Source: a virus (taxonomy: Duplodnaviria; Caudoviricetes). Taken from it: a stretch of 31,471 bases of DNA. Of the stretch, positions 1 to 31,471 are shown piece after piece. Position numbers and translations under genes: made by a program. A model generated the notes under the pieces. It did not search any database. It was not told where the DNA came from and saw only the letters and a list, made by a program, of their open reading frames with translations. Numbering within the stretch: position 1 is the first letter of the stretch; each line of letters begins with the position of its first letter. The stretch spans positions 1 through 31,471 of IMG/VR virus record IMGVR_UViG_3300017912_001626. The stretch is one strand, 5' to 3'.

Positions 1-34
1 ACTGTTTGTACTTTCCCGCAGTTCAAACAAAAAG

Positions 35-49
35 TGCTAGGGTAGAAAA
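35..49 (+). promoter_or_regulatory. Extended -10 promoter (TGnTAGGGT) for a leaderless terS mRNA
   Basis: TGCTAGGGT at 35-43, then 6 nt, then ATG at 50; no SD. The same geometry recurs at many genes in this window. Confidence 0.55.
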
Positions 50-487
50 ATGCCTAATCCTGCGAAACCACTTGAGATGAAACGTTTACAGGGCAATCCG
101 GGGAAGCGTGAGTTGCCTGCTTTGTCTGAGACTTTTGAGTTGGAGGGCGGTTATGTTGCCCCGCATAGGGAGTTAGGTTCGGCGGGTCAGGCTTTGTGGG
201 ATCGTGTGTTTGGTGTGGGGAAGACGTGGTTGTCTGGGCAGTCTGATGTTGAGGCTTTGATGATTGTCTGTAAGCAACTTGACCGGCAGGTGATGTTGGA
301 GCAGCAGGTTGAGTCGGCTCCTGATGATTTCCATTTGTTGAGGCAGTTGTTGGAGTTGGAGAAGGCGATTATGTCTGGGCTTGGTGTTCTTGGGTTTACG
401 GTGGATTCGCGTTCGCGTTTGGGTTTGGCGGAGATAAAGGCTAAATCTGCTTTTGAGACTTTGATGGCGGAGAGGGCGCGTGACTGA
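50..487 (+). CDS. terS: Terminase small subunit (P27-like)
   Basis: N-terminal KRLQGNPGKR and C-terminal LGFTVDSRSRLG motifs; overlaps the start of terL. Confidence 0.9.
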   Translation: MPNPAKPLEMKRLQGNPGKRELPALSETFELEGGYVAPHRELGSAGQALWDRVFGVGKTWLSGQSDVEALMIVCKQLDRQVMLEQQVESAPDDFHLLRQLLELEKAIMSGLGVLGFTVDSRSRLGLAEIKAKSAFETLMAERARD

Positions 488-1994
488 CCCTCGTTGGTTG
501 ACGCCGGTTCCTGCGGAGTCGGTGGAGCGTGGCGATGGGGATTTCATCGTGCGCTTCGCTGATGCGTTTGCCACGATTACGAAGGACAGCATTGCTGGGC
601 CTGCTGGTAGCAAGATGGTGTTGCGGGATTGGCAGAAGCGCTTGCTGGGTGATTTGTTTTCTCGTGATGAGGACGGCGGGCTACGGCATCGCATCAGTTT
701 GGTGGGGATGCCCAGAAAACAGGGGAAATCGGCGCTCGGTTCACTCATTGCCGCTTTTGCTCTTGTGGACTTCAAAACACAAGGGGCCGAAATTTACTCG
801 GTTGCCGCTGACCGCAACCAGGCGAAGATTGTGTTCGAGGATACGAAGAAAATGATTCGCAACTCTGAGCTTGCAGAGCACGTCAAGATTTACCGTGACT
901 CACTGTATGTGCCTGCGACGGGTAACGTGTATCGGGCGTTGTCGGCTGACGCCCCAAGACATGAAGGTTTGTCACCGACGTTGGTGTTGTTTGATGAGTT
1001 GCACGCGCAACCCAACCGCCGTCTTTTTGATGTGATGTCGTTGGCTCAGGGTGCCCGAGGTAAGCAGGCCACGCTGATAGCGATTACTACTGCTGGTGTG
1101 AAGACAGAATCGCAGACGGGTAAGGACTCAATCGCTTACACGCTATACAACTACGGTAAAAAACTGATTTCTGGTGAGGAAAAGGATGACACGTTCTATA
1201 TGTGCTGGTATGAGGCACCTTTGGACGCTGATCACAAACTTGAAAGCACTTGGGTGGCTGCTAACCCTGGTTTTGACGACATTGTTGCTAAAAGTGACTT
1301 CGAGAGTGCGGTAAAACGCACACCAGAGGCTGAATTTCGTACAAAACGGTGTAATCAGTGGGTTTCGGCGCAACAAGCATGGCTTCCGACGGGTTCTTGG
1401 GGCAAATTAGCGTCAAATGTGGACATAGAACCCGACGAAGACTATGTTTTGGGCTTTGACGGGTCTTACGCGAACGACAGCACCGCTATTTGCGCTGTAA
1501 CCATCCCGCAGGACGGCGAAAAGCCAAAAGTGAAGCTTGTGAAGGTGTGGGAGAAGGATTTTGAGCGTGATGATGACACTTGGCGGGTAAATATCGAGGA
1601 AGTGAAGCAAACAATCATCGATTATGTGCAAAAACACCCTCAATGTCGTGAAATAGCGTGCGATCCGTACCGTTGGGCGTCAATGATGCAGGATTTGGAC
1701 GAAATGGACTACCCAATAGTCGAATATAAAACAAATTTATTGAATTTGATGATTCCGGCGACCCAAAAAGTGTTTGAGGCGGTCACTGAGGAGCGTTTTG
1801 TGCATGATGGGGACCCTGTATTGTCACGGCACATCGATAACTGTGTTATCAAGATGGACCATCGTGGTCAGAGGGTCACTAAGGAGTCTGCAACGTCACG
1901 GAAGAAGATTGACGCCGCTATCGCGTTCATTATCGCCTATGACCGAGCAACAGCAAGTAGAATAGATGAAGGAGTGCCGGAGTTTTTCTTCTAA
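480..1994 (+). CDS. terL: Terminase large subunit
   Basis: Walker A MPRKQGKS, Walker B LVLFDELH, ITTAG coupling motif, nuclease motifs GFDGS and KIDAAIA. Confidence 0.97.
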   Translation: MTDPRWLTPVPAESVERGDGDFIVRFADAFATITKDSIAGPAGSKMVLRDWQKRLLGDLFSRDEDGGLRHRISLVGMPRKQGKSALGSLIAAFALVDFKTQGAEIYSVAADRNQAKIVFEDTKKMIRNSELAEHVKIYRDSLYVPATGNVYRALSADAPRHEGLSPTLVLFDELHAQPNRRLFDVMSLAQGARGKQATLIAITTAGVKTESQTGKDSIAYTLYNYGKKLISGEEKDDTFYMCWYEAPLDADHKLESTWVAANPGFDDIVAKSDFESAVKRTPEAEFRTKRCNQWVSAQQAWLPTGSWGKLASNVDIEPDEDYVLGFDGSYANDSTAICAVTIPQDGEKPKVKLVKVWEKDFERDDDTWRVNIEEVKQTIIDYVQKHPQCREIACDPYRWASMMQDLDEMDYPIVEYKTNLLNLMIPATQKVFEAVTEERFVHDGDPVLSRHIDNCVIKMDHRGQRVTKESATSRKKIDAAIAFIIAYDRATASRIDEGVPEFFF

Positions 1995-2001
1995 GGACAT
2001 T

Positions 2002-2136
2002 ATGTTAGTAAATGGGTTGCAAATCGGGGGCGCTGTGGCTATCAGTGCCGGTGTCGCTTTTATTTTCCCACCAGCAGGACTTATTGTTGCCGGTGCTTTC
2101 GCTATTTTGTTCGGTCTTAGTTTGGAGCGTAAGTAA
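2002..2136 (+). CDS. Small membrane protein, 44 aa (MLVNGLQIGGAVAISAGVAFIFPPAGLIVAGAFAILFGLSLERK); absent from the ORF track
   Basis: AAGGA SD; TAATG overlap with portal; hydrophobic; fills the terL-portal gap. Confidence 0.75.
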   Translation: MLVNGLQIGGAVAISAGVAFIFPPAGLIVAGAFAILFGLSLERK

Positions 2137-3503
2137 TGCTTGGTGATCTTTTTTACAGTGACGGGGAAGAGCGTGCGCTCTCTTTCCAAACCATTTGGGG
2201 TTCTGGTGACTTCCTGGAGTTGGAGAACGAGTCCGGCACTGTTGTAAACCAGGAGACCGCTTTCCAGGTCAACGCTATCTTCTCCGCTGTCAGCCTCATC
2301 AGTGACACAATCTCTACCCTGCCGGTTGATTCTTACATTCGGTTGGATGGTCGCCGTAGCGCTTTCCGTCCTCGGCCCGCGTGGGTGACACAACCTGACG
2401 TGGACACCACGAAGGAAGCTTTCTACGGTGCCGTAATCGTGTCGATGCTGTTGGACGGTAACGCTTTCATTCGCGTGTATAGCAACCGTCGCGGTGAAAT
2501 CAACAACCTTGTTGTGTTGAACCCTCTGGATGTGACTATTCGCCGTAACGGTGTTGGTCGTGTCATGTACGAAGTGAAGAACGAGTCGCGGATGGTTTCT
2601 GCTGACAACATGATTCACATTCCTGACGTGGTGCGCCCCGGAGCTATCCGTGGTGTGTCCCGTGTGGAAGCCCTCAAGGAAGACTTCGGTCTCGCCATTG
2701 CACTCCGCAACTATGCTGCCCGTTTCTTCGGTGCTGGTGCCACCACTCAGGGCATCATCGAGTACCCGAACAAGTTGACCGCTGAGCAAGCCAAGAACCT
2801 GCAAGAAGGTTTTGACGCACGCCACAAGGGTTGGAAACGTTCACACCGCACCGGCATTCTCTCCGGCGGTGCCAGCTACAAACCCACAAGCGTTGGTAAC
2901 GATCAGGCACAATTCATTGACTCACGGCGTATGGCTGTCGAGGATGTTGCCAGGGCTTTCAATGTGCCACCGCACCTGCTTGGGCTTCCCGGCACAAACA
3001 CTTACGCCTCTGTGGAGCAAAACAACCTGGCGTGGGTGATTCACTGTCTGCGACCTATTGTGCAGAAGCTTGAGTCAGCGTTCTCACCTCTCATGGCTCG
3101 CTATCAGGGTGGAGAGACCGCGTTTATCAAGTTCAATCTTGACGGCCTGCTTCGCGCCGACATTAACTCCCGTATGAGCGCATACAGCACCGGTTTGTTG
3201 TCCGGTTTCCTCACTATCAACGATGTGCGTCGTTTGGAGGACTTGCAGGCGATTGATGACCCGTCGGCTGACACGGTTAGGGTGCCCTTAGCTAACGTGA
3301 ACGTTGCTGCTGCCACGTTGAAGGAAGAAACCGAGAAAGTGGATATGGCGCAACGTCTTATCCAGGTTGGTTTTGATCCTGCGGATGTTTTGGACAAACT
3401 CGGTCTGCCCGCGATTGACCACACCGGTTTGCCGTCTGTGCAGTTGCAACCTACCGCGCAGATTGACCCGGAGGACCCTAACTCGGAGTACGTCGTCGAA
3501 TAA
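2136..3503 (+). CDS. Portal protein (HK97 family)
   Basis: Motifs AVSLISDTISTLP, LLDGNAF, VARAFNVPPHLLG, LTINDVRRLEDL; position after terL. Confidence 0.96.
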   Translation: MLGDLFYSDGEERALSFQTIWGSGDFLELENESGTVVNQETAFQVNAIFSAVSLISDTISTLPVDSYIRLDGRRSAFRPRPAWVTQPDVDTTKEAFYGAVIVSMLLDGNAFIRVYSNRRGEINNLVVLNPLDVTIRRNGVGRVMYEVKNESRMVSADNMIHIPDVVRPGAIRGVSRVEALKEDFGLAIALRNYAARFFGAGATTQGIIEYPNKLTAEQAKNLQEGFDARHKGWKRSHRTGILSGGASYKPTSVGNDQAQFIDSRRMAVEDVARAFNVPPHLLGLPGTNTYASVEQNNLAWVIHCLRPIVQKLESAFSPLMARYQGGETAFIKFNLDGLLRADINSRMSAYSTGLLSGFLTINDVRRLEDLQAIDDPSADTVRVPLANVNVAAATLKEETEKVDMAQRLIQVGFDPADVLDKLGLPAIDHTGLPSVQLQPTAQIDPEDPNSEYVVE

Positions 3504-3766
3504 TGATTACTAACGGTAGGCAAAGCATTGCTGGTTCCGCGACCAAACTAGATGGTCGCTCCACGGTTTACAGCACTTTGCACATTCACAACGATGACAA
3601 CACGAAAGATTTGTTCCTCGGTGGGCCTAGTGTGACAGTGAACAATGGTTATCGTTTGTTGAAGTCAGAAAGCACATCGTTTGATTTGCCACCACTGACT
3701 GATATTTACGCTGTGAGTGACGGCGGGGCGCACACCCTGTCTTGGATAAGAATTGAGATTGTGTAA
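3503..3766 (+). CDS. Hypothetical beta-rich virion-associated protein
   Basis: TAATG overlaps at both ends; lies between portal and protease. Confidence 0.7.
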   Translation: MITNGRQSIAGSATKLDGRSTVYSTLHIHNDDNTKDLFLGGPSVTVNNGYRLLKSESTSFDLPPLTDIYAVSDGGAHTLSWIRIEIV

Positions 3767-5676
3767 TGCCTTATTACATTACTGATTCGGCTGAGGGTTG
3801 CTCGGGGTGGGCGACTATCAAAGAGGATGGTGAAGTGATGGGTTGTCACGACACGAAGCAGGAAGCTATCGATCAGGGTCTTGCTATTGCACAGAACGAG
3901 GGGAGCGAGTTCTTGGGTGAGCGTGCTATGCCGGGTACTTTGAAGCCTGGGGATTTTGTTTCTTGGAAAGAACACGGTGAGACTTTCCAGGGCCGTATCC
4001 GTGAGGTGGTCACTACTGGCACTGTGGATGTTCCTGGTTCGGGTGTGCAGATTATGGGCACCATCTTTGACCCTGCCGCGTTGGTGCAAATGTATGAGCA
4101 GGTTGATGGTCAATGGACTGAGGCGTCTACGTTCTTGGGGCTGAAGTTTTCGCAACTCAGTGGTATCAGTGCGCTCGTCGATGACGAAATGCCGGAGTTT
4201 AGTTTTGAAGAAGGCAACCTGCCGGAACCACCCGAGGGATACCACTATATGCCTGATGGCACTTTGATGGCTGACTCGGAACACGAGGGGGAGCGTGCCG
4301 CACCTGACGCGCTTGCAGTAGATGACTTTGTTTCCTGGAACACTTCTGGCGGAAGGGCCAGGGGGCAAATTGAAAGAATAGAAAGAAACGGCACAATAAA
4401 CGTGCCTGACAGTGAGTTCACGATTGAAGGGACAGAAGATGATCCAGCAGCTCTTATCCGCATATGGCGGGAAGGTGAAGAAGGGTACGAAGCGTCCGAA
4501 ACTCTTGTAGGACACAAGTTCTCTACTTTGACGAAAATTGATAGTTTGCGTTCTGTTGCTGTTGAACAGCGACAAGTGAATTTGACGCCGCCCGCTTACA
4601 TGAGGGCAGCCGCACGTCAAGGTTTGAAGTATCACGAGGAAGGTTACTCGGGTGACGGGTTACGGCCTCAAACGGTGCGTGAAGCTAGGGCTATGGCATC
4701 CGGTAATGTCAGCGCAGATAAGTGGGTGCGGATTGCGGCGTGGATTGCACGTCACCTTGGCGACCTTGACTCGCCAGCAGCGAGACCCGGTAATGACGAT
4801 TACCCGTCGGCTGGGGTTGTGGCTCATTTGCTGTGGGGTTCTGGACCGTCGAAACGCGCCGCCCGTCGCGCACTGGACTATGCGGAAGGTGTCGTTGCTA
4901 GACTTGAAGAAGAGAATCGACAGCTTGTAAACGTGGAGGCTAAAGAGATGGCGAAGATTGAAACACGAACCAACAACACAAAGTTTGAGGTTCGTGAGCT
5001 TGATGGTGGGGGTATGACTTTCACCGGTTACGCTGCCGTCTTTGACGCACCGAGCGAACCGTTGCCCTTCACGGAACGTATCGCCCCTGGCGCTTTCCGT
5101 CGTAGCCTACAATCCCGTAACGATGTCAAGCTTCTGTGGAACCACGACTCCGGCACTGTACTCGGTTCTACTCGCGCTGGCACTCTTCGCCTGGAAGAGG
5201 ACAATGTTGGTTTGCGTGTGTCTGCTGATCTGCCTGACACTCAGGCTGGGCGGGACGCCGCTTACCTCATCAAGCGTGGCGATGTTGACGCTATGAGCTT
5301 TGGGTTCTCTGTGCCGAAGGGTGGTGACGAGTGGGTGTCTGAGAACGAGCGTGTTCTTAACTCGGTCCGTCTTTTCGAGACAAGCATTGTGGCGTTCCCT
5401 GCTTACACCCAAACCGCTGGGTCTACTGCTGTGCGTGGTTTGGACAAGATTGCTAGGCGTGCTGGCGTGGATGCGGATGAGCTTGCTGACGCCATGCTGA
5501 AGATTGAATCTGGTTTGGATTTGTCTGATGAGGAAGCAAGTTTGTTGACTCAGGTTGTGGACACGCTTTCCCCGAAGGCTGAGGAGCCGGTTGAGGAAAC
5601 CAAGGATGACGAGATTGACCCGTCTATGCTTGAACTGAAAAAGAAAAAACTAGAACAACTCCTGAAGGGGATTTAA
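3766..5676 (+). CDS. HK97-type prohead protease with a ~390-aa multidomain N-terminal extension
   Basis: C-terminal protease motifs FTGYAAVFD, LLWNHD, MSFGF, ETSIVAFPAY; two related DFVSW...DPAAL domains upstream; internal GGAGG plus ATG at 4948. Confidence 0.9.
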   Translation: MPYYITDSAEGCSGWATIKEDGEVMGCHDTKQEAIDQGLAIAQNEGSEFLGERAMPGTLKPGDFVSWKEHGETFQGRIREVVTTGTVDVPGSGVQIMGTIFDPAALVQMYEQVDGQWTEASTFLGLKFSQLSGISALVDDEMPEFSFEEGNLPEPPEGYHYMPDGTLMADSEHEGERAAPDALAVDDFVSWNTSGGRARGQIERIERNGTINVPDSEFTIEGTEDDPAALIRIWREGEEGYEASETLVGHKFSTLTKIDSLRSVAVEQRQVNLTPPAYMRAAARQGLKYHEEGYSGDGLRPQTVREARAMASGNVSADKWVRIAAWIARHLGDLDSPAARPGNDDYPSAGVVAHLLWGSGPSKRAARRALDYAEGVVARLEEENRQLVNVEAKEMAKIETRTNNTKFEVRELDGGGMTFTGYAAVFDAPSEPLPFTERIAPGAFRRSLQSRNDVKLLWNHDSGTVLGSTRAGTLRLEEDNVGLRVSADLPDTQAGRDAAYLIKRGDVDAMSFGFSVPKGGDEWVSENERVLNSVRLFETSIVAFPAYTQTAGSTAVRGLDKIARRAGVDADELADAMLKIESGLDLSDEEASLLTQVVDTLSPKAEEPVEETKDDEIDPSMLELKKKKLEQLLKGI

Positions 5677-5678
5677 TT

Positions 5679-5879
5679 ATGGCTACTAAAGCTGAAATCA
5701 AAAAAGCAATCATGGATGTTGCAGGCAACCCTGAGTCTGGGCCTGTGAGGCAACTCGCTGATGCTTGGGCTGACGCGATCATTGCTCTTGATGCTCCCGC
5801 GCCCGCGCCAAAGGTTGAGCGTGAGGACGTGGAACCAGTCAAAGAAACCCGAGTGTTCAAGGCCGCAGAGAAGCGGTAG
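5679..5879 (+). CDS. Hypothetical protein, 66 aa
   Basis: AAGGGG SD; in the operon directly after the protease; ends in AAEKR. Confidence 0.7.
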   Translation: MATKAEIKKAIMDVAGNPESGPVRQLADAWADAIIALDAPAPAPKVEREDVEPVKETRVFKAAEKR

Positions 5880-5888
5880 GCGGGTTTC

Positions 5889-5921
5889 CCCTCCCGTTCC
5901 CCCTTTCCGGGAGGGTCTTTT
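5889..5921 (+). terminator. Intrinsic terminator with a pyrimidine-rich 11-nt loop
   Basis: CCCTCCCG / TTCCCCCTTTC / CGGGAGGG followed by TCTTTT. Confidence 0.7.
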
Positions 5922-5944
5922 GTCCCCAAGTGTGATTACTGGGG

Positions 5945-6036
5945 TAAAATTAATGTATCGGTTGAGTGTTAGCACCGCCGTGTGTAAGTCTGCGTCAGCG
6001 CGACTGTAATTGTAATCACATTATAAGGAGACAAAA
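5945..6036 (+). promoter_or_regulatory. Capsid promoter (-10 TAAAAT), structured 5' leader and SD
   Basis: TAAAAT at 5945-5950; small hairpins at 5959-5980 and 5987-6005; AAGGAG SD before the TTG start. Confidence 0.55.
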
Positions 6037-7191
6037 TTGTCTGAGTTCGTAAAGTCTCAGCAAGAACTCCGCGCAAACCTTACTGCTCAGATTCAGGAGT
6101 CCCTGGACAGTGCAGAAGAGCGTGGCGGTCTTGACGCTGAGACTCTAAACAAGGTGAACGCTCTTGAGGCTGACATCCGCGCCGCTGATGAGGCGATTGC
6201 TGTTGCACAGCGTCAGGAAGAGCGTAAGCACGAGGCTGCTGAGGCTTCACGCGGTTATGTGCCCTCTGAAGAGGCTCGTAACGAGGGTGACGTTCTTCGC
6301 GCCATTGGTATGGGAGAAATGCGTTCGCACACGTTCGAGAAGCGTGCGCTTGCTTCCTCTACCGACACTGTTCCTGTTTCGTTCTACGACCAGGTTTTCC
6401 AGGTTGCGCGTCTCGTTGGTCCCATGCTGGACACCTCCGAGATTTTCAACACCACTTCCGGTGAGGACATCACTGTTCCGACCCTGACCGCTTACAGCAC
6501 TGCAACGCTGAAGGCTGAAGGTTCGGCTATCGCTGAGTCCGACCCCACCTTCTCAAGCATCACGCTGGGAGCCTACAAGTACAGTTTCCTCATCGGAGTC
6601 AGCAACGAGCTGATCGCCGACGCAGGATTCAACTTGGAAGCCCTGCTTGCTGAGCAGGCTGGTAACGCGATTGGTTTCGCTGTGAACGATGCCCTCACCA
6701 CTGGTGACGGATCGGACAAGCCTAACGGTATCGTGACCGCTGCTGGTTCTGGTATCACTGGTGGAACTGGTGTCACTGGTGCCTTCACCGCTGACAACCT
6801 CATCGACCTGGCTTACAGCCTTGACGGTGCAGCTCGTCGCCTGCCTGGTGTTGCTTACATGGCAAACACCGCTTCGCTTGGTGCAATGCGTAAGCTGAAG
6901 GACAACTCTGGACAGTACCTGTACCAGGTTGGTGTTGGACAGCCCGACAGCTTTGCTGGATTCCCGATTTTCGAGAACGCCGCAATGGCAGCTCAGGCTC
7001 TCGATGCCAAGTCCGTTATCTTCGGACACCTGCCTTCGTACAAAGTGCGTATGGCTGGTGGCCTCCAGGTTGCGTCAAGCACCGACTACGCCTTCAACAA
7101 GGACCAGACCTTCTACCGGTTCTTGATGCGCGTGGACGGCGACCTGACTCACGCTGGTCACGTCAAGTACTTCGTGGGAGCTTCTTCCTAG
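6037..7191 (+). CDS. Major capsid protein (HK97 fold, ~100-aa coiled-coil delta domain)
   Basis: Motifs VSNELIADAGFNL, GDGSDKPNGI, LKDNSGQYL, DYAFNKDQTFYRFLMRVDG; TTG start with strong SD. Confidence 0.96.
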   Translation: MSEFVKSQQELRANLTAQIQESLDSAEERGGLDAETLNKVNALEADIRAADEAIAVAQRQEERKHEAAEASRGYVPSEEARNEGDVLRAIGMGEMRSHTFEKRALASSTDTVPVSFYDQVFQVARLVGPMLDTSEIFNTTSGEDITVPTLTAYSTATLKAEGSAIAESDPTFSSITLGAYKYSFLIGVSNELIADAGFNLEALLAEQAGNAIGFAVNDALTTGDGSDKPNGIVTAAGSGITGGTGVTGAFTADNLIDLAYSLDGAARRLPGVAYMANTASLGAMRKLKDNSGQYLYQVGVGQPDSFAGFPIFENAAMAAQALDAKSVIFGHLPSYKVRMAGGLQVASSTDYAFNKDQTFYRFLMRVDGDLTHAGHVKYFVGASS

Positions 7192-7207
7192 TATCTGACG
7201 ACACGCT

Positions 7208-7247
7208 GAAGGGCCGGGGTTTGTGGGTTGCCCCGGCCCTTCTGTTT
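7208..7247 (+). terminator. Intrinsic terminator after the capsid gene
   Basis: 12-bp stem GAAGGGCCGGGG / CCCCGGCCCTTC followed by TGTTT. Confidence 0.75.
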
Positions 7248-7261
7248 GCTAAGCTTCCCGT

Positions 7262-8476
7262 ATGGGGAAAAAAGGGAATCCAGCTTTACAAGAACAATTC
7301 AGTGGCGCTTTTGGTGTTTGGTCTAATTCTTATGACGCACCAACAGGTTACGGGCAGCAGGTCAAGTATCTGATTGACCGTCTTGTTCGTCACGGTTTAG
7401 ATGTTGCTAACTTCTCTAACTTTGGATTAGAAGGCAAGATTGACACCATTCAAACACCACACGGTCCGGTACGTCATTTCCCGCGAAGCTTTCAGGGTTA
7501 CTCGCAGGACACGGCACCACTGGATTTTATGACGTGGGCTAACTCGGTTGCGAAGAAAGACCTGTTCTTCACTTTGTATGATGCGTGGGTTTTGGAGTCA
7601 CCGCAGTACGAGAAGATGCGTCAAATTTGGTCGTGGACACCTATCGATCACATTGTCATGGTGTCGAAGGTTCGTGAATGGTTGAAACGCCCTAACGTGC
7701 TTCCTATTGCTATGTCACCATTCGGTCAACGCGAAATGGACAAAGCAAATATAGAGAACGTGTATATACCTCACGGTATTGACACAAAGGTGTTGAAGGA
7801 AACCTGGACGTTGACTACTGGTTCTGATGTTCGTGATTATTGGAGCACTCGGGACAAGTTTGTTGTGGGGATGGTGGCAGCTAATAAGGCTTCTGGTTTG
7901 GTTCACCGGAAAGCGTTTAGCGAGAACTTGATGGCGTTTAGTATTTTCCAGAAACGTCACCCTGACGCTGTACTGTATTTGCACACTGACGCCACAGGAT
8001 CAGGTATTGGTTGGAACCTGTTGGAGTTGCTGAAGTCTTTGGGTGTACCGCAGGACGCTACATTGTTGGTGAATCCTTTGGAGTACCGTTATGGTTCACC
8101 GCAGGAGAATCTGGCAGCGTATTACACGGGTATGGATGTTCTTCTTGCCCCGTCTATGGGTGAGGGGTTTGGTGTGCCTACGATTGAGGCGCAAGCGTGT
8201 GGCACTCGGGTAATTGCTTCTAACTGGGCTGCTTCTCAGGACCTTGTTGCTGAGGATGGTTGGTTGGTTGATGGGACACCGGTGTGGGATGCGGGTCAGT
8301 TGTCTTGGTGGCAAACACCGTCTGTGCCGTCGATTGTGGACGCCCTGGAGCAGGCTTACCAGGAGGGTAAGGGTAAATCTGAGAAGGCTGTGGCGTTTGC
8401 GAAACAGTTTGATGTTGAGAAGGTGTGGAAAGAGTCTTGGATGCCGTTGTTGAGGACAGAGTTTGAAACGGCTTGA
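7262..8476 (+). CDS. Glycosyltransferase, GT-B fold (GT4-like)
   Basis: Motifs PTGYGQQ, YIPHGID, PSMGEGFGVPTIEAQACG; leaderless promoter TAAGCT at 7250-7255. Confidence 0.88.
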   Translation: MGKKGNPALQEQFSGAFGVWSNSYDAPTGYGQQVKYLIDRLVRHGLDVANFSNFGLEGKIDTIQTPHGPVRHFPRSFQGYSQDTAPLDFMTWANSVAKKDLFFTLYDAWVLESPQYEKMRQIWSWTPIDHIVMVSKVREWLKRPNVLPIAMSPFGQREMDKANIENVYIPHGIDTKVLKETWTLTTGSDVRDYWSTRDKFVVGMVAANKASGLVHRKAFSENLMAFSIFQKRHPDAVLYLHTDATGSGIGWNLLELLKSLGVPQDATLLVNPLEYRYGSPQENLAAYYTGMDVLLAPSMGEGFGVPTIEAQACGTRVIASNWAASQDLVAEDGWLVDGTPVWDAGQLSWWQTPSVPSIVDALEQAYQEGKGKSEKAVAFAKQFDVEKVWKESWMPLLRTEFETA

Positions 8477-9113
8477 CACGTTAAAAGATAAGCACCCCGG
8501 TTCTACAATCTGGGTGTTTGGTTCTGGTGCAACCATGAATTATTTGTCGCCAGAATTCTTCGCCGACAAGCTTGTGGTGGGTGCGAACGGCGGGGCTCAT
8601 TATTTCGGTGTGAAACCCGCGTATTCTTTCAGCCATCATCACGAGTTCGCCAATATCCCCTCCTTGGCAACGGAGCATCCTGAAACTGTGTTTGTTGTGA
8701 ACCGGCAGGACTATCACACCAAAGCTGTTTATAACGGTGCCTACGAGAATGTAATTGTTCACGATCCAAAAACGGAGAAAAATAGTCACGACAAGTTTGA
8801 CCCATTCCACCATGACCGCCCCGCTCACGCTGATCAGCTTGTGTTCGGTTCTTCGAGTGTTCACGGAGCAATGCACCTGGCTGCTTATGTGGGCGCGAAG
8901 AACATTGTTCTTGTGGGTGTGGATTGTGGGATATTGGATGGTGACGCAAACTTTGACGCCTACCCTTCGGTGACGCAACGCCAGTTCGCGGTATGGAATC
9001 GGCATCTTGCTTTGATGCGTGACTGGCTGAAAGACACTTACGGTGTGAATACTTATTCGTTGAACCCGTTTGTGAACCTGCATCTTGAGGGTCACACGTT
9101 TCAGGGTGTGTGA
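8463..9113 (+). CDS. Maf/DUF115-like (sialyltransferase-fold) putative glycosyltransferase
   Basis: Motifs IWVFGSGATM and GSSSVHGAMHLAAYVGAKNIVLVGVD; lies between two glycosyltransferases. Confidence 0.65.
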   Translation: MKRLDTLKDKHPGSTIWVFGSGATMNYLSPEFFADKLVVGANGGAHYFGVKPAYSFSHHHEFANIPSLATEHPETVFVVNRQDYHTKAVYNGAYENVIVHDPKTEKNSHDKFDPFHHDRPAHADQLVFGSSSVHGAMHLAAYVGAKNIVLVGVDCGILDGDANFDAYPSVTQRQFAVWNRHLALMRDWLKDTYGVNTYSLNPFVNLHLEGHTFQGV

Positions 9114-9769
9114 TGTTACCTAATCTGATTGTTCCTGTGTTGAACAGGTATGACTTGTTGCGTCGAATGTTTCAATCAATTCACTACCCGGTACGGGACC
9201 TTCTCATTATTGATAATGGTGGCGAGTTCTACGATGTTCTACATTCTGAGTTCGTGCAGAACGTTCGTGTTTTGAATATGCCGAGCAATCTTGGGGTGGC
9301 TTCCTCTTGGAATCTTGGTATCAAGCTATTTCCGCACGATGATCGGTGGTTTTTTGCCTCAAATGATGCTTGGTTTACTGGTAGTGGTCTTGAGAGCCTC
9401 TCAGCGGCCCGTAGAGACGAGATAACCCTTTCTGATGTGTTTCCCTTCTGGCATGTGTTTTGTGTCGGTGAGACCGCCTTCCAGCGCCTCGGTTTTTTCG
9501 ATGAAGCCCTACATCCGGCTTATCACGAAGATAAGGACTATGAGAGGCGTGCAGCGCACGCTGAAGTGCCTGTTCGGAGGATTCCTATTGCTGGTGGGCA
9601 CGATAATTCGTCTACAATTCGGTCAGACAACAATCTTTCCAGCATCAATAACAAAACGTTCCCGGATAACACTTTGTATTACAACAGCAAGATGGCGCGT
9701 GAGGATTATGGTGAGGGGCGTTGGGATTTGCAACGTAGACGCCGTAACAGTTGGGATACGCCACGATAG
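9110..9769 (+). CDS. Glycosyltransferase, GT-A fold (GT2-like)
   Basis: Motifs LIVPVLNR, LLIIDNG, NLGVASSWNLG, GFFDE, YHEDKDY. Confidence 0.85.
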   Translation: MMLPNLIVPVLNRYDLLRRMFQSIHYPVRDLLIIDNGGEFYDVLHSEFVQNVRVLNMPSNLGVASSWNLGIKLFPHDDRWFFASNDAWFTGSGLESLSAARRDEITLSDVFPFWHVFCVGETAFQRLGFFDEALHPAYHEDKDYERRAAHAEVPVRRIPIAGGHDNSSTIRSDNNLSSINNKTFPDNTLYYNSKMAREDYGEGRWDLQRRRRNSWDTPR

Positions 9770-9787
9770 ACTAGATGTGGAGGACTT

Positions 9788-10381
9788 ATGGCGATCACTA
9801 ACGGCTACACTGACCTAACTAATATCAAGCTTTCGCTAGGCATTACTGACTCGGTTGACGATACTTGGCTGGAGATTTGCGTTACCGCAGCTTCACGCGC
9901 TATCGACAACTTCACTGAGCGTGTGTTTTACCAGAGCGAGGGTTCACGAGTTTTCATCCCTTACGACAACTTTATTGTTGAGATTGATGACTTGGCTTCA
10001 CTAACTTCTTTGAAGACTTCTACGAACGTTGATGGTGTGTTTGACCAAACGTGGGATGCGAATGATCGGCAACTGGAACCGTTGAACGGTATCGCTGGCG
10101 GTATCCCTTCCCCGACGACTCACATTCGTGCTGTGGGTGACTACTGGTTCCCGACTGCGGGACAGGAAGCAACAGTGCAGGTGACGGGTACGTTCGGTTG
10201 GTCTGCGGTGCCTGACGCTGTGGAGCAAGCTTGCATTTTGCAGGCAGCGAGGTATTTCAAGCGTGCTGACAGCCCAATGGGTGTTGCTGGGTTTGACGCT
10301 ATGGGCGTGGTTCGGTTGTCTCGTATCGATCCTGACATTGCCACACTATTGGAGCCGTACTGCCGTATTAGGATGGCGTAG
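9788..10381 (+). CDS. Head-to-tail connector/adaptor
   Basis: MAITNGY...AASRAID...GWSAVPDAVEQAC...LLEPY pattern; GGAGG SD. Confidence 0.85.
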   Translation: MAITNGYTDLTNIKLSLGITDSVDDTWLEICVTAASRAIDNFTERVFYQSEGSRVFIPYDNFIVEIDDLASLTSLKTSTNVDGVFDQTWDANDRQLEPLNGIAGGIPSPTTHIRAVGDYWFPTAGQEATVQVTGTFGWSAVPDAVEQACILQAARYFKRADSPMGVAGFDAMGVVRLSRIDPDIATLLEPYCRIRMA

Positions 10382-10383
10382 CC

Positions 10384-10785
10384 GTGGATATTCAGGCAAT
10401 CAGGCAAAGAATCGCCGTGAACCTTGCCACGATTAGTGGTTTGAGGACGGCAGAGAACGTTCCCGACATGGTGAACCCACCTGTCGCTGTAGTCAGTTTG
10501 GAACAGATAGGGTTCGATGGGGCTTTCAACCAGGGTTTGACGACTCTTGAGTTCACAATTTTCGTTGTGGTGTCTCGTGCTGACGAGCGCACAGCGCAAC
10601 GGAAGCTAAACCAGTATGTAGCTGCTACCGGGGACTACAGTATCAAGTCTGCGGTAGAATCGGATAGGAGACTTAATAATCTCGTAGCGGATTTACGGGT
10701 TCGTAGCGTGACTAACATAGGCTCTCTACAACTGGATGATCAGGAATATATGGCGGCGGAGTTTGCTGTCGCTGTTTATGTATAA
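10384..10785 (+). CDS. Putative tail terminator/completion protein
   Basis: Size and position immediately before the major tail gene. Confidence 0.65.
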   Translation: MDIQAIRQRIAVNLATISGLRTAENVPDMVNPPVAVVSLEQIGFDGAFNQGLTTLEFTIFVVVSRADERTAQRKLNQYVAATGDYSIKSAVESDRRLNNLVADLRVRSVTNIGSLQLDDQEYMAAEFAVAVYV

Positions 10786-10796
10786 GGAGAAATAAA

Positions 10797-11207
10797 TTGG
10801 CAAAGTATGTAGTTACAAGCCAAAAGGTAACTGTGAACGGGACTGACGTTTCGGACGCTTGCGCTCGCGCTGAGCTTGTCCTGAACGCTGCTGAGGTCGA
10901 GACTACTGACTTTGGTTCCGCTGGTTGGACTGAGGTTGTGGGTGGCCTTAAGAGTGGTCAGTTGACCCTCGACTTCCACAGCGACTTCGGTGCAGGTGGG
11001 GTTTCTGCCCTGTTCCAGGACCTTGTTGGAACTATTGGAACTGTTGTGGTGATTGCGAACGGAACGGCTGCTTCTGCAACCACACCTGAGTACACCGCTA
11101 ACGTTCTGATTAACAGCTTCACCCCTGTGGCTGGAGCAGTGGGCGACCTCGCCACGTTCTCAGTGACCTTCCCCACCACGGGTGAGGTTGCCTACGCTAC
11201 CACGTAA
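10797..11207 (+). CDS. Major tail (tube) protein
   Basis: Strong AAGGAG SD with TTG start; motifs EVETTDFG and GAVGDLATFSVTFP; biased codon use. Confidence 0.85.
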   Translation: MAKYVVTSQKVTVNGTDVSDACARAELVLNAAEVETTDFGSAGWTEVVGGLKSGQLTLDFHSDFGAGGVSALFQDLVGTIGTVVVIANGTAASATTPEYTANVLINSFTPVAGAVGDLATFSVTFPTTGEVAYATT

Positions 11208-11225
11208 TTGTTGTAAGATTACAAC

Positions 11226-11477
11226 ATGAGAATCAACCTACACATTCAGTTCCAGGACGGTACGTCAAAAACGGTAACTTGTAGCGCCGCTGATCTTGTT
11301 GCTTTCGAGGACAAGTTTGGTATTAGTGTTACGAAGCTGGCTGAGGAAACTCGGATTGGCTGGTTACTGTTTTTGGCGTGGCACGCGGAGAAACGCTCTG
11401 GCGGTACGAAGGCTGACTATGAGAAGTGGCTGGAAACAGTTGAAACCATTGGGGAGTCTGAGGAAGACCCAAAATAG
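11226..11477 (+). CDS. Tail assembly chaperone (G)
   Basis: Follows the major tail gene; ends EEDPK at the slippery site C CCA AAA TAG. Confidence 0.85.
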   Translation: MRINLHIQFQDGTSKTVTCSAADLVAFEDKFGISVTKLAEETRIGWLLFLAWHAEKRSGGTKADYEKWLETVETIGESEEDPK

Positions 11478-11626
11478 TTGGTCTCGGTGAGTCTTCGGCT
11501 CACTGGATGATTGCTGGCCTAGCGGTTGAAACCGGGATTAGTCCTAGAGAGTTGCTACAGCTCGACGACAGGATGCTATGGACCATGCAACGCTGGTTGA
11601 TAGCAAAGAATCTGCCGAGACAGTGA
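11226..11626 (+). CDS. Tail assembly chaperone GT made by -1 frameshift at CCCAAAA (11468-11474)
   Basis: In-frame X XXY YYZ heptamer; the -1 frame is open to TGA at 11626 (IVGLGESSAHWMIAGLAVETGISPRELLQLDDRMLWTMQRWLIAKNLPRQ). Confidence 0.85.
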
Positions 11627-11656
11627 GGAAGCCGCCCCTTCGGGGGCGGTTTTCTT
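11627..11656 (+). terminator. Intrinsic terminator with UUCG loop
   Basis: GCCGCCCC-TTCG-GGGGCGGT followed by TTTCTT. Confidence 0.85.
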
Positions 11657-11690
11657 GTCGGTAGAATAGATGTAGGCGTTAGGCGGTTTT

Positions 11691-12311
11691 ATGGCAGAGA
11701 CTTACAGGGCTGACATCATTGTCAGTGATATGAAGCGTCTTGTGCGTCGCCTGAATGAGATTGAGCCAGAGTTGGCTAAAAATATGCGCCGTGAGTGGAA
11801 AGAACTTGTTGAGCCAGCCCGTCGAGATTTGAGTGACGCAATTAAGGCTGCGGGTAGACCGATGAGTGGTTTCCGCAAGCGCCTCTCCCCCGTGGGTAAG
11901 ACGTGGAATAACCGTGGTCAATCGTCTCGCGTGTTTGTGCAGATGCGTGCCGGTAATCGTGTGATTGCTCAAATGCGAAATCAAACTGTCATGCGTTTGG
12001 TTATCCGTAATGCTGCGACGGTGATTGCGGATATGGCGCGGAAGCGTGCTACTTCGAGTGGGACGAAAACTGATTGGTATGTTTACCCCAATGCTACAAC
12101 TTTTACTAAAAATCAAAAACCCGGTTTCCGTCGCCACACTGTAACCACTCAGGGCGATCAGATGTTGGAAAATCTACAAGGATGGGGTCGTGGCGGTGCT
12201 TCGCGTATTGCTTATCCTTCTGTCGAAAAAACATTACCTGATGTGCGAGACAAACTTCTTACAAACATAAACGAGTACATTGCTTTGACTAATCGAGAGT
12301 TAGGTCCGTAA
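11691..12311 (+). CDS. Basic neck/tail-completion protein (HK97 gp10-like)
   Basis: Arg/Lys-rich with an N-terminal MKRLVRRLNEIEPELAK helix; overlaps the tape measure start. Confidence 0.55.
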   Translation: MAETYRADIIVSDMKRLVRRLNEIEPELAKNMRREWKELVEPARRDLSDAIKAAGRPMSGFRKRLSPVGKTWNNRGQSSRVFVQMRAGNRVIAQMRNQTVMRLVIRNAATVIADMARKRATSSGTKTDWYVYPNATTFTKNQKPGFRRHTVTTQGDQMLENLQGWGRGGASRIAYPSVEKTLPDVRDKLLTNINEYIALTNRELGP

Positions 12312-15229
12312 TGGCTAAATCGCGTCCGTTATCTATACCCGTCATCCTTGGCCTCAAGGGTAAAGGTCTTGATGAGGCTATCAAGGACACTAAGAAGCTT
12401 TCTACGCAACTGGGGAGGCTTTCTGACACTGCTGTAAAGGCTGCTGCTGGTTTTGCGGCTTTCAAAGGTGGGCAACTTGTAGCTGGTTTTGCTCGTGACG
12501 CCATTGACGCTGGTAGAGACCTACAGGTTAACCTGAATGGTTTGCAATCTGTATTTGGTGAGTTCACCCCGACTCTTGTTGAGTTCACGAAGAGTACCGC
12601 CGGTATTGGTCTGTCAATGTCCGAGGCGGCTAAGGCGTCTACATTCCTTGGTTCGGTTCTGAAGCAGTCCGGTTTCTCGATGGAGGAAGTGTCTGAGCAG
12701 ACACAACGCCTTGTCGGTTTGGCTGCTGACCTTTCGCTGACATTCGGTTATGACGTGCAAGAGTCGCTGTTGGCGATGACTGCCCTGTTCCGTGGTGAGT
12801 ATGACCCGATTGAGAAGTTCGGTGTCGCCATGAAGCAGAACGAAATTGAGGGTGAGAAACTTGCCCGAGGTTTGGAAGGGTTGACTGGTTCTGCTGAGCG
12901 TCTTGTTGATCAGCAGATTCGCTTGGAACTGTTGTATGAGCGTGCCTCCGACTCTATGGGCGCTTATGAACGTCAAGCGGGTACGTTGCGGGTTAATCAA
13001 GATCGTTTACGAGCGACTTTTGCAAATATGCAACAAATCTTGGGTACGGCATTATTGCCTGTTGTTGCCGATTTGACAGCTTCTCTTATCCCGCTTGTCG
13101 AAACTATTGGTCCGGTTCTAGCCGCTGCTATGCGTCAAGTTGTTCCAATGTTGGTGGCGTTCTCGCAAAATAGTGAGGGCATTATTCGGACAATGGTCAG
13201 CTTGGTAAAAGTTATTGCCGGTGTTGTAACAATAATATCCACGCTTACTAAATTTGTTATTGACAACATTGAGGTCTTTTCGGTCCTGGCGAAAACCCTA
13301 GTCGTTGTTGGCGGTACTTTATATTCGCTTCGGGTTGGTATTGCGGTTGTCGGTGCATTGCAGTCCACGTTTACTGCATTCAATATCACTTTGGGGTTGA
13401 CCGCTACAGCGCTTAGAAATGTGAAACGGGCGATGCTTGCTATACCCGTTGCCGGAGTTGCTCTCTTTTTGGTCGGTCTTGTCACGGATTTCTTTGGACT
13501 AGGTGCTGCGGCGAAAGAAACAGGCGAAAAAATTGAAGATATGTTTGACGAGGAAGCTCTCCTCGCTGACATTGAGGCTCTTGGCGATCTTACGGCTCAA
13601 GGTGATGCGCTAGCGGAAAGTTTTGATGAGGTAAAAGAAGCCGGTGGTGAAGCCAAAGATGCTGTTGGTGATTTCTACCGCAAACTGTCTAATGAAATTC
13701 AAAAGCAACAGGCCAAGTTGCGTCTTGAACAGATGGGCGCCTCTGCCGGTCTTATTGATTCGATTCTCGGTTCCGGTGAAGACTGGCAGGCTGTTTTCAA
13801 CGATGTTGTGCAACGCGGTATTGCTGGTGTTGCTGATGTGCAAAAACTGTTCCGCGCTACTGCCGCCGGTTTTGACGAGGCGATGGCGCAGTGGGAAGAA
13901 GAGTACGGTGAGCCTTTCCGCCAGTTCAAGGAAGACGCGCTCGCTGCCCGTGACGCACTGATTGAGTTCACTCGGGAGATTGAGATTCTGCCGTCTGTGG
14001 CGGAAACACTCGGTCAGTTTGAGCGCGATGCGGTTGAGAATCTTGCTTCTATTGAGGAGAAGCTTGAGGATGCGTTCGAGAACGGTCAACTGCTTGAGAA
14101 CTCTTATGAGAACTTGTTGCAGTATGCGCGTGACGAGTTCCAGGTGTTGCGTCAGATTGAACGGCAACGTGACGAGATTATTGGTCGCCGTGACGCTGCT
14201 GAGGCGCTTATTGATTCGGTGCAGTCTTCTGTCATGTCGGGTGCTCGCCTGGTTGATGTGCTTGGCAAGGTACAGACTGAGGCTGAGGGTGTTGATGTTG
14301 TTGAGTTCGCTACCCGTACCGTGTCGGCTGGTACAAGCCTCAAAGAGTTCCGTACCGCTTTGTTGTATAACTTTGTGGAGCCGATTGAGAAGGCCAAGTC
14401 AAGAGCTGACGAACTTGTTTCCGGTTACAGGGCTGTTGTTGAACGGACTCGGGAGTTTGTTGACAACCTGAAGGCTTTGCGGGCACTCGGTCTTGATCCG
14501 ATGTTGTTTAACCAGTTGGTTGAGGCTGGTGTTGAGGCTGGTGGTGAGACTGCTAAGGCTCTGGTTGAGGGTGGTTCTGACACTGTAAACGAAATCAACT
14601 CGCTGTTTACTGAGCTTGACACGCTTGGTATGGAGTTGGGTGAGAACACTGCTCAGGTTATGTATGGGCAGGGTGAGAACTTTGTCAACGGTATTGTTGA
14701 GGGTCTTGAGGCTCAGGCTGGTGAGCTGGAGATTAGTGCTCAGTCGATTGCTGAAGCGTTCACGACTACATTCGAGCAAGTCCTTATTGATGGTATTAAT
14801 GCGGCGATTGATGCGGCTGAGGCTGCTATGGCGCGTATGCCTCGCATTGAGGACTTTGTTGGTGATTTGAACTTTACGCCTCCTGGCCCTCCCAGATTAA
14901 CTCCTAGTTCTATTGAAACCCCGGTTGCCGGAACGGGCGCATCAACTGGTTCTCCCGCTGCCAAAATTATTCAAAAAGAAATCGATAAAGCTGTTATATC
15001 TGCTGGAACAGTTCTTAGCGGCGAACCACCAGGGCAAACACGATCTGATTTCAGTGCTGAGCGAAATTTGCAAACTTCGCTAAATAGAAGCACTGGTTCG
15101 ATTGTGAACATTTATACGCAAAGTAGTACAAGGGAAACAGCGAACGCCCTTAACCAACTCAACCGCACAACCGGTAGCTCCCGCACTACAACAAGTGTTC
15201 GGTCCTTATCTGACTTTAGTGTGGGCTAG
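12311..15229 (+). CDS. Tape measure protein
   Basis: Longest ORF (972 aa), Ala-rich and helical, with LAADLS...GEYDPIEKFGV motif and a hydrophobic middle region. Confidence 0.93.
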   Translation: MAKSRPLSIPVILGLKGKGLDEAIKDTKKLSTQLGRLSDTAVKAAAGFAAFKGGQLVAGFARDAIDAGRDLQVNLNGLQSVFGEFTPTLVEFTKSTAGIGLSMSEAAKASTFLGSVLKQSGFSMEEVSEQTQRLVGLAADLSLTFGYDVQESLLAMTALFRGEYDPIEKFGVAMKQNEIEGEKLARGLEGLTGSAERLVDQQIRLELLYERASDSMGAYERQAGTLRVNQDRLRATFANMQQILGTALLPVVADLTASLIPLVETIGPVLAAAMRQVVPMLVAFSQNSEGIIRTMVSLVKVIAGVVTIISTLTKFVIDNIEVFSVLAKTLVVVGGTLYSLRVGIAVVGALQSTFTAFNITLGLTATALRNVKRAMLAIPVAGVALFLVGLVTDFFGLGAAAKETGEKIEDMFDEEALLADIEALGDLTAQGDALAESFDEVKEAGGEAKDAVGDFYRKLSNEIQKQQAKLRLEQMGASAGLIDSILGSGEDWQAVFNDVVQRGIAGVADVQKLFRATAAGFDEAMAQWEEEYGEPFRQFKEDALAARDALIEFTREIEILPSVAETLGQFERDAVENLASIEEKLEDAFENGQLLENSYENLLQYARDEFQVLRQIERQRDEIIGRRDAAEALIDSVQSSVMSGARLVDVLGKVQTEAEGVDVVEFATRTVSAGTSLKEFRTALLYNFVEPIEKAKSRADELVSGYRAVVERTREFVDNLKALRALGLDPMLFNQLVEAGVEAGGETAKALVEGGSDTVNEINSLFTELDTLGMELGENTAQVMYGQGENFVNGIVEGLEAQAGELEISAQSIAEAFTTTFEQVLIDGINAAIDAAEAAMARMPRIEDFVGDLNFTPPGPPRLTPSSIETPVAGTGASTGSPAAKIIQKEIDKAVISAGTVLSGEPPGQTRSDFSAERNLQTSLNRSTGSIVNIYTQSSTRETANALNQLNRTTGSSRTTTSVRSLSDFSVG

Positions 15230-15231
15230 TA

Positions 15232-16455
15232 ATGGCTAACCCAACACTGAAAGTAGAAATCGGTTTTGACCTTACCGATAATCCTGTTGCCGAGTTTTTC
15301 CGCCTTGATGACGCGGTACAGGGCCGGTTGGACAACACAATTTACCGTCTTGGTGGCACATTGTTCTACGATGTCAGTGCTTATGTTATTGCGGTGAACG
15401 CGCAACGAGGCAAATCGGCTGTGCTATCGGACTTCCCGCCTGGTGAATGTAAAGTTGATTTTACGAACCATACTCGGTTGTTTGATCCTTTGAACACGGC
15501 GTCACCGTTTTACCCTGAGATTGTGCCGAGGCGTGAGTTGAGGGTGAGCGCTAATGGTACAGCCGTGTTTTATGGGTGGATTGATGACTGGGATTTGGCG
15601 TATCAACCGTCTGGTGATTCTATTGCGACGGCTAAAGCGACTGATGTGTTGAGTGTTATTGGTGCTCAAACGTTGGACGCTTTCACTCCGTCTGTGGAGA
15701 AGGCTGGTGCGCGTATTGATTCTGTGTTGTCTCGCCCGGAGATTGGTTGGAACGCCGCGGATCGTGACATTGATGAGGGTGCTGTTGATATGGCGGCTAA
15801 CCCTGTTCCTGCGGATACGAACGCTTTGACGTATTTGCAGAACATTGCTGGTTCTGACCCTGGGTATGTGTTTGTGACTGCGGATGGGAAGTTTGCTTTT
15901 CGTGACCGGCGTAAAGCACCTACTTCTGCGACTCTTGTGGAGTTGGGTGAGGGGGGTATCCCGTTTTCGACTATTGGTGTGACGTATGGGTCGGAGTTGT
16001 TGTTTAACCGTGTCACGGCGTCTCGTCAGTTTGGTGGGACCGCGATTGCGTCTAACATTCCTTCGCAGAATTCTTACGGTATTCGTGATTTGACGTTGAA
16101 TAACACTCAGTTGGCGAATGATGCTGATTTGATTGATTTTGTTGTGGGTCAGGCGTCATTGTATTCGCAACCTGAGTACCGGTTTGATAAAACAACTATT
16201 GCTTTGGAGAAACTGTCTCCGACTAACCAGAACGAGATTCTTGGTTTGGAAGTTGGGGATGTTTGTAAGATTGCGTTTACTCCGAACAGTATTGGTGATC
16301 AGATTGTTCGGTATGTTGAGGTGCGGGAAGTGAATCATACGATTGATACTCAGTTCCACACTGTTGAGCTTGGTTTCAATGAAACTCGGTACGCGCCTCT
16401 TGTACTTGATGATGCGGTGTTCGGTAGACTAGATGTAGGCACTCTATCTTGGTAA
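15232..16455 (+). CDS. Minor tail / baseplate hub-like protein
   Basis: Directly after the tape measure gene; GYVFVTADGKFAFRDR motif. Confidence 0.75.
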   Translation: MANPTLKVEIGFDLTDNPVAEFFRLDDAVQGRLDNTIYRLGGTLFYDVSAYVIAVNAQRGKSAVLSDFPPGECKVDFTNHTRLFDPLNTASPFYPEIVPRRELRVSANGTAVFYGWIDDWDLAYQPSGDSIATAKATDVLSVIGAQTLDAFTPSVEKAGARIDSVLSRPEIGWNAADRDIDEGAVDMAANPVPADTNALTYLQNIAGSDPGYVFVTADGKFAFRDRRKAPTSATLVELGEGGIPFSTIGVTYGSELLFNRVTASRQFGGTAIASNIPSQNSYGIRDLTLNNTQLANDADLIDFVVGQASLYSQPEYRFDKTTIALEKLSPTNQNEILGLEVGDVCKIAFTPNSIGDQIVRYVEVREVNHTIDTQFHTVELGFNETRYAPLVLDDAVFGRLDVGTLSW

Positions 16456-16464
16456 GGACCTTTT

Positions 16465-16719
16465 ATGCCATATAAAGTTTGGGCTGTCAATGAGATTTTG
16501 ACTGCGGCTGATGTAAACACTTACATTGGCGATCAGGTTATTTCTACTTTTGCGGGTACTGCTGCACGCGAGTCGGCGATTGGTACTCCGGTGGAGGGCC
16601 AGTTCGCTTTTCTTGAGGATACTGACACGCTGACCTACTATACTGGTAGTGCGTGGACTGAATTTTCTGCTGGTGCTGCTGGCGGGTTTGAAACTAATTT
16701 CTTGTTGATGGGAGCGTAG
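16465..16719 (+). CDS. Minor tail protein
   Basis: EILTAADVNTY...YYTGSAW pattern typical of tail-fibre N-terminal adaptors. Confidence 0.65.
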   Translation: MPYKVWAVNEILTAADVNTYIGDQVISTFAGTAARESAIGTPVEGQFAFLEDTDTLTYYTGSAWTEFSAGAAGGFETNFLLMGA

Positions 16720-16720
16720 G

Positions 16721-17059
16721 TTGGCTACTTCGTATAAAACTTTGGGTCAGTTGGATTTGACTGATGCCACCTTGACAACTCTTTATACTTGTCCTGCGAG
16801 TACGGAGACTGTGATTTCGACGGTGGTTATTGCGAATCGTGCTGCTGCTGCTGATACGTTCCGTTTGGCGATCCGTACTGATGGGGATTCGATTGCTGAT
16901 AAGCATTATGTTGCTTATGATGTGCCTGTTGCGGCTAATGATTCGACTACTTTGACGTTGGGTATTGCGTTAGAGGCGACGGATGTTTTGAGTGTCGCTG
17001 CGGGTGGTACGGCTTCCACATTGTCGGTCAACGCTTTCGGTGCTGAAGTAGCCGTCTAA
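16721..17059 (+). CDS. Minor virion protein
   Basis: Beta-rich (TLYTCPA...NAFGAE); GGAG SD; in the tail cluster. Confidence 0.65.
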   Translation: MATSYKTLGQLDLTDATLTTLYTCPASTETVISTVVIANRAAAADTFRLAIRTDGDSIADKHYVAYDVPVAANDSTTLTLGIALEATDVLSVAAGGTASTLSVNAFGAEVAV

Positions 17060-17073
17060 GGGGGTAGCAACTA

Positions 17074-17961
17074 ATGGCTGTTACCAGACTTCGCCGGTCA
17101 AGTATCACAACGACTGACAAGTTCAACCGGATGTCGGGTGCGCCGACAACTCCCGCACCCGCGGTTATCTCTGGAACTACAGGTTCTCCCACAGTGGACA
17201 CAGTGACTTCCGGTGGAACTACTTACAATGTTTATTCGTTCACTGGGTCTGGTTCGATTACTTTCAGTGAGCCTGGGTTTGCTGAGCTTTTGATGATTGG
17301 TGGCGGTGGCGGTGGAGGCGAGGGCCGTGGCGGTGGCGGTGGAGCCGGTGGCTATTTGCCGGTTTCTAGCGCATACTTTTCCGCTGCGACTCACACGGTT
17401 ACAGTGGGGGCTGGTGGGGCTGGTGCTGTTCCTCAAAGCAATGAGGGAGAGCATGGCAATAACGGTAACTCATCACGCTTAGGAGACTTCTATGCGCCTG
17501 GTGGTGGTGGGGGTTCTTCGTATTCTCGCGACTCAGGCGGAGGACAACAAGCAAGCCCTGGCCTCAATGGTGCATCAGGTGGTGGCGCTGGAGGAAAAAA
17601 CACTGGAAGCGGTGAATCTGGCGGTTTAGGCTTTTCACCCATTGGCAACGCTGGTGGCACATCAAACGACAACGGCGGTGGCGGCGGAGGCTCCTCAACC
17701 GCTGGCGCTAACGATAGTGGTACTGGAGGAAACGGCGGTGACGGCACAGCATCCTCAATCACAGGGGCCTCTGTCACGCGAGCCGGTGGAGGTGGAGGCT
17801 CACCTTCTGGCTCTGGTGGAACAGGTGGAGGCGGAGCAGGCTCGAGTTCCACAACAGCAGGAAGCGGAACAGCTAACACTGGATCAGGCGGAGGCGGAAC
17901 AACCTCAGGCACTTCTGGTTCAGGTGGCTCAGGAATTGTGATTGTGAGGGTAGCGGTCTAA
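17074..17961 (+). CDS. Glycine-rich tail fibre / receptor-binding candidate
   Basis: GGGGGG tracts and a terminal GGSGIVIVR motif. Confidence 0.75.
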   Translation: MAVTRLRRSSITTTDKFNRMSGAPTTPAPAVISGTTGSPTVDTVTSGGTTYNVYSFTGSGSITFSEPGFAELLMIGGGGGGGEGRGGGGGAGGYLPVSSAYFSAATHTVTVGAGGAGAVPQSNEGEHGNNGNSSRLGDFYAPGGGGGSSYSRDSGGGQQASPGLNGASGGGAGGKNTGSGESGGLGFSPIGNAGGTSNDNGGGGGGSSTAGANDSGTGGNGGDGTASSITGASVTRAGGGGGSPSGSGGTGGGGAGSSSTTAGSGTANTGSGGGGTTSGTSGSGGSGIVIVRVAV

Positions 17962-18221
17962 TGGCTCATTTTGCGCGAATAGATTCCGAGAACAAGGTGC
18001 AAGAAGTTATTGTTGTGAACAATGATGTGCTGCTGGATGATGAGGGTGTTGAGCAGGAGGCGCTTGGTCAGGCTTTCATCACTTCCCTCAATATGCAGGG
18101 GACTTGGTTGCAGTGTTCCTACAATGCGAGCATGAGGGGTGTGTTCCCTGGTTTCGGTTTTACTTATGTTGCTGAGCTTGATCAGTTTGTTGCACCTGTT
18201 GTAGAACCTATCGAGGCGTAG
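17961..18221 (+). CDS. Hypothetical partner of the glycine-rich protein
   Basis: MAHFARID...WLQCSYN...GFTY pattern; TAATG overlap. Confidence 0.7.
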   Translation: MAHFARIDSENKVQEVIVVNNDVLLDDEGVEQEALGQAFITSLNMQGTWLQCSYNASMRGVFPGFGFTYVAELDQFVAPVVEPIEA

Positions 18222-18224
18222 ATT

Positions 18225-18305
18225 GTGAAGCTCTCCCCGCCCTGGCCTGAGGGATACAACATTAATGCTCGAAGCCCTTATGGGTGGAAGGAAAAAAAAC
18301 TATGA
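18225..18305 (+). pseudogene. Truncated copy of the endolysin 5' end (MKLSPPWPEGYNINARSPYGWKEKKL*)
   Basis: 18225-18290 matches 18415-18480 at 57 of 66 nt. Confidence 0.8.
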
Positions 18306-18412
18306 CCGAGAGAAGATGCCCAATGGGCTCCTGTCAGCAACCGCACGAATGTAAAGGCGGCGCTTGCGGAGTCGAGTGCGAAGGGCATTTTTGCGCTGAA
18401 GTAGTGGTGTAA
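18302..18412 (+). CDS. Cys/His-rich microprotein, 36 aa (MTERRCPMGSCQQPHECKGGACGVECEGHFCAEVVV)
   Basis: AAGGA SD; stop 2 nt before the endolysin start; 6 Cys and 2 His. Confidence 0.55.
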   Translation: MTERRCPMGSCQQPHECKGGACGVECEGHFCAEVVV

Positions 18413-18414
18413 TC

Positions 18415-18942
18415 GTGAAGCTTGCACAGCCCTGGCCAGAGGGATACAACATCAATGCTCGATCCCCTTATGGGTGGAGGGTTCACCCTATTACTGGGAA
18501 GCGCAAGTTTCACCATGGGGTAGATGTTGCTGCACCCACTGGCACACCCCTAACCGCCCCCGCCGACGGTGTAATCGTGCATAAAGGCGCTGGTGGTTCT
18601 GGCGGGTACACGCTCATCATCAAGCACGCCTCAGACTTTTACACGGTCTACTACCACTTACAAAAACCATCACACTTGCTGAAGGGGACTCGCGTCAAGT
18701 GTTGCGAGCCTATAGGTTTCATTGGGAATACTGGCGCTAGTACAGGCCCCCACTTGCATTGGGAGGTGAGGCGTTCCCGCACTTGGGGTGACACTACCGA
18801 CCCTGTTCCGTACCTCGAAGCAGAGGAAAAGCCTTCGGATAAAATAGAAGAGACCAAACCGGAGCCAGCCAAACCGGAACCGGTGAAACCGATGAGCGCG
18901 AGACTTGTAAAGTTCTTTGCCATTAGGAAGGCATTGCGATAA
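18415..18942 (+). CDS. M23-family peptidase endolysin
   Basis: HHGVD (HxxxD), YYHL and GNTGASTGPHLHWE motifs. Confidence 0.92.
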   Translation: MKLAQPWPEGYNINARSPYGWRVHPITGKRKFHHGVDVAAPTGTPLTAPADGVIVHKGAGGSGGYTLIIKHASDFYTVYYHLQKPSHLLKGTRVKCCEPIGFIGNTGASTGPHLHWEVRRSRTWGDTTDPVPYLEAEEKPSDKIEETKPEPAKPEPVKPMSARLVKFFAIRKALR

Positions 18943-19202
18943 TGGCTGAAGAATCATCCACCCGTATCACAATGAAAGAGCTGTATATTCAGGTGCAGAA
19001 GATTCAGTCAATGCTTGAGAAGCTGACAGCCCAACTACCTTCTATCTCTGACAAGCTTGATGAGTTGGAGGAGGATGTGAACGTTCGGTTGAACGATCAC
19101 GAAACGCGACTAAGGCGCATTGAAATGCGGATGTGGCAAGGTCTCGGCATTTTGTCCTTCCTGTTTGCGGTGGTCCCCCTGCTACTGTCATTTATGCCCT
19201 AA
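18942..19202 (+). CDS. Coiled-coil protein with C-terminal transmembrane helix (lysis cassette)
   Basis: DHETRLRRIE followed by a hydrophobic tail. Confidence 0.7.
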   Translation: MAEESSTRITMKELYIQVQKIQSMLEKLTAQLPSISDKLDELEEDVNVRLNDHETRLRRIEMRMWQGLGILSFLFAVVPLLLSFMP

Positions 19203-19205
19203 TTT

Positions 19206-19487
19206 ATGTTGCGCCAACTGATTGAACCTTACATTCGAGGAGTGAAGTACATTATGAGCCAACCATCTTGGAAGAACCGTAGGCGCTACATTTTCGCCTC
19301 GTTTGTTATTGGGGCTTTCATGCTTGTCGCAAGTTCTCTGGCAGCGCTGACTGGGGCCATGACGGACATTAGCGATTTAGTTACTGGTGGTGTAGCGTTG
19401 ATCACGCTCATACTCACCAGTTATATTTTCGGTGCTGTGTGGGAAGACAAGTCACTTCATAGGAAAGAGGAAAACCCTGATGGATAA
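19206..19487 (+). CDS. Two-TM membrane protein, holin-like (true start may be ATG at 19254)
   Basis: WKNRRR followed by two hydrophobic helices; GAGGAG precedes the downstream ATG. Confidence 0.65.
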   Translation: MLRQLIEPYIRGVKYIMSQPSWKNRRRYIFASFVIGAFMLVASSLAALTGAMTDISDLVTGGVALITLILTSYIFGAVWEDKSLHRKEENPDG

Positions 19488-19689
19488 AATTCGCGCTTAT
19501 TTTAAGTACGCCACGGAAAGAGCTGTGAAAACAATCGCTCAGACCGCGCTCGCAACTATTGGTGGGACAGCGTTGGGTGTGATGGATGTAAACTGGGTAT
19601 CCGTCTTGTCAATCAGCGCACTTGCTGGAATCATGTCGCTGTTGACTTCGGTTCTTCAGTATGACCGTGTACCAGCAGAGGAGAAGTAG
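19480..19689 (+). CDS. Holin (r1t-like)
   Basis: ATERAVKTIAQTALA...VNW...SLLTS signature; GAGG SD before MDKIR. Confidence 0.85.
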   Translation: MDKIRAYFKYATERAVKTIAQTALATIGGTALGVMDVNWVSVLSISALAGIMSLLTSVLQYDRVPAEEK

Positions 19690-19778
19690 TGGCCGATTTG
19701 GATTTGTTTGAGAACATCAATGGGGTTGTTTGCCCGATTGATCCGGCAGAAGCAGAGATGTGCGAATCCTGTCAATAA
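19689..19778 (+). CDS. Acidic microprotein, 29 aa (MADLDLFENINGVVCPIDPAEAEMCESCQ)
   Basis: GAGGAG SD; TAGTG overlap with the holin; C-terminal C-x9-CxxC-Q. Confidence 0.65.
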   Translation: MADLDLFENINGVVCPIDPAEAEMCESCQ

Positions 19779-19796
19779 TTATGTTATAGTTGGGAT

Positions 19797-19857
19797 GTTC
19801 ATTTGATATTCCTTTCTTGAAGCCCCCGGATTGTCCACCACAGTCCGGGGGTTTTCT
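19797..19857 (+). ncRNA. Candidate anti-RBS small RNA
   Basis: Extended -10 TGTTATAGT at 19782-19790; unstructured TTCATTTGATATTCCTTTCT followed by a terminator; complementary to accessory-gene RBS and ATG. Confidence 0.5.
19819..19857 (+). terminator. Terminator between the convergent late operon and HTH gene
   Basis: AAGCCCCCGGA...TCCGGGGGTTTT hairpin. Confidence 0.85.
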
Positions 19858-20063
19858 TATTCAATCCATTGGTGGATAGTGCGACGAGTTACACCAGCTT
19901 TCTTAGCTAACTCGGTCACACCGATTCCTTCGGCGTAGCCTTCGCGTACTTTGTCCCGGAGTACTTCTGTGACGATTTGTAGGCGCGATAATTCCCAGTC
20001 GCGCATGTCAGCGATCATGTCAAGTGAGTACCCAGCTATGTGGGCTTTTGTCATTTCTTGCAT
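19857..20063 (-). CDS. Small HTH DNA-binding protein
   Basis: VTELAKKAGVTRRTIHQW HTH; leaderless, with TACTAT then 6 nt then ATG. Confidence 0.8.
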   Translation of the reverse strand: MQEMTKAHIAGYSLDMIADMRDWELSRLQIVTEVLRDKVREGYAEGIGVTELAKKAGVTRRTIHQWIE

Positions 20064-20129
20064 AACTTTATAGTACCGGTTGAACGTTAAATCCTTGTGT
20101 ATGTCGGTTGTGTGTGGTTTACTGACGCC

Positions 20130-20273
20130 ATGAGGAAAAGGGAAACCTACAAACGTAGGAAAACTATGATCGTGGAGGTTAGAGAGTTTTGGCTTCTACT
20201 CGGTGCTGCAAGTTTTTTTGCTAGCGCTTGTGTTGTGTTGACGTTCGTTGTTGCATATTTAGTGAAAGGGTAA
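20130..20273 (+). CDS. Small membrane protein, 47 aa (basic N-terminus plus one TM); absent from the ORF track
   Basis: MRKRETYKRRKTMIVEVREFWLLLGAASFFASACVVLTFVVAYLVKG; fills the gap before 20278. Confidence 0.55.
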   Translation: MRKRETYKRRKTMIVEVREFWLLLGAASFFASACVVLTFVVAYLVKG

Positions 20274-20277
20274 GGGA

Positions 20278-20484
20278 ATGTTTGAAGTTGAGAGACACCA
20301 TGATGAGATTGTGGTCACGTCTGAGCATGGTTTTGATTGTGTGCACCGTGGAGGGACGGGGACACTGGTTTTGACCGTCAGAGAGGCGCGTGCGCTCACT
20401 GAGCAGCTAATGGAGGCCACACTCCCGGGGTCGTTTGAGTTTGTTCTCACATCCAGTAGTGTGCCGGACCCGGAGGACGGTTAA
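20278..20484 (+). CDS. Hypothetical protein
   Basis: AAAGGG SD; its stop overlaps the whiB stop (TTAA). Confidence 0.65.
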   Translation: MFEVERHHDEIVVTSEHGFDCVHRGGTGTLVLTVREARALTEQLMEATLPGSFEFVLTSSSVPDPEDG

Positions 20485-20741
20485 CGTTCGTTAGGGAGTG
20501 TCCCACCCCACACGCCGTATTGTTCTTTATTCGTTACCGCGTACAGTAAACAGTCGAGGATGATGGGGCACTCCTTACACAGGTTTTTTGCCATGTTGCC
20601 TGCTTGCCGCCGTAACCCTGATTGTGGTGGGAAGTCGTCGGGGAAGAATATCTCTGGCACTTCTCGACACGGTATGTGGTCGGCTTCTTGTATTTTTTGT
20701 TGTAGTTCCAGATAGGTGTATTCCTGTCGGCGGTGTCCCAT
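20481..20741 (-). CDS. whiB: WhiB-family Fe-S transcription factor
   Basis: Four Cys (C...CxxC...C), FFP and YGVWGG motifs. Confidence 0.93.
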   Translation of the reverse strand: MGHRRQEYTYLELQQKIQEADHIPCREVPEIFFPDDFPPQSGLRRQAGNMAKNLCKECPIILDCLLYAVTNKEQYGVWGGTLPNER

Positions 20742-20753
20742 AAGGTGATTGTA
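20725..20753. promoter_or_regulatory. Overlapping divergent leaderless promoters; the + promoter matches the PafBC/RecA-NDp consensus
   Basis: + strand TGTCGG-N10-TAAGGT-N6-ATG; - strand TACAAT-N6-ATG. Confidence 0.65.
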
Positions 20754-21658
20754 TGAGAAATGAATCAGAGTTCCAAGTTCTTGATCTTGAAACGTTCAAC
20801 GGCGCGTTGAATCTGGGTGTGTTTGACTCGGGTAGCCCGGAGTGGAACGAGTTGCGGTCCCGCGGTATTGGTGGGTCTGAGATTGGGACAATCATGGGTT
20901 TGAACCCGTGGGAGTCAGCGTTTGCTTTGTGGGCGAAACGTACAGGGCAGATTCCCGATCCGCCGTTGGAGGGGTGGAGTATTCGGTTCGGTAGGGCGTT
21001 CGAGTTACCTATTTTGCAAATGTGGGCTGAGGAGCACCCCGAGTATGAAGTGTTTTTGACGGGCACTTGGCAGCACCCCGACATTGAGTTCCTACTTGCT
21101 AACCCTGATGCTTTGGCGCGTCACAGGGAGACTGGTGAGTGGATTGTTGTGGAGATTAAGACTGCTCGTGGGTCTTGGGGTGAAACACCACCTAACTATC
21201 GTGCCCAGGTGTTGCACTATATGACGGTGTTGAACCTGGAGAAGGCTGTGATTGTTGCTGTTGCTGGTTGGAATTATGAGGAACGTTGGGTTGAGTATGA
21301 CGAGTTTGAGGCTGATTCTCAACTGGCTGCTGCGGCGCGGTTTTGGGAGCATTTACAGAATGTGCAGAAACCTGACTGGGATGGGTCTAAGGCAACGTAT
21401 GAGGCTGTCCGGTATATGCACCCTGACATTGAGGATGATGAGAAAGATGTGGGCGGTATGGGTTTCCTCCTTGTTGAGGCCCACAACGCTTATCAGAAGG
21501 CCGAGCATTGGTTGAACCAGTGGAAGTCCAAAGTGTTGGATGAGATGGGCACCGCTAAATACGCTTATGTGATGCGTGATGGTAAGAAGTGGGTTGTGGC
21601 GCAACGTCAGGCCCGTGGTCAGGGTAAGCCTTGGCTGGTAGTGAAAGGAGATAAATGA
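20753..21658 (+). CDS. YqaJ / lambda-exonuclease-like recombination nuclease
   Basis: Motifs RSRGIGGSE, LLANPDA, VEIKT, YRAQVLHYM. Confidence 0.92.
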   Translation: MRNESEFQVLDLETFNGALNLGVFDSGSPEWNELRSRGIGGSEIGTIMGLNPWESAFALWAKRTGQIPDPPLEGWSIRFGRAFELPILQMWAEEHPEYEVFLTGTWQHPDIEFLLANPDALARHRETGEWIVVEIKTARGSWGETPPNYRAQVLHYMTVLNLEKAVIVAVAGWNYEERWVEYDEFEADSQLAAAARFWEHLQNVQKPDWDGSKATYEAVRYMHPDIEDDEKDVGGMGFLLVEAHNAYQKAEHWLNQWKSKVLDEMGTAKYAYVMRDGKKWVVAQRQARGQGKPWLVVKGDK

Positions 21659-21951
21659 TGGTAAAACTGCATGAGATTACTCCCGAGTTGGTCAGACAGT
21701 TATCGGATAAGTTGGAACAGGATGAGATTAGGTCTTTGGTTGCTGCCGAGGTTAGGTCTTTGTCTGATCAATGGAAATTGGCAGAAATTGAAACTATGGA
21801 GCTTTTAGCTCGGTGTCAGGTGCGTGCAATCAAATTGACGAATTTGGGTGTTCCCAAGTCGGAGGTTGCGCGTATGTTTGATGTGAATGTTAGAACTGTT
21901 GGCAAATGGATAAAGTCTGCTGTGCGGATACCGGTGAGAGGAGTTAGATGA
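21655..21951 (+). CDS. Protein with C-terminal HTH
   Basis: KSEVARMFDVNVRTVGKW; AAAGGAG SD. Confidence 0.7.
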   Translation: MMVKLHEITPELVRQLSDKLEQDEIRSLVAAEVRSLSDQWKLAEIETMELLARCQVRAIKLTNLGVPKSEVARMFDVNVRTVGKWIKSAVRIPVRGVR

Positions 21952-22469
21952 TGGGGTGGAACCCGAACGATTATGAAATGGTTGAGGTCAGGATTCGCAA
22001 GTTCTTGGAGCAGTATGAGGATGGTCGGATTTGGACTGAGCTGATTCCTAATGAGAATGAATGGATTTTCAAGGGGTTTGTGTATTTGACTGTGGGTGAT
22101 CAGGCTGCGGATTTGCCGAAGGGGTCTGGTTACGCCACGGAGAAGAAGGGTTCCAGCCCGTTTGCTGCGGAAATAGCGGAAACGAGCGCAATCGGTAGGG
22201 CGCTTGCGACGATGGGATTGCACGGTTCTAAGCGTGCTTCTCGTGAGGAGATGCGTAAGGTGCCGAATCCGACACGCGATTTTATCACCGAGGCTAAACA
22301 GGCTGACTCGGCTGATGCGTTACGGTTGTTATGGACAGAAGCTAAAGCTGCTGGTGCTAGTAAACAGATATTGGATGAGGTGCAGGGTTATGCCGAGAGA
22401 CTTGAGGGTCCTGCGGGCAAGCGTGCAGGAGGTACTTCAGGCGTATCTGGAAGCAGTGCGAAGAAATGA
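21948..22469 (+). CDS. Putative single-strand annealing protein (Rad52/Sak-like)
   Basis: AEIAETSAIGRALA motif; next to the exonuclease. Confidence 0.6.
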   Translation: MMGWNPNDYEMVEVRIRKFLEQYEDGRIWTELIPNENEWIFKGFVYLTVGDQAADLPKGSGYATEKKGSSPFAAEIAETSAIGRALATMGLHGSKRASREEMRKVPNPTRDFITEAKQADSADALRLLWTEAKAAGASKQILDEVQGYAERLEGPAGKRAGGTSGVSGSSAKK

Positions 22470-22575
22470 TCAGGACCAAGTACCGTTCTGGCGTGGTGTG
22501 CTTCTGGAGAGGATGGCGTTGGTAGATGCTGCCGTCAAACATTGTCAAAGAGCTTCAGGAACTAACTCAGACTAA
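22390..22575 (+). CDS. Possible overlapping hypothetical protein (MPRDLRVLRASVQEVLQAY...)
   Basis: GAGGTG upstream; amphipathic helix; overlaps both neighbours. Confidence 0.35.
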   Translation: MPRDLRVLRASVQEVLQAYLEAVRRNDQDQVPFWRGVLLERMALVDAAVKHCQRASGTNSD

Positions 22576-22852
22576 CCGTAGGGGTGTTGATGCTCTGTTC
22601 GAGGCCGAATCAGAATTGGCTGAGGCGGAGCACGAGTTGGACAGGGTTGAGGCGCACGCTTTTCTTGAGGCGCAAGGTACTGTCGCAGACCGGCAAGCGT
22701 TAGCGCGTTTGGAGGCTGCGGATGCTCGGTTGGCGCGTGACATTGCTAAGGCGAAGGTCAATCGTGTCAGGACAAAGCTGAAGGTTATTGAGTCGGAGAT
22801 TATGGCTCAGGCCACCATGTCAAAGATGATGCAAGCGGAGATGAAACTGTAG
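22526..22852 (+). CDS. Coiled-coil hypothetical protein (possible recombination mediator)
   Basis: All-helical heptad pattern; located in the recombination cluster. Confidence 0.65.
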   Translation: MLPSNIVKELQELTQTNRRGVDALFEAESELAEAEHELDRVEAHAFLEAQGTVADRQALARLEAADARLARDIAKAKVNRVRTKLKVIESEIMAQATMSKMMQAEMKL

Positions 22853-22861
22853 ACTACCCGC

Positions 22862-23203
22862 ATGGGAAAACCTTGGGGTAGTGAGATTGATTGGTTCCAA
22901 GGGGAACATTTCACGGTTGGTCAATTCCTGTTGTTAGAGGGCAAACGCACTTCTTTGCATTTGCATGAGAATCAAACACATTTTTGGTTTGTTGAGGCAG
23001 GTAACGGTGAACTTGTCATTGAGGACACAACGTATCTGATTGGTCCTGGTGATTCGATTCACATTGACCGTGAGCAGATTCACCGCTTGTCGGCGAGTAT
23101 CGGCAATATGCAAATCTTTTTTGTAACGTCTGGGTTGATTGATCCTAGTGATGTTGTGAGATTTGAGGATGATTATGGCAGGGCAGATAAAGCCTTCGGT
23201 TAG
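22862..23203 (+). CDS. Cupin-domain protein (resembles the mannose-6-phosphate isomerase C-terminal domain)
   Basis: Motifs KPWG, SLHLHE, GPGDSIHI...HRL, DVVRFEDDYGR. Confidence 0.8.
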   Translation: MGKPWGSEIDWFQGEHFTVGQFLLLEGKRTSLHLHENQTHFWFVEAGNGELVIEDTTYLIGPGDSIHIDREQIHRLSASIGNMQIFFVTSGLIDPSDVVRFEDDYGRADKAFG

Positions 23204-23540
23204 GAAACTGGTTGAGGCACGCGATCGGGCGTGTTGGCATTGTGGGCGTGAGGATGAGTTGCAGGTGCATCACCGCCGTAACCGGGGTATGGGTGGCACG
23301 AAGGGAAAAACTGCGGAGGCCACGAATAGTCCACAGAACCTTATTCGGGTGTGTGCTGACTATAACTTTTTGATGGAGTCTAATGCTCGGGTGGCTGCTC
23401 AGGCGCGTGGTTGGGGTCACAAACTGTCGGCATGGGATGACGCTTCAGTGCCGGTTTTTGATTGCGCGACTTTCACCTGGTATGTTCTTACGCACGAAGG
23501 CGAGAAGGTTGAGGTAGTTTTCCAAGACGACGCCTGGTAA
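23175..23540 (+). CDS. HNH endonuclease
   Basis: RDRACWHCG...VHHRRNRGMGG...NLIRVC; GAGG SD before MAGQ. Confidence 0.8.
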   Translation: MAGQIKPSVRKLVEARDRACWHCGREDELQVHHRRNRGMGGTKGKTAEATNSPQNLIRVCADYNFLMESNARVAAQARGWGHKLSAWDDASVPVFDCATFTWYVLTHEGEKVEVVFQDDAW

Positions 23541-23549
23541 GAAAGGGAA

Positions 23550-23765
23550 TTGGTGGAAGTCAGAGACGAACGATTTGATTACTCGTATAAGAAAGTGAAC
23601 GAGTATTTCAAACAGTTGACGCCTACGCAGATGAAACGTCAACGGTGGCAAATGTATTTACATGCGGGTCGTTATATTGAGGGTGCGCGTGATCACAACG
23701 CAAAGGTAGCTTGGGACCTGTATTTGGAGAGGTGGCATTATGAAGGAAAGCGGCATTTATCGTAA
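23550..23765 (+). CDS. Hypothetical protein
   Basis: AAAGGGAA SD; in the operon. Confidence 0.6.
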   Translation: MVEVRDERFDYSYKKVNEYFKQLTPTQMKRQRWQMYLHAGRYIEGARDHNAKVAWDLYLERWHYEGKRHLS

Positions 23766-24414
23766 CCGTTTACCGGTTGACGAGAACTTTACGATTGTTC
23801 CGAACGAGTGGTTGCGTAACACAGGGTTGTCCCCTGTTGCGAACTTTTTGCTCGTGTATTTGTTGTCGCATGAGATTGGTTATGAGATTCGTGTGCGGCA
23901 GATTGTTGCGGAAACGAAGATTGGTGTGAAGGCGTTTAGGTCTGCAATTAAGGAGTTGCAGGCTGAAAATTGGGTATCGGTATCCAGGGTGAAGAACAGT
24001 GATGGGACGCTTGGTTCGTACCGTTATGAGTTGGTTTCATCCAGAGTGCCCCAAGGCACTGTGGCTCGAAGCACTGTGGACGGAAGCACTGTGGCTGAGG
24101 GCACTCTCTTAAGAAAACAATTAAGAGAAAACAACTATAGAGAAGACAATAAGAGAGCTATTAAGCTTCCTAATGATTGGAAACCTTCTGAACGGTTGAT
24201 GGGGATGTTTGATTCTAAGTGGCCTGACGTTGATCGGGATTATGAGGTTGAGCAGTTTCAAACGTATTGGTGGGCTTCTGGGAAGACTAAGGTTGATTGG
24301 GATATGACGTTTCAGAATTGGATGGGTCGGGCACAAAAGCGTTCGGGTCGTAGCACGACCTCTGCTACTTTGAGAGCTGAAGCGCTTGCTGAAATGGAAA
24401 GGGGAGAACAGTAA
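23740..24414 (+). CDS. Replication initiator (N-terminal winged HTH, C-terminal DnaT/DnaD-like)
   Basis: FTIVPNEWLR...LS and DWDMTFQNW motifs; carries internal iterons. Confidence 0.8.
   Translation: MKESGIYRNRLPVDENFTIVPNEWLRNTGLSPVANFLLVYLLSHEIGYEIRVRQIVAETKIGVKAFRSAIKELQAENWVSVSRVKNSDGTLGSYRYELVSSRVPQGTVARSTVDGSTVAEGTLLRKQLRENNYREDNKRAIKLPNDWKPSERLMGMFDSKWPDVDRDYEVEQFQTYWWASGKTKVDWDMTFQNWMGRAQKRSGRSTTSATLRAEALAEMERGEQ
24043..24165. repeat. Replication origin: iterons plus an AT-rich tract
   Basis: GCACTGTGG at 24056, 24071 and 24086 and GCACTCT at 24101 (15-bp period), followed by an A-rich tract. Confidence 0.75.
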
Positions 24415-24606
24415 ATGTTTGAAAAATGGAAAGAAAAGTATCGTCGAGAAGGTCGGCGTCAACAACTTGAATACTTCAGAATAAAGTGTGAAGAGTTGCA
24501 CGGCGAGTATTACCACATGGATGACCCTCCGGCTGCTTATTACACTGAAGCGCTAATTGAGTATTTGCAATCTGAGATTGAGGATGGGGAGTGGGATTTT
24601 GAATAA
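24415..24606 (+). CDS. Hypothetical protein
   Basis: AGGGGAG SD; abuts the initiator gene. Confidence 0.6.
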   Translation: MFEKWKEKYRREGRRQQLEYFRIKCEELHGEYYHMDDPPAAYYTEALIEYLQSEIEDGEWDFE

Positions 24607-25012
24607 GTCAGAAGTGAAACTGTTGTTGGCGGATGTTGCCGCTATTGATAACCGTCGTGTGACGGATGAGACCGTGACGGCTTGGCACGCTGTTCTGGGG
24701 CATTTATCTTTACCTGTTGCCCAGAAGGCGTTGGTGTTGGCACGCCAGGATGAGAAGGTTGAGTATTTGGAGCCTCGGCATATTGTGGCTAGGGGTAGGG
24801 ATGCTCGTATGGCGATTGATAGGTCGGCTGCTGATCGTGCTGAGGAGGCTTCGTGGCGGTCTGATCCGGAACCTATTTGTGTGCCTCACGATATTGGTAT
24901 TACGAAGTGTGCGCCGTGTATTGCGTTGTTGGTGAAGCATACGGAGGGTATGACGATTGATGCGCGACACAGGTGGGCGATGACGAACATTGGTTACAAG
25001 GAAGTAGCCTAG
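24599..25012 (+). CDS. Putative helicase loader / replisome protein
   Basis: MNKSEVKLLLA...DNR...AWHAVL pattern after the initiator; TTG start with GGGAG. Confidence 0.55.
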   Translation: MNKSEVKLLLADVAAIDNRRVTDETVTAWHAVLGHLSLPVAQKALVLARQDEKVEYLEPRHIVARGRDARMAIDRSAADRAEEASWRSDPEPICVPHDIGITKCAPCIALLVKHTEGMTIDARHRWAMTNIGYKEVA

Positions 25013-25021
25013 AATGTCTGG

Positions 25022-25285
25022 GTGGCTTGGATTGAGTGTCGGCGGTGCGGTTTACGCTGGGACTCGAACGTCTCTAACCGGAACGCGCAGATTTGTTCTT
25101 CGTGTAGGGCCACAAGGTCTAAAACGGTCAATGGGGCGTTGGGTAAGTGTCATCCTTGGCATGGTGACTTCGCTGAGGATGAGATAACACCTGTGGATAG
25201 TGATGGTGTGGCAATCTTGCCCGGTAGAAGAAAATGCGGTAAACAGGATTGTGTAAATGTTGATCATGTTGAAAGGGAAAAGTAA
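25022..25285 (+). CDS. Zn-finger hypothetical protein
   Basis: Two CxxC motifs and CGKQDCVNVDH. Confidence 0.65.
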   Translation: MAWIECRRCGLRWDSNVSNRNAQICSSCRATRSKTVNGALGKCHPWHGDFAEDEITPVDSDGVAILPGRRKCGKQDCVNVDHVEREK

Positions 25286-25662
25286 TGGCTGTTGACATCA
25301 AGTTTGAAGGGTTTGTGAACGGTATCCGTCAGTTTGAGTGGGGAACCGTGTATGACGTTGCTCACAACCAGATGATGAAGGACGAGCAAGGTGAGTGGAA
25401 GGTTGACGGGAAAGACTATTTTTCTGTCACTGGTCCTGCCGGTTTTGAGGAAGGCGACAGGGTTGCTGTTGTTGGTCGTATGAAGACGAAACTGTTTGAC
25501 AAGAAGGACGGCAGCAAGGGTGTTTCGTTGAACGTCCGGGCTACTGAAATGTCGAAGGTGGAGCGTCGTGGTGGCGGTCAACCGGCACAGTCAAGCCAGC
25601 AAGCGCTCACTGAGGTGTTTGGTGACACGTTGAAGGGCATTGACGAGCAGGCCCCGTTCTAA
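25285..25662 (+). CDS. ssb: Single-stranded DNA-binding protein
   Basis: OB-fold motif GDRVAVVGRMKT and acidic tail DEQAPF. Confidence 0.88.
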   Translation: MAVDIKFEGFVNGIRQFEWGTVYDVAHNQMMKDEQGEWKVDGKDYFSVTGPAGFEEGDRVAVVGRMKTKLFDKKDGSKGVSLNVRATEMSKVERRGGGQPAQSSQQALTEVFGDTLKGIDEQAPF

Positions 25663-25670
25663 AATAGAAT

Positions 25671-26084
25671 GTGGAGCTTTTCTTCGAGGTTTATGGAATC
25701 CCTGCCCCGCAAGGCTCAAAAAAGAGTATCGGTGGTGGGCGGTTTATTGAGGCTTCTAAAAAACTACCGCCGTGGCGTAAAAGGGTTAGGGAGGCGGCTG
25801 AGTCCGCTGTCGCTGATCAGTCTTGGTCTACGCTTTCTGGAGCTGCGGAACTCAGTGTCGTTTTCTTCCTACCTCGCCCAAAATCCGTTACCGCAGGTAA
25901 ACGCTTACTCCCGACCACGCCACCCGACATCGACAAGCTTATTCGCGCCGTCGCCGACAGTTGCTCGGATGCCTTAGTTTGGGAAGATGATTCGCTCGTT
26001 TGCAAAGTGAGCGCATACAAAATGTATGACGACACGCGGGAGCCTGGGGCTATGATAACTGTCAAACCTTTGATGCTAGTTTGA
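25671..26084 (+). CDS. rusA: RusA-like Holliday junction resolvase
   Basis: Motifs GIPAPQGSK, PDIDKLIRAVAD, WEDDS. Confidence 0.9.
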   Translation: MELFFEVYGIPAPQGSKKSIGGGRFIEASKKLPPWRKRVREAAESAVADQSWSTLSGAAELSVVFFLPRPKSVTAGKRLLPTTPPDIDKLIRAVADSCSDALVWEDDSLVCKVSAYKMYDDTREPGAMITVKPLMLV

Positions 26085-26121
26085 CGATATTCGGTTAGAC
26101 TCTAACCAAGGGAAGGGAAAA

Positions 26122-26349
26122 ATGTTAGAAGATTTAGTACCACCTTCAAGGAATACTCGCTGCAAGATGGGTCGGATTATTGATTCACTGGATGAGAAAG
26201 ATCAGGACATTCTTGGTAAGGCTTTATTGGCAACTAATGTTTGGTCTGCTAAAGCTTTGGCAAGGGAGCTAACTAACCGTGGATTGGCTATTACGGAAGG
26301 GCCATTGTCTTTGCACCGGTCAAAGTCGTGTGGGTGTTACCGCAGCTAA
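26122..26349 (+). CDS. Hypothetical protein with Cys/His termini
   Basis: AGGGAAGGG SD; HRSKSCGC; TAATG overlap with the next gene. Confidence 0.7.
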   Translation: MLEDLVPPSRNTRCKMGRIIDSLDEKDQDILGKALLATNVWSAKALARELTNRGLAITEGPLSLHRSKSCGCYRS

Positions 26350-27494
26350 TGTTGGATGATTTGCAACCTGCGAAGAAGGTTGAGGCACCGTCAGGGTTTC
26401 GTCCCGCTATCGAGTTCGATGGCAATGAAGGTGTTGCCACTACTGAGGGTTTACCTGATGCCCCTAATTTTGATGAGTTTCTTGCGGAACGTGGTTATTC
26501 CCCGGAGGAGTATGAGGTAGTAGGGACACCGCGTACTTCTCAATGGCAACGCTGGGATGGGGAATGGCTCACGGCCTATCGCTTCCATTTCCGCAAGAAA
26601 GTTTCTGATGTTGATTTGCCGACATTGTTCGCTGAGGCCAGGAAAACTAAACCACCGAAGCAGGTGAAGCGCGGTAAGGATAAAGCATTTGTTGTTGTGC
26701 CGTCGGATTTGCAGGTGGGTAAGACTGGTAGCCGTGGCACGACAAAGGAGTTCTTGGCTCGCGTGTTTGAGTCGTTTGACCGTATTGAGGATGCGATAAA
26801 GCAGGCGAAGCCGGAGAAGATTGTCATTATTGATGCTGGTGACATTATCGAGTCGGTGTCGAATAAGGGTGATCAGATTCAGTTGGAGTCGAATGATTTG
26901 TCACCTATGCAACAGGTTGATATGGCGGCGTCGATTATGTGGGACCTTATCAAGCGTTGCTCGAAGTATGGTCCTGTCGAGTACGGGTCGGTTGCGTCTA
27001 ACCATTGTCAGTGGCGTCACCACGGTCAGGTTGTGGGTAGGCCAGGTAAAGACGATTGGGGTGTTGTGATTCTGCAACAGCTTCGCCGTCTCGCTCACGA
27101 GGTTGGCCTGGATGTCAAGTTCTACATTCCGCAATCAGACGAGGAGGGGTTCGCCATTGATGTGTTCGGTGATGGTTCTCATGTGCTCGGCGCTATACAC
27201 GGACACCAGGTACGCAACCCGAATGGTATCCCGGACTTTTGGAAGAAAGCCTTGTTCGGTTCACAGTATCTTGCTGCTGTAACGACTCTCGTGACAGGGC
27301 ACTTTCATCACACGATTGTTCAAGAGTTGGGTAATTCACCAAGGGGGGGGTCGCGTTGGTGGATTCAAGCCAGCACAATGGATAACGGTTCGGACTGGTT
27401 CCGCCGTATGGCGCAGGAAGACTCGCAGACCGCGATTACTTGCTTTGAACTTGTAAAGGGTGTTTACTATCAGGGAGAGATTAAACGTCTCTAG
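26349..27494 (+). CDS. Calcineurin-like metallophosphoesterase
   Basis: Motifs SDLQVG, AGD, SNH, HGH, GHFH. Confidence 0.85.
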   Translation: MLDDLQPAKKVEAPSGFRPAIEFDGNEGVATTEGLPDAPNFDEFLAERGYSPEEYEVVGTPRTSQWQRWDGEWLTAYRFHFRKKVSDVDLPTLFAEARKTKPPKQVKRGKDKAFVVVPSDLQVGKTGSRGTTKEFLARVFESFDRIEDAIKQAKPEKIVIIDAGDIIESVSNKGDQIQLESNDLSPMQQVDMAASIMWDLIKRCSKYGPVEYGSVASNHCQWRHHGQVVGRPGKDDWGVVILQQLRRLAHEVGLDVKFYIPQSDEEGFAIDVFGDGSHVLGAIHGHQVRNPNGIPDFWKKALFGSQYLAAVTTLVTGHFHHTIVQELGNSPRGGSRWWIQASTMDNGSDWFRRMAQEDSQTAITCFELVKGVYYQGEIKRL

Positions 27495-27504
27495 TTAGGG
27501 GAAA

Positions 27505-27696
27505 ATGATGACACGGGAACAAGAACTACTACAGATAGCGAACAACTATTCGGAGAAGCTGAGTGGTGTGAAAACTCATCCACCGTTTGATAAGCGTTAC
27601 AGCAAATCATCGAAGGATCGTATAGCAATTTCTATGCGGCATTACTATCGTGAGGTTTCGGCGATTTTCTCGTCGGAAGGGGAAAACAAACAATAA
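27505..27696 (+). CDS. Hypothetical protein
   Basis: AGGGG SD; 63 aa. Confidence 0.5.
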   Translation: MMTREQELLQIANNYSEKLSGVKTHPPFDKRYSKSSKDRIAISMRHYYREVSAIFSSEGENKQ

Positions 27697-27747
27697 TCTC
27701 TCAACAAGGTTATTTTCCCTTGACATATAACTGAATATGCTCAACAT

Positions 27748-27796
27748 AAAAAAAGGGGGGGGTCTCGCCCACACGAGGTCCCTCTCTTTTTGTTTT
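27748..27796 (+). terminator. Long G-U-rich hairpin with U tail (terminator or small RNA)
   Basis: AAAAAGGGGGGGGTCTCG-CCCACA-CGAGGTCCCTCTCTTTTT; pairs fully only on the + strand, using four G-U pairs. Confidence 0.6.
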
Positions 27797-27876
27797 GGGA
27801 GCGTTCTGGTTTCGACTATGTGAAGACCACTTGTGGAGCAGATAGGAGCAGGGTTCGATTCCCTGCGCCTCCACCA
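27797..27876 (+). ncRNA. Mini-tmRNA-like RNA (tRNA-like domain only, 80 nt)
   Basis: 5' GGGAGCG-TTCTGGTTTCGA-C; short P2 stem; GAG linker; T-arm CAGGG-TTCGATT-CCCTG; CGCCTCC-A-CCA with G3-U70. Confidence 0.75.
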
Positions 27877-27877
27877 T

Positions 27878-27944
27878 TCGGTGAAAGTCGGTTAACTCGG
27901 TTCAAAAAAGTTCCTAGGGAAAACAAAATTTCGCAAGTCTTTGA
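27878..27944. repeat. Intergenic repeat, copy 1
   Basis: TTAACTCGGTT (27892)-N23-AAATTTCG (27926), then AGTCTTTGA. Confidence 0.85.
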
Positions 27945-27966
27945 CCCGGCTGTGTAAACTCAGGGT

Positions 27967-28287
27967 ATGTCGAAGTTCCGCCAACCTTGCCTGGATTGTG
28001 GGCGTGTGACCCGTAATGGTTCTCGCTGCCCTGAGCATCAGCAGGCTCGTGATCGGTACACGGATTTGGCGAAGGCTGCCCGTAAGAAGGCCACGGGGCA
28101 ATACTCTGGGGATTACCGGAAACGGGCTAGGGCTGTGCGTGAGGCTGCGACTGTGTGTTGGTTGTGTGGTGGTGGGGCTGTGCCTGGTGATCCGTGGCAG
28201 GCTGACCATGTTGTGCCGGGTAATCCTGATTCGCCGTTGGCTCCAGCGCATAGGTCGTGTAACGCGGCTCGGGGCAACAAGGTTTAG
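27967..28287 (+). CDS. HNH endonuclease (packaging-associated, HK97 gp74-like)
   Basis: PCLDCG...RCPEH, CWLCG, ADHVVP, AHRSCNAARG; leaderless promoter TAAACT at 27955. Confidence 0.88.
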   Translation: MSKFRQPCLDCGRVTRNGSRCPEHQQARDRYTDLAKAARKKATGQYSGDYRKRARAVREAATVCWLCGGGAVPGDPWQADHVVPGNPDSPLAPAHRSCNAARGNKV

Positions 28288-28358
28288 TCGGTTTCCGATT
28301 CGGTCTTAACTCGGTTCAAATCGTTTCCCCTGGGGCGCAAAATTTCGTCAGTCTTTGA
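28288..28358. repeat. Intergenic repeat, copy 2
   Basis: TTAACTCGGTT (28306)-N23-AAATTTCG (28340), then AGTCTTTGA. Confidence 0.85.
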
Positions 28359-28364
28359 GGCCAG

Positions 28365-28380
28365 TCGAACATTTGTTCGA
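28365..28380. promoter_or_regulatory. LexA SOS box (actinobacterial consensus)
   Basis: TCGAAC-ATTT-GTTCGA matches TCGAAC-N4-GTTCGA exactly. Confidence 0.7.
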
Positions 28381-28426
28381 TAGGTGGGCGTTTGATAACG
28401 GTTTGGTAAACAAGGCCCGCCGATCC

Positions 28427-28455
28427 TTGACACGCTGCCGAGAGGCGCTTACCGT
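28427..28455 (+). promoter_or_regulatory. SigA-type promoter of the accessory operon
   Basis: TTGACA-N17-TACCGT. Confidence 0.7.
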
Positions 28456-28496
28456 GTCTGTTATCCGCGCCTGACGCGGGAAACAAAGGAAATCAA

Positions 28497-28907
28497 ATGA
28501 CAGTAGAAAAAACACTAGGGAAGGCCGATCTGAGCGCACGCTCGGACGCTCAACTAGCGCACCGTTTCGATCAACAGTTGGACGCTATTTGGCGGCTAGG
28601 TGATCGTGATGAGTGCTCTATCAAACACATTGGGCACGGTATGGCCGCCCTAATTTCTACGGGTGACTGGCGAAACGCCAAAGATTACGAAACCCCGTGG
28701 GGTTATTACCCGTACGGGCAAACCGTGGAACTCGAAAGAAAATATGAGCGCTTAGACGAAAAATGGGGCAAGGTGATTGACACTATTGTTCGCATTGACA
28801 ATCTAGGGCGCGTGGAAGATTCGATCATTCCGGAAACCAAATTCGCTTTTTACATTGAGGCTTACTTGGAAACTTATTGGTATGGCCTTGAGGCGGTGAG
28901 TGAGTAA
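28497..28907 (+). CDS. Hypothetical protein (accessory operon)
   Basis: AAAGGA SD; first gene after the promoter. Confidence 0.75.
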   Translation: MTVEKTLGKADLSARSDAQLAHRFDQQLDAIWRLGDRDECSIKHIGHGMAALISTGDWRNAKDYETPWGYYPYGQTVELERKYERLDEKWGKVIDTIVRIDNLGRVEDSIIPETKFAFYIEAYLETYWYGLEAVSE

Positions 28908-29473
28908 TGGGCACGCGCGGCATTATCGCCGTTATCCACGACGGCAAATACAAGGTGACCAAGTACGGTCAATACGATCACTACCCTGAGGGGCAGGGCT
29001 TGGACATTCTTCACTGGCTGAAGCACCCGCATAGACAACATGAATCTTTTGTCTCACGGTTTGCTCAAAGACTTGAAAATGTTATTCCGGCAACGGAAAA
29101 AGATATTCAAGACGCGGTAGGTGAAGTGACCGGCGACCCGTACCAAAATGGTTTCAGTCTCGAACAAAGTAATCGCTACAAGGCGCTCTACCCAAATTTC
29201 TCGATAGGTACTGGGGCGAAAATCCTTGACGTTATTTGGGACGCGCCGCCTTACGACCCGTTACCAATAGATATGTATGAGATGAGCCATGTCGAAAGGT
29301 GGGAAATTGAGGGTATTTACACGCTTGATTTGGACGCCCGCTTGTTTATCTCTGACTGGCACGAGAAGGTCATGGCGTGGTCTTTTGATGAGCTGCCCGA
29401 TTATGCGACCTATCTTGCCCACTGGGAGGAAAACGAGGACGCGGAAACGCTTATCGAGGCGGTGAGTGCGTGA
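28907..29473 (+). CDS. Hypothetical protein (MGTRG...YGQYDHYPEGQG type)
   Basis: TAATG overlap; coding-like composition. Confidence 0.8.
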   Translation: MGTRGIIAVIHDGKYKVTKYGQYDHYPEGQGLDILHWLKHPHRQHESFVSRFAQRLENVIPATEKDIQDAVGEVTGDPYQNGFSLEQSNRYKALYPNFSIGTGAKILDVIWDAPPYDPLPIDMYEMSHVERWEIEGIYTLDLDARLFISDWHEKVMAWSFDELPDYATYLAHWEENEDAETLIEAVSA

Positions 29474-29796
29474 TGAGATACACCACGAAAACTAACCCCG
29501 TATTGCGGGAAGTTATTTACGGCGGAGGCTGGGATAAGGGTGACCCGTGGGGTTCTGCAATGTCAAGCGCTTTCGCTGTTGCCGATCACTTGCAGTTTGG
29601 CTTTGGCTGGACGCCGTCAGACTGGGAGTTCACGCCCGCAATGGGTGGCCCCGATGACGATGTCTTTGAATATAGGGCAATAGGTGAAGCCTTGGAAGGG
29701 CTTTCGTATCAGGAAACAAGCAACGTGCTTGTTCACGCGGGCAATGTGCTGCTGAAGTATCGCGGCCTGCTGAAGTCAATGGGGAGGGATTACTAA
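29470..29796 (+). CDS. Hypothetical protein
   Basis: GTGATG overlap. Confidence 0.7.
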   Translation: MMRYTTKTNPVLREVIYGGGWDKGDPWGSAMSSAFAVADHLQFGFGWTPSDWEFTPAMGGPDDDVFEYRAIGEALEGLSYQETSNVLVHAGNVLLKYRGLLKSMGRDY

Positions 29797-29897
29797 TGAG
29801 CGCCGTATTCACGCAACAGTTACTCGCTGCTATCCACGATAGGCGTGTGGAGGACATTATCGCTGGAAGGTTGTCTGATGACGAGTTGGACGATTGA
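29796..29897 (+). CDS. Hypothetical microprotein, 33 aa (MSAVFTQQLLAAIHDRRVEDIIAGRLSDDELDD)
   Basis: GGAGG SD; TAATG overlap; absent from the ORF track. Confidence 0.55.
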   Translation: MSAVFTQQLLAAIHDRRVEDIIAGRLSDDELDD

Positions 29898-30069
29898 CTA
29901 CACCTACGCCTGTTGGAAGTGCCCTGACCGGCACGCCCATAACGCCACGATTGAAGCACCTGACCCTGACCTAGCGGTGGCTATGTGGAGGGCTGATCTT
30001 ATGGGTGACTTTGGTGGCGCTCACGATTATGACCTGTTAGTGACAGACATTAGAAAGGAAATGAAATGA
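29878..30069 (+). CDS. Hypothetical protein (CxxC)
   Basis: GGAAGG SD before MTSW; ATGA overlap with the next gene. Confidence 0.6.
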   Translation: MTSWTIDYTYACWKCPDRHAHNATIEAPDPDLAVAMWRADLMGDFGGAHDYDLLVTDIRKEMK

Positions 30070-30230
30070 AAACATACAGAGTGAACTATGACGGTTGGCT
30101 GGAAGTGGAAGCTAACGATCAAGAACACGCTTTCTTGTTGGCCTATAAAACTCTGAACGCCCCAGAGGCGCTGCCGTGTGATGGCGCTATCGGGGAATGG
30201 TATGTGAACGAACCGGAGGAAACGAAATGA
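30066..30230 (+). CDS. Hypothetical protein, 54 aa (MKTYRVNYDGWLEVEANDQEHA...)
   Basis: AGAAAGGA SD; ATGA overlaps at both ends; absent from the ORF track. Confidence 0.7.
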   Translation: MKTYRVNYDGWLEVEANDQEHAFLLAYKTLNAPEALPCDGAIGEWYVNEPEETK

Positions 30231-30589
30231 AATACCCAATTATTGATTGCCCGCGACACGAAGGCGCTTACGACTGTAATTCGTTTTGTGATGTTTGCGA
30301 GGGTGAGCAACAGTATGAGTGGACACCGTTTCGTCTTTGTACAGATTGCGGCACCGCGATTGATCACGATATTTGGTTTGAGGAATTAGGTATGTGTGTT
30401 GATTGCTCGAACCAATACTTTGGGCATTATGGGAAGTATGACCCGGTTTGGGGTCGTATGGGTAGGCCCGATAACCCGCTGGAGGCGTGTGAGTGTGGGC
30501 AAGATGACCCGCTGCCTGTGGCGCACGAAGATGGTTGCCCTATTTGGGAGGCCGCTAAGAATGAACAAATGGAAAGGGAAATGAAATGA
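30227..30589 (+). CDS. Cys-rich (Zn-binding) hypothetical protein
   Basis: GGAGG SD before MKYP; multiple CxxC motifs. Confidence 0.7.
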   Translation: MKYPIIDCPRHEGAYDCNSFCDVCEGEQQYEWTPFRLCTDCGTAIDHDIWFEELGMCVDCSNQYFGHYGKYDPVWGRMGRPDNPLEACECGQDDPLPVAHEDGCPIWEAAKNEQMEREMK

Positions 30590-30876
30590 GATGGAATAAC
30601 GAAACAAAAGAAGCGATTACGCTCACTAATATCCATGGTGAACCGTATCAAGTGGAATACCCGATAGCGATTATCGAGGGCAACGATTACGACTATCTTT
30701 ACGACCTACTTTGCCGGGTGTCAGACGGTGAGGAAGTTGGCACAGACGCCGACTTGGACTGGATAGGCGGCATGATGAAATACGGCCTGCTTACCTGTTG
30801 TGAAGGCCGTCATGTTGTTGGTCGCCTTAAAATGTTGGGTTATGAAAAAAAGGGGGGGGTATATGTTCAAGCCTGA
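30586..30876 (+). CDS. Hypothetical protein
   Basis: AAAGGGA SD; ATGA overlap. Confidence 0.65.
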   Translation: MRWNNETKEAITLTNIHGEPYQVEYPIAIIEGNDYDYLYDLLCRVSDGEEVGTDADLDWIGGMMKYGLLTCCEGRHVVGRLKMLGYEKKGGVYVQA

Positions 30877-31060
30877 GATTTTCAAGCAACCCGAATGGGA
30901 CACCGTAGAAACTACGGGTGATGAGGAATGGCGGGTGACTCTACGAAACTTTGGCAAAGGTTTGGTGTGGGTTTCGATTGTCACCGCCGGTTTGGTAGCC
31001 GCGTGTTTCTACTTTGTGTGGATCATTATCGCTGCCGCTTTCAAGGTAGGTGATTCCTAA
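30863..31060 (+). CDS. Small membrane protein
   Basis: G-rich SD before MFKP; C-terminal hydrophobic stretch. Confidence 0.6.
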   Translation: MFKPEIFKQPEWDTVETTGDEEWRVTLRNFGKGLVWVSIVTAGLVAACFYFVWIIIAAAFKVGDS

Positions 31061-31386
31061 TGGGTATGGTGATGGATTTCGTGAAGTCGCTACTGGAGGA
31101 AACACCTGTTTACACCGCTGAGGAACGCCGTATGGCTGACTGGGCGAACGCCGTGACAAGCGACAACTGGGTGCTACTACACAAATACCGTATGGACGAG
31201 AACCTTGACGCGGCGGGTTTCTATATGCGGGTCGCTGAAGCGTATGCTCACGCTTACGCGGCGGGCCGGGAACCGACCCGCAACGCTGACTGGAGTGCTT
31301 TCAAGAAAACTCTGGAAAACCTACACCACCCGCAACTTGCGGAGGCTACAAAGTATCGGCACGACAATAGGACAGGCAGGGTGTGA
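31060..31386 (+). CDS. Hypothetical protein
   Basis: TAATG overlap; AGGT SD. Confidence 0.65.
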   Translation: MGMVMDFVKSLLEETPVYTAEERRMADWANAVTSDNWVLLHKYRMDENLDAAGFYMRVAEAYAHAYAAGREPTRNADWSAFKKTLENLHHPQLAEATKYRHDNRTGRV

Positions 31387-31396
31387 TCAGTCAAAA

Positions 31397-31471
31397 TCGG
31401 TCTTAACTCGGTTAAGAATAATCTCTAGGGAAACAGAAATTTCGCGAGTTTTGGCTTCGAACACCTGTTTG
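31397..31471. repeat. Intergenic repeat, copy 3, with a truncated SOS-box-like site
   Basis: TTAACTCGGTT (31403)-N23-AAATTTCG (31437); TCGAAC-ACCT-GTTTG at 31457-31471. Confidence 0.8.

Follow-up and report, generated by a model that had tools for sequence, protein, structure and literature searches.

A candidate trans-acting antisense RNA predicted to pair with accessory-gene starts in a phiPsal1-like siphovirus

Sequence comparison points to a short phage RNA (~62 nt) that probably acts in trans, as an antisense sRNA lowering the translation of accessory genes by c4-like action, without belonging to the C4 family. The window analysed here is a whole virus record of 31,471 bases (50.8% G+C). 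A sequence-only reading of this DNA had proposed a trans-acting sRNA directed at accessory-gene starts. The core of that proposal is borne out by conserved blocks, by enrichment of pairing at accessory starts and by seed swaps in two relatives (L237 and L119). One of its sites (30215-30230) and a broad extension to host mRNAs were not supported.

The window genome is that of a phiPsal1-like siphovirus. Pontimonas phage phiPsal1 is the sole annotated phage that it matched, and gene order at the sRNA locus is identical in the two. PHROG matches assign terminase, portal, HK97-like capsid, tail, endolysin and holin to the left part of the window. A minus-strand HTH gene (19857-20063) comes after this structural and lysis part and before an early arm that runs rightward through RecE-like exonuclease, replication initiator, SSB, RusA, exonuclease and HNH. 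Past HNH lie nine ORFs from 28497, mostly without known function, which we call the accessory operon. No integrase was detected among the 57 window ORFs scanned against PHROG. The available part of its description presents phiPsal1 as lytic and at 2% of host coverage (PMC6106888). The host is likely an aquatic Microbacteriaceae, because of the kinship with phiPsal1 and because two phage relatives sit inside an uncultured Microbacteriaceae MAG.

Several other features of the genome were observed. Three glycosyltransferase-like genes (7262-9769, + strand) lie between the capsid and head-tail adaptor genes, as in phiPsal1, and virion glycosylation is a possible role. An 80-nt tRNA-like domain of tmRNA with a CCA end, without the mRNA-like domain or tag, occupies 27797-27876 on the + strand (54.2 bits, E 8e-19 against Rfam tmRNA). 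ARAGORN called a longer tmRNA (27347-27876) that overlaps the exonuclease gene. Similar mini-tmRNAs occur in L012/L237, L016, L063 and L154, and a decoy for SmpB or ribosome rescue is a possible function. A 53-nt repeat is present in three copies (27892-27944, 28306-28358 and 31403-31455) that flank the HNH gene and the accessory operon; these are possibly packaging or recombination sites.

The candidate sRNA and its neighbours are laid out as follows.

19689-19778, + strand: 29-aa small ORF ending CESCQ, the last late-operon gene, directly before the -10
19782-19790, + strand: extended -10 (TGnTAnnnT; TGTTATAGT), without a good -35
19797-19858, + strand: predicted sRNA of ~62 nt, from folding and a covariance model, with +1 placed about 7 nt past the -10
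19797-19818, + strand: predicted single-stranded seed of 22 nt (GTTCATTTGATATTCCTTTCTT), from sequence and folding
19800-19802, + strand: anti-start-codon block (CAT) in the seed, followed by the variable middle
19809-19817, + strand: anti-SD block in the seed (TTCCTTTCT, nearly invariant)
19819-19861, + strand: intrinsic terminator with a 16-bp stem and U-rich tail, a common 3' end with the late operon
19857-20063, - strand: convergent HTH (cI/Cro-like) gene (PHROG), syntenic with phiPsal1_028

This agrees with the earlier description of a ~60-nt unit made of an extended -10, an open stretch of ~22 nt and a terminator. The 16-bp hairpin spans 19819-19855 and is followed by the U-rich tail, and the predicted 3' end overlaps the HTH stop codon (19857-19859). 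Folding of 19797-19860 gave -27.3 kcal/mol (z -5.8), and none of 200 shuffles was as stable. At the sequence level the unit has what a trans-encoded sRNA is expected to have: its own promoter, an intrinsic terminator and no ORF on its strand. A simple promoter and terminator scanner listed neither the promoter at 19782-19790, which lacks a -35, nor the terminator at 19819-19861. Our covariance model R1 found one copy in the window and no second one, and one match per locus in four relatives (91-107 bits). No Rfam family reached its gathering score for the predicted sRNA.

The start point matters for the seed. In an RNA begun at 19797 the mean unpaired probability of the seed is 0.91, against 0.43-0.51 in longer read-through RNA, where an upstream hairpin half-masks it. 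Initiation at its own promoter would thus free a seed that is otherwise half-masked in the late mRNA. The same comparison bears on a different reading, in which the late (lysis) mRNA supplies the active species, either as its own 3' end or as a fragment processed from it, and this brings about late shut-off of the early accessory genes while the internal promoter is minor. The late operon does use the same terminator, and in L119, which has no extended -10, the first accessory start is still matched over 10 nt. However, the masking of the seed in read-through RNA and the strong conservation of the extended -10 make this reading quite improbable.

Conservation was examined with the HTH protein as query, which returned 26 viral loci; 25 were aligned and the incomplete L026 was left out. 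The element is present in 22 of the 25, a different element occupies two (L011/L012), and one locus ends at the terminator. Across 16 distinct aligned sequences, TG.TA.AGT, TTCAT, most of TTCCTTTCT and the terminator core are invariant, and the inner -10 bases, six bases past the -10 and the seed middle (ATA, AAT, AAC or a 2-nt deletion) vary. TGnTAnnnT occurs within 24 nt of the small-ORF stop in 33 of 46 distinct syntenic loci versus 2.2 expected from shuffles, a count that does not represent 33 independent events because the loci are related. A bare -10 on the stop codon was considered as the promoter of loci lacking the extended motif and was rejected (8 of 46 versus 9.9 expected). In the terminator hairpin 96.1% of cells are paired and three pairs show two-sided change. 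Its covariation score of 0.26 was reached by 0 of 500 shuffles, and the pair count itself was not significant (120 of 500). Judged by the fixed -10, anti-AUG and anti-SD blocks, the variable discriminator and seed middle, and the compensated terminator, the + strand unit is under selection.

The same alignments speak to the minus strand. The segment had been conceded to be possibly the RBS of a minus-strand mini-ORF or of a decayed gene. In this reading the ORF would be read through from HTH, and the likeness to accessory starts would reflect that all are strong starts of this phage. A fixed SD and ATG separated by a variable spacer of 4-7 nt would fit a real start, L011/L237 also have a minus-strand SD and ATG, and the minus-strand U-tract is weak in the window. 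Against this, the ORF is 7, 10, 34, 44, 45, 48, 66 or 67 codons long in the 15 relatives with the window seed, and since its length varies from 7 to 67 codons we do not regard it as a gene. In its first codons the changes are non-synonymous while the + strand -10 bases stay fixed. Most relatives have a T4 run past the hairpin on the minus strand, upstream of the mirror RBS. In phiPsal1, L119, L077, L082 and L094 the pyrimidine block is retained and no start codon follows its mirror. We regard a minus-strand start as very unlikely.

The surroundings of the slot vary among relatives. The 29-aa peptide (19689-19778), found in 45 distinct variants among the fetched loci, served as a synteny anchor. 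It has the motif P-x-D-P...C-x-S-C-Q-stop, is present in phiPsal1 though not annotated there, and had no match in Pfam; its end may resemble the CxxC tail at the C-terminus of ribonucleotide reductase. In L118 the HTH gene is missing and the early arm begins right past the terminator. L118 and L119 both lack the extended -10 yet retain the accessory operon. The type-B element of L237 was not matched by R1 at E up to 1, so its equivalence to the window element is a matter of synteny. Many terminator loops at the slot are rich in C/U and resemble an anti-SD sequence (CTCCACC or longer, for example in L069, L078, L081 and L112), and in loci almost without a seed the loop could be the pairing element.

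By inspection, the 43 exact-pattern matches in viral contigs were, outside the clade, mostly ordinary minus-strand gene starts. Also outside the clade, a pyrimidine anti-SD stretch directly precedes a strong hairpin in L028 (656-748) and in L279 (near 2306, minus-oriented); these are possible analogous RNAs. Seven distant phage loci share a similar early promoter, and the DNA fetched for them held nothing that was clearly an antisense unit directed at the first RBS. L279 has one 8-nt match to the first RBS, ahead of a strong hairpin.

The accessory operon has a compact control region with the following features.

28365-28380, no strand: LexA (SOS) box-like palindrome, the sole CGAAC-N4-GTTCG site in the window
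28427-28455, + strand: accessory promoter TTGACA-17-TACCGT, from sequence and conserved in relatives
28465-28479, + strand: leader hairpin past the accessory promoter, from sequence

The palindrome, which we take to resemble an actinobacterial LexA box, is retained in L016, L020, L124, L150 and L151. Its position upstream of the promoter hints that the accessory operon is tightly controlled. A conserved GATAACGGTTTGGTAA motif (28395-28432) lies ahead of the accessory promoter; this motif with TTGAC was found in 48 viral loci, often within repeated promoters. The accessory target proteins gave no confident family match, and the first of them (28497) has 18 homologues, none with a credible name.

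We compared the seed with 53 hand-set start regions, nine accessory and 44 others. The predicted target sites are listed with duplex energies in kcal/mol, without and then with accessibility.

28485-28500, + strand: primary predicted target, RBS and start of 28497, the first accessory gene (-18.7; -17.1)
29780-29801, + strand: predicted target, start of the small ORF 29796 (-19.6; -14.1)
30052-30070, + strand: predicted target, RBS and start of the 30066 gene (-18.4; -10.1)
30215-30230, + strand: doubtful weak target, 30227 gene (-12.0, 17th of 53; -9.9)
30572-30589, + strand: predicted target, RBS and start of the 30586 gene (-18.6; -18.7)

The sites lie 8.7-10.8 kb from the sRNA locus. The four highest-ranked of the 53 start regions are all accessory (29796, 28497, 30586 and 30066, in that order), and six non-accessory control starts gave -5.9 to -13.5 with accessibility. 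The four stretches named beforehand were found where they had been placed and together form one repeat family. Among them, the 16-nt match with one bulge at 28485-28500 and the 18-of-19 match at 30052-30070 were reproduced, and 30572-30589, described as weaker, ranks with the strongest. The site at 30215-30230 shows pairing of an ordinary SD level. The start of 29796, the best scorer, had not been named; its pairing needs a 4x4 internal loop and G-U pairs.

Over all start regions the seed separated accessory from other starts with an AUC of 0.938 (Mann-Whitney p 2.1e-5). A generic anti-SD probe (12 nt) reached 0.74, four foreign seeds 0.45-0.61 and the related G001 seed 0.75. With automatic gene calls the AUC was 0.85 in the window, 0.75 in G001 (p 0.007), 0.82 in L247 (p 0.04) and 0.67 in G003 (p 0.07). 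For three named targets the locus ranked first of 19,959 genome 24-mers and none of 3000 shuffles of the 5' half reached it, a test that is partly circular because these targets were picked for matching. In reverse searches with each target, the locus ranked third for 28497 and 30066, sixth for 30586 and 165th for 30227. As in a trans-encoded sRNA, a conserved and accessible seed shows imperfect complementarity to distant starts beyond chance.

Pairing by chance, in which an A/T-rich flank of the terminator mirrors purine-rich starts by accident, has almost nothing left to recommend it. Duplexes that tolerate G-U pairs are permissive, and windows away from starts score as low as -19.4 (+ strand) and -22.8 (- strand). 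The conservation of the unit and the AUC of 0.94 largely refute this reading, and the seed swaps in relatives also stand against it. A general anti-Shine-Dalgarno decoy acting chiefly on host mRNAs is highly improbable too. In its favour, the seed has a plain anti-SD block as its 3' half, C-rich terminator loops are common in the family, and the available text on the 6C sRNA describes binding to many mRNAs without chaperones (PMC6486639). However, the 5' half by itself picks out accessory starts with an AUC of 0.86, above the 0.76 of the anti-SD half. In addition, AGAAAGGAN{3,8}ATGA has only five matches in a 2.3-Mb Microbacteriaceae MAG, which is a binning-level guess at the host; two of the five are the element's own mirror on phage contigs. 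The three remaining matches do not favour broad targeting of host mRNAs by the full signature.

Covariation of seed and targets in related phages, proposed as a check, was found in part. Seven contigs contain both the slot and the first accessory start, and four of these have the window seed type. In L237 both partners are entirely different: the seed follows a TGATATAGT box, and the first accessory start follows the same TTGACAC promoter. Its seed scored -18.9 with its own first start versus -5.4 to -8.6 with six foreign ones (16 of 2000 shuffles), and that of L119 scored -16.9 versus -8.1 to -11.1 (4 of 2000). In both, the longest Watson-Crick match falls at the first accessory start (9 nt among 45 starts in L237, 10 nt among 31 in L119). 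In phiPsal1 there are 10-nt complements to the seed both at gene 029, which leads the early genes, and at 034. In G001 and L247 the start equivalent to 30066 carries a 13-nt perfect complement to the genome's own seed.

Other relatives do not follow this pattern. L118 has the accessory operon and a seed without a match (-9.0). The L247 pair does not stand out from its shuffles (308 of 2000). In G003 the seed middle does not follow the target spacer and the longest match is 6 nt. Compensation at the fine scale of the seed middle (ATA in the window versus the deletion in G001) was rejected, being good in two genomes and failing in G003. Separately, G006 was dropped as a genome without the accessory operon, as its contig ends just past the accessory promoter. 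The matrix for the first gene is borderline (238 of 5040 permutations, or 2 of 24 after the seeds are collapsed into four types). With 12 seed types set against all early starts, own-genome pairing was better than under permutation (425-1326 of 100,000), with several contigs incomplete. In that matrix its own genome comes only fourth by energy for the window seed, and ninth to twelfth for the seeds of L156, L120 and L118. A wider scan of 48 loci for contigs with both ends added no new seed and first-start pair.

The seed of L237 matches its first gene alone and not the operon (AUC 0.40). The window seed also favours accessory starts in L237 (AUC 0.81) and L119 (0.84), neither of which has that seed. 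Because the start signature persists there, it does not depend on the RNA. This speaks against the proposal that the start sequence common to these genes is there to serve the sRNA; from these comparisons, the signature belongs to the clade, and the seed has come to fit it. For the first gene, covariation appears real in two or three lineages (L237, L119 and phiPsal1), and it is unproven beyond, with L118 and the fine scale of G003 against it.

These results also bear on a reading in which the RNA, like OOP, would act in cis and target the convergent HTH mRNA at its 3' end, or would do no more than insulate the two transcription units, the seed being left over from an inverted gene start. The overlap of the RNA 3' end with the HTH stop codon would suit it. 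Promoter, terminator and HTH gene are syntenic clade-wide, and L118, which lacks the HTH gene, also lacks the extended -10. The distant seeds of L156, L120 and L104 have no good target in their own genomes. However, the overlap is nearly all hairpin against hairpin. sar is cis-encoded, and RNAs of the OOP and sar type have a long perfect overlap with their target, whereas the overlap with HTH here consists of the terminator and the stop codon. The fixed anti-AUG and anti-SD blocks and the match of the L237 and L119 seeds to their own first starts are also left unexplained. We consider action in cis unlikely.

For the preferred trans-acting sRNA we propose the following mechanism. Host RNA polymerase would use the extended -10 to start the ~62-nt RNA, placing +1 near 19797. 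The open 5' seed would pair over the SD and AUG of 28497, 30066, 30586 and perhaps 29796. Pairing may proceed without a chaperone, which we propose on the precedent of the actinobacterial 6C sRNA, in the excerpts available (PMC6486639). The duplex would then block ribosome loading and so repress translation. The purpose, the step that we put forward with most reserve, may be to damp or shut off the early accessory block, either after the block has served its function or while the phage is in a carrier state. A broader and more tentative model, which we hold to be possible though not the likelier case, is that in phages of aquatic Microbacteriaceae the space from the lysis module to the HTH gene is a constant slot for an sRNA, made up of an extended -10, an exchangeable seed and a terminator. 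Its seed would be re-programmed to the leading accessory or early start. Such a slot would provide a modular antisense brake that works at long range and without a chaperone, and that the phage would need in order to carry its hypervariable host-takeover genes safely.

Most phage antisense RNAs whose targets are known are either cis-encoded or belong to immunity operons, the latter in a small number of enterobacterial phages. If our reading is true, a 62-nt RNA that reads an SD-plus-AUG signature common to remote accessory genes, with seeds swapped from one relative to another, would point to post-transcriptional timing of early genes in a small actinophage. The sRNA would also mark which uncharacterised genes the phage must restrain. 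The window and L237 offer a natural orthogonal pair, and phiPsal1, a syntenic sequenced phage, has a cultured host.

We compared the candidate with known RNAs, using the available portions of the cited papers. The literature covered, mostly open-access main texts, held no description of the window sRNA or of phiPsal1 regulation. The sole sRNA match at the locus was RybB (RF00110; 29.2 bits, E 0.04, below the gathering score of 40), an enterobacterial host RNA. Like RybB, the candidate has a single-stranded 5' seed and a terminator, but the alignment is mostly terminator and pyrimidine run. No match to Rfam 6C was found for the window unit. In the portion of the source available, 6C is a host RNA with two C-rich loops (PMC6486639), unlike the one hairpin and the U-rich linear seed spanning a start codon seen here.

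Among phage RNAs, sar of P22 and OOP of lambda are likewise short antisense RNAs with their own promoters, sar blocking initiation of ant translation and OOP being convergent to a regulator gene (PMC12197685, in part). OOP is cis-encoded and both are perfectly complementary to one target, whereas the predicted pairing here is imperfect, in trans and with several starts. PreS of lambda, VpdS of VP882 and 24B_1 are, as proposed for the candidate, phage-encoded sRNAs acting at a distance. In the available text they are Hfq-associated, come from proteobacterial phages and have host or single antirepressor targets (PMC12197685); the predicted targets here are a phage's own accessory genes, in an actinobacterial phage. 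Table S1 of the same paper, as far as available, tabulates 38 uncharacterised phage sRNAs. Similar in setting are the highly transcribed intergenic RNAs of actinophages, such as nc_2 of Rhodococcus phage WC1, an abundant non-coding RNA in mid-genome, between gene arms. The available portion gives no target or mechanism for them (PMC10986025).

In its predicted action the candidate resembles c4 of P1 and P7, an RNA of similar size (~77 nt) that occludes RBSs of the phage's own mRNA, in the portions of the sources available (PMC5320573, PMC8198154). The window had no match to Rfam C4 at E up to 1. In the same portions, c4 has three stem-loops with binding loops a' and b', is cut from a precursor by RNase P and has its targets in its own immI operon. 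The candidate, in contrast, has one terminator hairpin with a linear 5' seed, its own predicted promoter and remote predicted targets. Also as described in part for c4, a few changed bases in RNA and target set the specificity between related phages (PMC5320573, PMC8198154), as the seed swaps suggest here. The proposed brake can be likened to an antitoxin RNA guarding a toxin gene, but from 9 kb away.

Follow-up and report, generated by a model that had tools for sequence, protein, structure and literature searches.

A tag-less, DS6A-type tmRNA in a marine phage is part of a large, structurally conserved family of phage RNAs

What is encoded by the 80 nucleotides that lie between a small open reading frame and an HNH endonuclease gene in a phage genome in which neither ARAGORN nor the Rfam tRNA model (RF00005) finds a tRNA gene? 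The window, i.e., the whole stretch of DNA analysed here, is the complete 31,471-base virus record IMGVR_UViG_3300017912_001626, which is rated 100% complete. It is the genome of a marine phage and contains terminase, head, RecE-like, RusA-like, HNH, and WhiB genes. Its best match among 50,697 phage records was Pontimonas phage phiPsal1 (terminase, 53%; phosphoesterase, 47%), suggesting that the host is likely a Pontimonas-like actinobacterium of the Microbacteriaceae; phiPsal1 itself is no longer available (PMC6106888). A preliminary description of the element had read it as the tRNA-like domain (TLD) from a tmRNA without the tag region, and had offered three functions for it: an SmpB decoy protecting phage proteins from tagging, a tag-free ribosome-rescue RNA, or a decoy for defence nucleases. 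The features discussed below are collected in Table 1.

Table 1 Positions of the element, its parts and neighbours in the window, and of the other loci discussed. Numbers are window coordinates unless another record or locus is named; L and X numbers are our handles for loci and for sequencing runs, respectively.
Feature	Position	Strand	Description	Basis
Phosphoesterase/exonuclease-like gene, 388 aa	26328..27494	+	upstream; phrog_284, E 3e-51	
63-aa ORF, no known family	27505..27696	+	upstream; precedes the element in slot relatives too	
Terminator-like hairpin and U tract	27750..27796	+	directly before G1; 18 pairs predicted at -25.0 kcal/mol, the minus-strand fold being weaker	
TLD-only (tag-less) tmRNA gene, DS6A type	27797..27876	+	80 nt including encoded CCA; RF00023 54.2 bits, model R1 59.1 bits	
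Acceptor stem, 5' strand	27797..27803	+	G3 of the alanine identity pair G3-U70; A4 (27800) mismatched with C69	sequence
D-loop, stemless	27804..27815	+	equivalents of E. coli U17 and G19 (SmpB contacts), A15 equivalent = U; numbering inferred from the ends of E. coli tmRNA	Rfam consensus alignment
Shortened helix 2 (30-nt middle)	27816..27845	+		family covariation
3-nt linker	27846..27848	+	central A corresponds to E. coli A334 (SmpB pocket); G as the third base is rare, 3/108	
T-arm	27849..27865	+	5 pairs, canonical 7-nt loop	
Acceptor, 3' strand	27866..27876	+	27866-27872 including U70; discriminator A 27873; CCA 27874-27876	sequence
53-nt repeat, first of three copies	27892..27944	+	just after the element	
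HNH endonuclease gene	27967..28287	+	downstream; phrog_144, E 3.5e-7	
DS6A element	JN698994 28478-28560		83 nt; located in this analysis; tmRNA Website tmID 11587, Phage__Mycobacterium.9	
Pontimonas phage phiPsal1 mini-tmRNA	L335:5569-5650 (MG835450)		before capsid gene; 78.7 bits on R1; unannotated	
Sole match without U70	L353:301-368 (-)		G3-C70, middle otherwise typical	
Second tRNA-like RNA	L233:1200-1287	+	other copies in L232, L234, and L235; same contigs as L156, L157, L158, and L153	

With cmscan, the tmRNA model RF00023 exceeded its cut-off of 47 bits on the element (E 8e-19), and its positions 1-374 were laid on the 80 nt. Both tmRNA ends were matched, whereas 310 inner model positions shrank to 16 nt, the tag frame and the pseudoknots being absent. 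The tRNA model RF00005 reached 14 bits on the same 80-mer against a cut-off of 29, and neither a D-stem nor an anticodon arm was found; the element is thus not better described as a degenerate ordinary tRNA, and the Infernal comparison (54.2 versus 14 bits) bears out its reading as a tmRNA head with the middle replaced. The model of permuted tmRNA, RF04321, gave 19.4 bits for the 3' part only, below the threshold of 47 bits. The window copy contains no mRNA-like domain and is not a full-length tmRNA, though it passes the RF00023 threshold. ARAGORN, also suggested in the preliminary description, called no tRNA, and its sole tmRNA call was a 530-nt gene at 27347-27876, which we rejected as spurious because it starts inside the 388-aa ORF. 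When applied to 80 related loci, ARAGORN called no tRNA or tmRNA gene. Rfam matches to RybB and IRES_Bip were below cut-off and were judged to be due to chance.

The single parts of the RNA were found where they had been described, namely the acceptor stem (G1-C72, G2-C71, G3-U70, and the mismatch A4-C69 at 27800/27869), the discriminator A and CCA, the stemless D-loop, the 3-nt linker, and the canonical T-arm. Only the middle had to be redrawn. It had been called a 30-nt irregular stem; the length holds, but the structure is an ordered one common to the family, in which a 7-pair stem (27816-27822/27839-27845) encloses an internal loop rich in A and a hairpin of three pairs that closes a 4-nt loop (27827-27836). 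This middle also contains a second mismatch, G27820/G27841, that had gone unnamed beside A4-C69. An assembly artefact is contradicted by three seawater runs from a single study (X1-X3), whose contigs show no variant across the element; X1 may be the source of the window record. Moreover, relatives carry the same short form rather than a full-length tmRNA in 13 of 13 metagenome pattern matches.

An RNA of this type has been published before, and the novelty implied in the preliminary description is not supported. The relevant passage of PMC4131195 includes 'Mycobacterium phage DS6A (TLD only)' in a list and states that a similar molecule strongly inhibits tmRNA, chargeable or not, perhaps by titrating SmpB. 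As excerpted, PMC11915505 adds that the DS6A form inhibited the cell's own tmRNA when expressed in E. coli. The DS6A element and the window copy both have the standard order, a length of about 80 nt, G3-U70, the discriminator A, a stemless D-loop, and no tag frame. They also share the same middle, i.e., a helix 2 stub, an A-rich loop, and a hairpin of 3-4 pairs with a 4-nt loop, which we define here as the family feature. They differ in the canonical D-loop and the encoded CCA, present in the window copy and absent in DS6A, in the A4-C69 and G-G mismatches and the preceding terminator-like hairpin of the window copy, and in host group and gene context. The primary paper on the inhibition of tmRNA by the DS6A form is reportedly that of Mao et al. 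2009. Judged by its sequence, the window element is a DS6A-type tmRNA head without a tag template.

Other known RNAs are more distant. Standard bacterial tmRNA (RF00023) shares with the window copy the TLD ends, the alanine identity, and the equivalents of U17, G19, and A334; however, the window copy lacks the pseudoknots, the resume codon, the tag frame, and the stop codon and could therefore not complete trans-translation. A tRNA-like domain without a tag frame is also found in the organellar tmRNAs lacking a CDS, for which PMC11915505, in the part cited, gives mitochondrial examples and plastid genes of about 65 bp in Mallomonadaceae. These serve the translation of the organelle itself, whereas the window copy is viral and its host is expected to have a full tmRNA of its own. 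The database described in that excerpt lists 72 no-CDS sequences as permuted, unlike the window copy with its standard order, and 9 as 'standard, no CDS' among 97,179 sequences. tRNA-Ala (RF00005) resembles the window copy in G3-U70, the discriminator A, the T-arm, and CCA, but the window copy has no D-stem and no anticodon arm. A literature search, with most subscription journals outside its scope, found no description of a widespread family of tag-less mini-tmRNAs in phages.

Such a family emerged from pattern searches of viral sequences. A strict pattern matched 20 viral stretches, 18 of which gave Rfam tmRNA calls of 78-90 nt; a looser pattern gave at least 120 loci, with about 240 estimated. 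Parsing of the pattern matches listed yielded 106 distinct elements, from which one chance pattern match (L029) was dropped, and most of the remaining 105 were 80-83 nt long. The estimate for IMG/VR, based on the pattern with U70, is about 280 stretches. With two family members as BLAST queries, long matches were obtained in seven records of Streptomyces phages and in one of a Stenotrophomonas phage. The four records checked (Shaeky, BRock, LuckySocke, and Jojan60) all contain the element, annotated as tmRNA in none, and many family members lie within phage tRNA arrays. The family model R1, built from 26 copies with the window copy and DS6A left out of training, scored DS6A at 63.0 bits (for the window copy, see Table 1).

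The same searches brought up other RNAs. A search of 185,579 cellular genomes gave 81 pattern matches, of which those in Cyanobium/Synechococcus were rejected as permuted tmRNAs and several others as chance matches, and 22 were assigned to an RNA of Candidatus Poribacteria. The latter is TLD-only and about 86 nt long, its middle being different (22 loci, L237, L266, L272, L277, L281, and L308 among them), and all five Poribacteria genomes tested also have a full tmRNA beside smpB. The matches in Caulobacter phage CcrBL9 (L141:1176-1481) and Pseudomonas phage SM1 (L149:920-1311) were permuted two-piece tmRNA genes and not TLD-only; both are above the Rfam cut-off and unannotated in their records. 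The match in Cellulophaga phage Calle_1 was a full-length tmRNA. Shorter variants with altered D-loops were seen in phage Nibb (L143:1160-1232, 73 nt; 31.8 bits on RF00023), where the variant lies directly before an integrase gene, and in Vibrio phage D419 (L150:957-1027, 71 nt; 38.2 bits). Very short members (65-68 nt), with a plain hairpin for a middle, occur at L023, L031, L034, L049, L058, L069, L078, L111, and L136. At L004 and L011, a Pistol ribozyme above the Rfam cut-off was located about 100 nt upstream of the mini-tmRNA (1689-1750, minus strand).

The structure of the family RNA was examined by covariation. In an unfitted alignment of 76 copies, RNAalifold recovered helix 2 and the T-stem, with compensation at 9 of 11 pairs. 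A model-fitted alignment of 93 distinct copies, which leans towards the structure (training rows, 26/94), had 96.8% of its cells paired, whereas shuffles gave 69.4% and slid controls no more than 53.9%; 16 of its 21 pairs changed on both sides, and none of 500 shuffles reached the observed pairing. The inner hairpin was 91% paired in this alignment with compensation at all three pairs, and it outscored its shuffled versions in 80 of 91 copies. The homologs therefore show the covariation that the preliminary description had proposed to look for, together with a length mostly of 80-83 nt.

We then considered which bases the family keeps. Passages of PMC3968760 and PMC8363625 describe G3-U70 with the discriminator A as the signal for AlaRS, and U17, G19, and A334 of E. 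coli tmRNA as contacts of SmpB, respectively. The equivalents of U17, G19, and A334 are kept in the window copy, and that of A15 is U, as in most of the family. In the viral collection, patterns identical except at position 70 matched an estimated 280 stretches or so with U and a single one without (Table 1). Position 3 was left free by the search pattern; it was G, and never A, in 96 of 96 distinct copies of the U70 set, all seven acceptor pairs of which were formed. These acceptor counts were obtained by anchored parsing, since the MAFFT alignment A1 misplaced the 5' strand of the acceptor. Given the near-invariance of U70, alanine charging of the family RNAs looks to be under selection. No smpB gene was found in the 43 carrier records, which include 12 virus records at least 90% complete and many fragments, or in the window genome; an SmpB partner would therefore be that of the host.

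We propose, with a probability of about 0.5, that the RNA is tag-less and alanine-charged and competes for host SmpB and stalled ribosomes, adding alanine without a tag. In the window, it would be transcribed by read-through of the upstream hairpin, its 5' end would be processed by RNase P, and the RNA would likely be charged with alanine and bind host SmpB and EF-Tu. The charged RNA might then enter non-stop ribosomes and take over the nascent chain, competing with host tmRNA for both SmpB and the stalled ribosomes. With no template in the RNA, no tag would be added, and tagging by host tmRNA would fall; the stalled proteins would gain alanine and no degradation tag, a back-up factor of the host would later release the chain, and the phage would benefit from proteins spared tagging for destruction. 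Alanine tailing seems possible in view of the template-free polyalanine synthesis in vitro by a TLD fragment with SmpB, as given in an excerpt of PMC3929946. Among the three functions suggested at the outset, competition for SmpB has a published precedent.

A pure SmpB sponge would also lower trans-translation by binding SmpB, without accepting a peptide; G3-U70 would then be kept because charging or EF-Tu binding stabilises the RNA. The retained SmpB-contact bases would suit a sponge, and the inhibition reported in the passage of PMC4131195 regardless of chargeability indicates that charging is unnecessary for inhibition. However, the U70 ratio of about 280 to 1 and the perfect acceptor pairing in 96/96 copies are more constraint than a sponge needs, and we regard it as unlikely. 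The conservation of G3-U70 argues for a charged RNA working on the ribosome over an inert sponge, a reading in which the decoy and the tag-free rescue RNA of the preliminary description merge.

It is also conceivable that the family is functional and the window allele is decaying or silent, its two private mismatches and the upstream terminator leaving little active RNA. The A4-C69 mismatch is indeed confined to the window allele (1/105 copies; 0/96 others in the U70 set), which forms six of the seven acceptor pairs. A27800 and G27820 were limited to the three runs from that single study, whereas G was found at 27800 in 13 of 13 metagenome relatives and in runs X4, X6, X18, and X19 of other studies, and C at 27820 in X4 and X6. 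The predicted acceptor pairing of the window allele, 0.11, was the lowest of 127 copies (median, 1.0); the helix-2 probabilities from this folding were left unused, as the choice of register made them unreliable. The minimum-energy fold of the isolated 80-mer was not tRNA-like (z -0.43), whereas that of L014 was. On these models, the window allele probably works less well than those of its relatives, in some of which the gene has been lost or replaced. On the other hand, the folding programs ignore D/T-loop contacts and SmpB, and G3-U70, the discriminator, CCA, the D-loop, and the T-arm are intact, with A27818-T27843 a Watson-Crick pair. The hairpin and U tract before G1 are kept in all slot relatives shown and precede perfectly paired alleles too, one with compensatory changes (L162 and L188), so that the hairpin by itself is no mark of decay. 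Decay of the window allele is accordingly a reading to which we give little credence.

Expression signals of the window copy were scanned as well. No terminator was called, the hairpin at 27750-27796 included. The promoter consensus scan gave none on the plus strand and one site on the minus strand (1 found versus 0.6 expected by chance), and a -10-like hexamer at 27736 was rejected as a promoter because it is not conserved in relatives. With the terminator-like hairpin before G1 and no plus-strand promoter, expression of the window copy would need read-through. Twenty sequencing runs were matched, three of them RNA runs with small shares; contigs of X18 and X19 span the element plus the HNH gene, and X20 is without the element. 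As the RNA-run contigs also span neighbouring genes, they say nothing on transcription of the element.

In this phage group, the gene is neither universal nor fixed in place. Among 80 loci found via the upstream gene, 63 of which offered at least 600 nt downstream, the element occupied the window's slot in 10. When 49 related records were searched whole, 23 contained it, as did three of the six near-complete ones, and by this distribution the mini-tmRNA gene is dispensable in the group. In 13 of the 23 carriers, it lies elsewhere, antisense and before another HNH gene. Each of these 13 copies has, by inspection, a -10-like hexamer 6-7 nt before G1, and a script found it in 6/6 distinct regions; across the family, such a hexamer 5-8 nt before G1 was present in 32 of 136 upstream regions, versus 3-10 in five control windows. 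With the window slot, the antisense site, and the phiPsal1 site, the group shows the element at three positions and in both orientations, which, together with the -10-like hexamers, argues from sequence for a mobile, independently expressed RNA gene.

The surroundings of the window copy have features of their own. Copies of a 53-nt repeat follow the RNA (27892-27944) and the HNH gene (28306-28358), and a third lies at the genome end before the small terminase gene (31403-31455); its 11-nt core occurs six times with at most one mismatch, against 0.44 expected. The region 28497-31386 between the HNH gene and the small terminase gene is a block of ORFs, six of which, when tested, gave no named PHROG family and one weak match of unknown function; in phiPsal1, the corresponding genes are not followed by such a block. 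Elsewhere, the start of the endolysin gene is duplicated over 70 nt (86% identity), and this second copy lies 190 nt upstream of the gene (18222-18291 versus 18412-18481).

In four close relatives (L153, L156, L157, and L158), the mini-tmRNA is absent from the slot and a different tRNA-like sequence stands there. In this second RNA, an acceptor-like stem of six pairs includes G3-C70, the D-like hairpin is short, the middle is long and rich in U and C, and the T-arm shows compensatory changes. It matched no Rfam family and scored just 16-20 bits on R1 (E 0.007-0.08); its ends look like those of the mini-tmRNA without the G3-U70 pair. Three pattern scans for it returned the same four contigs and no further copies, and no mini-tmRNA was found elsewhere in the record of L153, which is 95% complete. 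A second tRNA-like RNA in the same slot is a hint that the slot may serve to provide a tRNA-like shape, as would be expected if the mini-tmRNA, without a role on the ribosome, were a decoy for host defence nucleases or other proteins recognising tRNA or tmRNA. The many family members within phage tRNA arrays would fit as well. But the window RNA has no anticodon loop, its genome has no tRNA gene, and the conservation follows the determinants of AlaRS and SmpB, making such a decoy improbable. A DNA-level relic without an RNA role, i.e., an attP site or a one-off deleted ssrA copy, might be suspected from the common use of ssrA 3' ends as integration sites, the many BLAST matches of that type to the 3' part, and the 73-nt variant beside the Nibb integrase, but it is largely refuted by the covarying stems and is very improbable, as both tmRNA ends are present, the complete window genome has no tyrosine integrase (PF00589) or serine-recombinase (PF07508) domain, ARAGORN found no tRNA or tmRNA gene in the 80 related loci, and the element takes three positions in both orientations.

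The charged competitor for SmpB and stalled ribosomes can be extended to a wider picture, which we put forward tentatively and consider doubtful as a whole. In hundreds of phages on several host phyla, a charged mini-tmRNA would hijack host SmpB, take over stalled chains, and add at least one alanine instead of the tag, as a viral counterpart of alanine tailing. In the present phage group, it would be an exchangeable cassette at three positions, swapped in some relatives for the second tRNA-like RNA, which resembles the same head minus the alanine identity pair and has no Rfam family.

The TLD-only kind has so far been known from one phage, DS6A, and the present analysis points to a large, structurally conserved phage family that annotation has missed. 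With 105 distinct copies examined and about 280 estimated, it far exceeds the curated 2025 record of 9 'standard, no CDS' entries in the excerpt of PMC11915505. The family appears to be marked by selection on alanine identity and by reliance on host SmpB. Carriers with laboratory Streptomyces hosts make it testable, and the window copy contributes strong and weak alleles that form a natural pair, together with a slot shared with a second tRNA-like RNA. If the RNA diverts stalled ribosomes from tagging, viruses would thereby exert widespread control over protein quality control in bacteria, and the RNA would be a natural inhibitor of trans-translation.
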